From: Botryllus schlosseri
Lineage: Eukaryota
Assembly (NCBI GenBank): GCA_051294905.1
Contig: CM119373.1
Coordinates: 870,001-934,000 of the forward strand
Direction of reading: 5' to 3'
Length of the DNA stretch: 64,000 nt
Shown in pieces: positions 1-64,000 of this stretch. How positions within the stretch are numbered: position 1 is the stretch's first letter; each line of letters starts with the position of its first letter. The position numbers and the translations under genes were made by a program. Below the pieces are notes generated by a model. That model saw only the letters and a program-made list of their open reading frames with translations, was not told where the DNA came from and did no database searches.

Positions 1-1119
1 AGATCAGGCCTATGACACTCATTCATTTCGAGGCCAACCCCTTCTGCGTCGGGGCACATGAAGACGTAAAGTTTTGGCGAATAAACCGCTGATAGAATGA
101 GGTGCCAAAAACATGAGTGGCGACAAAACCTCGGTCGCAAAATGACCGATGCTGGATGGCCAAACCTTTCGAGATGGATTGGATATGCTCCATTGTCGGC
201 ACGGAATAGTCGCGTTCTAGCAATCTAAGTAGACAGTATAGTACGACTGTGATACGCAGAGGAATTTAATTAGCCCTAATTTGAATTTGCGTACGTCAGA
301 CATTTGTTGTAGAGATGTGTTGGTTAGAATTGCAATGTGCGCGTTCTGTATCTCATACATGCCCGTAACATCGAAGCATACAACTGTAATATCAAATATA
401 AATTCCTCTTCATGGGTGAGGCTCAGGTCGCGAGATGCCACAAATACTCAGATTTTGGTGGTAGTCTAAAAGCTGGTTTACCGTTATCAAACTGCTATGA
501 ATTCTCAAGTTAGATTGAGGTGAAGAGTAGAACACGCAGTACCATGAGTTATTTGCTCTTCTCATAAACTTGCGAGACAGAAGTTGGATCAACGTATCAT
601 CAGGTATCGAGCTCTAATGTGCCAACACTCCTTGATCGTTTTGCACCTTATGTTCCAAAGACATAAGGCAAAAGCCTCAACACAAACATGTGGTTTTTTT
701 AACCTTTCGAAAAACTGGAGCTTCGCGGGAACTTTGTGTCAGCTCTCAAAAACGATTTCTGCCAGCAAGCACTTTTGACTCGCGAAAAATACTCTGTATT
801 TTGAATAGGAGTGCAGAACAGATTTTAAGACCTGGCCATCCAAGCACTAGTAGAAGTTCTTGTACAAATTCCGAACAACATTGTTTGGTCGAGAAGGGTT
901 GTATTGAAATAATTGAAGTAAAACAAGCGAAAAAAGTTGCCTCTTAATGAGACATTTGATAGCTTAATCTACATAGTTATCCAATTTGTTGCACATCTGA
1001 ACAAAATGTTGAGTAGGCCTATCTTCATCTTTTTGTATAACAATTTTCGATTAGTTTGTGCGAATAAAATTTATTTCACGAAAAAAGTGCGAATGGAGCT
1101 CAAAAAGGTTGAAAAGCAC

Positions 1120-2027
1120 TGTACCAGAGTAAACCCAGATAACATCTTCTTGTGTAGTCAAGCATGTCATGGCTCAAAAGCTAGATCTTGTTACTATCTA
1201 CAATACGGACTTGGATTATAGATAACTAACCTATGGATAGATACTGCAGTTAAATCGCCCTGAAGTAGCTAAGTAGGGTAACCTGTGTATTGTAGGTAAT
1301 TGCTGCGCTCTACTTAACTTGACGTCAACTCTGTAGTAAGTTCTTGAACCAAGAGATTGCTCAATACAAGATTTATTCGTCGTCGATGTTTGTTGTAGGT
1401 AGCGTAAAATGAGTCTGATTTAATACGAGACAGACTCGACAGTTTTGCAGTCTCTCGAACGAGAGAGTGAATACGTGCAATATTACGTCATTATTATTTA
1501 CTATAGCATGCACATTGCACAGTTTGTAATACGTGATATATTAACAATAAGCTCCATGCTAATTATTGGTTGTGTTTCAACTTGAAACCGTAAGTTGCCA
1601 AGCAACTGCAATACGAAACACCTGTCGTCACGCTTTCTTGCCTAGAGGAAATCGCTGCTCAGCAATCTGAACGCAACATACTTTCTAATCCCTTAGCTCA
1701 CGACCCGAGCGCTCAAATTTAGCAAAGTTGATCTTATTTGAAAGCTACTGTGGATCTGATTCTAAAAATATACATTGAAATCTAATCAGGGCAATGGAAC
1801 CCTGTTGAAATACACCTCAAAGTCCGGAAATCGGCATTGTTCTAAACAATCGCAGCGACGCAATACAATGACCATAACAATGGCCCTTGCGTGGTTGCGA
1901 TTCTTCAAAAAAATGCCGATTTCCGGACTTTGAGGTGTATTTCAAGGGGATTCCATTGCCCTGATTAGACTTTATTGTATATTTTCGGAATCAGACAATC
2001 ATCGATTTCAGCTCGGCGTCGAAAGAG
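1120..2027 (+). mobile_element. End fragment of a piggyBac of the same family as 19199-22997, inverted and interrupted
   Basis: 1120-1219 is the reverse complement of ~19310-19408. 1995-2027 (acaatcatcgatttcagctcggcgtcgaaagag) is the reverse complement of the terminus starting at 19199. Confidence 0.7.
1754..1995. repeat. Imperfect ~240-bp palindrome, member of a recurrent hairpin family
   Basis: Arms tctaatcagggcaatggaaccctgttgaaatacacctcaaagtccggaaatcggcat and atgccgatttccggactttgaggtgtatttcaaggggattccattgccctgattaga. Related copies at ~5030-5200, 5381-5800 plus 8609-8715, and 45652-46208. Confidence 0.85.
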
Positions 2028-2419
2028 TTATTAACTGATCTCAATAAAGTCTATCGCCATTCGTCACACGACATACCACTCTCCCAGAAAATCGGTAAAT
2101 CCAATCATAATCCTTCCAGAAAAAATCCAATCAAAATTCGACAAAATTTCACAAATCCGTTTTTTTCAAATCTCAATCCATGCTCATCTCTGCTCTACAG
2201 CATTGTATGGAACAGATGCTCAAAACCCCTGTTTATTGGTATAGCCCTGTTTAGTGGTAAGAAATACCTTTACAGTAGTATTGATGTGGGCTGTGTTGTG
2301 GGATGGAACATGGTTTAGCAGACCGCTGGTCCTTTAAATCCAATGTCCCTAGTTGACGCCCGGTATCTGTTATGAAGGAAATATACTGTGCTTGTACTAG
2401 GATTTTAGCATATCATGAC

Positions 2420-3641
2420 TAGAGCCCGACCGATTATCGGCTCACCGATAATATCGAGTCGATATCACACTTGGAAAGAAATGTCGGTATCGGCCATTGG
2501 AGGTCAAAAAATATCGGATATTTTCGTGACGTCACAACATGGTCGTAGGGAGTCAGAGAAGACGCGAAGTCTTCACTGAATGTCAGTAAATTATAAAGAT
2601 AAATGGCCAAGCTGCAATGCACAATGCAATGCAATGCCCTATTGTGAAAAATATACTTTCACCGTTATGCCCCAGTGACTTTAGTGGGAATCCCCCAGCG
2701 GTGATCGAACACCAGAGACAGAGAGCAGACATCCAGTGAATGGAAAGTTCTATGCAGAAGATTTCAATCGATTCATTTGAGAAATGAAAACTTCATTCAA
2801 GCTGGACTGACCGTCGTTATGACAGAGAAAAGGGTCGCGTGTAAACATTTACTTGTACATAGTGCTGTTGGTGTCTGTGTAGGAAGCTCACAAGCCAAGG
2901 CTCGGTACGGTACCAACAAAGCGAAAAATAGCAGCAATGTATGGAGTCATCTGACTGAGGGGCCTCCATGATAAGGAATATGCGGGCATAGAGTGCAAGA
3001 AAATCAAGCAAAAAGGGAGTAGAGCCAACAATTCATACGAATGTTTTTGATTCCATAATGATCAACTGATTGTTGAAATGCTGGTCATAGTCGAAGGGAT
3101 GGGTGGAGCGGACGTGAACAATTTGAGTTGTTTTTCACATTCTCTTCAGCTTTTAATGATGTTCTGAAGGCTCCAGGTGCACTGCCAGAAGAATATCAAT
3201 ATTTGGTGGAACCAATGAAGAAAAGATCCCCTGCAGGCGTGGAACCAAAATAAACAAAGATTCCCAGTTCTTGCTCTGCTACCAACTTCGGTACCAAGTG
3301 AAAGACTGTTCACTGTGTTTATTACTGTATAGCCTACATCATTTAATAATACCACACAGGTTCACTACCTGGAGAAAACGCCGAGAAGTTCTGCTTCGTG
3401 AACTGTAATGCACAACTGCCAGACTGGTGCTACTGATATATTTTTATTGCCCCCCAGATCATTCATGTCATGTTGAGTATAGCAATGGCTGTAAACATGT
3501 TCAATTAAATACTCTTGAGGTGTTGATTATGCGCCTTGAGATAGATTCCATATCTTTTGAATATCGGCTGAATATATCGGAGTTATCGGTGAAGGTACTG
3601 GATATCGGTTTCGGCTCCAATCCAATATCGGTCGGGCTCTA
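2420..3641 (+). mobile_element. Internally deleted hAT (Ac-like) element
   Basis: TIR tagagcccgaccgat/atcggtcgggctcta; 8-bp TSD atcatgac at 2412-2419 and 3642-3649; gatatcgg subterminal repeats. Confidence 0.93.
2777..3420 (+). pseudogene. hAT transposase remnants (BED finger and C-terminal dimerisation domain)
   Basis: VACKHL...YGTNKAKNSSNVWSHL is BED-like. DPLQAWNQNKQRFPVLAL...PTSVPSERLF matches the hATC motif. The region carries stops and deletions. Confidence 0.8.
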
Positions 3642-4704
3642 ATCATGACAACTATTAGAACTCCACTAGTGTTGCGCAAGCTTCGTAAGCATTATTACGC
3701 CAAACATAGCTAGAGTACTGCCTTTTTCCTGTTACGAGAACATTACTAACCCGTTCTCATTGGCTAAAGCATTACAATCGCATTCGTTGTTACGCATTTT
3801 TGGGTATAAAAACCCACGTTTTCTCTGTTGCGGCCCTTGAGATCTGAGATTCACCTCAGCGCCTGACGTACTTTTCTTTGCAATACATCCGACCGAGAGG
3901 ACTCGTGTGAGTTAAGAAATCACCGCCTAAGACAGCAAGCTACCAGCAAGTCGTTCAGCTAGCTACCTACTGCTCCAGCACGGCACAGCCATCTGTTACA
4001 TGGTCGCCTTCGAGTTCGGTAGCTCACAACGCAGCCTCCTGTTACATGGTGCCATTGATTTCGGTAACGCAGCTTACTGTTACAATGGGAGCATCTGCAA
4101 TACATTGGCATGGTGATGTCACCACGCTCCCACAGCTATGTCAAGGAAAAAGACACTCGCCGCATCATGAATGCTAGACGAATCGACAAAACTGACGCAT
4201 TCTGTAAGCGGACGAGATTGGAAGAATCGGTAAGAAACGAACGACTTGAAAAGGAAGAAGGCAAAACATAGTTGCAGGACTAGAAGGCCCAGAAGAATGT
4301 ATAAAAAAAAATCAACTACTTCTGTGTGTTTTACATATTTTAAAAATATGCCCTTTTTCTCAAAACTTCGCTTTTTGATACCCTAGATCATTCTTGAGGT
4401 CTAAAAAATAGTCAGCCATTTCACACGAAAAGCACATTGTGTGCAAATTTCAGACAGATTGCTCTCCTAGTATTAAAGTTCTAGGTGTTTGACTGATTTT
4501 CCATTTCGAGGGGTAACTTCAGCTTAGCCCCATAAGTCGTTAGTTACTGAAGAAAATTGAAGAATAGCGGCCTGGTATAAAAAATGATCATAGTAGTCGA
4601 CAAGCACCATCAATTCCTCAACACAAACCATCAAATTACGGATTCAATGAAAAAGAAACAATGCTCGTCGTCTATAGGGGATGTTTCTCAGTTTGTTGGA
4701 CCGA

Positions 4705-4930
4705 TGTACAGAAGGGGTCAACAACGAAGTACTATTTTACATGAGTACTCGCGTTATTATGTGTTTAGGCTATTTCCACTTCTACTTGGCGCTTTGTAGG
4801 CATCTTTTTAGGCATTACTCTCTTCATTGACTTATTGCATCCCCTTTAGACTCGAGGTTTTCATAATACCTGGGCAAAATAGCCCTACCCACGGTAACTA
4901 AATAATTTTTTGGGGGGAAATTGCACTTAC
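4705..4930 (+). repeat. Partial copy of an AAGTA/TACTT-rich non-autonomous repeat family
   Basis: Clear similarity to 31155-31670 and 39607-39997 (tttaggctac..ccacttctactt; cacggtaactaaat). Confidence 0.75.
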
Positions 4931-6353
4931 TGTCGCGCTGTTATCGAAAAGTATGATCAGGCACCGCCACCTAGAATCTGCCCTCCGAGTCCGAATTATC
5001 GGCATGGTCCGAACAATCGGAGATACGCACGGGGACATTGTTATAGTCATTGTTTTGCGGTCATCCGATTTTTCTGAACGATGCAGATTTTAGATGTTGA
5101 GGGTGATTTTTCGTCAAAGTCCTGAGCGTGATCATGTCTCAATTTATATTTTTGGAATCAGTGCTACAGTAGCTTTCGATCAAGACCAGATTCAGTGAAT
5201 TCTGCGCCCTGGAAGATAACTTATGAAATGCCAGAAATACAACAGTCGCTACCGCAAAACAATCCTGAATCCAGCCTCAGCGAAGCAGAACCAAGCTGCA
5301 AAATCGGTTGTTGCCATTCCACGATTTCATTCGATAGTAAAAACACTAGGAGCGTGCACCACTGGTCAGAGTTGAGGTATATACATTACTAACCTACGGA
5401 TAGTTACGCAACTCCCATCGTTAGGCCCGGGCAAGCAGTGTCTCTTACTGCTGATCAATCTAAAATCAGCACAATTGGTAGTTCTATAGCTTGCGACCCG
5501 AGGCTTTAATAAAACTGGTTTTAATCGAGAGCTTCTGTCGCACCGATTCCGAAAATACAAATTAAAGTATTGTCAGGTAAATGGAACCCCGTCCCCGCCA
5601 AAACAGCCCTTAAAGTCTGAATGAAAATCGGCAATAGTTCCGAACAGTTGCTTGACGTAACTGGCCAACGGCCACTATTATGCTCATTGTGTTGCGGCGG
5701 TACCATTGTTGGAACAATACTGATTATCGGACTTGAAGACCAGTTTTATTAAATTTCAGCCTCCGGGTCGCAAGCTATAATACCACAATTGTGCTGCTTT
5801 TCAGAGATGCCACTGGGATATTTCGGAAAAACCCAGATGTGGAGGCGAAATAAACCTAGAAAAACCCAGATCCTATATTTCACACAAAAGTTACGAGATA
5901 GCTGTGAAAGTGGAGCCTGATAGCCGACGAATACACTCATACAGTCATTGAAGCCTTTAATATTGAATTTACAACCGTTCATAATACACATTTTGCTTGG
6001 TTAACACTGCGAATCGCACAAAAAAACATGTTGTTTTCCTCTCGACACATCGCAATGATACAATTGGGGCGCAGCGTGAATAGTTGATAATGTACCGGTA
6101 CTAATTATATCATCGCGCTGCGAAAGTTCAATGCAATGCCGTCCATTCCCTATTTCTAAGGATGATTTCATGTATTTTCAGCGATCTGAACAGATTGAAA
6201 GTAGCTTTCGATTGATTAATCCTACGACCATCACTTTTATTTGGAATAATCACAGACCAATGTATAGTGGAAATAAATGACTGCCAAATCATGAAATTCA
6301 GGGTTAGCGTAAGGGACTTAGGGTTAGAATGTGCTGATAACCAATGCCTCTGA

Positions 6354-6416
6354 TTAACTTGCTAGGGTGTCCAACTAACTTGCTAGGGTGTCCAACTAAC
6401 TTGCTAGGGTGTCCAA
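6354..6416 (+). repeat. 21-bp minisatellite, three units, continuing after 8004
   Basis: Unit ctaacttgctagggtgtccaa is repeated three times. Related units resume at 8005-8085, mixed with (CT)n. Confidence 0.9.
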
Positions 6417-8004
6417 TAGGGTTGTCCATAATTTGGAAAATCTTACAAATCCTCGGTTGTAATGTCTTATTCGATAGATTATTGATAAAAAACGAAACTG
6501 AGCCTGAAAGAAGCTCACAGAAAGGCCGTTAAGATTTCGTGCAAAGCGTTTGAAAGTAGCTGCCGAAGAATGGGCGTGCCACCGACCATAGAACGGCGAG
6601 AAGACTAGTAATCAAGAAACCACGGCTCTTGATTGGATAATCGGCTATGCTTCAATGACCACGTCAGCAGCAGCCTGCTGATTAGGTGAACAAGGAGTCT
6701 GCTACTGGCGGCGATTCTGAAAGCGCATTGTATGTAGGTTGACAGATAATGATTTAGGATTGATTAAGGGTATGTTGAGGTACGAAATACATGATGAACA
6801 AACAACAGGTGCTTCACAAAAACGTCTAAAGCATGACTGCTTTATTGTGAAAGAAACCGCCGTAGCCTATATGCCTTGTTTTCAACGAGGGCAAGCATAG
6901 GCGCTTATGCAAGTGGCGACGGATTCCTAGTTTCAGAAATAATATATCATTATTGAATACAAAGATAAAGCTTAACAATGACACTATAGTTTGTGTGATC
7001 TCATTGGGCTCGGGTTGTAGTGCATAGTTGAAGTTTTGAAAGCTCTAAGGGTCGGCTGAATCAGCGGGTTATGCTTGGCACTTGTCAAATGCTTGCATCA
7101 AACTGTATTCACTTGCAAGTGAATATGCTGGATATGATATGTCAAATTCCTTAATAATCGCGCAGAAAAGGGGTGTAAAGATAAACACAGACAATGCTGC
7201 ATAGTGCATAGTATCCAACATAGTTTGCATATCATATCAAGCAGGGCCTGTGCTTGCATAAAAACCTCGTTTCTGCGACATCATTAGGGACTTTGAAAAC
7301 ATTTACCAGTGAATTCAATTTGCTGAAAACATCTGATGAGTGCTAAGCCTAACAGTCTGATTCAGCCGATCGCTAGAGCATTCAAAACTTCAACTATGTA
7401 CTGCAACCTGAGCCCAATAAGATCACCTAACTTATAGTGTCATTGTTAAGCTTTATCTTTGTATTCAATAATGATATATTATTTCTGAAACTAGGAATCC
7501 GTCGCCACTTGCATAAGCGCCTATGTATTCCCTCGTTGAAAACAAGGCATATAGGCTTCAGCGGTTTCCTTCACAATGAAGCGGTCATGCTTTAGACGTT
7601 TTTGTGAAGCAGCTGTTGTTTGTACATCATGTATTTCGTACCTCCAGATACCTTGAATCAATCCTAAATCATTATCTGTCAACCTACATACAATGCGCTT
7701 TCAGAATCGTCGCCAGTAGCAGACTCCTTGTTCACCTAATCAGCAAGCTGCTGCTGACGTGGTCATTGAAGCATAGCCGATTATCCAATCAAGAGCCGTG
7801 GTTTCTTGATTACTAGTCTTCTCGCCGTTCTATGGTCGGTGGCACGCCCATTCTTCGGCAGCTACTTTCAAACGCTTTGCACGAAATCTTAACGGCCGTT
7901 CTTTGAGCTTCTTTCAGGCTCAGTGTCGTTTTTTATCAATAATCTATCGAATAAGACATTACAACCGAGGATTTGTAAGATTTTCCAAATTATGGACAAC
8001 CCTA
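6417..8004. mobile_element. 1.6-kb foldback (whole-length palindromic) non-autonomous element
   Basis: Termini tagggttgtccataatttgg/ccaaattatggacaacccta; ~600-bp near-identical inverted arms; 8-bp TSD gtgtccaa at 6409-6416 and 8005-8012. Confidence 0.95.
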
Positions 8005-8020
8005 GTGTCCAACTAACTAA

Positions 8021-8057
<37 letters not shown>

Positions 8058-8104
8058 TCTCTGCTAGGGTGTCCAACTAACTAACTCTCTCTCTCTCTCT
8101 CTCT
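8021..8104. repeat. (CT)n microsatellites
   Basis: Read directly from the sequence. Confidence 0.95.
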
Positions 8105-8716
8105 GAGTGTCCCTGTTGGAACTATAAATATACTCAGATAACAATAGGATTATATTAGTCGGATCATCACCTGGTCTGTTCATGTGCTTGTGTATACCAT
8201 ACATTTACATGATATTTATCGATACATGCCGAATTGTTCACCAAGTGCCGAGTTCGCTACTGGCTATCGTCCTATATGAAGATGACTTTCTGCGATCTGG
8301 AAGTTACCATTCAATGAAGCTCCATCGCATCCAGCCGAAGACTCTCATTTTAGTAGTGAAATACATTCTCAACACTTTGTCGTTACAATAACAGCAAAAT
8401 CCACCGACAATGGTGAACTGAAGTGCGTGCATTTTACGATATTGCGACCATACTAATCTAATATTTAATTTTCGAGCGTAAAACTGACCTGGCGAACTGA
8501 ATGTTGAAAAAAACCAGATTTTAAGGATAAAAACCCAGAAATCCAGATGATGCTCAAAAAACCCAGATCTGGGTGGAAAAACCCAGGAGTGGCATCTCTG
8601 CTGCTTTTAGATGGCTCTGCAATACGAGATACTGCTTGCCCGAGCGTAATACGAGATACTGTTTGCCCGAGCGTAACGAATTCAGTTGCGTATCTATCCG
8701 TATATTACTAACCTAT

Positions 8717-8886
8717 AGTTGAGTACCGTAATACTACTACGTTACCGAGGGATTACTGCTCAATTCTGACGATGATATTCGAAATGCTTTGTACGGGATT
8801 GACATCTAGCATTGGTAAATCTCTGATGACTTTCATAAAACGTTTACAACCTGAATTCAACGGTGCATTACGCGATATTTAGCAAT
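8717..8886. repeat. Diverged fragment of the ISL2EU-like long TIR
   Basis: agttgagtaccgtaatac..ctacgttaccga...gcgatatttagca matches 32140-32318. Confidence 0.8.
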
Positions 8887-8959
8887 AAACTCATCACGTG
8901 TTCGGCATATCGTGCTGGAGGTTTACATCATTTCAACGCCCTGTTGCATCGTCAGCGGA

Positions 8960-10520
8960 ATGAAAATATTACCAAAATCATTTCAAAAACCACCGCAAAT
9001 GAAATGTAAAAAGTAAAGGTAAAGTAAAAAGCGCGATATTGCATTTCGAGAGTCAGATAGCACTACTACATACGTGTGTGGCGCGTGTTGGTGATGTCGG
9101 CCATAGTCGAAAAGAATTCAATGAGATTGTCAAGACTCTGTGCATCTTCTTTCGCAAGAATTGTCATCTACTGGGATCCGTCCGCATTTTGCCACTGCGT
9201 CGAGTCACTATTGCTGTAATGGTATTAACCATGTGTAAGGGGAAAAGATTTCAATACCAATTGCCGCACCCACCATGTACAGTACAGTGCCACCTCTGAC
9301 GGTGCGGTTATTGGTGGAACTGCAGCTGACCTTTCTCAACGAGTTATGAAATCCACCATAAAGCTTGAGACGGACATGCTAATCAGACTGGTGTCTCAGG
9401 CCGACGGGCAGTATGTTATAGCTTCAGGCTTTAAACATGCCTTGTCCTCAGTTGCGCACTCCAACGGTTGCATGCCAGCGCATCTTAGAAATATTTTGTC
9501 GTTGTGTGGAATGTGCCTCACTGGATGGACTTGGTCTTTACTATTCTTAAAGATAATGGCGAGACTATGTTTATTTATATCCCGCTGCACCCAATTTGCG
9601 CTTATGTTCGGCATGGGAATGGGATACGTGGAGTGTAAAGGTCACGGAAAGAAGCTGCAATTACCATCGAACGTCATCCAGGCGTTTCAACACAAATACC
9701 CCGAGCTCATGAGACGCGTAACTTCGGCGATGATTGCGATGAAAGGAGATTCACGGTGAGGGGCCGCGATTTTCTAACTCCAGTAATGACCGTCATGGTC
9801 AATATGCAGTGAATCGAAACGAATATGTGGGTCATCAATCCAGAGGATTGGCTCAAATACCTCTGCCACATGACAGAAGCTCTTGTATACCTCTGCCGCA
9901 TGACAGAAGCTCTTGTAAAGACAATCAATGCTAGATTCGACAAGTGCATACCAGCCGCTGCGCACGAACTCGCCAATTTCTTTGACGCGCACAAAGCAAT
10001 CGAAAACGTGATTATCGAGTCTGCGCCCCTATCCTCATCGAGCTGTGTTCACTGGAAACACTAGAACGGACAGAGTTTTCTAACTTTTTCGAATATGTTT
10101 GCTCACTGGAACATGTAGCAGCATTGTATGATGAAGCCCGTTCTTTGTCATTGGATCCGGTTCTTGGCGATCGAATGATTCGCCCAAATGTTGAAATTGA
10201 AAACAAATATGAACCAAGATTCGGACACGAGGTGTATAGATGCCGTCTTAAAAGAACATGAATATTATAAATTGTTTTCCCAAGATGAGGAATTTTTTGA
10301 TGCTATTGGGAAAGAATTTTGCATTTCGCTGGACGTAGCTTTAAACATAGAAGGTTCCGAAGCTGATGTAGAGTAATTCCTCTCTAATGAAATGCCAGAA
10401 AGAATCCGGTGGCTTGACAAAACGAAAAGTTGGCACAGAGAACAATAGTAGATTATGTATTTTCAGTGCTAATACAGTGTCCTAATACTATTGACGAAAT
10501 CGCTAAACTTTATGGGAACG
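8960..10520 (+). pseudogene. Degenerate hAT-like (ZNF862-type) transposase remnant
   Basis: Broken + strand peptides such as INARFDKCIP...ANFFD and IGKEFCISLDVALNIEGSEADVE resemble a hAT C-terminal SEAxxE motif. Many frameshifts; no termini found. Confidence 0.45.
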
Positions 10521-11294
10521 GAGTTGAAGATGTATCCCCATACCGCATGCCGATCATCTTCGAGGACGAAAACAAGCACCCAAGGATCGAACTGTAGCGA
10601 CCCTGATACGGTACTGAAGACCTAACAGGGACATCGGCGCTGTAGACCAAACAGGGACATCGTTGTCTTTCGGTTCGGAACCCCTCTCGTCGGCGACCCG
10701 CCACCAGCATGCCATCAAGTACATCCGGAGTATTTACAAGTTACGAATTTAATTATAAGCCAAAACTCAACACAACCTAATACTCCAATGAGTACCTCAC
10801 AGATGATCATGTACAAGTACTACGCTACACTACAAGTAAAACTAAGCAGTACGCAAGTATTACAAAGCTTCTGGCTGTTCGACCGCGCACTCAAATAACA
10901 CGTGCAGCCAGAAACGCAAAGAACATTCTACCAACTTCCGCGAAATAAGCTCACACTAGCCAATCAACTGTGACTAAACAATGCAACCACTGAGCCATTG
11001 CATTACTGGCTGGTCAAAAAAAATGACTCGTTTGTTGTAGCACCGGGCGATATGTAACCTACCTTTAGAAATACAGAATTCGTTTCTCCGTGTGTATAAT
11101 CTGTTGTCTTTATTCGTTTATACTCGTTGTTTAGTCATGTTTCGTTCATTCTTTCTTTAGTAATGAAATATACACGTTTATTTTCGTGGTAACTGATAGT
11201 TTCGTGCTCTTCTCTGTCCTACAAAAACTAGATATAATATTATCAATTGTAGTTGCAGCTCAAGATCACGTGACACGTCACATCCTGGTAGGTA

Positions 11295-13563
11295 CCGTCA
11301 ACCGGGGTGGCTTGATAATGGTTATCAAACTCACCCTGCATGTCAAAATTGATCAATGGTGTCCAAAATTCTGTGTATAGTTGATGTGTTTATGTTAGTA
11401 GATATGTATTTTATGTTGTAGATATGTATTTTATGTTGTCTTTGTAGATACTGATAAAGTTACTTAGAATTACTGTATGCCACGATTCTAAAAACGGAAT
11501 CCGGGTCGAGGGGTATCAAACTGCGTGTACTCAGGTAGACCTAGAATATGCTGTGCGCCAGGTGCGGATTGGAAGTTTGTCCATTCTTGCTGCATCGAAG
11601 CGGTTCAAAATACCATATGGAACGATTTGGAATAAGACACGTCCAACAGTTAAGCATACAGGAAGACCAGGTTGACATTAGAGAATCATCGTTATCGGCT
11701 GCCAAAGAGACTGCAGTCATAAAAGTCATCAACCACCTGACTAATTGGAAATTTCTACTATCTTCCTGTGATATCCATTACATTGACTATCTGAACCGAC
11801 AAAAAAAGACCATAAAAATCTTCCGTGAAAACCTGCCTGGTTGAGACTGGCGAAACAATTTTAAGGAGCGTCATCATCTTACACAACGGCTTGCTGACAA
11901 TGTGAAGCCAGGCCGTGCTGAAATTAGCTCTACTGGAGTGAAACAGTATTTCAAATACATCTATGAGAAGCTGCATGGGGTAGAGCCCCCCAGAACGTCT
12001 ACAATTATGATGAAACTAACGTAACAGACCATCCAGGGGGTTAAACAGTGCATTGTGAGAAGAGGACTTCGAAGAGTGGAAAGAAAGACATCACACTCTA
12101 AACCAGCCGTGAGCGTGATGTTTTGCGGAAACGCAGTGGGAGAGTATCTCCCTCCAATGGTTGTCTACAAATCAAAAAAACTCTATACTGAATGGACGAA
12201 AGGTGGCCCACCTGGTACATTATACAATCACTCACCTAGTAGTTGGTTTGATTCCCCTACGTTCGAGGAGTGGTTGAAGTTGTTTTTAGACCATGTAAAG
12301 GAGAAGCCTTGAAGAAAGTGCTCATTGGGGATAATTTGGTATTACATTTCAGTGCACAGGTAATAGCTGATTGAGCTGATTGTGAAGAAATATCAAGTTC
12401 ATCAGTTTAATACCAAATGCACCTCATCTCCATCAACCATTGGATGTTGCCGTATTTGGACCAGTGAAGAAGATGTGGAAAAGGATACTGGAGGACTGGA
12501 GAAAAGAGAGCAGAGTGAGGGGCAGCATACCAAAGACCACATTCCCCTTGCTTTTGAAAAGACTTTGTAATCAAATGGAGGAGAAAAAGGTAAACCTTGC
12601 AGCTGGATTCATCAAGGCTTGCGGTCTAGTACCTCAGGATGAGCAGCAGGTGCTCAAGCGTGTGCCTGCTGCAAACGAAAATTCAACGGAGACAGTCCAA
12701 GAGGCAGGGTAATTGAAGTACTATTGAGTTCTGAGGAAGATGAAGAAAGCCGTGACAGTGAGGGCGAAGTCTGTCAAATCTGTGATAAATTCGACTGTGG
12801 GAGGTCGAGGAGTATCAGTTGTGGGAACAGTGTGACAACTGTGACAATTGGTTCCACGAACTCTGCCTTGCGAGAGAAGGGACAGGCAGTGCAACTGCAA
12901 GCTCCAAGTGTCAGAAGTAGACAGACTATCGTAATAGCGACAGATTGAAATAGAGAGGTATTCAACACAACAAGTTTAGAAGCAGCGGACGTTCTAATAG
13001 TGTGGAATTCAAAATAGCAAGTTAGGGTTCGGTTTAGCTTGTGTTGGGGTTCAGGTTAGTTCAGACCTGAGCAGACCAAATGCATTTACTTGGAATTTAG
13101 ATGGTGACAACTGATTCCATGAACTCTGTCTTGAGAGAAAAGGGACAACCAGTGCAACCGCAAATTGCAAGTGCTACAAATATGATGGTGTCTGAACATC
13201 TCAGAAAACTTTGTATTGGTGGAATAATTTGTGCTGATGATTGTAGATTTGTGTCTACTGTTTTTCTTCAAATGGTGGTCTCTGGACATCTCAGAACACT
13301 TTGAATTGGTGGAATAAATTGTGTTGGTGATTGTAGATTTGTAAACAATTGGCTATCAAAGGGGCCCGGCGCCGGGGTGACTTTAATAATTGTTTAACCT
13401 GTTAAAGAAGTATGAAGACGAAACCTGATAAAAGTGTTTTGGTATATTAATAGCCGGGACCCACATTGTTCCTAGTTCAAAGAACCAAGGATGAGAAACC
13501 TCTTTAACCTACTCGAAATGTATCAAAAGTGCCTAAAACCATCAAAGTCACCCCGATTGACGG
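11295..13563 (+). mobile_element. pogo/Tigger-type (Tc1/mariner superfamily) element
   Basis: TIRs ccgtcaaccggggtggcttgat and atcaaagtcaccccgattgacgg, each flanked by TA. Confidence 0.92.
11478..12930 (+). pseudogene. pogo DDE_1 transposase pseudogene with C-terminal PHD-like finger
   Basis: YNYDETN; VSVMFCGNAVGEYLPPMVVYK...GGPPGTLYNHSPSSWFD; QPLDVAVFGPVKKMW; Cys-rich tail CQIC...QCDNCDNWFHELC. Frameshifted. Confidence 0.9.
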
Positions 13564-13849
13564 TAGGTAATAGTTTCGTGCTCTTCTCAGTCCTACAAAA
13601 ACTAGATATAATATTATCAATTGTAGTTGCAGCTCAAGATCACGTGAGACGTCACATCCTGGTAGGTGGGTACTAGCCTAGAACATAGAAGGACAAGAAG
13701 TGCGAAGTCATCGTGTCGTCATTTCATTGTTATGTAGGGCGTCCGCCATTTTGGTCTCAAAAGCCTTTGGTTTGTCTATAGACGCGCTCGCCAGTTCTAT
13801 ATTGAAATTGACTATTTGGATGATTTCGCTCTTTATTTGTGCTCTAATT

Positions 13850-14620
13850 TATCAATACTAGGAACCACTTATTGTAAAACTCGCAGAAAATGTTATTTGT
13901 CTCTGCATCCTTGACAACAGCACCGCAAGCGTGCATTGCTCGTAGAGCAGAAGCGGGGACATGACTGAGTACCTGAAATATTGATGATATGGTATATTCA
14001 AAACCAACAGATGCATAGGCCTGTGGCAATATCATGACGAATATTGATATCTCACTTGAGCAGCGGTGCAAAATATCATATTATCAAGTTTTGTTGGTTT
14101 AACGTGTTTTCGAGTGGGTATTGGTCCCACTTTCAGTTCCTTACCCTCCTGGTAGTTGACTAATTCCTCGACTCACGATGAAGAAACCTAAATTGCGGAG
14201 ATGATGATTGTGATGGTTTAAAAAAGGATTAATATGATTCCGACCATACACTTGTGGAAGTTGATGGGACATCCGGTATTTTAATGCATTTTTAGGCGAC
14301 TAAACTCTCATTGGATAAGATGAGGGACATCAGTCACGAAACATACCTTCGCACCATCAAGATGCGGATGATCAACCAATAACAGTACTTGATTTCTGGT
14401 TGGATAAAACGTTCGCAGTTAGTTGAACTCACAAAGGCGATCTATACCAATCGTCACCAGACATTCCCGTTCTGATGTTGGCAGATCGCCACATTGCTTG
14501 AGTTAATGGCCCCATATTGCTTACGACAGCAGCGACGACCATTCCTCGTCGACCCAACTCTTTGATCAATGTTTCGTCACTTCCCACAATTGAACGCAAG
14601 ATACCGAATTCCATGTAAAA
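13850..14620 (-). pseudogene. P-element/THAP9-like transposase remnant
   Basis: LIKELGRRGMVVAAVVSNMGPLTQAMWR and DVPHLI (reverse of ~14314-14331) match P-transposase RNase H motifs. Confidence 0.75.
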
Positions 14621-15369
14621 TAATACGCTGTTAAATTCAATATGAATTTTCCCTCAAGATGTGTATTTTCTATAATATGAGTATCATAGATACTTCACCT
14701 ATTACTTGCTTTACTTGCTTCCACTTTGTGGCAAGTCCATTCAGCATGAATTACAAAGCGCGTGATGCGAATTTTCGTTCGCCCGACCTGAACTCATGGC
14801 TGCCGAACCCCATGAACGATTTTAATCCGGGGTCAAATTCCACGTTGTGGGACTGCAGCATTTCATCCAGAGCTAAAATGCAGTTCCTGTCCCAGTCTGT
14901 CTCTGTCTGTCAGTCAGTCTGTCTAGTTTTTTGGCAATCCAGTCTTCAGTCAGCCTGACTAGTTTTTTGGCAATCCAATCCAAGACTATGTATGTACTGG
15001 ATTCCAGCAGCAAACTTCAGTGATACTATCCAATCACACATCGTGCGATAAGACGAAAGAGGATAGGAGGATTTTCTCAAGCAGGCCTATTCATATCTGA
15101 AGATCATTTATACTGTTGGAGTAAATAGCTCCTGTAGTTATCTCACCAAGTTTTCTAGATGAAACCTGATTTTCAATGCTGACATAATTGTGTCATCGCT
15201 CTATTTGCATCCATAGGCCTGCCCTTATCTTTTCAAAACTTTAATTTGACCCTCGTTAAGAAACCTTCCTATCCCCTTCTCCATCCGTTCCATCTTACAT
15301 ATTATGTTTATGCTTGCATATATATACCGGTGCAAAGTCTACGATGCTGAACGTTGATGATTGCTTTAA

Positions 15370-17435
15370 TATAGAGAGTGGGTCCGCCCATTTTTCAAGA
15401 CCGAATTCGATTTGGTGAACAGAATCTAGTTGAAGACCTGTTCCATGACTCGGAAATGTTTCACAAATACTTTCGCATGGACGACTCGACCTTTCGTGAG
15501 CTTCTTACTAAAGTACCCCCATACACAGGGCTGCCATACCGTCCTTATTTCTAAGATTTGCCCTTATTTTGAAGGGTCACGTCTTAGAAAACTCAACTGT
15601 CCCTATTTCTAAGAAATGTCCTTATTTTCGACTTGCGTCCTTATTTTGTCTTATTTTCAACCACTACAGAACTTCGATCGTTTTCCTCTAGTATCTGTGT
15701 TGCATAATATTCTCAAATTATGCTTTTGCGTAGAGATATTATGACATCATAAATGAAAGGAACTCTCGTGACGTGCACACCACACGATTTGTCTGCTAAG
15801 TGGTGAAATAGTTAGGGCAGTGAGTGGTAGTATTGCAGTTCGTCTGTACCAAGCTACCGCAGCGGACGTCATTTATGCAGTAAACAGCAGTACCATGTTC
15901 CTGCTGTGTTTGGTCTACAGAAGAATAAGCTCAAGCTGTGGGGAAGGCAGCATTTATTGCGTAGTGAAAAAAGGCGCAGTGCAGTCGACACATTGGTTAA
16001 AAAGTAGTAAAGCTATAATTCATAGATAAATTTATCAAAATTATATTGCACTTGCGCATCTATCGAAGCTTAAAGGGCGAGTGTTTCGCACATTGCAATA
16101 TCTGCAATTGTGACATTAACCTGGAGGCCATATGAAAGACTGCTATTTCAACTCACATTGATACCCGAAAACACAATAAGTGTGTCATAATGATTAATTT
16201 GAGCCAGTCGATGAATAATTTTTCCACAAGTCTATCAACACCAACGACCACAGACTACAAAGGCAGTTGCTGCTGAGGGTACCTGAGCATTCCATACTGT
16301 CAAATACCAGCAATCATTCATCACCAACGATTGCACATCGCAATTTGTTTAATGCAATATTCCCCGATTCAAACATCGCAAATAAGTTTTCTTCGGCCAG
16401 GACCAAGACTACAAGCATTGTTACTGGAGTTCTTGCTCCATTCACTCAAAAAATGATTTTGTCTAAACTTGGTGTAAGACCTTTTTCCATCACACCTTTT
16501 TCCATCTTGGGTGAAGAAGTTTGGTTTATCACCCTATGGGGAGGCCCAAGACCAACGTTGTTTTTTCTGGGGGGGGGGCGACAAAGTGCTGTTTCGACCC
16601 TGAGTATAGGTAAACGTAGACCTGAGATGTCGTGAGATCCATGAACCACTTTCTAATAACAAGGAGTTTCTGGAGTAGATTCTGGCGAAAAGTATGGAAT
16701 TGTGACATGCCGCGGCTCGTATAAATACAAAGTATGTATAAAAACGCCTTTTCGTGCTAATTTAATTCCTCGACTGTCCTTATTTTTGGGTCCATGTCGA
16801 TGGCAACCCTGCCCATACATAACAAAGCAAGATACGAACTGGCGGCCAGCAATTTGTCTAGCTTATCGACTTGCCATTACATTACGGTGAGCAAATGATC
16901 GTTCATTTATTATCGATTTCACATAATTGAATTTTGCAATAGGTTCTTGGCGACGGGTGATTCTCAGATCACTATTGGCTTGCGTTATCGTGTTAGGCAT
17001 TCGACAGTGAGCCTGATCATCAAAGAGACCTGCGAAGCACTGTGGAAGGTACTGTCACCCGAAGTATTGAAACCTCCAGCCACATCTGAAGAATGGCGAG
17101 AAATCTCTCGGGATTTCAATAAATTTTGGAGCTTTCGGAGCAATCGACGGTTAGCATATGGATATTGAAGCCCCCAGTTCGAGTGGTTCGGAGTACTTCA
17201 ATTATAAGGGAACCTACAGTATTGTGTTATTGGCAGTTTGCGATGCTCGTTATTGCTTTATATTAATCAATATTGGCGACACAGGCAGACACACTGATGG
17301 TGGAATATTTGCTGACAGTGAATGTGGCTGAAGATTCATTTCCAGCGGTTTGAATATGCCTGAATCTGGTTATTTACCAGGTACAGATTCGCAAGTCCCA
17401 TACTGTATTGTCGGAGACGCTGCCTTTCCTCTGTA
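15370..17435 (+). pseudogene. Harbinger (HARBI1-like) transposase pseudogene interrupted by a hAT
   Basis: FHKYFRMDDSTF; ITKQDTNWR...RLAITLR; intron 16887-16942 (GT-AG); FLATGDS; GAIDG; YFNYKGTYSIVLLAVCDA; VGDAAFPL. Confidence 0.9.
15526..16811 (+). mobile_element. Deleted hAT (Tip100-like) element with transposase remnant
   Basis: Ends cagggctgccat/atggcaaccctg; 8-bp TSD cccataca at 15518-15525 and 16812-16819; ccttattt repeats; peptide IFPDSNIANKFSSARTKTTSIV. Confidence 0.92.
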
Positions 17436-17457
17436 GACCATAGTATACCTCGCGACG

Positions 17458-17683
17458 ACATGTTTCTTCATCACGAAATGTAATGACTCGAGTCACGATT
17501 CTCCGATGACTCGACTTGACTCGAGTCATTTTCTCAAAATACGGAAATGACTCGACTCGAGTCAATCTGTGTATTGACTCGACTTGGACTTGAGTCATTG
17601 CGCATGACTCGAGACTCAGACAGACATTTCATTGTGATTTCGAAGAATGTGTGTGTGTGAAACATGTTTCTTCATCACAAAAT
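17458..17683. repeat. TGACTCGAGTC-rich repeat bracketed by a direct repeat
   Basis: Multiple gactcgagtc/gactcgact motifs at 17484-17620; acatgtttcttcatcac at 17458 and 17662. Confidence 0.75.
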
Positions 17684-18302
17684 TATGCTATCCATCTATA
17701 TTCTACAAGAAATGTAAAAATATTTGTATGATGCTTATGTAAAAATATTTGTATGATGCTGTACACGGTACACAGGTAAAAATGACACCCGCTTATTCCG
17801 ATCTTCTATATTTCAACTAAATAGGCATAGTAGACATCTAGATATAGGTCGTACGTGCCACTTTGGCCCCATAAAACTGCAGATAATAGCTCTTTCCAAA
17901 TTCACCTTGAGAAACGCAACTATAGGGCACGCTGCACAGGTGCACATACTACGATGCAGTAGTCATTTCCCGCGCGAGCCGAACCCGCATATTCCCAAAA
18001 TAAGAATATGATTGACAGGCGAAGCGGGTCCGGATGCGTTCAGATCCAAATTTTTGGGAACCGAAGTTTTGGAAATTATGTCGACCAGACCAGCCTCGGG
18101 ATTCTCGACTGCGTTCACATTGCTGGCATTCTGAGGATTATTCTGGGAAATTGTGTTCTGAAAATTAGGTATGAACGCACCCTTATGTTGTTCCGTGCAG
18201 CGACACCGCGTGTAAGGCTGCGACTTTCATTTTCTGCAGTCATTTGCTACTTGGATCTGTGCGTATTCTGCTAACTATTGGACACCGGAATATCTACTTT
18301 AG

Positions 18303-18962
18303 GATTGGAAATAACGATAAAAAAGGAAATAACGATAAAAAACAAGCTATAAAGAAAACTGTATGACTCGAAAGTAAAAAGGAAATGATGCTGTCATACT
18401 CTGCCCTCATGCAAAAGACCTACATTTGCTGCTTAGGTATACATGAAAGTCATGTCAAACAATTGCTGAAGACGATTATTCCTGGAGCTACCGACTGGGG
18501 AGTTTCTAGGTATAAGAGTGTATTGATAACCGATGATGACCTGAATCTAATTAAATATATATGCAATGCTGTATTGAAGTGGGCTGTCAAAAAGTTTCCG
18601 GTTGAATGGAGAGATTGGTGTAAAAACCAAGTATCTAAGAACCCTCTACCATTAGAATTCGAACCCAAAACCAGAGGAGGACTGATATGCCCAAATGAAA
18701 GATTTGTTACTAATGGAAGAATTTGAAATTTATTTTCAAAAGCAAAAAAACTCAGTTTATTGACATGAGAAGCATTCTCGGAAATGTCAATATTCCATTA
18801 CATCATTCACATTGTGACCAGACCCACGAGAAACTCCTCATTTCTAAATATGTGAGAACAAGAACTCATACATACTGCCGGGCTGCGACGAGAAATTATC
18901 ATGAACAATAGAAATATAAATCTAGAAGTTCCAAAGCACTGCGAGATCATATCCGAGTTTGA
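18303..18962 (+). pseudogene. Stand-alone gene resembling the P-transposase C-terminal region (RGGL motif)
   Basis: ITDDDLNLIKYICNAVLKWAV...LPLEFEPKTRGGLICPN, ending SSKALRDHIRV*. Homologous to 44188-45078. Confidence 0.7.
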
Positions 18963-19009
18963 ATATGGTCAACATTATCGAAACAGGTTCTGACATATCA
19001 TAAACACAT

Positions 19010-19195
19010 GCTACTTATTTCCTTTGCATATACTTGCGTTTCCATTTTATATTGCTTACTGATATTTTCTTTAAGTGTGCACCGTTTCTGCGCGGCAGTC
19101 TGAATCTTGCGCTGCCGATTATAGGCGCAAAGCCTGTCTAATGGGGTTATCTGCGGATGCTAATCGTTGTAATTCGTACACATATTCCATGACTT
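19010..19195 (-). pseudogene. C-terminal remnant of a P-like transposase, continuing at ~23001-23060 across the piggyBac
   Basis: Reverse strand reads QRLASADNP...AYNRQRKIQ...SNIKWKRK. Joined across the TTAA site it reads IEHVIALLSHGICVRIT. Confidence 0.55.
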
Positions 19196-19198
19196 CAA

Positions 19199-22100
19199 CT
19201 CTTTCGACGCCGAGCTGAAATCGACGATTGTGTTCAAAACGCCGCTATTTTACAAAAATTCACGATTTTCAATGAGTCACAACTTTTTTCCGCTGGTGCT
19301 ATGGTTTTGTATCCAAGTCCGTATTGTAGCCAGTAACAAGATCTAGCTTTAGAGCCATAACATGCTTGACTACACCAGAAGATGTTATCTGGGTTTACTC
19401 TGGTACGGACGAACCACGTTTTGCGACTTTTGCGAGCGGAGCTGCCGGAGTTTCGTACTTCGTCGATTGATTTTCGTTACTAATATGTATTCAAGTGCAG
19501 TGAAACTTTGTATTTATACTTATACTATCAAATATAAACAATTGAACATATTATGTTTCTATTAGTAAGTACTAAGCTCTTACTAGTCTGTATTATGCAA
19601 CATTATGTAGCAGTAAATTGCGATATTCCGTGAGTCTTGGCTACAAATCTGCCAATATCGAGCAATTTTGTATATTATGACGTTATAATACGCGGATAAG
19701 CTGAATGGGTCTAATAAGGCTAAGGTTAGGCTACTGAATTGATTAGGCTTATGAAATTGTACCGGTATACTATATTCAGTTGTATGTCAAACTTGACTCG
19801 GGGATCTTATACATATTATATTTCATATTATATGTCTGCGATATCATGCAACCAAGGTTTTGAACAGAATGTGACTATTTCAATTCTGTGAATCATGAGG
19901 CGCTCGAACAAATCCTACGGCATGGATGCGACTGTGATTGAACATATTTCTATGAACTATTCCAGGTTCCAGCTAAGACATGAAAGATGAATAGTACGAT
20001 CTTCTCGATTGGAATTGCCATCGCCACAACCAAGACAGTTTGACCACTGCAATGTGATTACGACAACGGATTTGTAGGAAATTTCACACTGCCAGAGTAA
20101 AGAGCATTTATTGGCGAACGGCGCAGATCAGCAAACACAGAACATACAACAGGTAAACAATAACAAACGAGCAAAATTACTCTAAAGAACTACTAGCGTG
20201 AAGGGGCACTGCACTATAAATACGGATGTAGTCTCAAATTTAAGATGAAATTGTGAAAAGTATTTTGTCGCAGTCATTTTCTTGAAGAAGCCACCATAGC
20301 AAAACGGCAGCTAGAAAAGAATTACAACCATCCAAATGCACACTTTGTGCCAGCAATGCAATGGGTTAAGGTTAGGCTCAGGTGCCACAAAAATATATTA
20401 ATGCACAGGCAGCCAGGGTGCAATGGGATAGTTGTCGTTTTCTTCTAGCTGGTTTCCCTGATAAATTAATAATTGATAATAAAGAATGATAAAATGACGA
20501 ACCCTTGAGTAAATTAATAACTAGAATAATAAAATTAAATTTAGATTGAAACTTTATTCCCAGCAGGCCTCTGTGTGGTAAGCTTCAAAAAAAGGTGCTG
20601 CATGTAACCCGACTTTGCATATGGAGCAGTGAAACTTTGATTTTTTGTTTTGACAGGTTTCTGTTGTTCTGCGTCATCGTGGATTTCGGCCCTACGTTTT
20701 TCAATCTGATAGCAGACTGCACAGTTACGCTGTCCATGCGCTCTCGTTCATACTGGGGGATTCAGCGCCAGAAAATGTCTTCCAACCAATCCATCCTTGA
20801 TGACAGCTGGTATCGCAGAGCCATGGTGGCTGACCTGGTCATCAACAAGATGGTGTATAATCATTCGCACGTACAGCAGCATTGGCATGTGCTTTCGCGA
20901 TGCTATATTATACAACTTCTGCGAGTTGACCAATGCCAAGCTCATCAGGTGGAAGAAAAGTTTCTTCCACCACCTGACAGTCTTGCGCTCGAAGCTGTAG
21001 TATGACAGAAGTTGATCAGACTTATCAATTCCTGCCATGTTTGAATTATGGGAGTCAATCACTTGCGGTTTTTGTTTGTTTTTTGCCCCAGTTTCGGATC
21101 TTACTCTGACAGTGGTCATCCCATTATCATGAATGGTGGATAACATTAATACTTCTTTCTTGTAATTCCACTTCGGAGCAAGGACCTCCCGGCACGCATA
21201 GACTTTGTCTCCCCCATCGTAGTGATTGGCTCCTTCATTTCGACCGGTAATCCCCTGTGTTCGGAACGACACGTTCCAACGGCATGCGTCTGCACTGCCA
21301 GCAAGCTTTCGAAAAGGGGCAAGGTGGTATAGTACCTGTCCATATACAGAATTTGCCCCTTCTCATTGTAGTCGTCCATCATAAATAGAACCAAATCCTT
21401 CGTTTTTCCCGGCCCACAGTCCCCAGCAAGTTTTCCCACCTCCACTTGAAAATTCAAACAATATCCTGACCTCGATTCGCACAATTCAAATAATTTGATC
21501 CCCCACTTTTTCGGCTTCATTGGATTATAGGCTTTGAATGTCACACGACCCTTGAAAGGACATGTCCCTTCGTCTAAACTCAAATCTCTTTCAGGGGAGT
21601 AGTTATCCTGGAAATTAGTGTTCAGGTGATCGATGATGGGCCGCAGCTTGAACACTGGATCATATCCTTCGGCACCAAACGGTACTGCTTTGTCATTGTC
21701 GTTACAATGGAGTGCCGCTAATATTAGCCGAAAGCGATTTCTTGACATTGCAGTCGACCAAAATTCACACCTAAAAATTGCTTCGGATTTACACCAACAG
21801 TCATCCAATTTTGTTTTTTTGTCCAATCCCATCGCAAATATCAGGCCAATGAATTTTTCCATTTCTTTAGTTGATACTTCTTTCCAATTGTTCCGATACT
21901 TCTTTCCAATTGTTCCAAAACTTCTTTCTTTTTGTTTTTGCTATCATTTGAGTTGCGTGCCTGTTGCTTTCATATTTTATTAAATTAAAAAAACTTTCAT
22001 TCAAAACCTGGTCAAATATGTTTCTTGCCGTGGCAGTTATATCTGGGTCCAGTTTAGGGCCTGGTATGCCTAGGAATTGGAATGGAGGATTTGGTGTTGT

Positions 22101-22997
22101 CGACGTGTCCTCATCCCACGTCGTACAGACTGGTGTGGGGCAATCGGGCTGGGGACTTGTTGAAGGCCCCACGGATGTGCTGTTGGTGCTCAATATTCGC
22201 CTCTTGGTAGGTGGGGAGTTTGGGGACTCATGCCGTACCAAGGCCGACAAATTCACAGGCCTTGTACGGCGCGACGTAAATACGCTCTGCAGTTCCGAGT
22301 ACGGCGCGACGTAAATACGCTCTGCAGTTCCGAGTCCTCAGAGCCAGAGCTAAGAATGTCGCTCTCCTCGCCGTAATCATATTCGTAAAACGAATCCATA
22401 CTAGCTATCAAATTATCCGACGCCTAAACAGATCGAATATGTATAATGGTAAATCCGTGTATCGCTAATGGCCGTGCTGCCAAGGATCCGAAAGATTTGA
22501 CTAAGCATTTTATTTCGGAATATTCAACATTTTATAAAGGAATATTCAACATAAGACATAACCTATCATATGGTAAAGCAGCAACGCCTCGCTGTCTATA
22601 TGCCGGCTATTCATAACGAATTTATTATATATATATTGCCAGAAAATTCAACAAAACTCATATGTTATGATATATTCAAATGTCATTTCAATTAACAATT
22701 TATTAATTTATATGTACATACTAGATAATGTACAACATACCGAATAAATCTATGAAATCCGTATTCCGCGAGCCAAGATACATCAATTTACGTCTAACTT
22801 ACTGGTTACGTTAATTTTGGTTATAGCCTAAATTATTAGGCTTATGCAGGATTACTTGGCCCATTCACCAACTTTTCTATTGATTACCGCATAATGCCAC
22901 ATCTTGGATGAACGCGAAAATGACTTGTCAGATTTTCGAGACAAAACTAAGCTTTCTCGATTTAGCGAACATATGGGGATACGCGGCGTCGAAAGAG
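19199..22997 (-). mobile_element. piggyBac element
   Basis: 14-bp TIR ctctttcgacgccg/cggcgtcgaaagag; TTAA at 22998-23001 and TCAA (mutated TSD) at 19195-19198. Confidence 0.93.
20554..22399 (-). pseudogene. piggyBac (PGBD4-like) transposase, frameshifted
   Basis: MSRNRFRLILAALH; LSLDEG..PFKGR; YNPMKPKKWGIK; YMDRYYT; NMAGIDKSDQ; RWWKKLFF; Cys-rich tail HCSICKVGLH. An internal 35-bp tandem duplication lies at ~22264-22333. Confidence 0.95.
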
Positions 22998-23286
22998 TTA
23001 ATAACGCAATAACATGTTCAATTCGGATTCGAATGAAGATAGCTGACAAATAGTGCAGCAACAGCAACATACAACTTGATGAAGATAGCAGACACGTAGT
23101 GCAGCAACAGCAACGTACGAATTCACGAAGATAGCTGGTACTTTGCACAGCAACGGCAACATACGACCGACGAACGTATCGGATTACGATTAACGTAAGT
23201 AAGGAACCAAAGTAAGTTAACTAAGATTTACAATAAACTTTGCGTCAACGTATATAACCAACAAATGGTGGTTCGCAGACGATTTA

Positions 23287-26200
23287 AGGCTGCTGCACAC
23301 TGGCTCTCGCGACACGACAAAACGAGAGAATCGCGCCTGTCTGTGACAAAACCATGCACACCGCGTCGCCAGACTACGCAACAAAGTGTCGGCGAGCGGG
23401 CTGCGAATCTCGCCGACAAAGTTGGATTTTTTCGCGAGTTGCGGGCTCAGTCGCCTTAAAAAATAAACACGCGCTTTTATTTCGACGGTGCTGTTGCAAT
23501 CTTTTCTAATCGTTCAACTTCCTAATTGAACATACCCGTGTAGCAGATGCGTGATTTATCTTGGGATTGACTCAGGGCGCAGTATGATATCCAACAAGCC
23601 CAGAAAAAGAATGATTCAACCTCAAGTTGATAACTTGAAGATGGATGAACGAAATCGAGATATATTTGATAATTAAATTACGATATGTTCACAATACAAG
23701 ATGAATAACAGAGAACATGACCGCTAGTCCGCCAATGCCACTGACAAGCTTGACATTGCGAAACTGCCGGTAGGCCAAGGAGAGTAGGCCTTTATATTAT
23801 AAAGATATCTGATTGATGGAGTATGTTCGGGGTATAATGGAGAATGTTAGGGGTATCAACGATTAGACACCTTCTTGTTTATATTCTTTGTATCTAGGGT
23901 ACTGTATATTGGGCATCTGCGTCTCGAGTTGAAATAATAAACTGACTTTTCGAATTTGAGAATATCTTAGTGGCATTATGATGTATTCCTTATCAAAATT
24001 CGGAGCATCAGCAAAATGCTCAGTACACATAGAAAACACATATGTGTAGGAAGTATCTTGATGTGTTCTTCAAAAGTAATAACCAAGAACCTATACTGTT
24101 ACGAAATCATTAAGCTGGCACAGAACAGATAGGCCTACGTTACGAGTGTACGACCCGATGTCCCAGTGTGCAGCAGAACGCAATTACCGCGATCATGAGC
24201 GCGACACGATCGGGGAATTGAGGCTGCTGCACATTGGCTTTGCGACACGACTAAAACAAGTAAAGGCCTCTGCACACTGAGCTCGCGACCCGATAAAACG
24301 ATAGAATCGCGCCTGTCTGCGACTGGACCATGCAGACCGGAGTCGCCGGCAACTCGCAACATGCCGTCTGCGACAGGGTTGCGCAACTCCGCGACAAAGT
24401 TGAAAATTTTCAACTTTGTCGCGAGTTGCGAGCGACTGGTCAGCAGTTACTGATCCTTAGTTCTATGTCACCGCAATAGTTTGTCCGGGTATTGCGTGTT
24501 TTGGCATCTTTAATTGTTTCCTCAATGAATTTAGACTGATTTGAGGCCATCTTTACTGCAAGAGCGCATTCTACTGTAAGCAGTACCGGTACTTGGTAAT
24601 TACCAAAGGCCAACCAGCTCCAGCAGTACCGATACCGCGAAACTCTCAGTCATTGTATGTCTACAGGTGGATTTATTATATATATACCTTGTCTGGTTCA
24701 TTTTAACCTGTACACTGTACAGTGTACAATGTACATTGGTTGGAAACTGGGTTAAGCAGGCACATATAATCGTGGTATGTCATGGGTTCACTGATGTATA
24801 TTTCAGATACCGGTACATCTCAGAACACGACGTCTGAAAATCTTTTTGATGACTAGGTAGCAGCAGTGTAACTCTTGATGTTAGATTTCGTCTATTCTCC
24901 TCTTTATGAGACTTCGGTACGAATTGTAGTGGCTAATATTATAAGTCAGAAATGGACTACGCATCATTATGGAGAATGAATCAACCAGGCCTACGGATCA
25001 GTTTCCATGCTTGATACCTGAGGGCGAATCGAAGATTGAAAAGGAAATAATCCCAGAGTTATATTTGAATATTGTTAAGACTCAATTCATTTACAATGAA
25101 ATTATAATGCATTTGAATGTTGTTCTCTATCATATCGAGAAATTAATGTATGAGTGCTTGACAGTTGATGCAGTCACTGAGGCAGTGGAATACAGAAAGG
25201 CTTGATGTTTGTAGCATAATAGGCTACAGCTAGAGCTCCAGAAATTTGGATCGGCAACCGGAAATAGCGCCTTTAACTGGGTCACCCAGATTATGCGTTA
25301 TCAGCATTGAAATATGATATTGGTTCGTTAATAGAAAAGTGTGTGCATATAAGACGTCATCTTATTCATTGACAAACCCATGTATACCCATCGAAATATT
25401 CATTTTGCGATCTATCGGGAGCTGTGCAATGTGTATCCATTGCGAGACTTCGGACAGAACGCGCAAGAGCTGTAGTTGCCGCTTGCGGGCACTGCCGGGA
25501 CCAGTGTGCATTGCTTCGCGACTTACGACTCGCAACTCGCGATGTTGCGTCGCGAGGTCAGTGTGCAGAGGCCTTAATTCCCCGATCGAGTCGCGTTCAC
25601 GATCGCGGTAGTTGCGTTTTGCTGCACACTGGGACACCGAGTCGTAACGTGGGCCTATCTGTTCTGTACCAGCTTAATGATTTCGTAACAGTATAGGTTA
25701 TTGGTTGGTACTATTGAAGAACACATCAAGATACTTCCTACACATATGTGTTTTCTATGTGTACTGACAGCATTTTGCCGATGCTCCGAATTTTGATAAG
25801 GGATGCACCATAATGCCACTAAGACTAAGATATTCTCAAATTCGAAAACTGAGTTTATTATTTCAACTCAAGACGCAGATGCACAATATACAGTACCTAA
25901 GATACAAAGAATATAAACAAGAAAGTGTCTAATCGTTAAAACGCCCTGGCATAGTCCATCAATCAGATATCTTTATAATATATAGGCCGACTCTACTTGG
26001 CCTACCGGTACTTTCGTAACGTCAAGCATGTCAGTGGCATTGGCGGGCTAGCGGTCATGTTCTCTGTTATTCATCTTGTATTGTGAACATATAGTAATTT
26101 ATTTATCAAATATATCTTAATTTCGTTCATCCATCTTCAAGTTATCAACTTGAGGTTGAATCTTTCTTTTTCTGGGCTTGTTGGATATCATACAGCGCCC

Positions 26201-26497
26201 TGAGTCAATCCCAAGATAAATTACGCATCTGATACACGAGAATGTTAAATTAGGAAGCTGAACGATTAGAAAAGATTGCAACAGCACCGCCGAAATAAGA
26301 CCGCGTGCTTATTTTCTACTGCTACTGAGCCCGCAACTCGCGACAAAGTTGGAATTTGGAATTTTTCAACTTTGTCGGCGAGTTGCGCAGCCCGCTTTAT
26401 TGCGTAGTCTGGCGACGCGGTGTATGTACATGGTTTTGTCACAGACAGGCGCGATTCTCTTGTTTTGTCGTGTCGCGAGAGCCAGTGTGCAGCAGGC
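23287..26497. mobile_element. Composite inverted structure built from Harbinger-type MITEs
   Basis: ~0.9-kb inverted arms at 23287-24219 and 25577-26497, with outer ends ctgctgcacactggctctcgcgacacgac and its complement. Confidence 0.88.
24264..25574. mobile_element. Inner Harbinger-type non-autonomous element
   Basis: TIR aggcctctgcacactga/tcagtgtgcagaggcct with TAA on both sides. Confidence 0.85.
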
Positions 26498-26999
26498 AGT
26501 CCGGTAGCGGTAAGAACAGCCTATCTGAAAAGGCTTGATTACAAATGATTACTAAAATCAGGATTAACCAATGAAATGAGCAAGCGCAAACACTCCCCCA
26601 TTTGACTGATCCCAGTCAACAGAATTATCAATGTAATACACGAACGATCACTCAAATCATCGCCTCATCTCATAGGCAAAGTGAGATTGTACAATGACCA
26701 ACATACAAGGAGCTGCTGAACCTCCGATCCAAAATACATTCTATATATCACCCTAAATAGTAGAAAGGCGTTCACCAGCTCTACAGGCGACGAGAATGGA
26801 TCATTTTTTGAATGGTAGGGTGGCGTTCGACATCTCTACACAACTCTTCAACACTCGCCACTAATTGTACACAACTCTTCAACACTCGCCAATAATTGTG
26901 TGTTATTGGTCGTGTCTATTCAAATTATCATATAGTTTCTGTTCGTTTGAATAATATATTTATCATGAATAATATATTTATCCTTAATTAAACATTACT

Positions 27000-27945
27000 T
27001 TTTCAAATAGAATTTTGGTTGGAAATACTAGCAGCGATATTGTTTATGGCCGCCAAAGCCGACTGCATTAAGGCATCGAGATTGGCAATTTGCTCCATAT
27101 GCCTCTCCTCGAATCTCAATTTGCTCCATATGCCTCTCCTCGGACTACATCAAGAACTGGAGCTGCTGGTCACTCATTTCCTTCAGAGATTTTATTATAC
27201 TATATTTGTCTGATTGCTGGTCATCCGCTTCCGTTCTTCTTAGTCGTTCCTCGAAGTCCCTTTATTTAAAAAAAACGGAATAAGAGTGCGATGCATAGTA
27301 CATTGATTTATTTTTATACCATTTATGACCCGTTGCAGAGTCTGACATGCTGGGATATCAGCAACGGGGGATGACGTTCCTGACGCCTCCATAGCGATTG
27401 TTTCACTTGATGTGTCACAGTCCACCGTGACCAGAAACGTGATATCTTCGTCTCGTCGTTAACTGCAGTCGGCTGTGCAACACGCGAACTCTCAAATCCG
27501 GCGTTTACACTTACTGACTAACGAAGTAGAATATATTTGATGACTTAGAGCTCGCCTAATGGCATTTACTAGTCACCACGAATCATGTGGACATATATAC
27601 TTACTCTACACCTTGGACGGCTTCTCGTCATTTCGTGCATATTATTGAAATATGGCCACGAGAGTCCCTTTGAAAAATTGCTCGATGTATCCAGGTCTGT
27701 CAGTATTTTATTATGCGTGTCTTTCAAAGCACGCCACTTTCTTCAGAGTTGTTCGCTAAAATATTGACAATGCATGTACTACCGGTATGTATAAGCACTC
27801 ATGCAGCAAGATTATTCGACTTAACATCGTAAAATCATGGCCATTCGCTCTCGCAAAAAGCGAAACATGTCGGCGTTCCTGTTCTTGGTGCTATCACTTT
27901 CATCGATCAACTTCCTCTCCTTTGCAATAACCAATAAATCAATAA
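27000..27945 (-). pseudogene. Harbinger Myb/SANT (trihelix) partner gene, 5'-truncated
   Basis: Reverse strand reads LLVIAKERKLIDESDSTKNRNADMF and RKWRALKDTHNKI...LSWPYFNNMHEMTRSRPR, similar to the gene at 38020-38828. Confidence 0.75.
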
Positions 27946-28446
27946 TAGGCCATTTGCAGGACTTCGATCACGTGACTAGATACGCATAGCAACCACAAAT
28001 TGGTTAGCAAGCTACTTTCTCGCGCACCTGCTTCAGTGCTAAATATCGCATACTGCACTGTTGATTTCTAGTTGTAAACGTTCCAGAAATTTGTTGTGGA
28101 AGTAATCAGAGATTCACCTATGCTAGACGTCAGTCCTGTACAAAGCATTTCGAGTGGCATCGTCAGAATTACGCGGAAATCCCTCGGTAGCGTAGTCGTA
28201 TTACGGTACTCAACTCTGATCATATGTACTTAAATTCTGGCATTTGAAGTAGAGCGATTGGTTTATGTTTTGGTAAGAGTATTTGTTAGTTCAAGTAGTA
28301 CTATATGTCTGTTGTTGAGCCTGATTTTGGATGGAAGATAAGACTGAAGCAGCTGAGACCCGCAAGGATCACAATATACTGTGGGCTCTGCTGTCGTGCT
28401 GACATAAAGACTAAACAAAGTAGTGCACTATATTGTTGCCTTATAC

Positions 28447-30044
28447 CAGGGGTCGGCAACCTTTTGCTAGTCGCGGGCCAAATTTCGGGTGTACAACCTT
28501 TTGACGGGCCGGATTTTTTCTTAGTACTATATTTTACGCTCACTTCGGTGTATTATCCTACATTGCTGCAATCTCAATCATACCAATCCGAAGACACATG
28601 TATTTACACATCAACGACACAGAATAATTGTGACAATTGACTCAGCTTGCTTTGTGAAAGGTTTTCAACTTCTGGTAACAAGTCAGATGAAACAAGAATC
28701 AGACCCTATTCAAAATGGACGTCCGAAATACGTGATCTTAGCTTGCTCTTCGTGAATTTCATTGTTCAAAACTATTGTTCACATGTGTACGTGCTTCCAA
28801 AAATCGATGCAATTTCTTTTGCATTGCTGGTCAAGCTGGGATAAAGACCAATTTCAAGAACGTACTCTTTGTCAAAGTCATGGAGCTATATGCTCTTTGT
28901 ATGAAATTTGTCATTCAATTCAACTGCATCGCATTTCAGAAAGGCCCATTTGAAATTTTCAGGCAATGGTATTGGCGTCCACATTAAACAGAGTACTGAA
29001 TAGTCAGAATTCATTTTGTAGAGAAGGAATGTCGGAAAAGAGGGTGAATATTCAGTAGTTAAATTTCGTATCACCGAGGCCTATGAATATCGTAGGCCCC
29101 GGTATCACAGTTACAAATGTAGTGTTGGTACTAGGTTCTCTCCTCCAGTATAGGAAAGTGAGCATAATTTTCTTTGTACTGTTGACATTTCCAGAGTCAC
29201 AGATTTGTTTTGAATGCGCCTCGACATCTCATGTATGTAGTTGTTTTCCCCCTGAAGTTGCAAGTTCAATTTGTTCAGATGTGACGTTAAATGTACCAGG
29301 AAAGCAAGATGAGATACCCATTTTCGATTACAAGATTATGAATCGGCGATATTTGTATTTTCGAGGAAAGTTGCTATTTCATTTCTCAGTTCATACACTC
29401 GTGTAAGCATAGCTGCTCGACTCAATGAGCGAACATGACAGATATAGGCCTACATGACATCGCCATATTGATTCTCTGCTTCTAGTAATATCTGGCGTAA
29501 CTGATTCAGTTGATGAGACAAAAATCATATTAACAGTTTTCACCATTGTGGCCAAAACACTATTCAGGTTTTTTGTCTTGGCACACAATGCCTTCTGGAA
29601 AATCAAACTATAGACAGGCTAACTAACATACGGAGGCTAGTTATCTATAATTGAATAGTTTGAAATTCCGTCATTGCGTCTGAGACGCTCCAAGCGTTTT
29701 TTGAAGCAAAGGAAGAACACGTTTATTGTCACACCCCGTTAGAGTGATTAACCCTTTAAAAAAGCATGGAACACCTTCGGTTGCGAGATACACCCGATTG
29801 ATAAGCACTGATCCAGTCTAGTCTATTTCCATCTCCTACTTCAACCACGTTCGTGTTATGGCGTAACAATAGACTAATACGATGTAGGCTACTATTATAT
29901 CGTAAAAATGCCGCATTTTTTTCATGCAGCGCTGCACTGCAGATTGAAACTCTTTATGAAGCGGCGGGCCGTATTCTTGTGATAACTAATTATTGTCGCG
30001 GGCCGGACGATTTCGCTTGGCGGGCCGTAGGTTGCCGACCCTTG
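28447..30044 (-). mobile_element. Deleted hAT (Charlie/Buster-like) element
   Basis: TIR caggggtcggcaacct/aggttgccgacccttg; TSD ccttatac at 28439-28446 and 30045-30052; remnant KALCAKTKNLNSVLATMVKTVNMI. Confidence 0.92.
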
Positions 30045-30499
30045 CCTTATACAATGCTGCTTTTATTAGCACTACTTGATTGACTGCGTGATATTTAATG
30101 CAGCACTGCATAGCCTACTATAGCCTGCTATAGTTGTATTGTATAGGGGTAGTTGGTAATCATTGCAGTATTTTGATGATTGATATCGTTTGCAATATAT
30201 ATAGGATACCGCTATTTTCAAGCCTGAAAAGACAAAGACTGCCAGTACGTTGATGTGTTAGGAATTCATGCAACATGCTACATACAATATATATATATAT
30301 TAAACATCCCATGCTATTGTATGGCTTCTCAGTAAAAAAATCAATATACTTAGACCTCTATACCTATATTACAAGTTATTGACCATTCTGTCATGCTACT
30401 ATATTACAAGTTATTGACCATTCTGTCATGCTACCAAGTGCCGTTACCCGAAGAAAAATGAACCTCAGCCCCAACTGATGATGCAACAAACTGTATGGA

Positions 30500-30710
30500 T
30501 TACTTGATTGATTGCCTGGATTGGAATACTTTACTGTTTGGCACATTGCAAATATCTTGAGTTTCAAGACATGGCTTTACCACATGTATACGAATTAACG
30601 ATCTGATGGATTATCCCAAGAGAGCCGAACATAGTCAACTAAGAAATTGATGATGCCTGGATCCTGGATCCAGCCTGGAGCCAATTATGATCACCACATA
30701 AAATTTGGTC
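30500..30710 (+). pseudogene. Possible ISL2EU transposase remnant
   Basis: FKTWLYHMY and, after a 1-nt shift, WSNYDHHIKF recall the ISL2EU motifs FxTW and WSxYKxHxTxK. Confidence 0.4.
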
Positions 30711-30739
30711 ATGCGGTAAAAAGCAGTGTGGTTTCATGC

Positions 30740-30963
30740 CGACAGAAATGTCAGCAGATGATCTGACCACTGACTAACTGTCCTGAACTTCTTTCCCGAT
30801 GCTGATGTCGGCTTTGAAAATAATATTTCATTTGCGTACAGCAAGATAAGCGCTCTTCCGTAGATGCTATGAATCTGCCTAGACAAGTGGCTATGGAGGC
30901 AGAGGAAAATACATGGGCATAACAGTCTCGGCAGTTATTGAACTTGATAAGGTTAACATCCAT
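30740..30963 (-). pseudogene. Possible YqaJ/lambda-exonuclease remnant (ISL2EU second gene)
   Basis: KYYFQ...SGQLVSGQIIC*HF resembles YYxQxQGQLxxxGxxxCDF and is convergent with the putative transposase. Confidence 0.35.
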
Positions 30964-31154
30964 TTTTCTTCAACTATTTCTTATGCTCTGGGTATCGAAT
31001 GCACAAAAATTAATAAATCGATCTTCTTTGCAAGTTTATTTGTAAATTCAATGAATCAAAGAATATCATAAGTTCATAATATTACGGAGTCAATGCGAAA
31101 GAAACAATGTTAGTCGTCTTTAGAGGAGATTTCTGAGTTGGTTGAGCCAATACA

Positions 31155-31670
31155 CAGAGGGGGTCAGCAACGAAGTACTATTTTACCTGAGTACTAGCTT
31201 CATTATGAGTTTAGGCTACTTCCACTTCTACTTGACACTTTTTAGGTAGTACTTTTTTGTCAGGTTTGGGATTTTGTCAACTAGAAAGTAGCTTTGGCGC
31301 ATGATTGCATCCCCTTCAAGCGTGAGGTTGTCATAACAACTGGGCAAAATAGCCCCAGTACCACGGTAACTAAATTAATTTTTGAAAATTGTACTTATTT
31401 GTGGTGTCATCACCCTTTTGCGTTGATCAAGAAGATGCAACATGCAATGTTTACAGTTGTCACATGGCATCAATTTCTAAAACTAAGTGACCCTCAACCA
31501 AATCTAATTCATGTAACGAATTTCTTGACCGCTTTTCAGAAATTCATTTCTACTTCCACTTGAAGTACTTTGGACATGTCCTGGAAGTAATTAGTGCTAC
31601 TTGTACTGGAGTATAAATTAAGGCATTACTTCTACTCAGTTCCCAACAATGACCACGTTGACCACGTCTG
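31155..31670 (+). repeat. AAGTA/TACTT-rich non-autonomous element, longest copy
   Basis: Imperfect ends cagagggggtca/tgaccacgtctg; near-identical to 39607-39997; no TSD seen. Confidence 0.7.
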
Positions 31671-32411
31671 GGTATAGGATGACCGATCTTGTCACTGCGT
31701 TTGAGCTGCTCTAAGAGTTATATGATAGTTACTTCCCTTAGTTCGCTAAATATCGCACATATGTGACATCAACTATTTATCAAAATCGAGTGTGATTTGC
31801 CAAATCCACTTCAATCGCAGTTGCGAAGTAGTGGTAATAAAATTGGCATTGTATAAGGCAACAATAAAGTGCACTGATTTGCTTAGTCTTGACGGCAGGT
31901 TCTCCCAAAAGATACTTCCGATGTGTTCAGCGACATTTGTTTTATAGCAGCACGCCAGCACCCAAACCAGCAGACAGTATATCCTGATCCTTGTGGGTCC
32001 CGGCTGCTTCAGCCATATCTTCCATCCAAAATCAGGCTCCACAACAGACAAATAGTACTGCTTGAACTAACAAATACTCTTACAAGAATATAAGCCAATT
32101 GCTTTACTTCAAATGCATAAATTTAAGTACATATGATCAGAGTTGAGTACCGTAATACGACTACGTTACCGATGGATTTCTGCGTAATTCTGACGATATC
32201 ATTCTAAATGCTTTGTACATGATTGACATCTAGCATAGGTGAATCTCTGATGACTTCTACAACAAATTTCCGAAACGTTTACAACCAGAAATCAACAGTA
32301 CACTATGCGATATTTAGCACTGAAGCAGGTGCGCGAGAAAGTAGCTTGCTAACCAATTTGTTGTTGCTATGCGTATCTAGTCACGTGATCGAAGTCCTGC
32401 AAAAGGCCTAT

Positions 32412-34423
32412 TGAATTCAACGCCTCGTTCCAAAGTACCAAAAGAGATAAAAAAAACAACTGAAAAACCAGTGGCATAATATTAAGCAACGTACGAAAAG
32501 TAAATACACAAAAAGACGGCATTACCAAGCTCTAACTGGAGGCGGCAGACCGGCATCTCCAGAGGAGCCATTGGCAGAGAAGACCTATGGTACAGCAGTA
32601 ATTATAAATTTAATAGATTCTTATGAATTTTGGTTAACGATTTTGCAGGGATAATTCAGGCTCAAATTGAACCAAATGATAACCCCTTCGACGATGACGC
32701 CATTTTGGACCAGTCATACAATTCTAACCTATCGGTTCAGAGTACTGATAGTAAGTAGTCCGAAAATCACGCCAATTTCTATATGCGCGCAAGCCTATAT
32801 ATATCGTTTTCAGAATTCTCCCCGATTCAGACGTCAAAATATGCCTTACCAACACAAGGTAATCATCGCATTTCTATGATACGTTTCCAATTCTAACTAT
32901 TTCTTCATTTATTAGATACTAAAGTCGTCGCGACATCTTCGATTGCGGGTATGATATTCGTCAAATTGTTTATTTTCAAATCAAATCAAGAAACTGTAAA
33001 AAAACGCATGGACATTGAAGTAATTCTAGGTTGTTGAATTTAGCTAAAATGCTGTTCCACCAATAGCTGACGAAGGGCTCTGCCGGCAGTAGTGCTTCCA
33101 CCTGACACAAATCCGGCAATGTCATTCTCGTCTTGCTGATGCGGCACTGATATTGGCGTGTTCACTGTCACATTGTGTAGACATGCTGCCGCGACAATTA
33201 TTACCAGCGTATTATCGAGTCGCGTACGCATTGGTTTCGACAAGCAAAAGAAACGTTGTTTAAGTACACCGAACGCTCGTTCGATCTTTATCCGGTTTCC
33301 GATTAATGCGTGGTTATACCTCGCATCAGCCTGATTTGATGGGTTTATTATTGGTGTCATCAAGTTTGGGAGGCAAGGGTAACCACTGTCACCAAGTAAC
33401 AACCCATCAGTTGTTTCCATTGATGCACACAGGGTCGAAGAGTAAATTCTTGAATCGTGTGTTGATCCCGGCCACCGACACACGATGTGAGTGAATCTCA
33501 TATTAAAATCACAACCGAGCTGTACATTTATTGAGAAAAATACCTTTCTATTGCGGTATACCTCTGCATTATCCCCGCCTGGAGATAGTATCTTCACATG
33601 GGTCCCATCAACAAGTCCGATAACTCCTGGGAATCCATGTTCATTATAAAACTTTATTTTTTGGCCCATTAAGCTACTTGGATCCGTTTGAAACTTCATG
33701 AAATGTGCCTTCCTTTTTGCAATCGCCCGTGCCACATTATGGACGATGCGACATGTTGTTGCTTGATGCATATTCATCAAGTCCCCGTCTGTGGTTTGAA
33801 AATTTCCCATGGCGAAAAATCGCGAAGCCGTGAGCACTCGAATATGCATCGGGAACGGGTTGTTTCTGTTGCTTGAAAAAGCAATATCATTTTTTATCAT
33901 ATTTATCAGATCGATTACTTGAAGTTTTGAAAGCCGAAATCGAAATCTTCCAACAAATTTGTCACAATTCCATTTCCTAAATGGGTCGTCGTTGTCTTGC
34001 AATTGGGCATGAATTTCCAAATTCTGCAGCCGCTCCAGATATACAAGATAAGCATCCATGTGACTTATTCTAACTGAAAATTGCTGTGCAATATAGAACG
34101 ATGTGACATGTTAGCATAAAACTTGGGTTTCGGTCATTTGTTTACAACTGCTTCGACTATGATACAAAGTATGAATGCCATTTTAGCGAATTTATTTAGG
34201 GGGATTAATCGAAATTTGTGTTATACTCATCAAATGCATCTCATTTTAAAAATCAGATAAATCGAGGGGTGAGATGCTGCTCCAGATGGCATGTAAAGAG
34301 CATAGAGCCAGGATCGACTATTTACAGGAGAAAATTCGATGCGCGAAGCGAAAACTAGCGCTTGAGAAAGAAGTTCTGAAAAAACAGAGCCGTCTGTTAG
34401 AAATACAGATAGAGCAGAGGTAA
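32412..34423 (+). pseudogene. Spliced Harbinger Myb/SANT partner gene, 5' end lost
   Basis: Exons ~32412-32589, 32649-32750, 32814-32858, 32916-32948 and 34257-34423, separated by four phase-1 GT-AG introns that splice in frame. Peptides EFNA...RDKKQLKNQWHNIK...TGGG and IEPNDNPFDDDA, then a coiled-coil tail. A poly-A slip lies at ~32449. Confidence 0.82.
33040..34059 (-). CDS. Intact intronless Harbinger/HARBI1-like DDE transposase (339 aa)
   Basis: Uninterrupted ORF with FRLSK, GFPGVIGLVDGTH, YRNRK..SINVQ, WPGSTHDS, LLGDSGY, IERAFGVLKQRF and CLHN. Confidence 0.95.
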   Translation of the reverse strand: MDAYLVYLERLQNLEIHAQLQDNDDPFRKWNCDKFVGRFRFRLSKLQVIDLINMIKNDIAFSSNRNNPFPMHIRVLTASRFFAMGNFQTTDGDLMNMHQATTCRIVHNVARAIAKRKAHFMKFQTDPSSLMGQKIKFYNEHGFPGVIGLVDGTHVKILSPGGDNAEVYRNRKVFFSINVQLGCDFNMRFTHIVCRWPGSTHDSRIYSSTLCASMETTDGLLLGDSGYPCLPNLMTPIINPSNQADARYNHALIGNRIKIERAFGVLKQRFFCLSKPMRTRLDNTLVIIVAAACLHNVTVNTPISVPHQQDENDIAGFVSGGSTTAGRALRQLLVEQHFS

Positions 34424-34689
34424 TGGAACGGATAGTGTACCGCGAGTCGTCTTACTATTACTCGTTTCTTTTCAAGGTTGAAGAATCATTCATCCAACTG
34501 AGAAGCTGGAGTCCAGCAAAGCATAAACTTTTGCGGTTTTGTTTTTAATATAGCAGCCAACAGCCTGTGTGTCGTACTCATGCTAGCCATTGTTTTTAAC
34601 CTTCGTAACAATCAGAAATTAGACAAGAGTTTTGATGCAGGGCTAGAATTGAGCAGATGAACTTTCGGAGCGAGGTCATTTGAACATTT

Positions 34690-34791
34690 CATACGCGACA
34701 ATGGTGCAAAGCGATCAACAATGATCTTGATCATTGATCACGGTAACGCAGGTCACGATCAACTCTGGGCTGACAATGGTGCATAAGGCCC
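34690..34791. mobile_element. Probable right terminus of the 32.4-34.8 kb Harbinger
   Basis: gacaatggtgcataaggccc followed by TAA; gacaatggtgca is repeated subterminally. Confidence 0.6.
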
Positions 34792-35876
34792 TAAATTCAG
34801 TCATTGTCTTGGGGAGCATGTTGAAAAATAAATATGTTAGATGAGGTGCTACCATCTGCTTTTTCATGGCATCATTCTTACTTGTTTCGTTCAAGTTGAT
34901 CGTTAATGTCCGGCACAGTAGCAGTTGCTCAGCTAGATATTGTGATTTGGCTGGTTCTTTTGTCGATAATATTTTATATGTTCTTGGAACATACTATGGC
35001 AAGTTTGTTGTGTAGTGACTAATTGTCTTGTATATGTACATTAGGTTGTATAAATTTTACTGGCTAAAAATGCTACTGGTTCAATTCCAACCGGTGTAGG
35101 CGAGTTCATTGAAGTAGAAAATTTGGGATAGAAAAATAATGTTGATAATATTGAAATGAGCCCGAATATTTTCGGATGACATATTTTCGGCTGTCATATT
35201 TTGTGATACGATTGTTGATATACAATGTTCGGGCTCATTTCTATATGAATATACTTTTCAATTGTATATTGAAGTTCTTACCTCCAAGAAGCTCTTCAAA
35301 ATAGTGTTGTAGCTCTATAATTAATAATGAAAGTATTTCCCACAGTAGGCTAAATACCATATTTTTCACGCTTCCATTGATTGGAATTGAATCAAATTTG
35401 TAATGCACCATTTTTTTACTAAACTTGGTTATTTCACAGCGACGGGCAGCCGGTATGATTTGAAAAAATGTATATACTTTTAGTATATTGAAAATTTTCT
35501 AGCTGTAATAACTTCGCTTCTACCGGCTGGAATTGAATCGAATTTGATGTGTAGCATTTTTTCAAACCGACCTAACAATTTTATTAACTAGCCAGTCAAA
35601 TTTTTAGAAAAGGCTATTATGAACAACCCTGATGTACATGCTCATTACTCATGCTGTGATGATTGAGGTATATTGATCGCCATCTTGCTAGTTTAGTTAT
35701 TTACTGCTAAAATGTGAAATGAAAATTGCTTTGTTATGTAGGCCCACTGTAGTGTTGAGTGTACGCAAACTGTGGAATTACCGTATACATCTTGTAACAG
35801 ACCCGAGGGATATTTATGAGAGCATGATTATTATCTGCTGTTTTATTTTCAGATATAGAATTAGATTTTATATTTC

Positions 35877-36053
35877 AAAAATATTTTTGGATCAGGATGG
35901 ATTTGGACTGAAAATTTGGAAAATATTTTTGGATCAGGATGGAGTTGGACTGTAAATATGGAAAATATTTTTGGATCAGGATGGAGTAGGACTGAATTGA
36001 AAATTTCCAGGATCGGACTTGGACCGAAAAATATCACAGTCCGCTCATCACTG
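35877..36053. mobile_element. hAT-like end with tandem subterminal repeats
   Basis: Three aaaatatttttggatcaggatgga..ggactg units ending cagtccgctcatcactg. The partner end was not found. Confidence 0.6.
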
Positions 36054-36272
36054 CAGCTTACCCGACAGCGTCGTCGTTTTACATGTCACAGGAATAACCC
36101 GACACTTGTCCACATTTGGCGCAATTGCACACGTTCCCTAGTAACGGGACGCCAAATTTGTTAACCCTGTATAAGTACGGTACAGTGTACATGCGACTGT
36201 TGTTTGTCATAACTAACTCTAATTCTAGTGAAAGAAATAATACATAATATTAAATAACGGAGTTATTTTTAG

Positions 36273-37983
36273 ATGGATCTAGATCAGGACTTAGTGAGGC
36301 GAAGGAGATTGTTTAAATTATTTATTACGAATTGGTTCAACATTAGATCAAAACGAAGGCAGCAGTACCTCAAGATCTGTTCAGTACTTCAGCGAGAGAA
36401 TCGAGAGCGAGACAGCCGTCTTCCCAGACAACTGTGGATGACATCTAGGTCAGTTTACCACAGCTCCATCAGCCTAATGCATCATAATTGATATAACGAA
36501 ATAATTAATCCACTTCAAACACAAATGTTTGTGAAGGTACGATGATTTTTGGAGGCTTTTCATGTATGAAAACAACGACGACGATTGGATGAACAACTTC
36601 CGAATGAGGCGAGGGACATTTGAATCAGTCGTGGAGGAATTTCATGACGATATGAAGCCACGTATGGAGCCTATATTCAGGGTCATTCAACTTTTGGTCG
36701 AGTGCGTAATCGTGTTTTGCTTTCACAGGTGAAGATTCTGTACGGAAGCCAGTCGACACGTCAAAAAGAATTGCAATAGCGATATTCAAATTAGGTTCTA
36801 CAGCAGAATACAGAACAGTTGGTCATTTATTCGGCGTAAGTGACAGCTCCGTCCACAACTTCGTGAAAAGGTTTAAATCGACTATTGCAATACCTGCTGG
36901 TGTTACGAGAGCAATACTGCAACCTTACTATATTGATTGCAGATTTTGCGAAGCAGCTTCAGCAAAAGCATCGAAATTTATTTGTATGCCATCAAGTGAA
37001 GAGGCAGAAAATATAAGTCGACGAATATTTGAGACTCATCATTTTCCACAGGTTACACCAAATACTTTACTTTAAGTGTTGACTGTTCTAATCTGCCCGT
37101 TTCACAAATACATCAACTTAGGTGTTTGGTTGCATTGATGGCTCGCACATACCAGTCACAGCTCCAGCTATTGGCAGAAAGAATTATACCAACAGGAAAG
37201 GTTGGGAGTCTGTAATACTTCAAGCAGTTGTGGACGACAAGTACTGGTACGGCGCGTAGCGGAATATGGTTTAATTTTTGGACTATGGATCAATTCCAAT
37301 CTTCTCTCTCAGCTTCAGGGATATAAGTGTCAAAATGCCAGGGTCATGTCACGATGCCACAGTTCTGCGAGCTTCCAACTTGTGGCGATACTCGCACCTA
37401 CTTCCTCAGGTGAAGATAACCTTCGGGATGTCATTTGAGTAGTGCGAGTAGAATTAGAAAATATCAAATTTTCAGAATTCAAAGAGGATTGAAGGGGTCG
37501 ATATTCCTCCGGTTTTGTTGGGTGATCCGGCATACCCGCTGGGTAAATGGCTCATGAAACCATATGTCGGCTCTGCTCTTCACCCAAGATACGAGTCTTT
37601 CAATTTTTACCTGAGCTCAGTTCGCATAATCGTTGAAAACTCATTCGCGCGATTAAAAGAACGGTGGAGGATTCTTTGCAAAAAAGATCGATGCAAGCGT
37701 CGTGATGGTTCCTGACATCATTGCCGCATGCTGTGTATTGCACAATATATGCGAGACTGCCAAAGAAGATGTTGCACAATGTGAGCATGCACAACCACCT
37801 GTAAGTGCTCCGCAAGCTCAACATACTGACAATGACGATGTTAGCACGGTTTCGACGGAAGGCAGTGGTGAAATCCGTGAAGCTATTGTCCGTTTTCTTG
37901 AAAACAACTATCCACTTCGCCATTCTGAGCGATATACTCCTATAAGTTTTTTCTTTGCTGTTCTATGTTTCGTAACATTTTAA
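36273..37983 (+). pseudogene. Six-intron Harbinger transposase, nearly intact (one poly-A frameshift near 37680)
   Basis: WMNNFRMRRGTF; KRIAIAIFKLGSTAEYRTVGHLFGVS; VFGCIDGSHIP; NRKGWESVILQAVVD; PGSCHDA; LGDPAYPL; VENSFARLKERWRIL; CCVLHNICE. Short GT-AG introns separate these blocks. Confidence 0.92.
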
Positions 37984-38019
37984 TTTATACAAAATATTAA
38001 TAAACTGAATTCTAACAGT

Positions 38020-38828
38020 TTTAAAAGAATTGTTCGAACATTTCTTTTAGAAGTTTGCGGTCTTTCTCCCCTTCCTCTCGAATTGCCTGCACCACGTCAT
38101 CAATATCTGAAATCGAAGGATTATATATGATTATCTTACGCCAAAGCAATAAACCGAATATTAGGGAGATCTATACCGCTATGCCTTTTCCGCTTTCCTC
38201 TTCTTTCTACTCTTTCTTCTTTTTCTTCATCCGAAACGGAATCATCTAGCACACATACAACAGTCGGCGTTGACAGGGTCGCCTCATCTTCTGATGCGTC
38301 ACTATCATCATCACTATGATCTTTGCTTGATGGGCTCTGAAAGGTATCTACTCCTCTGCTTTGCAATGCATGTAGAAACAATTAAATATGACCAGTTACA
38401 TACCGTACTCTCTGACTATAAGCTTCTCAGCACTTATCTTACCACCGTTCGAGGCCGGGAGCCAAGCAATTCATTCATTTTTAAGTAATGCGGCCACGTG
38501 AGCTGCTTAGCGCCCATCCCCGACACCTGGACCGCCTGTTTAATCTTATAATAGGTTCTTTTCATCGCCTTCCATTTATCGCGACATGATGTCCTATAAT
38601 GATAGAACAGTATATAAGACCAAGACTGCAACGAACGTAAAGGGCTATTATTTACCACTCCTTCTGAATCCCTCGACTTTTTAATTCCTCCGAGACATCG
38701 CTGAATAGTTTTCGGTTCCTCTGCCGCCTTTTGTCTATTTCGTCAATCAATTGACGCTCGCCGATAATCGCTATCATTGTTTCTGCCTCCTGCTTCGGCC
38801 AGGTAATGTATTGTTTTTTTTCCGACAT
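38020..38828 (-). CDS. Spliced Myb/SANT (trihelix) partner gene, convergent with the transposase
   Basis: MSEKKQYITWPKQEAETMIAI...RQRNRKLF and CRDKWKAMKRTYYKIK...WPHYLKMNELLGSRP, followed by an acidic linker. May carry a lesion near 38650. Confidence 0.8.
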
Positions 38829-39439
38829 TGTCTACTTTATATATGATATTATATGAAACTCCCTAATAATCAAATATATCGTCTATCAATTAATGTATAT
38901 CCCAAGATAGATGTGTCATGTGTATAGTCGATGCAAAGTGGGTGTGTTTGTGTATGTGGGCGGTGCCTTGTTATTAATCAACACTGAACAGCTGAGTACT
39001 GGAAGGGTTTATCTATCGAACGTCAACATTGCATTACATTCGATGGTATATAATTAGTTTATTAACCTAATGCAAAGTTGACACTGTATTTTGGAGAGTG
39101 ACTAGGTCAAATAAGAACGCGTATCATCTGCAAAAGTACCGGTAGTCGTTAGGTACCAAATACTTACCAAATACTTCTTAAGTCCACAAATATGCTACAG
39201 CAAACATTCTTAGAGCCTAAATTAAGGTAATGTTTGGTAAAAAGGCTTGCTTTTTATCGGGGGGTAAATTGAATGGTCCATATCAGAGAATTTTGTTCGT
39301 GCCGTACGGTACTTTATAGGCATATCGCCATTTGCCGGTATAATTATATCAACAGGTGCTAAAAGTTAGTTATAATATTATAAAACTAACTTACAATCAA
39401 TTACACAGCCATTGACATACCAAAACCATACTAAAGTGT

Positions 39440-39606
39440 CCAGACGAACGTTTCCGTTACCCGATATACGCGATTTCCCCTGCTGTTTCAGCGGGTAACT
39501 TTCGCGAGACTATTTCCCCGACAAAGTTGCGTCGTCTGTGACGCACGAATGCGTCACCTTACGTCGGGTAATTTATCGAGACATCTAGCGACATGTAGAT
39601 AGGCCT
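39440..39606. mobile_element. Probable right terminus of the 36-39.6 kb Harbinger
   Basis: Ends gcgacatgtagataggcct. The ttacccga/tcgggtaa motifs also occur at 36058-36105. Confidence 0.55.
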
Positions 39607-39997
39607 ATTATGAGTTTAGGCTACTCCCACTTCTACTTGACACTTTTTAGGAAGTACCTTTTTGTCAGACTTGAGATCTTGTCAACTAGAAAGTAGCTTT
39701 GGCGCATGATTGCCTCCCCTTCAAGCGTGAGGTTGTCATAAAACCTGAGCATAATAGCCCCAGTACCACGGTAACTAAATCGAATTTTGAAAATTGCACC
39801 TATTCGTAGTGCCATTATTTTGCGTCGATCAAGAAGATGCACCGTGCAATGTTAACAGTTGTCACCTGGCATAAATTTCTAAAACTAAGCAACCCTCAAC
39901 CAAATCTACTTCATGTAACGAATTTCTTGACTACTATTCAGAAATTCATTTCTACTTCCACTTGAAGTACTTTTAACCTGTCTTGGAAGTAATTAGT
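39607..39997 (+). repeat. Copy of the AAGTA/TACTT-rich element
   Basis: Near-identical to 31202-31596. Confidence 0.85.
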
Positions 39998-40229
39998 TCG
40001 GGTCAAGTGTAGAATACGGCCACTCCGAGAAAGTGATCCCCATGACTATCACTAATCAGTGTTGCACATGAACGTGTCGGAATTCATAGTGCTTCACGTA
40101 ATTACCAACTATGCTCCTCACAAAACCCTATAAATCCAGTCAGGGTTCCATATTATAAAACATTTATAGCATATTAATGTCTGTTATAAACGAGTCATCT
40201 TGAATTCAGTATTACACATGCTGGTGATG

Positions 40230-40605
40230 AGCAAGATTACATTTTACATCGCTCGCTCGCATGAAGAACTTGTACAAGAAAACGAAGGACGTTAAAGCGA
40301 CTTACTCCGATCTCTTCACCACATTATGTATTGCGTATCGCATATATATCGTATATTTAAAAAATACAACGCACCTCAAGTCAAGTGTACTTTCCAGCCA
40401 CAATACTCATGTAGAGAGAGAGAGAGAGCAAGATTATATTTTACATCGCTCGCTCGTATGCCACATGAAGGACTTGTACAAGAAAACGAAGGACGATGAA
40501 GCTACGACTTACTCCAATCTCTTCACCACATTATGTATTGCGTATCGCATTTATATCGAAAATTGAAAAAATACAACGCACGTCAAGTTTACTTTTCCGC
40601 CACAA
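40230..40605 (+). repeat. ~195-bp tandem duplication
   Basis: gagcaagatta..ttttacatcgctcgctcg...cttgtacaagaaaacgaaggacg at 40230 and 40426. Confidence 0.9.
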
Positions 40606-40849
40606 TATAGACAATGTATATAGACTCGTAGTATAGCCAATGGCAGCACGTTTATTACCGAATTATTACGAAACGAAATGTAGAAAAAACAAAATTACGA
40701 AAGTGTAGAAAAAACAAAATTACGAAAGTGTAGGCAGACTTCGACAACTAGATAATTCTAAGGAGTCAAATTTCAATAAATTAGAGCGAATGCCAGTTTT
40801 CCAATTGTAATCTGAAAATTTTGCAGTTGTCCGAGTCTGACTTACGCGC

Positions 40850-41990
40850 TCATTTTGCACTGGGTATTGTCTGGCAATTTCTTGCACAATGTCCGAAAAG
40901 TAATGTTTTCTTTCTCTGGTCCGACGCCACATCCACTCATCGATATACGACGGTACGAAACCCCGTACCGAACCATTCATTCGCTTTAACTTCCGTTTGC
41001 AGTCTTGCCAAAGACTCTCAATATTGTTCGTGTGAACCCCTTGGAGGAGTCTTAAACAGATGTTTGTGGCAGACTGTTTTATGCGTGTAGCCGTTGCCCA
41101 TTCCTGATAAGGAAACAGAAATGTTTTAATAACATTCACCATTATCGCTGTATAAGATTTCATTTACCGGTTATGCACCGATACGCTGCCCATTCATCCG
41201 ACCAAATTTCGGTGCCTGGAGCAATATATTGTCGAATAAGGGGCAACAGGGTGTTTGCGTCCCGGCGATCGACGAATCGCATAAAGCATTGGCTACATAA
41301 CACATTATATACTTCAAGTTTTGCTGACGTTGGATTTTCATTTTCTGTACACAAACTTTGTCGTAAGGTCCACGCCTCCACAAATCCATTGCTGTGAACT
41401 CGGTCTTGCTTGGGCGTTGGCACCACGGCCCCTCTTAGCGATTACCGATTCGTCGATTGCCACCACATGTCCCGGGCCACCGATGACACCGGAACCGCGT
41501 AACAGCTCGGCTGAGCAGATCTGGAATATGCCACAACGCTTTGGAGTAAATACAATGCCTTACTTTACAATAGAATTTGGGTAATACCTCCCTGAAAAAC
41601 TGGCACCAGTCGATGCAGGTCCTGTTGCTTATTTTTAAGTTCGTCGATAATCTTGACCTGGTCGTGGTCCTTGCACCAGAAGTACAGCATGTACAAAAGT
41701 TTCGTCGGGGTGAAATTACTTTTGTAAAAAATGAGCCATGCCGGATGCTAATGAAATCTGAGCATTTCTGTGAATGATAAATGTCAAGAGAGCCATTAGT
41801 TTCTAGCTCAAACAAATAATTAAAAATTTCATACCGGGCAACGCCAAGCAACCTTATCGTTCACGTCCCTGAATTTTTCTGCGCAGGGCACTTGGCATTT
41901 CGGGCAATTCTTCTGTTATGCCAGCAGTCCATGTTCTCGGAAAAACAGAATGGCTGCGCGGTCGCTTGACAGCACGCCCATTTTCACCAG
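40850..41990 (-). pseudogene. Merlin (IS1016/ISXO2-like) transposase pseudogene
   Basis: SIRHGSFF; DWCQFFRE; IGGPGHVVAIDES; LLPLIRQYIAPGTEIWSDEWAAY; GVHTNNIESLW...SYIDEWMWR. Confidence 0.92.
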
Positions 41991-42369
41991 TTCGGGTAAA
42001 CCTACACCAACTAATGTCGACATGCTGACTGGTAGATTTGCGCTATGAAATGAAACTATATATTATTAGGCGATGCTTTAACTTCACAAATTTTAATGCG
42101 GCATAAAATTATTCATGCATAGAAATTAACCTAATCCTATGCCTATATATGCCATTCACGAGCTTATATATTAACCGATTTCAGTTTTAATTAAATTAAA
42201 TTATTAGTTTATATTAGGCTTACCATATTTTGGAAATCTAAAAAGAGGACACTTTTTCAGAAATTTGAGACTTGCAAAACCGGAGAAGAATTCTCAAAAA
42301 CCGGTGAATTTTTCCCACTTAGTGATCGGTTGATCAAAAAAAAATTAAAAAAAAGGTCCCGGCCGGGGG

Positions 42370-42418
42370 TTGCTATGCGTATCTAGTCACGTGATCGAAG
42401 TCCTGCAAATGGCATATT
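42370..42418. repeat. Orphan terminal fragment of the ISL2EU-like TIR
   Basis: ttgctatgcgtatctagtcacgtgatcgaagtcctgcaaa is identical to 32364-32403. Confidence 0.85.
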
Positions 42419-43254
42419 GTCTCCTCATGTGTCCAAATTCTCCATTTTCCAAAGTCAGATTCAACTACACTCAATCAATCAATCAACAAACAATCAATCA
42501 GCTGATTCAACAGCAATCTCGAAACATTCCAGTGACTGCGATAGTAAATAGACGACATCGAAGACCAAGCGCGGGAGATTCTCTGCCAACCGTGAATTAC
42601 TCCGCCAAGCGGTCGAGGCAACCACTTGGTAGAGTAATTTTGCTGAGTCGTGAAATCGATGCCCATATATGGTCACTCTGCCAACGAAACCTGCACATGG
42701 AAACGGCTTAAATGTTTTGACCGACAGCGCTCCTAGTGACGCGGTATCGAACACGCGTAACAAGCAACCTCTCCAGCTGTATTATTACGTCGCCGTAGGC
42801 TCTTGTATCAAACACCCGTACCAAGCAACCTCTCCGGCTGTATTAGTACGTCGCCGTAGGCTCTCGTATAGGTTGTGATGTAGGTAGATTCGCCTCAAAT
42901 GCCTGTAGTTTTGCAAGTTTAGAATTTATACTGTGTTATTATGGATGTATTTATCTGATGATATTTCTAAGTCATACGAGAGCTGACGTCCCCATTCAAG
43001 TCGATATGCAAGCAACTATTACTAAATTAATGCTATTCCATCCTCAAGATCCTCTATACTATCTTCTTTACTTTTCATTCAGTGTGCATTGCATGCCTCC
43101 TCTTTACATCGTCTAGGTCAAGGTGGGTGTCTTATTCCATAGACTACTCCAAGTCGCTTCGACACCTTCCTATCTTTTCATTGTATCGCATTTTAGGTGA
43201 CGTCATGGATTGAAAAAAATGGTTTCTTTGCAATGAACTCTATTTGACTTTCAG

Positions 43255-43724
43255 GTACAGCCATGCGCGATACCGAACCCGCTCTGTCCAAATTCATCCT
43301 TCATATGAATAAGTGGTATGACGCGATGAAAAGGGGATGAAAATTCAAACCTGAGCGACGACCATTCTATTCCCCTCATGAAGACAGTTTACACTGGCTA
43401 GAGGATGATTTTATTACCTACCTGCATGAATGGCGTGCACGGGCACAATCCCTAGTTCTCCCGGGCGACGTAAATCGATCGCTGATGCTCCTTAGCCGCC
43501 CTACCTAGGAAGGGTTGAAGTGGCTACCAAGTCGATGGTAGCAATTATTCAGGAATGCCTATCAACGGCGTATCAATTACGATCCATTGGAGTCCAATTT
43601 TGGTCGACAGCGATGCTCACAGACTGACTTGCCTTCAGTAGCACTCTTCAGCGCAAACTCGCGCTCTGCTGAGTTGCATCACTTTGCCCATATTTCTGGC
43701 GCTAATATACAGCCAACCCCCTAG
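43255..43724 (+). pseudogene. 3' part of a P-like (THAP9-related) transposase
   Basis: KFILHMNKWYDAM; LHWLEDDFITYLHEW; MLLSRPT*EGL; DPLESNFGRQR (43581-43613); stop at 43722-43724. Confidence 0.85.
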
Positions 43725-44187
43725 TAAACTTTCTCCGCATATCTTTGTGATGAGACTCTTGGAGATGAAGGTAGAATATACATTTGAATAATGTATTCAT
43801 ATTGAATTAACCCCGAATATTTTCGGCAGACACTAATCTTTGGTAATTTGTCAGCAACTTCAAGACAATTGAAAATAGGTCATTAAAATGGTATATGAAC
43901 TATCATCGGCCACGTTCACCAACCTAAGCTACGCCAATAAAAGCAATTCGTGGTATCATCTAAAATATAGGCTCATGGAGCTAAATGACTGTCTTCGATT
44001 CGATTTTTTGAAATTTCATGCCAGTGATTGATATGCAATATGTTCTTTTCAATTCTAAACTAGTTGCTGTCAATTACCCATAAGTGCTACCATAAAATAG
44101 CACGGTATATTTAATTAAGATTATAAAATTGAATTACATTTTTATTGTGAGAATAAATATCACCAGACCAACATAAAATTTAAATCC

Positions 44188-45078
44188 TTAGGACTTGTGT
44201 AAATCCTTTAATGATTTACGGAGCGAAGTAGATTTGCGGCTTTTGGACTTAGCTAACTTGCTGTATTCAAGCACCCGCTTCCAATTATAATCTAATTCTA
44301 ACTCCGCGCACGGATTAAGCGGGGGATTAGTAATTGCGTGATACCGTTCCAACTTTCACTCTTCTCATGAAGTTTATTGATTATTCGCTGCTCGTTGACC
44401 GATTCAGAGGACATTGATCTTCGAAGTAAGTATTCTCCCTCCACCATCAGCAGGGAGAATGAATTCTTTGGTGCAAGCAAATATCCCCTGTCGATTCTTG
44501 AGAATTCAAAAGGTAAGGTACTGTCAGAGGATATTTGCGATCGAATCCAATTTGCGTCTTCACCCGAACTATTCCTCAGTCTCCAGACTTCCCACTTTAG
44601 TAATGCGCCTGACATATATTTGAGAACCCTTTTGTCATCATCAGTAAGAACGATACTTTCAATGACGGATTTTGAAGAATTCAAATTTTTTGAATTCAAC
44701 GGTAGCTGAATTATTTTGGGGACTAGTCGTTATGATGCGCTTCACAGTCATATCAGATATTTCAGAACGACTTTCACAATATCCTTTGCCGAGCATTTCC
44801 GAGTATTTCTCGAACATTGTAGACTTTGTTCCGAAAATTTGAAACAAGTCTCCCAGTATTTTGTCATGAATGCCATCTGCCATTGATACGCCCGAATCGA
44901 CCAAGGCGATTGCCGGATTTTTTTCTATTTCTGACAGTTGAGTGTCTCCAAAGCACACTTCAATTGTGAGGGCAGGATGGAAGCTGCTTGTAGAGGCCTC
45001 CGGGACGCTGCTTGTAGAGGCCTCCGAAACCTCCATAACGGCTGGGTCTTGTGAAGTGACATCGTCTTCATCCACCTG
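44188..45078 (-). pseudogene. Stand-alone gene resembling the P-transposase C-terminal region, convergent with the transposase
   Basis: VLTDDDKRVLKYMSGALLKW...LPFEFSRIDRGYLLAP, ending KSTSLRKSLKDLHKS*. Acidic N-terminal part. Confidence 0.72.
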
Positions 45079-45309
45079 GAATGATAGAAATTCACGTCAA
45101 GATATGCTGCTACAACATGACAGCAACTACGCTTGTAATGTGTGCTGTACCTGTGTAGTGGGAGTATGCGCATTACGCATGGGCTGTATAATAGACGTTC
45201 TACTAAGACTAAGCAATATCAGATGTTTTCCGAGAGCAAGACACTCACGTCAACGAATATTCTTAGCAATTTCTCTTCACTGAATTCCATATTAATGTGT
45301 ACTCTACAC

Positions 45310-46744
45310 CAGAGTTGGATCAATTGTAATTTGTAATGTAATTTAATGTAATTAATTACATATTTCAATGTAATTGTAATGTAATTGTAATTGAAGCATT
45401 TTTATTTTGTGTAATTGTAATTCTAATTGTAATTTGACAAAAATTTTGCTCAATTACAATTTCAATTACATTAAATTGCTATTGAGACCTGACAAGCACA
45501 ACATAAAATAATTGACTTATAATGCATTCTCTTTAAATGTCGACAAGGAATTTGGTGGATCCATTCGCGGAAGCCCTTGACTGCGCCCTTGCGGGCGAAG
45601 TTTTTTTATTTTTACCGCTATGCTGGCCTCGGCTGCCATTGTATACAATTATTAGATTACTAACCAACGGATGGATTCGCAACACGTGACTCACGATTGA
45701 ATACGCCAAGAAGCGAACTGCTGAGCCGGATAAAAGCAGCAGAATTGATAGTCCCATAGCTAACGATCCAAGCGTCGAAATTTGATATGTATGGTCCTAA
45801 TCGAAAGCTAGTGTCGCACTGATTCCGCAATAAAAGTATATTTCCAGGCAATGGTACCATCCCAAAATAGTCGTGAAAGTCTGGGAGTCGGCATTGTTCT
45901 GAACAATCGCTGGGAGTAATTGGTCATTGTTGTGGTCATGCTGCTGCGGCGCTCTCACTTTTCAGAACAGTCGGCCTTAAACGGCTATTTTGGAGCAGTT
46001 ACATTGCCCTGACGAGATTTTAATTTGTATTTTCGGAATTAGTGCATCAATAGCTTACGATAAAGACCAGATGCATCAAATTTGGATGCTTGAATCGCCA
46101 GCTCTAGGACTACAAAGTTTGCTGCTTTTAGCCGGCTATGCAGTACGTTTGTCGCAGCATTCATCAGTGACTCACATCTTGCGCATCTATCCGTGGGTTG
46201 GCAATCTACAATACGATTTCAGATCACGATGCTGCATCGTTACTTCGTCTGGCTAACTAACCAGACCACTGGATATTATATAACGTCTTATCTGACAAAG
46301 CACGGTTTTGTTTTCACCCCTCATCCTAATTCCTACGTCCCTCGATAAAAATAATATTATTTCTTTAATTATATACTATGTACGCAAATCCAACCCGTGC
46401 ATGATTATAATACTTTTTCAACGACATACTGCATACTGGAATAGTTCGAAAACGTTTTTCTTTTATTAATTACCGGGTATTTGCGTATCATGAATGAAAC
46501 ATGAATACTTGAATTGTTGTTAATTACGAAGCTACGGTTGTCAAGGAGCACGGTTGAATTTATGATTATTCAATTACATGTTCAACAGCAGCAATTGTAA
46601 TTGTAATTGTAATGTAATTGAAGCGTGCAAGGAGTAATTGTAATTGTAATTTGATATTTTGAGCATGGAGTAATTGTAATGTAATTGAAACATGTATGAA
46701 AGTAATTGTAATTGAACTGAAATAATGTAATTGATCCAACTCTG
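45310..46744. mobile_element. Non-autonomous hAT-like element with GTAATT subterminal arrays
   Basis: TIR cagagttggatcaatt/aattgatccaactctg; 8-bp TSD ctctacac at 45302-45309 and 46745-46752. Confidence 0.93.
45652..46208. repeat. ~560-bp imperfect palindrome of the hairpin family
   Basis: tagattactaaccaacggatgga pairs with tctatccgtgggttggcaatcta. The centre resembles 1754-1995. Confidence 0.8.
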
Positions 46745-47065
46745 CTCTACACTAGGAGTGTTAAACTCAATTCCGGTCGCGGGCCGGATTCAGACCTTCA
46801 AACGTCTCGCAGCCCGGATCGGTAAAGTGTGTTTTAACACACACAAAATGAAGTCACTGAGTAAACCAGCTCACGTTACCGGGATACGCTACCCCTTGAA
46901 CGACAAGACTTTCAATTTTTTTTTATATTTGTTCTGTTAGATGTCATATTCCATGCACCTAAAGCTTCTGATGATCGGATAAGTGAGTTCTGGCGACGGA
47001 CAGACTAACCGACGAACCTGTGGGGCTCATGCACTTTTGGACCGAAGTCAGTACATGGTATATAC

Positions 47066-49425
47066 CAGGCCTGGGGAAAGTGCGGCCCGCGGGCCACATG
47101 CGGCCCCCAGAGCGATTCTGTGCGGCCCGCGAAAAGCTGCTTGAAATTTCAAATATCAAACCTAATGTTAATGTCGCTGCATGGACTAAAACCATACGAT
47201 GTATAAACTGAACCAGAAATTCGTTTACTATCAAGCCTGTTCATTAACACACCGTGATTACGCAGCTTATACGTACCTCACATGCCTAATACAGATTAAA
47301 TCTAAAGTCAATGTAGCACGTTATGCCGTTAGAATTAAAGTCACAAGAAGTCACCAAACCTTCTTTGGTGCCATTGTCACGTGATGTGTTTCATAATCCA
47401 TAATTCATGAAATAAGTCAGTCAATGCCCCTGATTTCTATGAATATATCACCACCCATAAAGGATGTCACAAAAACGAAGCCAAAAGTTGAAATTCAAAT
47501 ATCGTTAATAACTGCAACCTTCGCTAATCAACAAAGCCATATTTCCGCCAGCTGCACAGATCTCAGAAACCAACTACCAAGTCAATAAGTTATATATTAT
47601 CCTTAGGACCGTAACTGCCGCACCCCAAACCCCCAATTGCGTGGCGAGCTCGACGGGCGCCCAAAATTAATTCATAATTGAACATAAATTATAGGTTATT
47701 TTTTGAAAATTTATGCAACTTCATTCAATGGTTTTTAAAATGGGCGTTTCGGCGTTAGCTAAAAGACCAACACGGGATACCAAGATAAAAGAACTTTAGC
47801 CCAACACGGGATTCCGAGAATGCACTGCAATTGCAACTGTTGATCAAATTAACTAAGTAACGGGCCGAAAAGGACTGCCCTTATGTTGACCGAAAACCAC
47901 AAATTGTCCATAGGCAATATTTGCCAGTGAAGAAATACCAATCGGGAATCGGGGTCGTCTTTTTAGTTGGGCGCACTTCGGCGATTTCAATATCCTTTCA
48001 CATACCAGACGGGAGGTCACGAAATAACAACATGGAACGAAGTAATTATACCAACGGACCCTCCCGAATATTTCCAAGACAGTACCTCACTCAGCTCTAG
48101 CAGTAAAACTGAGTAGGCCACTACGTGGGCTGAGAGAGGTCAAAAAATATAGCAATATATTTGCAATTACCAATATTATTGACCGATTGAATCATGAATC
48201 ATGTCCGCGCTTCGCGCGATTACGGCACAGACGTTGCTAATTATTGTATACAAGACATCTCGTGCATCATGCATCTCGATGGGGGCTGGTATTGACAGAA
48301 AAACTAAGATAGGGGTTTAAAGAGAGTTCAAAATGTATCCTGTTTAACATTGTTTCGAAATATGACTGCAAATATATATATATTTGGGGGTACACTTTGT
48401 CCTCCATATCAACACATTCACGGAGCACCAATTCGTGTAATACACTGCTTCCAATTTAGAAATAAATTCAATACGCTGGATATTCTGAAGTTTCTGACTC
48501 GGCCCGCCAACATATTTGTGCTTCTCATTTTGACCGTGGAGAAAAATAATTGCCCATTCCTGATATATACCATGCCACTTGGCTCCAAATTGCAGAAATA
48601 TGTCTTAATCATATTGATTCTTCTTGTCGAATGATAGATTGGCCCTTAAAATCAATGACACAATCCTGTCCATGCAAAATGAAGCGGGGTCTATTGAAAA
48701 CATAATTTTGGAAAATATACACATACTGACAATTGGGCGCAGAACAAAAATCGACCGAAAATGAAATTGAACGCAAGGTAAGGAACGCAAGGTAAGGGGT
48801 GTGACTAACCAGATTTGTAGGTCGAACTAACGTAAGGAATTATATCGTCTTCAAGTACATACGGTTCGTCTTATCTCATTGCGCTCCCGTATTGCTGCTG
48901 AATCTTGAAATCTCTCATCCTTAACAATCGCATCAATATTTGGATTCGAATCCCGACTAGCAGCACATTTAGCGATATTGTTAAGATGTTTATTGGTTAG
49001 CCGTGATCGTTTATTGGTTAGCCGTGATCGTTGAACTCTTTATTATTGTTCATTACAGAGAACACTTGTTCGCGAAGATATGTAGTTCCAAACATGGATA
49101 AAACCTTGGCGGCCATGGCTGTTAATCGGGGGGTACTGCGGTGGAAGATACTGATAAAACTTGTTCAAGTCCACTGACGCAAAATTTATCCTTTATTTTG
49201 GTATCACACTGCAGGTCAATCAGCTACGAGGTCGATTTCAGCAGCCATTTTTGATGGCTTGACTGTAAATGGCGATCGGAACACGGCAAATCAAATGTAA
49301 TTCTTGAGCTCATGGAAGACCTTAAACCTCCGTTCAAACTCTTGCAGCAAATCTGCTGTTTGCTTTGTAGTTTTCAGCGTTTGTACAGCATGGTGCATTT
49401 GATCTCACAGCCGAACGAGTCATGA
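47066..49425 (-). mobile_element. hAT (Charlie/GTF2IRD2-like) remnant with nested inserts
   Basis: End caggcctggggaaagtgcggcccgcgggccacatgcggccc. The reverse strand at 48960-49420 reads AAKVLSMFGTTYLREQVFSVM...RSRLTNKHL. Confidence 0.75.
47605..48400 (+). repeat. Diverged partial copy of the 57320-58789 element
   Basis: taggaccgtaactgccgcaccccaaacccccaa and ggaggtcacgaaataaca are shared with that element. Confidence 0.8.
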
Positions 49426-49429
49426 ATGC

Positions 49430-49840
49430 AATGAATACCAAAAGGAGAACTTACTGGTTCAAGAAAGCGTGCAATCCAGTTAGCGAGTTTGTGGTATGAC
49501 GAGCCAACCATTGAGAGTATTGGACGCAATGTCACATTAGATTAATGCGTCTTAGGTAGACCATACAAGCGCGGGCGCATGGATCCTACTGCTCTAGCTT
49601 GATCGTAGTCCGTAGATGATATTTTCACTGCTTTCTTTGCAGTCAGAAGTAATCGTTGCATTCTTGCTTCAATCGCGCTGGTGTTGTCAGCTGCTGGTCC
49701 AATAGCAATGAACCTTGATGTGTCGTTCAGAATGCTCCCCATCTTGCCAATGTAATCAGATTTGTCCATAATGACAATCCCGGAACCTTTGTCAGGTTTG
49801 ATGATGTGAATCGATTTGTTTGTAGTCAATACGCGCGGTC
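49430..49840 (-). pseudogene. Penelope-like reverse transcriptase fragment
   Basis: IIKPDKGSGIVIMDKSDYIGKM..ILND; PRLYGLPKTH; LRPILSMVGS. Confidence 0.85.
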
Positions 49841-50058
49841 TAAAACTCACTGTCACGATTCATTAGGCGACAATAGTTACATTTCACTACAAATATGTCC
49901 AGAAATCGGACTAATAAAAACAATTTTGGTCCGTGAATTGGAAACATGCATGTTATTTGTAAGACGAAAATAACCAACTGGGCTCGGTTCAAGCGGCAAG
50001 CTGAAAAACATGCAAATGCAAGAAAGTAATGGAAAGACGGTCGGAGTTACCAAATCAA

Positions 50059-50806
50059 TCAGGTGCTGAATTTCTGTATGTTGATATACTTCGAGCAATT
50101 CCATAGCAGACCGTCATCGCTGAAAATATTTTCCGGAATTTGTGGAACGGGGCAAGTATCGTGAAACCATATCTTGCACATCGAGCGTTCGACCATCGGT
50201 CCCTGATAATTTTTATCCCAAGGCAATTTGCAATGGCAATATACTGCCACCGGTATTGTCGACCTAGGGCCAGAGTGAGTGTCGCGCTCACCCCCTTGTC
50301 GTGTGATGGAGCCTCATTTCATTATTGCCAAACAATAACTGCGAAGCGTACTCTCATTATAACCAACACGTCCCGGGTCCTCTCCAAGACAAAGTAAGAT
50401 AAGCGGCGTATGCCCCACAATGGGAAGAATTGCTCTGCTACTAGACATCTTGGAAAATGATTGATAAAGCTGCTTGAATCGAGACGGCAGAGTTTGGCGA
50501 TTGAATATAATGCAGATGTCCCAATGTAAGCTTTGCGGAAGTACGAATAGTCATGTACATTTACAGTCATAAGACAGAACATCCGAAACTGTTACCCAGA
50601 TGTCCCAATGTAAGCTTTGCGGAAGTACGAATAGTCACATACATTTACAACATTGCAGTCAGAAGACAGAACATTCGAAACAGTTACCCAATGGTTATTG
50701 TTGATGTTCAGTATTTGAACGAATTTCGATTTGGAAGTGTATGACGGCGCGTTTTCAGGAATGTAACAGCTGCTGCTGACTAGACCGTCCACAGTCAGAA
50801 AATCCA
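50059..50806 (-). pseudogene. Ulp1/C48-type protease and PHD finger, the 3' part of the NOF-like gene
   Basis: FVQILNINNNHWVTVS; QSNSSHCGAYA (~50405-50438); VYCHCKLPWD...MCKIWFHDTC. An ~85-bp internal duplication lies at 50514-50690. Confidence 0.8.
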
Positions 50807-53800
50807 CCCAGCAAACACCCGATCTCCCACGGACTAACGGGTACGTCCACAATTGTGCCCAGTCGTCCCACGTCCTACTTTTAGTGACTGAGGACTTGCT
50901 CAGTAAGTCACAAATTGATGTCCAATTATGTAACTCCAAGAGACCCCCAGAGGAAGTAACTTTAAGAGTGCTCCTATGCCAGTCACCAATGACCATTCCA
51001 GTGGATGTCATAATAGTGTGATGCCTGGATGCCACCAACACAGGAGTTGATTTGGATGTCCTTACTGGGAAATCGTTTCTATGAACTCAAATGTGCATTA
51101 TTCTGCAGTGAATGCTGAATAAGTTGTGTTGTATACAGTCATGATACAAGTGAAATCTAGTGGAGTGAAGCCGTGAATGTTGATATGGTGTGACTTTCTC
51201 ATCGCGTGGAACTCACAAGCCCGGCTGTCGATCATTGCGGTCGCACAGTGCTAAAGAGGCTCGATATAATGTGCGATACAGAGACACAGTGGCTTATTTT
51301 ATTGTGACATTACTGGGTCGAAAATGCCCACATCAGGGGCAAATACTCGTAATGCATGTGAAATATTCCGATATCAGAACTTGATAATCGTCATGATGGG
51401 ATTGTGATGACTATTACAATCACGAAACAACGCAGTAAGCAATCCTCTCGGCGATTTCGATAATGGAGTCGAACACGCCTGTTGCTTCAGATTCATCCAA
51501 CCATAAAACGAGAAGCCTGCCTTCTTCTATTTGGCGAGCATCGCGCATGCGCCGCGCGTGTAATTCAATTTGATCACCGTATGTAGCAATGGCGGAGGGA
51601 CGAATTATCACAGTAACGGTTTAGTTCATAATTGGAAACGTTAACAGCGTGGACTGTGAGATGTCTCTATCATGAGTACCGGAAGGGCAGGGAGCTTGGT
51701 ATTTGAGTGCTATATTTAATAAACAGCAATAGTCTCGATCATCATGAACTGCTGATGCGATATAATGAATTCGATTATATGATTATAGCGACACGGCTGT
51801 AATATCACCTACAGACGGAATTGATCGACCCGCTGCTAATCGGTAACTCATGCAAGCCGATAATTCTTGTAGTAGGCTACATTTGATACTATATGATAAT
51901 GTATTGATCATAGAAGTCTGATTTATTGTGCTCTGTTCCATAATGTCTCACAAGCAATAACTTGCCATTTCATGTGCATCCTGTGAAAAGTTTTACAAGG
52001 ATTTCCTAGGACTGCAGAACCCAATCAGCAAACCAGATGCCGCATAAAGTAATGTACCGGTATTTTATAACATATCGGTATATACTGAATTTTGAAATGT
52101 TATGTATAGGCTTATAGAAATGTGGAATGTTCCTTTATGGAATGTGAGATTGCTGAATTTGTGGATGCATGAGGATTGTAGCATCACATTAACATCCATT
52201 TTCGTATTCTTGTGTCCACAACAGTATTTAACCATAACCATCTATAATAGCGTTAATAAAATAATTGAGGCTTTCAGTGAACATGTAAGAATTTTTGGCA
52301 ATATTGGTTTATATTTAGGGTTTTTTAGGAACAACATTATAATAGTTTGTTAGCCCATCTTTAACCTCGCTCTAATCAAAGGATACTCCAACACTAAACC
52401 AATTATAAACTCTATAAACTTAACATGTTCATGGCCTGGTGCAGACGGGTTGTTGGCAATGTTACCGCAATGTTGGCACGGCCTCCGTGCATACTTTTAT
52501 TGCTTGATTATAACTTTCTATATTAGTATATATACACGGAAACATTGCCTACATTGCAGCAGTATCAAAAAAGTAGGCTATGGATGGGCCCTAAGGAAGG
52601 CTGATTGCTCATGGTCATCTTGCCGTCGATAAGAAAACACAACCTTATTATCAATGGATTCTTACTATATATGGATGGGACATATCTGTGTTTGTGTATA
52701 CAAAGTTACTTCATTTCTACCAGGAGACTAGATATTGAACAGGCAATGTTATGTAGTTCTAAACTTCAGAGGAAGGCGCCGCAGTGGTGCATTGTTCATG
52801 GATCAAGATGTTAAATTATGTAAGTTGAAGTTACGAACTATATATGATGATTTATGATATTTCATTAATTAGCAATTTATTACCCTGAAAAAAGTGCCAT
52901 CGATGATGCGGAAATATACAATTGACGGTGGTTCGCAATCGGGCTGCTAAAACGTGCTGGGTGGAACTATAATTTTATTATAAACTGCATTGTTATAGTG
53001 GCACAGAGCGTGTAATTTCAGTAGGCTCTCTTGAAAATAGTCACATACTTGGCTCGAATCATAAGAATTTATACTCGTTCGAGATTTGAGTAACCATACC
53101 AATGTGCTCAGCCCTACTGATTAGTCATTGTAGTGAGTAGAATGTGCAAATGGTCCAGCTTGAACTTCATTGTCTTTTTTTTTACAGGATATTCTAGATT
53201 CCTGGCTTGGCTTCTTGACAAATGGCTTCACTACAAACATAATAATATCTTTGATTATTTAGATCGGCAATGTCTTCAATTGATAGTGTTCAACAACGTC
53301 AAGAACACTGGGCAAAGTATGTCTTGATGACTGGAACCAAAAACGTTCGGAAGAACTACTGCCACATGGAACAAGCGTTGCTGAAAAATCGGTGCTGCGT
53401 CATCCTCAGGAAAAAGTCAAAAGGTATAAAACATTGTATACACTTCATGGAAACCAGAGGCTGTGAAAGTAATCATCTTTTGAACTGAAGTAGATGTAAT
53501 GTTATGGATTTATACACACCTAGAGGTAACAACTTTAAAGTTGCGTTAGATCTACTCGAAATGGAAGTAGATAATGCACTTCTGGAAAGTATACAAATAA
53601 TAAGTTTGAAAAAGTAGATTTGGTCGAGGTGTTGCGTAGGCATTCTTAGCGTTTAATCATAGTTGGTGATCAAAGTACATATTGTTTGCACCGGAGTTTA
53701 AATAGTTGCAACGCCTTGAATTTCTGCTGTACAATTAGCCATTTACCAGGCTTGTAAAATTCACTTCAAAATGAAGTAAAAAGTTCTAAAAGAAGATTTT

Positions 53801-56230
53801 GTGCTCTATTCTATCCCAGGGGTTCTTGAACAGGGCCCGTAGACCCTTTTGTGGTACGATATGCATCGTGGAATTAGACCTATATGCTGTGGTTCTCGTG
53901 CTATGCGCAATTTTATGTGAATTGACTATCTGATTTTAATATAGGTACCATCAGAAATTGTGTTGAAAATAAATTTTGGGCTGCTAGAAATCTAATGAGT
54001 AGCATGAAGTGTGCGATCGCTAAGGCTAAGAAACAATGCTATTACTATGGCTAAAGTTGTTGATATGTTCCAATAATAATCGAAGCCAACATCTAATTCT
54101 GAATTAATTTGACTTTGGTAATGACAGTAGCAACAGCCTACTTATCACGACTATATCAAAACCCGGATTAGGCTACACCGCTCAAATGCTCTGATACTAG
54201 ATCAAAGGTCCACCAACTGAAATAGTATAACCCAGAGTTTGATGATGTCATGATGCATCCTATTGCATCATCTCTATAACTCATTATTTTAACAAATTAT
54301 GCCCAGCACAAAAATAATTTTATTGAAATATTCAAAACTGTGATTTTTTTCGTGTCAAACGTGAATAATACAATAGTAAATTACATCTCGAGATGTTTGT
54401 GGAATGCCTGTCTGCAAGCTCCCGTCAAATAAGGCCTACATGGAAATTATACATTGAATATCCCTATGTTGCTGCGTCGTCAAAAATCCGGAAATTGACC
54501 TGCGACCACATTTAAATTTGAAGCCTCTGCTCTATATGATGTGACAACATTATGAACAAGGAAAAGTTGAAATATCTATCTCGTATGCGAATTCGAAGAA
54601 AATGAATACCGGCTCTACATCATATCGAAGAATGTTTTTTAGATTTAAGATAATTCCTATTTTATGGTACTTTGAGACAATACATTTGTCATTCACACGA
54701 TCGTGCGTAGCTACGTCCTACATGTGCCGTGTTCTGCGATATGACGAATCTATGTTTTTAGGCCTCGCAGTGGTACATAGAATCGGAATTCTAATTCTTG
54801 TTGAATACAATTTATGTACCCTAAAAGATCATCTGTTTCGACTTATCGTTGCTCTATTCAGATTCGTGGCAAGCCCCAGTTGTAGTAGGTGATAAGTTCC
54901 AAATAAAGGTGGTCAAAGTATTCATCGTTAGTACCGTACTAAATAGTATAAATAGCGATTTACAAGACATCAAACTACTTCCAAGTGTCGACATGGTCAA
55001 AATATGGAGACTTGAGGAATGTCGTAGTTGTATGCTTTTAAACAGAGATAAGGAAAGCAATCATGTTCAGTACTCAATTAGAAATATTTGTAGCGTCAGT
55101 AGTCTAGTACAAGTAAGAGTAACGCAATGTATTTCTACTCGGATTCAAGCACTCAAGCAGCGATATACATGGCTTATCAAAACTATTTTAGGTAAAGTAG
55201 AAGTTCTGGAAAGTACTGAAGTATGCACTTGAGGTGTTTCCACAATATAATTTGATTGACGGGTTTCATACTCTGTATCACAACGTCAGAAGCTCCCGTA
55301 CTCGAGTAGACATTGTAGTATCGTCATAAATTATCACTCAGCACAAGTAGAAGTAGCGGATCACAATTAATGCATGAGGGAATAGAAATTGAAGCAGCTC
55401 TGACGCAAATTTCATGTGCTATGTCAGCAGAGTGGCTCTACAAATGATTTGCTGATATTGTTGTATATGTTTCAGGCAAAACAAAGACCAAGAAGAAAAC
55501 TGTTGTTGCAACCAAGTTTATTGCGAATACGCACTCGCGCTCTTAACATGATGCGGTGCAAATGATGCATCGTTTTATAATATGCAATGTAAATTTTACT
55601 TATGATTGCTCCATGCTTTTCCCTGTTTTAGTTGTATTAGCAGTTGTACTTTTTCAAAGTCATGTGACACGTTTATTTCTAATTTCATGATGCACTTCAA
55701 TTGAAATGTTTGTAAGGGTAATATAAAATTGACTTAGAACTTGCTGTTATATGCAAAATCCCACTGACACATTTATTCGTAGTGATTTCCTGATCGATTT
55801 TTCACGTAAGCCTGAACTTTGTTTACCAGTAATAGTTCATAAGTTAATGTTGTACTTGTATTTTGCAATTGTCGTTTTACAGTAACCCAATATAAACAGT
55901 TCGTTAGTTTATATGATGTTGAATTCCATGTAATTGCACCAGGTTAGGAGGGGAGTCCTGATATGGTAATCCTGAGGAATAGAACAGGTGGTAAATGACA
56001 TATCCATAGGGAGTCACGTCGCGTCCACAGTAGGTCTGACGCATCCATAGGGAGTCACGTTCGCAGCAGATCCAATGAGTCCATATGGAGTCGCTTCACG
56101 TCCATAGTAGACCAACTCAGGAAGTGTTTAGGACGCTTCTAGTAGTCGACAAATCCACTCCAGGGAAGTAACACTGGGCGTCCTGCGTCTTTTCCGCAGG
56201 AAGTCAACTGGACATCGGGTGTTTGCTGGG
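50807..56230. mobile_element. CMC/EnSpm-like element, highly degenerate inside
   Basis: 17-bp perfect TIR cccagcaaacacccgat/atcgggtgtttgctggg; 2-bp TSD CA; gtcc/ggac-rich subterminal repeats. Removing it restores the flanking reading frame. Confidence 0.85.
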
Positions 56231-57319
56231 CAAAGACAACCTCCACATACAATGATCGATTATATCGCTGTTAAGCCATAGATCCGATTCTAAAATTCGC
56301 TTGTTACGCGTGCGAATAGTCGTTAAATGAGGAGAGATAGTTCTTTTAGAAACAAAGCGCTGAGAAAGACGGCAACAGTTATGCGATACAACAGATCGAA
56401 CAGAAATACCGGGCTTGTTCTTATCGACGCCGCGTAGTGCTTTTTTTTAGCCTGAAAATACTTTCCGATGTGTCGATTCGGAGGATCATTTCTAAAGGAT
56501 TTTTTCCATACTTCCACTTCTTCTGGGAGGGTATTAATTGATTTTGGCAACTTGCCCTTCATGGGATGATTAGCAAATCTGTTCAAATTACCATGAAATT
56601 CTCGAATCAAGGCGGTGTGCAATTCGTCATAGACCATTGCAACTTGATCCAGTTTCGTCGGCCGTCCAGGCCCGAACGCGTGAGTTCCTGATTGGATTTT
56701 TTCGTGCTACCAGACGTTCGGCAATCGCGCGTTAAATTCTGGTAAGGGCTGGATTTCAAAGATTTAAAAAAGGTGTCATATGCTGCGTAGGTGAGGTTAC
56801 TCCCAAATCGACCCAGATTCCCAGTGAGTAAGCTTGTTATGTACGGAATCCTTGGAAGAAAATTCTTCTTGAAAGAAGCAAACATTTCAGGCATGTAGTA
56901 CCTATTTTTGCCAGCGGGTATTAAAGATTCCACCTCAGCCATAGCCCGTGAAATTACACTTTCCAAAACCCCCACGAAGAGATTGACTCAGTCGACTCAT
57001 CGCCAGCTTAGTCAAACATATCATCGACATTTTCAGTCGAGCAAAATTTGTTATCTTCGCGTGTTATGGCACCGAGAAAAAAATGCAAAGATTTGTCCGC
57101 AGCAGTCTCGTTATTGGTGTTGAATAAGATAGTGAGATGATGTATATGAAGCAAGATGAAGTTCCAATCAGAAGATTAAAGGAGCAATCCAAATATATAC
57201 ATCATCTCCTGACACCTGCATTTATTTTTTGAGCATAAGGTCTTGAAATTTTTCATAATGTGACTTGCACACAATTTGAGAAAATGTTTTTTCAAATCAT
57301 TCCCAGTGGCTGTCCCGGA

Positions 57320-58789
57320 CAGGGCCGTAACTGCCGCACCTCAAACCCCCAAATTGGAGGGGCGAGCTCGAAGGGGCCCCAAAATTATTTCGTGAATTGA
57401 TATGAATTACAGAGTATTTTTTGAAAATTGTTGCAACTTTTTAAAAATTTTTTTGCGCTCCGCGCGATTTTACGTTGTCAAAGTTCTTGATTATTGGTAC
57501 TCTCCCCCTACCCCAAAAATAGATTTAAGATTTATAGGAATGGGCATATCGGCGTTGACCATTACAGCATTACGACATACCGACATATAAAGTTAGGCCA
57601 TGTAACATGCCACTTCAAGAAGTGTGCCAGAACGATCAGCAGCGAGAAAACCTTGGCCGACAAGGACTGGCCTTATGCTGACCGAAAACTTCGTTGTGGA
57701 TACAAAATACATATAGGCGCCTAAATGACTGGCGCCGAATGTTCCTGTCTTGGCAATCTGAACCTCACAAGACAAATACCATCCGGAAGGGGAAAATTAG
57801 AAGAAATACCAATCTGAAATCGTGTGATCTTTTAGTTTAGTACGTTTGGGCGATTTTTTTTTGATATAGCAGACAGGAGGTCACGAAATAACATCATGTA
57901 ACGAAGTCTTACCAACGTGTCCGCCCGCCCGAAGATGATCAATTATCATTTACAGTTTCATAGACACCACATTCAGTCATTGCGGGGGGGGGGGGAGATA
58001 GTACTAAGCCGGAGGACCGGGTTCGATTCCCAGAAGAACTAGTAGAAAGGACTGCGTCTTCAAAAAAAGATCAACATCGAAAAGAACTGTGACATCGGGC
58101 ACTCTAGGCCGAGGTTGATGTTAGAGTAAAGGATTGTGCGTTGTGTGTAACTTGTTCAGATGAAAATTATAACCCAATGATTGTTGTTGTTGTGGATATA
58201 GTACTCAGCACTACCGGTAAATCTGATTACGTGAGCAGAGAGTACGAGAAATTGATAGCAATATATATGCAATTTCCGATCATATTGACCGATTTTATCA
58301 TTAATCATCGAATCATCCCGCAGGATCACTAGATCAGCCTATATGGGACCCATGACTCATGTTTTTTTTTGTGGGGGGGGCGAGGGTCTTGACGAAGTGC
58401 TGTTTCGTTCCTGCCAGCGGGTATAAACCTGGATATGTTTAATTTTTATTGATGGGTCCTACCTTTTCAAACACACCTCACGTAACTCTCCTAGTAAATC
58501 AGATTACGTGAGCAGAGAGAGGATAAAAATTGATAGCGATATATATGCAATTCCGGATCATAATGACATATTCAGTCATGAACTATATAATTTTCTCGCG
58601 CTTCGCGCGTTCAGGCGAGAAAAGTAGAATCACTAAACGGCCCCGCAATGTAGACGACAAGTAGCGGTAAACAGCGTACAGCCGAAGGGGGTCTGGGGGC
58701 GAAGGCCCCCCAGAATTTCGGTTTATCGCAATTTGGGGGGCCCGAGACCAACGTTTTGGGGGGCCTGTCGAAGTGATGTTACGGCCCTG
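57320..58789. mobile_element. Non-autonomous hAT-like element
   Basis: TIR cagggccgtaac/gttacggccctg; 8-bp TSD gtcccgga at 57312-57319 and 58790-58797. Confidence 0.93.
58003..58036 (+). other. tRNA-derived (SINE-head-like) fragment
   Basis: gccggaggaccgggttcgattccc contains a B-box/T-arm, but there is no full cloverleaf. Confidence 0.35.
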
Positions 58790-59678
58790 GTCCCGGATAT
58801 AAGCCTATAGCAGCACTGAAGATAGAAATCAACGGACTCTTCCATGAAATTGTCCAAAATCGAGGTTATCAATACTACGCGTCCATCGCAGATGGAAAGC
58901 AGCGTCAGGGCCACGAAACACGTCCTTTTCGTCACGGCGAAATTGAAAAAGGAGGTTGCTGATCGTGGCTATGTTGTGTCGATTACTCAAAAGAGAGGCA
59001 AGAGCAATTGGAGATTTCCCTTTCACAGGGTGCCTAACAACCAACTCATACATGTAAAATGTTCTTTGACCCGAGTTGCGCAGAATGCTGCCAGTTGCAT
59101 CCAGATATACTATGTCAATTTTTGCAATCCCACGAAAGATTTTCATGGTTTCAAGCGACCAGAACATCAAGTATCGCGGATCTTTGCCTTGGCGTTGCAA
59201 GGTCCCAGCGATCTTTTTGTTCTGGTCACCAGCAACTCATTTTTCACGGATACGTGTCAAGGAATTCCATATGTTGATTTGGTCTGGGACAAGAATTTTA
59301 CGGGCTTCCTGCCTAACCTTACTACAAACCGCTGGCGAGGGTACGGCGTCGCGGTTCCCTGACATCCTCTTTCTTCTGTACGCCGCTAACTCGTCTCTCG
59401 GTCTACTTTGTCTCTCCTATATTACGACTATTAAAGGTCAACTGCATCTTCATGACAACTTTGCGGAATCATGTTCAGAATTTTTTTTCATAACGAAATT
59501 ACCGACTTTCCGTGTTTCAACTCAATCGGAAATTGCCGTAATTTTGACTGAAAGTTCCAATATTGGCATGTTTACAGAAAAAGCAGAATGTGCATTGTGA
59601 CGTCAAGTGAGTGACACATATTATCAACAGCGGTAACAGCGGCTGTTTGTGTTCTCGCAGTTTTTATTCTAGTCAGTT

Positions 59679-60350
59679 ATGGCCGAGGTTTCCATTGGAT
59701 CTGATTTGCCAAGTGATATTGAGACTGAGTCCGAGTACTCGGATGTCGAATGTAAGTATCATTTTTGCACGTACTTACAAAATTACCGTTTAAATGCCGT
59801 ATTGGTTCAGGTGTTGATGCGCTCCATCCCACGTCAGTGGAACCCCTTGCATCTTCATATGATGGGTCATGATCAGCCTAGCTTGCTCAGCGCAAGCCGC
59901 TCGTCGAGACTACATGGAATACAGTTGTATAGTCTGTAGTGTAATAGCTCGTTTCAGTCATGTATCTTGATAAGTTTGTGCTGTAAGGAGGTTCCGAGAG
60001 TTACTGACAGAATTGAAGTGTATCACAGTATTGCCAGGATTCAATTCAGTGTGTCTGGACGTTGACGTGTTGGAGATGTCCTACTATGGATATCAACAGG
60101 AATATGGCCGCAGAATAATAACATCGAGTTCGATGCATGAATGGGATGAATCTCTGATTCGGTTGCCAAATACTTTTCTCGCACTAATACATTTGTTTTC
60201 ACTTTTCAGGAAGTTGAAACATACTGCCCACAGAAATTGTGTTCGCTGGGTATGGGGATTCTGTGGCAAAATCCAGCGGAAAATCCTGCCTGCATGCGTT
60301 GTTACTGCTTCCTGAACAAAATTTACGTTAAATTCTTACACAGGATTCCA
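59679..60350 (+). pseudogene. Kolobok accessory gene similar to the P2X7 C-terminal Cys-rich domain
   Basis: VCCKEVP; CITVLPGFNSVCLDVDVL; HTAHRNCVRWVWGFCGKIQRKILPACVV. Confidence 0.85.
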
Positions 60351-61710
60351 GTTCAGTAACGCCACATTGTGAATGTACAGTTGTATTCCAAATAATAAAC
60401 GCATATAACTCATCGACCAAAATAACTACTGTGTCAGGCAGAAAAGCATATCGGGTTTTATGTCGGGCAATAGCTTCCTCTCTGCTAATTTTGATTATGC
60501 TGCTAGTCAGAGGAGGTGGAACGGTCCCAGCACAATCGCTCAACTTAACAGTTTCTGGTCCAGTTCTGATGAGTGCTTGAACTTCTTCGGCAAGCTCATT
60601 GCAGTAATCTAGAACAGGCATAACAATATGACGAAATCTTTTGATGCAGTCAGATCACCGGCAGTTACCAAATGTTGAATTTTCAAGGATCATGTGAGCC
60701 GCACATTCCCCATCTTTGTACTTCGGGTATTTGACCGCGGTGCTCCTTCTTTTGACAATTTTCGAGCAATTTTCATTCAAATGCAGGATTGCCAACTGCA
60801 TCCTACAAAATATGCATAATTGATGAGGCTAGTAATTATGCCAAAATCTGATATACGGCAGGTTGTTTTGAATAGCCGAGACACTGCAAGGTACCTACCT
60901 GGCTTTTTGACTGAAATATGATTGTAGTGATATAACTTTGGGCAGAAATGATTGAGGAGGGCATTGAATGATTCACTTCCAGCAGTGTTTCCATTCGGCG
61001 ATACATGGCGTATGTCATTTTCCATTCGCGTGGAGTAGAGAACATCGCAAATCCTTTCGTATGCCAATAAATCTGAAAATGGATTGTCATAATGGTAAAC
61101 AACAGAATCAAAGATGCTATTCATTGTAACTTAAATTTAGGCCTATATGTATCATGTATATATGCTGAATGGAGCAGTTTGTTTCTTTTTGATACAGTCA
61201 AGTAGGTTTTTTCATCTTTAAAGGATGTAACGGCATCTACACTACCCATAAATCAAAATCTGGAGTATGAGCAGTTTGTGCAGTCTTGCTTGATTCTCAG
61301 TGTGCTACCTAAACTTGACTCTTGCACGTCCGACTCTGATTGACACATTGGACAATGTTGAAAAATGCTTACCAGCTTATTCCTGTCCACAATCACAAAC
61401 TGGGTCTTGCTATTCTCCAGACATTTCTCTGAATCTGAATGCCTGCAAATCAATATCTTGGTGAAGACTTGGTACGAATATGATTACACTGTTCAAGTAC
61501 TCACTCTGACTCGCCATCTAACTCTGTTGGGTGGAAGCTATCGTCACTTGACAGGGATTGGATATCACTTTCACAGTCTTCATAATCCTCTCCAGCAATA
61601 GGATTTGGACAGCGATGAAAAGACACTTTGGGTACCGAATATCGCGTATTCGAGCAACCATACGCGACACAAGATGTACCTACGTGCCTCATCTTCTTCA
61701 TACCTTCCAT
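60328..61710 (-). pseudogene. Kolobok transposase with N-terminal THAP remnant
   Basis: TSCVAYGCSN...VSFHR; FQHCPMC...IKQDCTNC; SPNGNTAGSESFNALLNHFCPK; QLAILHLNEN; KYPKYKDG. Confidence 0.85.
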
Positions 61711-62455
61711 ATTCACAATCAAATCCAGCATCAAAGTCAATCCCAACACGAATAACTATCTGTTTACCACACTGAGCTATACCAGGACTTCTACTGTGTC
61801 ACTCACATGACGTCATTTCATAGCTGAATGATTTCATATCCGTTTTTCAGCTTTTCGATTTATAATTTAAATTACTTGAAAACTATCATGTAATTTCAAC
61901 TTTTTTTATTTTATTCATATTCCTAACCACATAACGTACGAAATAAGGCAAAGTCATTTTCAAGATGCAGTTGACCTTTAAGTCGCCATGCGAATGTAAC
62001 GCAAGATATGATATAGGGTATTATAAATTCTAGATTCCAGGATCGAGAAATTTATGACGTCATAGACACTAAGATCAAGTTTATATTTAGAATGCATACA
62101 GTAAGCTGTGTTCCCAAAATTAGATACTATGAGGTGTATGTATATATCGTATAATTCACGTGCAGAAAAGTTGTCAAGTCAGGTAGGCTAATGTAGCGTG
62201 TAGTGCGAGACATGCACGGAGCGTATCAAATTTGTCAATTTCTTCTTGTGTAGTAGCCTATTGCTGAGGTTGTTTCCAACCAATACGTCGATAGTCACGT
62301 CGTCGGTAAATGTACGTGGCGGGACCCGGCGTATCGAACAGTATTTTTTCATGTGCAGCATTATTTTAGTGAGAGTTTCGAGCAGGTTCAAAATTTCAAA
62401 CAGTAGCATATATCAAACAAGACAAAATAAATTTTAATGGCATGCGATTAATGAA

Positions 62456-63862
62456 TCAGCGTGCGCGATTGACATATTCAAATTGACCACTTATTAAACC
62501 AGCTGCGTTGGTAAAGTACTGCATGAAGGCTTCGCGTATAGCTTTTGCCTCTCTCGAGACACCTCTTCCAACCCGATCGAAGGAAACGAAGACTGCAGAC
62601 GGGTGTTTGGGAAATGTAGGTTTGCGCCGAGATGAGCAATTGTATTTTCTGAGAAAATTGTGCAAACAGACACACGCTTTCACAACTTCATCCACATTTT
62701 CTGGTTTCAAGCACAACGGCTTGCGAAACACGCGGAATTTAGCAGACATATTTCCGAAAGCATTTTCAACTGTCCTTCTGGCTTTTGATAACAGGTAATT
62801 GAAAATTTTCTTAGACTGAGTGAGCTTTTTTGCCGGGAAGGGTCTCATCAAGTTGCGGCACAACGGAAATGCCTCATCCGCCAGCCGCCGCCATCATTAA
62901 TCACATTCCCACGGAGCCATGGCGCAGAGGTGGCTGGAATCGGAGAACATGGCGCTCGACAATGGAGACTGATCTAGCGCAACGCGGGCTGTCGCTTGAA
63001 GACGCCCACGACCGCCCACGTTGGAGACGCTTAACACGAGCCCAAAACTGATTATCTCGATGTTCTTTTTGTCTCCTGTTTTCTTTTGCCCTTTTTTATT
63101 TTATCTAATTGAAAAGTCGATATATATATATATATAACGAAAACATGTGGCATACTGGGTAGTCTAGGTACTAATGGCTGGTCAGCAGGTAATTCCAATG
63201 TCCCGTCTATTATTTGCTTTCCGAAGTCGGAATGGCTAAATATCCCAGCATCAGCATTTCGTCCATTGGAGCCGATTGAAACCCACAGAAATTTATAATT
63301 TCCATCCGTTATTGCCATTAGCACCATGCTGAAGGTCTTTTCATAGTTGAAGTACCTGGAGCCGGAATTTGGTGGAGCGTCTATTACCACATGTTTTCCG
63401 TCGATTGCGCCGAAGCAGTTGGGGATGTTCCACCTTGATTGAAATTGCATGGATAGCTCCTCCAATCTTGAAGATGTAGGTCGAGGTAAAACGATAGGTT
63501 GAAGGCAATTCCATATGGCCTGAGATGTTTCTGGGACTATTTTACAGATTGTTGTGTGGTGTATCCGAAAACTATAGCCAAGTGAATGGTAGTCATTTCC
63601 GGTAGCAAGAAATGTATCAAACATAACGAAGTTACAATGAGATTAGTAGGTACAATAAAAGCACACTGCAATTCACCTCAAAGTCACAGCAAGCCTCTCA
63701 GGAGGACCAATGGGCTCCCTCATACATGTGGCTTGTTTGGTGATACTTGGTCCAACCAGTCGCAGTAGTGCTTGGTATTGCGCCTTGTTCATTCGGAAAA
63801 AGTTTATGAACATTTCTTCTCCCTCCAATGCCAATTCTTCAACAAGTTGGTGGAAATGACCT
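62456..63862 (-). pseudogene. Harbinger transposase gene with introns, interrupted by an insertion and probably extending beyond 63862
   Basis: FINFFRMN; ERLAVTLR; FLATG; WNIPNCFGAIDGKH; YFNYEKTFS; ADEAFPL..LMRPF; ARRTVENAFG; CVCLHNFL. Confidence 0.93.
62884..63135 (+). mobile_element. Short insert including the 3' end of an RTE-like LINE
   Basis: RRGGWNRRTWRSTMETDL...AHDRPRWRRL*, then a T-rich and (TA)n tail. It splits the host motif HVFV|ADEAF. Confidence 0.65.
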
Positions 63863-64000
63863 GTCGATTATGAAAATCCGTGAGTAAAAATGAGAAAATA
63901 AATACTGAACCACCAAAAATGCTCTCAACAAACTAGTTGTATCTTATATTAAGCCAAATCTCTGGTCGCATTATTAAGACCAGGCCAGACCAGACCAGCC

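Follow-up and report, generated by a model that had tools for sequence, protein, structure and literature searches.

The window analysed here, a stretch of 64,000 nucleotides of Botryllus schlosseri DNA, contains a plus-strand gene at 18303-18962 for which an initial annotation had proposed a partner: the minus-strand tail of a P-type transposase, facing it tail to tail and continuing across the insertion site of a piggyBac element. Is this locus a second convergent gene pair, independent of the one further along the window, or something else? The stretch 18182-19082 is the decayed left end of a young P-superfamily family, here called family A, whose transposase gene is without the C-terminal domain (CTD). 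The flagged copy is dead debris, and its family is a real variant of P elements. The features of the locus and of the other gene pair are listed in Table 1.

Table 1 Features of the family A fragment, its neighbours and the family B gene pair in the window
Feature	Coordinates	Strand	Remarks
Subterminal left end of P-like family A	18182..18270	+	Element positions 46-134; 92% identity to intact copies
Exon 2 (decayed) of family A stand-alone CTD gene	18273..18968	+	Lacks exon 1 and start codon; frameshifted
Family A non-coding spacer downstream of the CTD gene	18969..19082	+	Alignment to intact copy
Unrelated LTR-like repeat, first piece	19084..19198		TG...CA ends in other copies; holds 'QR..DNP..YN'
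Decayed piggyBac element	19199..22997	-	PF13843 E 6e-59; 14-bp perfect terminal repeats; flanks TCAA / TTAA
LTR-like repeat, second piece	22998..23286		Three 46-nt units; holds 'IEHVIALL'
LTR-like repeat, third piece	26505..26593		Behind fold-back insertion 23287-26504; purine tract after it, minus strand
Decayed last exon of family B P transposase	43200..43725	+	Ends without CTD; 132 bits to P last-exon profile; intact relatives L043-L045
CTD gene of family B	44188..45096	-	Convergent to its transposase

By alignment, 18182-19082 corresponds to positions 46-134 and 435-1270 of a 6.3-kb family A element. Both termini are gone from the window copy, the outer 45 bp of the terminal inverted repeat being absent at 18182..18270, and alignment to an intact copy gave no further match in the window to the rest of the element, i.e. 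the THAP-transposase and the right end. The CTD gene is dead: a deletion of ~300 bp took exon 1 with the start codon, and several small deletions break the frame. The alignment by eye of 18303-18962 with 44188-45078, described as strongly diverged, was borne out by a search within the window, in which the frame 18367-18723 (+) matched 44660-44457 (minus strand) at 37% over 68 aa (E 3e-9); the sequences 18273-18968 and 44188-45078 are homologous, each predicted to encode the CTD of a P transposase as a stand-alone spliced gene. When the 495-Mb, 219-contig genome was searched at the DNA level with 18250-19196, the query split in two parts: the part up to 19082 occurs alone in 8 copies at 88% and 3 at 73-80%, and the part from 19071/19084 onward occurs alone in 28 of 40 matches.

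That second part accounts for most of the supposed facing tail. No P-type tail is present at 19010-19195; 19010-19082 is the non-coding spacer and 19084-19198 the beginning of an LTR-like repeat, uninterrupted copies of which run elsewhere from 19084-19198 through 22998-23286 to 26505-26593 without a break. Copies of the repeat start with TG, finish with CA, often occur as direct pairs 1.6-1.7 kb apart and adjoin a purine tract; it is on these ends, the pairing and the purine tract that the term "LTR-like" rests, and by sequence comparison the pieces within 19084-26593 are such a repeat, unrelated to P. The continuity claimed across the piggyBac site was thus rightly seen for the DNA, as 19198 and 22998 belong together, but what continues is this repeat and not P sequence. 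The motifs QR..DNP and YN, read as one tail, lie in different frames, and IEHVIALL is out of frame with SHG. With the piggyBac element excised, as the initial annotation had suggested, a profile built from 12 P last exons of the same genome scored -0.9 to -1.9 bits, the level of shuffled sequence (n=200, median -1.5, 95th percentile 1.1, maximum 7.8 bits); the positive control 43200-43760 scored 132 bits. Convergent pairs are common in the genome and the DNA is indeed continuous across the insertion site, as a second convergent pair at 18303-23060 would have it, but the shuffle-level score, the motifs in different frames and the assignment of the stretch to the repeat speak against it, as do the intact family A copies, which have at that place the spacer followed by a THAP exon on the same strand. 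We consider this reading almost certainly wrong. The window locus is not convergent because the supposed facing tail is another repeat and family A itself is tandem.

The true convergent pair of the window is that of family B, at 43200-43725 (+) and 44188-45096 (-). Pairing of a P-like transposase with a second gene is a family trait in this genome: 16 of 22 loci are convergent, 2 are tandem (families A and A2) and 4 have no transposase nearby, and among 17 loci chosen by their transposase 11 have a convergent CTD-like frame, 4 have none, 1 has only the family A relic described below and 1 is L144, all genome counts of loci being lower bounds. L144 was considered as a third layout, with the CTD downstream, and was rejected as two adjacent insertions. 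Hence the earlier argument against a one-off inversion holds for the family (16/22 and 11/17 loci), although 18303-23060 is no instance of it; the regular pairing with a P-like transposase holds as well, but the presumed accessory protein appears to be the transposase's own detached CTD, a point that was missed. Trees of CTD and transposase from nine families are identical in topology (Mantel rho 0.84, p 0.0008), with weak deep nodes, and dN/dS of the CTD is 0.13, 0.20 and 0.24 in three family pairs. In one convergent family, 15 raw RNA reads with 8 different starts, as well as contigs from 3 runs, show the CTD intron removed, and splicing of five transposase introns is seen on the strand opposite to the CTD intron, which implies two mRNAs.

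Intact copies of family A measure 6.05-6.29 kb and show, in order, an inverted repeat, the CTD gene, a THAP/RNase H transposase gene on the same strand, the dead start of a CTD gene on the other strand, and an inverted repeat. The four long copies are 97.7-98.6% alike, and exact 7-bp target duplications flank 10/10 family A/A2 copies with both ends. The CTD gene has two exons, encodes 281-282 aa and reads inward from the left end; the transposase gene has 11 exons. Copy L035 carries an 837-codon, 11-exon frame with the D, D and E residues, the catalytic motifs LDEM, DGL and QDTLE in frame and a single early stop; this frame comes from L035 alone, each of the other three long copies being without one exon anchor. 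It ends 50 residues past the N of NQDTLE. Profile matches of this transposase to the P superfamily comprise PF21789 (E 7.5e-7) and, below the cut-off, PF05485 (E 0.001), PF21787/8/9 lie above the cut-off in a related family, and the match to 6P5A_A has an E of 5e-4. A THAP domain, a P-type RNase H with GTP-binding insertion, D-D-E, inverted repeats and the 7-bp duplication are the features by which we place the family in the P superfamily. The fusion of the CTD to the catalytic core that characterizes the canonical P element and THAP9 is not found here, where the CTD has its own spliced gene. For the family A CTD intron, splicing is supported by 2 raw reads and 2 contigs, to which subfamily A2 adds 10 reads, at low RNA depth and from runs (X1-X3) whose RNA origin is a guess.

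The identity of the small gene was approached through structure and sequence. An AlphaFold2 model of the protein (11-row alignment, mean pLDDT 76) retrieves chain B of the fly P transposase structure 6P5A at rank 1 both in Foldseek (probability 1.00, E 0.083, TM 0.64 on the target) and in VIA (Z 10.2, next 7.2; rmsd 2.7 A, 112/118 residues), where model 118-248 superposes on chain 617-734 and no other of 48,161 chains reaches a Z of 8; the fold is helical, and VIA warns that a Z under about 13 may mean a common arrangement. By sequence, a 13-row profile also ranks 6P5A_B first (E 0.014), with the YIAG, GGLI-P and KIR motifs colinear. Searches of the PDB by single sequences or a narrower profile missed 6P5A_B and found nothing, and Pfam gave nothing significant on the CTD proteins, with one sub-threshold match to PF12596 (E 0.053). 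The first 112 residues had no clear match in the VIA comparison; the protein has about 110 extra N-terminal residues, which include a conserved acidic mini-exon. On the other side, the transposase stops 28-64 residues past the N of the N/S-QD-x-LE motif in 9/9 families, equivalent to fly residues 554-590 in the alignment to 6P5A_A, and the accessible text of PMC10824691 places the CTD of the fly P transposase at 566-751. Because three methods, each with a modest score, rank 6P5A_B first and the small gene complements the shortened transposase exactly, we identify the stand-alone gene, at the level of models and profiles, as encoding the P transposase CTD.

Searched more widely, the 13-row CTD profile collects 834 clusters (50% identity) at E up to 0.001, the best 150 of which are 91-469 aa long, and 1 of these 150 matches the P last-exon profile marginally. 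No fused CTD-transposase was found in this genome or among the best 150 of the 834 clusters. Since the proteins come without genomic context, and some may be single exons, the 834 clusters are a hint at a wide split branch rather than proof of one; in such a branch many unnamed proteins would be tail subunits. A word search for fused long relatives of 497-2000 aa found 0 among 7,985 candidates, which is weak evidence; in metagenome contigs, 0 of 435 pattern matches were confirmed, and the ESM Atlas gave no usable match, one eukaryotic cluster at 0.87 serving as a lead only.

The tandem order of family A appears to be derived. The two ends of family A match at 78% over about 470 bp, a stretch that takes in a pseudo exon 1; in convergent families the ends are alike over 29-34 bp. 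The right end contains a dead exon 1 (ATG lost), followed by the intron and the first part of exon 2; this relic reads toward the transposase and takes the position of the CTD gene in the convergent layout. From the likeness of the ends and the dead gene start at the convergent position we infer that one end of the element, with the CTD gene on it, was duplicated at the opposite end, and that the original CTD copy then decayed. The convergent layout, which most other families of the genome retain, would be the older one, with the dead gene start at the right end as its trace. A search inside family A for a relic of an earlier left end found none; the tree nodes that place family A have 36-65% support, with a root that rests on the two most distant families. 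Galileo, another P-superfamily element, is described in the accessible text of PMC3573991 as lengthening its inverted repeats by copying one end onto the other. One contig shows the relic spliced in antisense, more antisense joints lie across the transposase, and such splicing is a possible brake. A tandem family that carries a fossil of an older layout shows how the gene order of an element flips.

In family F, the two genes reside on separate elements. The CTD-only element is 3.4-4.7 kb long (most copies 3.4-3.6 kb) with inverted repeats of about 250 bp, and more than 30 near-full family F CTD genes are among the matches listed. Both ends were found in 9/10 copies fetched; a transposase exon is present in 0/9 of the elements so delimited and a 7-bp duplication in 7/9. 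The transposase-only element, 4.9 kb and with no CTD gene, lies at C15 and, 92% alike, at C6. At C15 the two types adjoin each other among three copies of one 7-bp target, and therefore represent two insertions. Their termini are related but distinct, each type having its own end sequence at both termini, so that neither can be derived by simple internal deletion. Of the 82 distinct changes counted among CTD-only copies, 36 are synonymous, where 22.2 would be expected under the same base and CpG spectrum (permutation test, p 0.0004; 18/18 copies for exon 1 and 15/18 for exon 2, the 3/18 copies with indels being left out of the exon-2 count). The Nei-Gojobori ratios of 0.32-0.37 come from a method that ignores transition bias and are superseded by this test. 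The CTD-only copies show signs of purifying selection at the sequence level. Family G, the sister of F, is complete and convergent, and family F may have arisen by the same end-copying as in family A, acting in both directions.

What would a detached CTD do? We think it probable, from sequence, models and the analogy with the fly, that the CTD is supplied in trans as an essential second transposase subunit. According to the accessible parts of PMC7776569 and PMC4938643, the CTD in the fly structure is tethered by a disordered linker, lies between RNase H and another subunit's GTP-binding domain, and touches both transposon DNA and target DNA. The 66-kDa form, which lacks the C-terminal third, is a repressor that binds P DNA; it is unable to transpose (PMC7776569, same limitation). 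A cut within such a disordered linker fits a subunit supplied in trans. The catalytic protein would bind the element ends via THAP, and the CTD protein would enter the complex and there contact donor and target DNA as the fused CTD does in the fly. Alone, the catalytic protein would be inactive or a repressor, like the fly 66-kDa protein, and the supply of CTD would switch transposition on, the role played in flies by intron-3 splicing. Complex predictions of catalytic core and CTD in the family of L134, with alignments not used, gave 0.00, 0.62 and 0.00, values that weigh neither for nor against such a complex.

An alternative is that the transposase works without the CTD, the CTD gene being a regulator or helper, such as a repressor, a targeting factor or an anti-silencing factor, and no catalytic subunit. 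The N-terminal extension with its acidic mini-exon is in keeping with this, as is the ability of the gene to shift to another place or another element, and convergent transcription could itself regulate. We nevertheless find it unlikely, given the shared tree topology across nine families and, in what is accessible of PMC7776569, the contacts of the fly CTD with transposon and target DNA and the failure of the 66-kDa form to transpose. For family A in particular, where both genes lie on the same strand ~500 bp apart and one contig from a run guessed to be RNA spans the two, the products might be joined into a single spliced transposase that is circularly permuted, the CTD coming first. However, the CTD stop codon and the THAP start codon are both retained in subfamilies A and A2, no joint between the two genes is listed and another contig stops ~200 nt past the CTD stop (both at low depth), and we regard a joined product as highly improbable.

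The separate genes of family F could also be explained by ordinary defective derivatives, moved by a complete convergent element missing from the assembly, with the synonymous excess inherited from earlier autonomous masters. The complete and convergent sister family G would suit this, and the survey comprised one assembly, with searches that give lower bounds, just 2 long transposase-only copies (92% alike, frames partly checked) and 3/18 indel-bearing CTD copies outside the exon-2 count. On the other hand, the end sequences at both termini are specific to each type, so that a simple internal deletion accounts for neither, the sole point of contact between the types shows three copies of the 7-bp target, i.e. 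two insertions, and none of the other listed F CTD genes has an F transposase exon next to it. We take derivatives of this kind to be a plausible explanation, though one that we do not favour. A trans-supplied CTD would extend to a broader and more tentative proposal, to which we give slightly less than even weight: a widespread branch of P elements with a two-subunit transposase whose genes are free modules, arranged face to face, in tandem, or as two co-dependent transposons, one a cutter and one a DNA-capturing tail. In such a branch, the tail gene would be an on-switch replacing the germline splicing control of flies, and a transposase-less element would be kept functional by selection.

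In the openly accessible literature, no description of a split P transposase was found, including tandem or two-element forms. The closest relatives are the Drosophila melanogaster P element with its 87-kDa transposase (6P5A/6PE2) and vertebrate THAP9, which have in common with the families described here THAP, HTH and RNase H with GTP-binding insertion (PF05485, PF21787-9), as well as D-D-E, the predicted CTD fold and inverted repeats. They differ in that the CTD is here on a separate gene with an extra helical N-part, and the duplication is 7-bp here and 8-bp in Drosophila P. The fly 66-kDa repressor, with intron 3 retained, is without the C-terminal third, as is the catalytic gene here. The end of that protein we take to lie close to the end of the catalytic gene here (fly residue 576 for family A). 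Here the transposase gene yields nothing but this CTD-less form, and the part it lacks is encoded by a second gene. The role of the CTD and the repression by the CTD-less form are known mainly from one structure and fly genetics, and the natural split makes them directly testable by adding or withholding one protein; if true, it would amount to a two-component, switchable transposase. Family A has two near-identical ends, while the ends of fly P differ in binding-site spacing according to the accessible part of PMC7776569. Duplications of 7 bp are already known in the P superfamily, from Galileo and 1360 (accessible text of PMC3698922), and no second gene of either element appears in the accessible parts of PMC3573991 and PMC3698922. 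The long inverted repeats of Galileo grew by end-copying (PMC3573991, in part), whereas in family A the copied end would have carried a whole gene. Family F looks like the bipartite PIF/Harbinger element Harbinger-1M_cIno of Caenorhabditis inopinata, for which the accessible text of PMC13668399 reports that partner-only elements expand, catalytic-only ones are rare and supply in trans is inferred. That element belongs to another superfamily, and its MADF protein has always been separate (PMC13668399, likewise in part), in contrast to the CTD, a piece of the fly transposase. If the present reading is true, family F would be a P-superfamily case of cooperating transposons, which we found in print for PIF/Harbinger only.

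The two element types of one P-like family, one carrying only the C-terminal domain (CTD) gene and the other only the transposase, are listed in the table. Among the genome matches listed, the CTD-only element is represented by more than 30 near-full copies, at which 7-bp duplications are found and among which there is an excess of synonymous changes. A decayed CTD fragment akin to another P-like family, that of locus L134, was seen at loci L159-L180, with more than 100 similar copies, and these fragments are probably a single non-autonomous family.

In family A, the right end of copy L032 (L032:5786-6347) holds a defunct duplicate of the beginning of the CTD gene in which antisense splicing persists, and additional antisense joints occur across the transposase region. 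The transposase of this family also has a 62-nt GC-AG intron (positions 4556-4617 of the L035 element), the splicing of which was seen in one contig.

The window holds further transposase-like frames, one of them an open frame of 356 aa and the others decayed, which resemble Harbinger/HARBI1 or Merlin/ISXO2-type transposases.

P-like elements of the two-element family, outside the window, and features of the window
Feature	Position	Strand	Remarks
CTD-only P-like element	L181:6923-9991; L182 (B. schlosseri C15:23813920-23817330)		further copies L189-L220
Transposase-only element	L181:1998-6915		adjoins CTD-only element; second copy L209
Fragments of same piggyBac end	window 1121-1216 and 1995-2029		inverted orientation
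Decayed frame	window ~16900-17440	+	presumably Harbinger/HARBI1-like
Fold-back element	window 23287-26504		arms >1 kb; inside LTR-like repeat
Open frame, 356 aa	window 33040-34110	-	presumably Harbinger/HARBI1-like
Decayed frames	window ~40720-42050	-	presumably Merlin/ISXO2-like

Follow-up and report, generated by a model that had tools for sequence, protein, structure and literature searches.

Two PIF/Harbinger families of Botryllus schlosseri with an antisense transposase gene in a late Myb/SANT intron and exact intron loss, likely via cDNA

The window analysed here, a stretch of 64,000 nucleotides from Botryllus schlosseri, very probably contains a 5'-truncated copy of a PIF/Harbinger transposon whose transposase gene lies in antisense orientation within a late intron of the partner Myb/SANT gene, and this copy belongs to one of two such families in which Myb introns have been lost exactly, likely via cDNA. 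The nested layout turns an ordinary loss of Myb introns into loss of the transposase; this is the clearest consequence of nesting, and it had been missed in the original prediction made from the sequence of the window.

Joining the exons of the Myb/SANT gene gives an open frame from 32451 to a TAA stop at 34421-34423. Four phase-1 GT-AG introns connecting five exons into one frame had been predicted, and both the coordinates (32590-32648, 59 nt; 32751-32813, 63 nt; 32859-32915, 57 nt; and the long intron 4, Table 1) and the open reading were confirmed. The claim that the fourth intron holds an entire, intact and intronless transposase gene on the opposite strand was also correct, the ORF being separated from the two splice sites by only 91 and 197 nt. 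The predicted transposase matches DDE_Tnp_4 (PF13359, E 4e-28), its named relatives are of the HARBI1 type, and its acidic triad D151, D224 and E260 is present, the two aspartates being found in 70 of 70 aligned transposase rows and the glutamate in 69 of 70. No solved structure matched the transposase in sequence, and a structure prediction for the transposase together with the exon-5 peptide, run without alignments, gave a score of 0.00. Position 32412, which had been taken as the start of the gene, is instead the end of an unrelated element that cuts off the 5' end of the Myb gene, and a run of eight A residues (32449-32456) introduces a frameshift that leaves the first 12 codons in another frame. 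For these two reasons the Myb gene of the window copy is dead; the transposase ORF of this copy is intact. Neither the family's 5' part nor the left terminal inverted repeat (TIR) is present in the window, in which the search extended to the left of the interrupting element. The Myb fragment that remains covers positions 59-78 of Myb_DNA-bind_5, in a match too weak to pass the cut-off, and is 47% identical over 45 amino acids to the Myb protein of the sister family described below.

Table 1. Features of the nested Harbinger copy and its left border, in window coordinates
Feature	Position	Strand	Evidence
Unrelated element with 444-nt inverted ends	27944..32412		Inverted repeat; right end truncates the Harbinger 5' part
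Myb/SANT exon remnant (third helix, GGG motif), frameshifted	32413..32589	+	Domain fragment, E 0.12
Myb exon 2, with an NPFDDD motif shared with sister families	32649..32750	+	Intron 1 exactly lost in 5/5 derivatives tested
Myb exon 3	32814..32858	+	Exon 2/3 join fits the derivatives, but ~40 extra nt precede it
Myb exon 4	32916..32948	+	Second in-frame acceptor at 32924 used in 4/5 derivatives
Intron 4, 1308 nt, houses the transposase gene	32949..34256	+	GT..AG, phase 1; exactly removed in 5 dispersed copies
PIF/Harbinger transposase ORF, 339 aa, intronless	33040..34059	-	DDE_Tnp_4 match, D151/D224/E260
Putative splice acceptor (for a 5' UTR intron or for trans-splicing), 14 nt upstream of the transposase ATG	34074..34075	-	Similar site in sister family
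Last Myb exon (exon 5), charged helix/coil, 54 codons	34257..34423	+	dN/dS about 0.2; profile match E 1e-4
Right TIR, ends at 34791, then TAA	34775..34794		Same end in derivative copies

Several other elements share the window. The interrupting element, of 4.5 kb, has no matching target duplication, and further ends of it lie at 42368-42418 and 8717-8889. Long hairpin (foldback-like) elements occupy 6414-8007 and 23290-26495, with arms of 708 nt and, in pieces, about 1 kb. Minus-strand ORFs at 40720-41860 resemble, by eye, what is presumably a broken transposase of the IS1595/Merlin type. A second Harbinger at 36000-39600 has an intron-containing transposase and a Myb_DNA-bind_4 gene arranged tail to tail, as anticipated from the side-by-side pair predicted at 36-39 kb.

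A search of the genome with the window family gave 54 matches, and 40 of 62 candidates were scored. Besides decayed intron-bearing copies (L002-L005 and L008) and short derivatives, five copies at five genomic places (L006, L007, L009, L010 and L017) have exon 4 joined exactly to exon 5 at 32948/34257; the predicted splice junction thus exists, already spliced, in dispersed copies of DNA. The junction was found in five of the ten loci scanned, the region being missing from the remaining five. In four of the five derivatives intron 3 is likewise absent up to the second acceptor (Table 1), and a candidate 5' UTR intron is retained in these elements. The four derivatives that were compared are 90-97% alike over about 600 nt, and both the left and the right TIR are present in four of the five, with TAA on both sides of L006 and unmatched target duplications at L010 and L017. 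The Myb frames are broken in all five. As the derivatives carry internal deletions and ~40 nt seen in no unspliced copy, their direct parent was not found. MITE-like copies of ~300 nt with both TIRs of the window family also occur (L014 and L016).

The closest transposases in the genome, 53% identical to that of the window, belong to a young family of 4547-nt elements (L032-L034 and L041). The Myb gene of this sister family (PF13873, E 2e-17) has seven coding exons, and intron 5 (L033 1488-2633, 1146 nt) contains the transposase in antisense orientation. Donor, acceptor and open terminal exon are retained in all four full copies, so that the expected conservation of terminal-exon frame and acceptor among copies holds for this family; in one further copy the terminal exon is deleted. 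Among the 40 candidates scored out of 104, one copy (G000:C11:27.13 Mb) is devoid of introns 2-6, transposase included. Its gap-free alignment to the joined exons 2-7 spans 443 nt and contains 6 mismatches; the copy is 98% identical to the full element and has retained both TIRs, a flanking TAT on either side, intron 1 and an open Myb frame of 255 amino acids. Target duplications noted in the various copies are TAA/TAA (L006), TAT/TAT (L085 and L089) and AAT/AAT (L086).

The same data bear on whether two independent elements are involved, either through the chance insertion of a transposase-only element into a Myb intron or through a chance reading frame behind the transposase. The window copy has no left end, so that a single element is not readable from the window alone, and nested insertions are common in the window. 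Against this stand the short distances between ORF and splice sites, within which no inner TIR pair was found, the single TIR pair that encloses both genes in full sister copies, the lack in either family of a Myb terminal exon before the transposase, and the selection on exon 5 described below. The TIR-bounded full copies and the spliced derivatives refute this explanation, to which we give next to no credence.

Another possibility, which we consider very improbable, is that the intron-less copies are plain DNA deletions or artefacts of assembly. Internal deletion is a common origin of non-autonomous DNA transposons, according to the part of PMC13668399 consulted, several small introns have microhomology of 2-4 nt at their ends, and a single contig holds both of the youngest intron-less copies, 0.43 Mb apart. 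However, five, four and three-to-four introns are gone together at exact GT-AG borders in three families, and microhomology at the long introns amounts to just 1 nt (intron 4 of the window family) and 0 nt (sister family). The retention of TIRs, target duplications and 5' introns is unlike any cDNA contaminant, and the five window-family copies have diverged from one another. An origin as retrocopies (processed pseudogenes) was also rejected, as both TIRs, sequence upstream, a 5' intron and the 3-bp duplications are all still present in the intron-less copies: introns were lost within the element, and retroposition did not take place.

In the explanation that we favour, a spliced Myb mRNA would have been converted to cDNA and recombined with the element, removing intron and transposase together, and the product would be a TIR-bounded Myb-only element, probably mobilised by transposase supplied in trans. 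The 5'-most introns are retained in derivatives of both nested families, as expected from partial conversion by cDNA, a mechanism of intron loss treated in the passages of PMC4158355 used here. The cDNA step is put forward as the likely one; RNA-templated break repair would yield an identical product.

The last Myb exon of the window copy was compared with a related isolated fragment (L018). Over 51 codons dN is 0.21 and dS 1.03 (Fisher p 5e-5), and 8, 11 and 21 differences fall on first, second and third codon positions, indicating that this exon has evolved under purifying selection. L018 shows no sign of derivation from a nested element: no transposase lies within 7 kb, and the intron similarity of 94 stays under a shuffled maximum of 106. 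When a profile of five terminal exons from tail-to-tail families was run against 1283 stop-to-stop segments, exon 5 of the window ranked first and L018 next, and the last exon of the sister family scored weakly (E 9). By this profile match, exon 5 of the window appears to be homologous to the exon that precedes the transposase in tail-to-tail sister families.

To place the nested layout among its relatives, 20 loci were fetched, of which 17 were scanned for charged terminal exons (L075, L076 and L080 left out) and their layouts labelled by eye. Twelve of these loci are tail-to-tail, one is nested, one is head-to-tail and three have no assigned layout. A Harbinger family of this genome (L073, L075 and L076) has a third layout, head-to-tail, in which the Myb gene follows the transposase on the same strand. 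In a midpoint-rooted tree of 30 transposases, built without L068, L076 and L080, the two nested families group in a single branch (98/92) with P0001, which is the nearest relative from outside and is placed by its transposase alone; five tail-to-tail rows are sister to this branch, and further tail-to-tail rows fall beyond it. The tree is compatible with a single gain of nesting. Relative to the 5' exons of the Myb gene, the transposase has the same place and strand in the nested families as in the tail-to-tail ones, and the change therefore consists of an exchange of position between the transposase ORF and the last Myb exon. The layout would thus have arisen once from a tail-to-tail state, the exchange possibly proceeding, as a guess, by tandem duplication and loss. 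Nesting was found in just two families, which share one genome; a metagenome scan gave, from 161 candidates, two loci that are distant, truncated and without a Myb match.

Two tail-to-tail families were searched as controls. One of their copies (L149, G000:C11:27555885-27559868), situated at 27.56 Mb on the same contig as the intron-less sister copy and 0.43 Mb from it, has lost all four Myb introns exactly, the 30-nt joins showing 0, 0, 1 and 0 mismatches, and has kept its transposase region at 99% identity, with an open frame of 329 amino acids whose start looks shifted. As a tail-to-tail copy lost its Myb introns and yet kept the transposase region, these Myb genes are at risk of intron loss in general. 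In the second family, 36 related Myb-retaining copies (L150, L151 and 34 more places) were recognised among 40 candidates scored, and both of the two that were checked have lost most of the transposase by ordinary deletion. That Myb-retaining deletion elements have spread more widely in a tail-to-tail family argues against a special role of the spliced route. One tail-to-tail family has many near-identical copies.

RNA reads were mapped to the sister family only, and all informative reads came from one study. Three single-cell runs contributed 10, 18 and 16 reads, with 8 of 10, about 12 of 18 and 9 of 16 on the Myb strand and the remainder on the transposase strand. Among the other five of the eight runs, X16, X23 and X24 gave no read, X20 gave four partial reads of the left end, and X3 covers introns as DNA would. 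Nearly all Myb-strand reads fall on the exons beyond the transposase; two begin within the long intron and are therefore from nested copies. The sole listed RNA joint, 2802/2860 (GT..AG, 3 reads), fixes the strand and could stem from an intron-less copy. No joint across the long sister intron is listed in the mapped reads; depth sums suggest that X14 and X17 each contain a single read connecting the exon end at 1205 with the exon start at 2634, a read that appears to skip the small exon. Reads on the transposase strand cover the 3' end of that gene, cross the small Myb exon and reach about position 1260. In the sister family 7 nt separate the transposase stop (L033 1495-1497) from the Myb donor (1488), which makes an overlap of the transposase 3' UTR with a Myb exon unavoidable. 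None of the five sister copies compared has the variants seen in the reads; such reads therefore come from other alleles or copies.

The original prediction had further placed the transposase promoter in or near the last exon of its partner and proposed that overlapping antisense transcription provides self-regulation. The nested gene model behind these proposals stood, the junction being spliced in DNA and the acceptor and frame kept, and with it the Myb pre-mRNA must cross the transposase in antisense, as would happen in the germ line; self-regulation remains hypothetical, as does the predicted position of the promoter. An AG resembling an acceptor precedes the transposase ATG by 14 nt in the window and by 16 nt in the sister family, a donor-like site is present at 34455, beyond the Myb stop, and, in the sister family, two minus-strand reads map past the right end of the Myb gene. 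On account of these reads and of the acceptor-like AG, the promoter may be situated outside the last Myb exon, on its far side and nearer to the right TIR, with a transposase leader that may span this exon. Trans-splicing is common in sea squirts.

Nesting might nevertheless have been kept for regulation, transcription of the Myb gene in antisense or pairing of sense and antisense RNA damping the transposase, with Myb-only copies acting in trans as helpers or repressors. The same three runs contain reads of both strands, the 3' end of the transposase transcript overlaps the Myb gene, the layout has persisted across 47% divergence of the transposase, and the intron-less sister copy has an open Myb frame. 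However, tail-to-tail families are the commoner ones here, one of them being rich in near-identical copies, elements retaining Myb with the transposase deleted also arise, and spread further, in a tail-to-tail family by ordinary deletion, and the Myb frames are broken in the five window-family derivatives, which makes this interpretation doubtful. It is also conceivable, if unlikely, that copying of the spliced helper mRNA into DNA is a built-in switch that erases the transposase, the resulting Myb-only elements tuning the full copies; deletion of the transposase by intron loss was seen twice, and that it was ever selected as a means of control is conjecture. Most likely, nesting is a rearrangement that has been tolerated, and its chief visible effect is that autonomy can be lost in a single step.

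The elements agree with PIF/Harbinger transposons (reviewed in PMC8616336, seen in part) in having a DDE_Tnp_4/HARBI1-type transposase, a Myb/SANT/trihelix gene, short TIRs starting with G and a 3-bp T/A-rich target duplication, TIRs at both ends being seen in the derivatives and full sister copies and the right TIR only in the window copy. Passages of PMC9179366 describe two ORFs, for transposase and Myb/SANT protein, and passages of PMC2213677 report a gene order that varies, upstream or downstream in Medicago and head-to-head in Caenorhabditis, whereas a transposase on the opposite strand within a Myb intron, as found here, is absent from the passages of both; the part of PMC4482050 consulted does not mention nested, intron or orientation. 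A limited literature search, with key older Harbinger papers outside it, yielded no nested Harbinger and no non-autonomous DNA transposon with splice-site borders. Whether a precedent for the nested layout exists is perhaps a toss-up, and the pairing of parent and splice-bordered product seems, from the same limited literature, less likely than nesting to be in print.

Repbase reports and a 2007 study of Drosophila DPLTs by Casola and colleagues reportedly describe varied and possibly nested Harbinger layouts. In the maize En/Spm (CACTA) element with TnpA and TnpD, transposase coding sequence likewise lies within an intron of the helper gene, but there both are encoded on one strand and expressed from one pre-mRNA by alternative splicing, whereas the elements described here belong to another superfamily, have ORFs on opposite strands and reads from both, and need two promoters. 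For CACTA transposases, the passages of PMC4158355 explain exact intron loss inside a DNA transposon by cDNA recombination; there the loss was deduced across families and the transposase survived it intact, whereas in the present case parent and product are 98% identical and the transposase is deleted. TIR-bounded mobile elements with the helper gene alone are also known as MADF-only Harbinger derivatives of Caenorhabditis inopinata, which PMC13668399 and its preprint, in the parts consulted, attribute to internal deletion from head-to-head parents, whereas the borders here are splice sites.

A practical consequence for annotation is that the last exon of the helper gene sits beyond the transposase and is easily overlooked. 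The young 4.5-kb family offers a test bed for antisense overlap between transposase and helper gene, and its parent and product provide a dated and direct case of what is probably germ-line intron loss of the cDNA type. DNA deletion during gap repair is the usual explanation of non-autonomous DNA transposons; this parent and product point to an RNA-templated origin of non-autonomous copies, putatively through cDNA. If the spliced helper mRNA did act as a switch, it would constitute an RNA route to non-autonomous DNA transposons. With the natural control of the same genome, in which the same intron loss in a tail-to-tail layout left the transposase region in place, these copies indicate that gene layout decides what intron loss costs a transposon.

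Follow-up and report, generated by a model that had tools for sequence, protein, structure and literature searches.

The P elements covered in the available portions of the literature are described as single-gene transposons, and the role of the C-terminal domain (CTD) of their transposase is disputed: the structure shows a grip on donor and target DNA, whereas a 2026 preprint presents the domain as dispensable or inhibitory. In the Drosophila complex, as set out in the accessible text of the structural study, the CTD is attached through a disordered, flexible linker; it is positioned between RNase H and another subunit's GTP-binding domain, touches the looped-out transposon end and turns a basic helix towards the target (PMC7776569). 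The accessible text of the preprint names K637 as a DNA contact of the Drosophila transposase and reports that, upon deletion of the CTD, the Drosophila protein is still active and integration by THAP9 rises by about 60% (bioRxiv 10.64898/2026.08.31.747927). Two further publications treat the CTD, in the sections available, as part of one protein (PMC10983969; PMC10824691).

Elements that encode a nuclease and a separate DNA-binding partner, in varying orientations, are known from PIF/Harbinger, in which the partner is Myb/SANT-like and the TSD is 3 bp. The RAG2 protein, for its part, is made up of kelch and PHD parts. The RAG-like elements (RAGL/ProtoRAG) carry two convergent genes within one TIR pair, according to the excerpted source, and the partner is RAG2-like and no detached piece of the transposase (PMC7204232). 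Kolobok (Kol0 plus KolX, with other accessory proteins) combines a transposase of the related C/DxxH group with a second protein, and in the accessible text it is given a 4-bp TTAA TSD, RR..YY ends and, for KolX, a cysteine-rich ballast fold (PMC9587614).

Here, a stretch of 64,000 nucleotides from Botryllus schlosseri (GCA_051294905.1, contig CM119373.1, positions 870,001 to 934,000) was analysed, which is referred to as the window and in which positions are counted from its first nucleotide. A preliminary description had proposed a two-gene P-like transposon at 43255..45078, consisting of a short transposase and a convergent gene (gene 2 in the following) for the C-terminal RGGL region, encoded as its own protein acting in trans.

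The window copy

The window copy, at 42.7-45.3 kb, is a dead, non-functional relic of a presumably cut-and-paste transposon of the P superfamily (Table 1). Nearly all of the first ~650 transposase codons are missing; the copy matches only bases 53-234, 2989-4930 and 5055-5159 of the intact element, and element bases 235-2988 are unmatched. In a six-frame reading the transposase exon has in-frame stops at 43338 and 43506, and it is also broken by one frameshift and small deletions; gene 2 contains two frameshifts. The TIR had no match in the window at up to three mismatches, other searches for TIRs of the copy's own were likewise blank, and the right end of the P element was not found beyond the insertion next to gene 2. 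That inserted TIR element is non-coding, has AATTGT-rich ends and an inner 178-bp inverted repeat, and is 94% identical to a copy in another locus (L037).

The remaining transposase exon holds the end of the GTP-binding insertion followed by the C-terminal part of RNase H, with the catalytic E (DPLES motif) at 43590 on the plus strand, and its intact counterpart matches PF21789 and residues 433-556 of 6p5a_A. Gene 2 exon 2 comprises an acidic start, a four-helix N-terminal domain and a homolog of the P-transposase CTD with Y..G, RG.L.P and a basic last helix. The plus-strand stop on which the preliminary description was built lies where it had been placed, 36 codons past ...GRQR (about 35 had been given), and the minus-strand frame with TDDD..LKY..GALLKW..RGYL..P..SLRKSL is present as well and ends at its stop codon. 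The proposed extent takes in both genes and is too short on one side, where gene 2 runs past 45078 into an intron and a first exon. The spacer repeat has 71-88% matches, in both orientations, in 11/11 unlinked loci tested; it has inverted arms and dominates the RNA reads over that stretch. A DNA search found three copies in the same genome, 73% identical over the whole window query. Because the window copy is a relic, the question of a two-gene element was decided on its relatives.

Table 1. Features of the decayed P-superfamily element and its surroundings in the window
Feature	Position	Strand	Remarks
Left subterminal remnant of the element, 61-bp tandem duplication	42712..42955	+	77-80% identity to bases 53-234 of the intact element L031:1015-6390; tandem repeat 42744-42869; TIR not recognisable
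Last transposase intron, GT..AG	43197..43254	+	Homologous to the RNA-spliced L031 intron 4007-4066; nearly everything 5' deleted
Last exon of CTD-less P transposase, pseudogenised	43255..43724	+	AG acceptor before 43255; natural stop TAG 43722-43724; tblastn 61% identity to residues 652-838 of the intact spliced protein
Spacer between both stop codons	43725..44187		Mostly old insert of an unrelated high-copy repeat, 43748-44135
Gene 2 exon 2	44188..45075	-	Stop at 44188; 55-94% identity to intact P0001 in three frames
Gene 2 intron, GT..AG, phase 0	45076..45248	-	Homologous intron L031:5912-6125 spliced in RNA
Gene 2 exon 1, 14 codons from ATG, acidic	45249..45290	-	Similar segment in families A, B, C, D, F, F2
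Unrelated TIR element, 8-bp TSD	45302..46752 (element 45310-46744)		Inserted 12-20 bp upstream of the gene 2 ATG

Intact elements and their transcripts

Two elements of 5376 bp (L031) and 5375 bp (L033), 98% identical to each other, have 33-bp perfect TIRs and different 7-bp TSDs. An exact 7-bp TSD is present in 12/12 CATAGCAATT-type elements (A-type TIR group) with both ends within the locus examined, and the genome contains 42 exact occurrences of the TIR pattern and 0 of a control pattern. Near-identical copies reside at different sites, each with a distinct TSD, and young copies, which are 98-99.8% identical, have perfect TIRs and TSDs and keep both genes open. Single TIR ends recur every ~20.5 kb in C17:163758-204824 and C39:28918-97657, which suggests an element end caught in a large tandem array.

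The transposase had been called short; the intact spliced protein is an open frame of 839 aa, according to a model with 10 introns, nine of them RNA-supported GT..AG introns and one an assumed first intron, and it is the window copy that lost most of the upstream codons. The protein has a THAP-like start, D458, D555, DPPH at 595 and E794, and stops 45 aa after E794. Intact copies in L031, L032 and L033 stop at the same place as the window copy, so that the early stop and the convergent second gene are natural and no product of decay; colinear single ORFs were looked for in the intact copies, which have two separate genes instead. Gene 2 consists of 14 codons and a 283-codon exon (~297 aa), the latter being open in L033; a one-base difference that breaks the gene in L031 is absent from the expressed form.

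The transposase and gene 2 are separately spliced, on opposite strands. Spliced contigs from two runs contain nine plus-strand GT..AG joints on L031, of which seven recur in X24 raw reads, and the gene 2 intron, seen as a CT..AC joint on L031, is covered by 26 reads from 24 starts in X24 and by 4 reads in X23; these reads, placed on L031 at an identity of 90-95%, do not bear on the window copy, and their libraries give no strand from depth. A search of sequencing runs gave no holder of the element recorded as RNA, which counts neither way, the RNA evidence being drawn from placed reads and contigs. The gene 2 intron is retained in X1 and X4 contigs. Read depth over gene 2 in X24 exceeds that over the transposase exons several-fold, a difference to which deleted copies may add. 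The first transposase intron (L031:1297-1597) is retained in contigs of three runs, and its in-frame joint lacks RNA support; the sole joint there has 3 reads and a GC donor, and is out of frame by our count. In the Drosophila P element, the last intron is under splicing control of transposase output, and the retained first intron could be a control of the same kind.

A transposase of the P superfamily

By its catalytic core, THAP start, TIRs and TSD, the element belongs to the P superfamily, whose TSDs range from 7 to 8 bp. A profile of 51 tail-less transposase sequences matches 6p5a_A with an E value of 2.6e-46 and runs as far as residue 564 of 569, the last transposase exon corresponds to residues 433-556 of the Drosophila transposase, and the core of family H is over the cut-offs for PF21787, PF21788 and PF21789. 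The spliced model shows the THAP pattern C..C...C..H, as do families B, C, D, F and H; exon 2 on its own gives a weak PF05485 match below the cut-off (E 0.009), and the tail-less homologs P0197 and P0198 carry PF05485. Elements bounded by TIRs, such as the perfect 33-bp repeats in L031, are found in families A, B, C, D, E, F and H, with TSDs of 7 bp in A-F and 8 bp in H.

With Drosophila melanogaster P (87-kDa transposase; 6P5A/6PE2), THAP9 and zebrafish Pdre, the element shares the THAP-like N-terminus, an RNase H domain split by the GTP insertion, DxxH and E motifs, TIRs (about 31-36 bp) beginning with CA, the 7-8-bp TSD and a CTD of the same fold. Unlike in these systems, the CTD homolog is here a separate gene, with an extra N-terminal helical domain and often a C2H2 finger, so that the single polypeptide of the canonical P element and THAP9 is absent; the transposase, whose gene has 10 introns, stops 41-94 aa after the catalytic E in the intact tail-less members. 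Searched with a CTD profile, the 839-aa transposase gives no match (E 0.19), whereas fused P transposases used as positive controls are recovered (L143 at 1e-7, P0147 at 3e-29). The TSD is 7 bp in the families with CATAG ends, as opposed to 8 bp in Drosophila and zebrafish in the available part of the structural study (PMC7776569).

Tail-less transposases (P0194-P0212; L149-L217) have a conserved GN...P.KRK tail 55-90 aa after E, found in 54/65 metagenome ORFs, which is perhaps a nuclear signal or a partner-binding site; in families A-F the tail is shorter and lacks the basic end.

Gene 2 is a stand-alone CTD homolog

Gene 2 is a stand-alone homolog of the CTD of the Drosophila P transposase. 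Searches with single sequences were blank: word searches gave no match for gene 2 and none among longer proteins for the transposase exon, the ESM Atlas gave no usable match, Pfam recognised none of the first 10 gene 2 sequences as a P CTD, and phmmer with gene 2 alone against the PDB returned chance matches only. These blanks were overcome because profiles were used. The top PDB match of a 10-sequence gene 2 profile is 6p5a_B, the CTD chain, at E 0.003, which improves to E 2.2e-9 with a 128-sequence profile, and hhalign against the CTD of fused P transposases from the same genome gives E 2e-4, and E 2e-12 at a probability of 97.7%. Tnp_P_element_C of Pfam is matched by 31/128 members at E<=0.05. 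Similarity in profile and fold thus bears out the earlier claim that the RGGL region is encoded as a gene of its own, a claim that had been staked beforehand on profile similarity to P-transposase C-termini.

The fold was compared on an AlphaFold model of P0001 (pLDDT 73.5). Foldseek ranks 6p5a_B first (probability 1.00, E 0.055), as does VIA-align, with Z 10.6 and an rmsd of 2.5 Å over 113/118 residues (model 134-262), the next match having Z 7.6. The CTD part is preceded by a four-helix domain (about 36-125) without a clear match; residues 28-129, taken from the whole-protein model, give helical-bundle matches only, at Z <=7.6.

The positions matching Drosophila Y629, G632 and L661, numbered from alignments to 6p5a_B plus the chain range, are kept in 127/128, 127/128 and 128/128 gene 2 homologs, and the final segment has a net charge of at least +5 in 119/128, counts that are partly built in and inflated, the rows having been chosen by profile search. 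The K637 match is K or R in only 68/128 and W in families A-F. A zf-C2H2 match is present in 16/128. The acidic 14-codon exon 1 and the phase-0 intron are conserved between the window (45249-45290), L125, L127, L131, L133 and L136, and molluscan and annelid homologs also begin with an acidic, tryptophan-containing segment; a docking or activation motif is possible for this first segment.

Families, arrangements and selection in the Botryllus genome

Seven TIR-bounded families (A, B, C, D, E, F and H) carry both genes, so that one TIR pair with its TSD around the two, a further point of the proposal, is a regular feature. Protein searches within the same genome turned up diverged families. Among 20 loci examined, TIRs and TSD enclose both genes in B (2 loci), C (3, plus a deleted copy), D, E, F (3) and H; the end search did not find P ends at L136-L139, L141 and L144. 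The ends are CATAG with a 7-bp TSD in A-F and CAATG with an 8-bp TSD in H. The convergent layout of the preliminary description is that of A, B, C, D, E and H, and of pairs without detected ends at L226, L227/L238 and L231. It is the commonest and not the sole one: in family F, gene 2 lies upstream on the same strand, ~430 bp from the transposase gene, with its own stop before the THAP start codon (L133:6497-7647), and a head-to-head pair is described below. Family F also has long imperfect TIRs of ~480 bp. Ordinary fused P transposases coexist in the genome (L143, L144, L225, L237), and the fused families have different termini, with L143 beginning CAGGG.

Gene 2 is under purifying selection, with dN/dS, between intact families for which dS can be measured, of 0.15 (F/F2), 0.20 (D/E) and 0.26 (A/B, near saturation), the transposase exon giving 0.09 and 0.18. 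In comparisons that involve the dead window copy, near-neutral drift is seen in the N-terminal half of gene 2 (dN/dS about 0.7). The family H gene 2 has about 140 decayed matches, which share stop codons and are probably a large non-autonomous family; one example, L234:513-2859, has long CAATG TIRs and an 8-bp TSD.

Relatives in other genomes

A search of 1.84 billion representatives with the gene 2 profile yields 416 clusters at E<=0.001. The best 150 of the 416 are all at most 454 aa long, a length that alone proves little, many of these sequences being gene-caller fragments; the RNase H part is present in 1/150, and in 1/74 gene 2 clusters by Pfam. Species names, obtained for 8/30 clusters looked up, are Styela clava, Littorina saxatilis, Pecten maximus, Mytilus (two clusters, several copies), Owenia fusiformis, Tegillarca granosa and Batillaria attramentaria; one tunicate, several molluscs and one annelid thus have annotated stand-alone CTD homologs. 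Of 21 longer proteins homologous to the transposase exon, 20 stop 47-94 aa past the E, and a CTD match is present in 0/21. Viral contigs yielded no relative.

In metagenomes, a CTD ORF accompanies 20/80 tail-less transposase loci, always on the opposite strand (19 convergent, and L178 head-to-head with gene 2 at L178:2696-3724); no CTD ORF was found in a reversed-sequence control, and none of the 80 loci was fused. The pairs in L178, L188 and L189 are intronless. Where at least 1300 bp follow the stop, the CTD ORF is present in 18/28 loci and absent from 10/28. A tail of more than 120 aa was found in 0/65 metagenome ORFs with the E motif. In L215 and L218 inverted repeats flank both genes, with no clear TSD. 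The layout, already conserved in intact Botryllus copies, recurs in other taxa, as a linked pair in metagenome contigs and as stand-alone CTD homologs in named invertebrates, a point that the preliminary description had set as a check.

The transposase and gene 2 trees of 18 linked pairs, a set from which three were dropped for a short last exon and seven frameshifted, partial or duplicate loci were left out, are nearly congruent (Mantel rho 0.60, 0/5000), and a 12-pair subset gives rho 0.63 (1/5000). The matching trees reflect shared descent of linked genes, not contact. The number of changes in the split state is 2 on a short transposase alignment, with long-branch warnings (L235 dropped, no E motif), and 1 on a longer alignment, with support 66/43 (P0213 ungrouped); these transposase trees are unrooted and without Drosophila P and THAP9, and support one origin of the split neither way.

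How the two proteins might work

The best explanation, which we hold with moderate confidence, is a two-gene P element whose gene 2 protein likely docks onto the transposase-DNA complex in trans and supplies the DNA contacts of the CTD. The transposase would cut and join with its own D458/D555/E794 triad, and the split would fall in the flexible linker between RNase H and CTD. For the CTD protein, to which a helical domain and, in many taxa, a C2H2 finger have been added, we propose a place between RNase H and the GTP-binding domain, from where it would grip the transposon end that is looped out and, through its basic last helix, extend to the target DNA; a promoter of its own would let its amount tune transposition. 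Such a two-subunit transpososome is favoured because the split would fall in the linker and because the Y629/G632/L661 matches and the basic end are kept. Against it stand the K637 match, kept as K or R in only 68/128, the absence of a CTD ORF from 10/28 metagenome loci with room downstream, and the near-neutral drift in the N-terminal half of gene 2.

A somewhat unlikely reading makes gene 2 a regulator and not a subunit, which damps integration, competes for ends, or governs the element's transcription or its choice of targets, with the tail-less transposase acting on its own. In the accessible preprint text, the Drosophila transposase is active and THAP9 integrates better without the CTD (bioRxiv 10.64898/2026.08.31.747927), so that the domain may be dispensable or inhibitory and a regulatory role stays alive. 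The lost K637 match in families A-F, the gained N-terminal helical domain with its acidic N-terminus, the zf-C2H2 matches and the deeper reads over gene 2 in X24, to which deleted copies may contribute, point in the same direction. The CTD core and the basic, target-facing helix are, however, kept across very divergent families, and the gene pair is still together despite saturated synonymous divergence; were gene 2 a repressor only, more frequent loss would be expected. It is very improbable that the two genes are rejoined at the RNA level, by trans-splicing or read-through, into one ordinary P transposase: the genes of family F share a strand at close distance, and rare joints may escape at low read depth, but each gene has its own ATG and stop, in F the CTD gene comes first and is closed by a stop ahead of the THAP start codon, none of 8 runs showed a joint that links the transposase exon to the gene 2 exons, and both the GN...P.KRK transposase tail and the first exon of gene 2 are conserved.

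Least credible is a decay product, in which a single-ORF transposase was disrupted by an inversion or insertion and intact P elements then passively multiplied the disrupted form. The window copy is dead and has a foreign repeat in its spacer, and the genome also harbours fused P transposases (L143, L144, L225); nevertheless, young copies with perfect TIR and TSD keep both frames open, gene 2 is spliced, occurs in three relative arrangements and is present in many taxa, and the fused families differ in termini. The dN/dS values well under 1, together with the conservation between genomes, already refute passive decay. The spacer repeat as the cause of the split is likewise ruled out, as it is absent in families B and C, whose spacers are only ~100 bp.

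If the two-gene element with a docking CTD protein is placed in a wider frame, it might represent a large and old marine-invertebrate branch of P elements with a two-subunit transposase, in which the DNA-holding CTD is a separately transcribed, freely repositioned subunit; the two-gene state may even be ancestral, in which case Drosophila P and THAP9 would have arisen when the accessory gene was fused onto the transposase. We regard this scenario as a whole as rather doubtful.

Comparison with other two-gene elements

As in RAG-like elements, two convergent genes lie within one TIR pair, but the transposase is P-type, its profile matching only 6p5a_A in the PDB, and the model of the partner is all-helical. 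With Kolobok the element has in common a related transposase group and a second protein; it differs in its variable 7-8-bp TSD, its CA..TG ends and the all-helical P CTD, and the invariant columns of gene 2 include no conserved cysteines. As for the Myb/SANT-like partner of PIF/Harbinger, no Myb/SANT family is among the best 25 Pfam families for 128 gene 2 members, and the TSD of 7-8 bp differs from the 3 bp of that group.

No description of a two-gene P element was found in the full-text literature, with Repbase, subscription journals and some supplements out of reach, and two-ORF P families may have been annotated before. New here are the RNA splicing of both genes, the three arrangements, the selection estimates, the matching trees and the named taxa. 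P thereby joins the superfamilies that have two-gene members. A split that is natural, selected and widespread makes the CTD addable, removable and titratable in trans, and its role directly testable, and the split element could give a two-component, switchable transposon tool. By sequence similarity, a putative function would be assigned to a large set of invertebrate proteins now called "uncharacterized" or "C2H2-type" (the 416 clusters).

Other sequences in and around the window

On the minus strand at 40720-41860, the window contains a fragmented transposase with matches to PF12762 (IS1595-like), which we take to be probably a Merlin-type element. Two short minus-strand frames presumably resemble a Myb/SANT-like domain (38434-38742) and the start of a retroelement reverse transcriptase (49542-49859), the latter having no Pfam match. 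At 18182-19082 lies a decayed family F fragment, 88-92% identical to L133, which comprises most of a gene 2 and subterminal sequence, and F-like transposase pieces are found just upstream of the window (L239:4479-6168).
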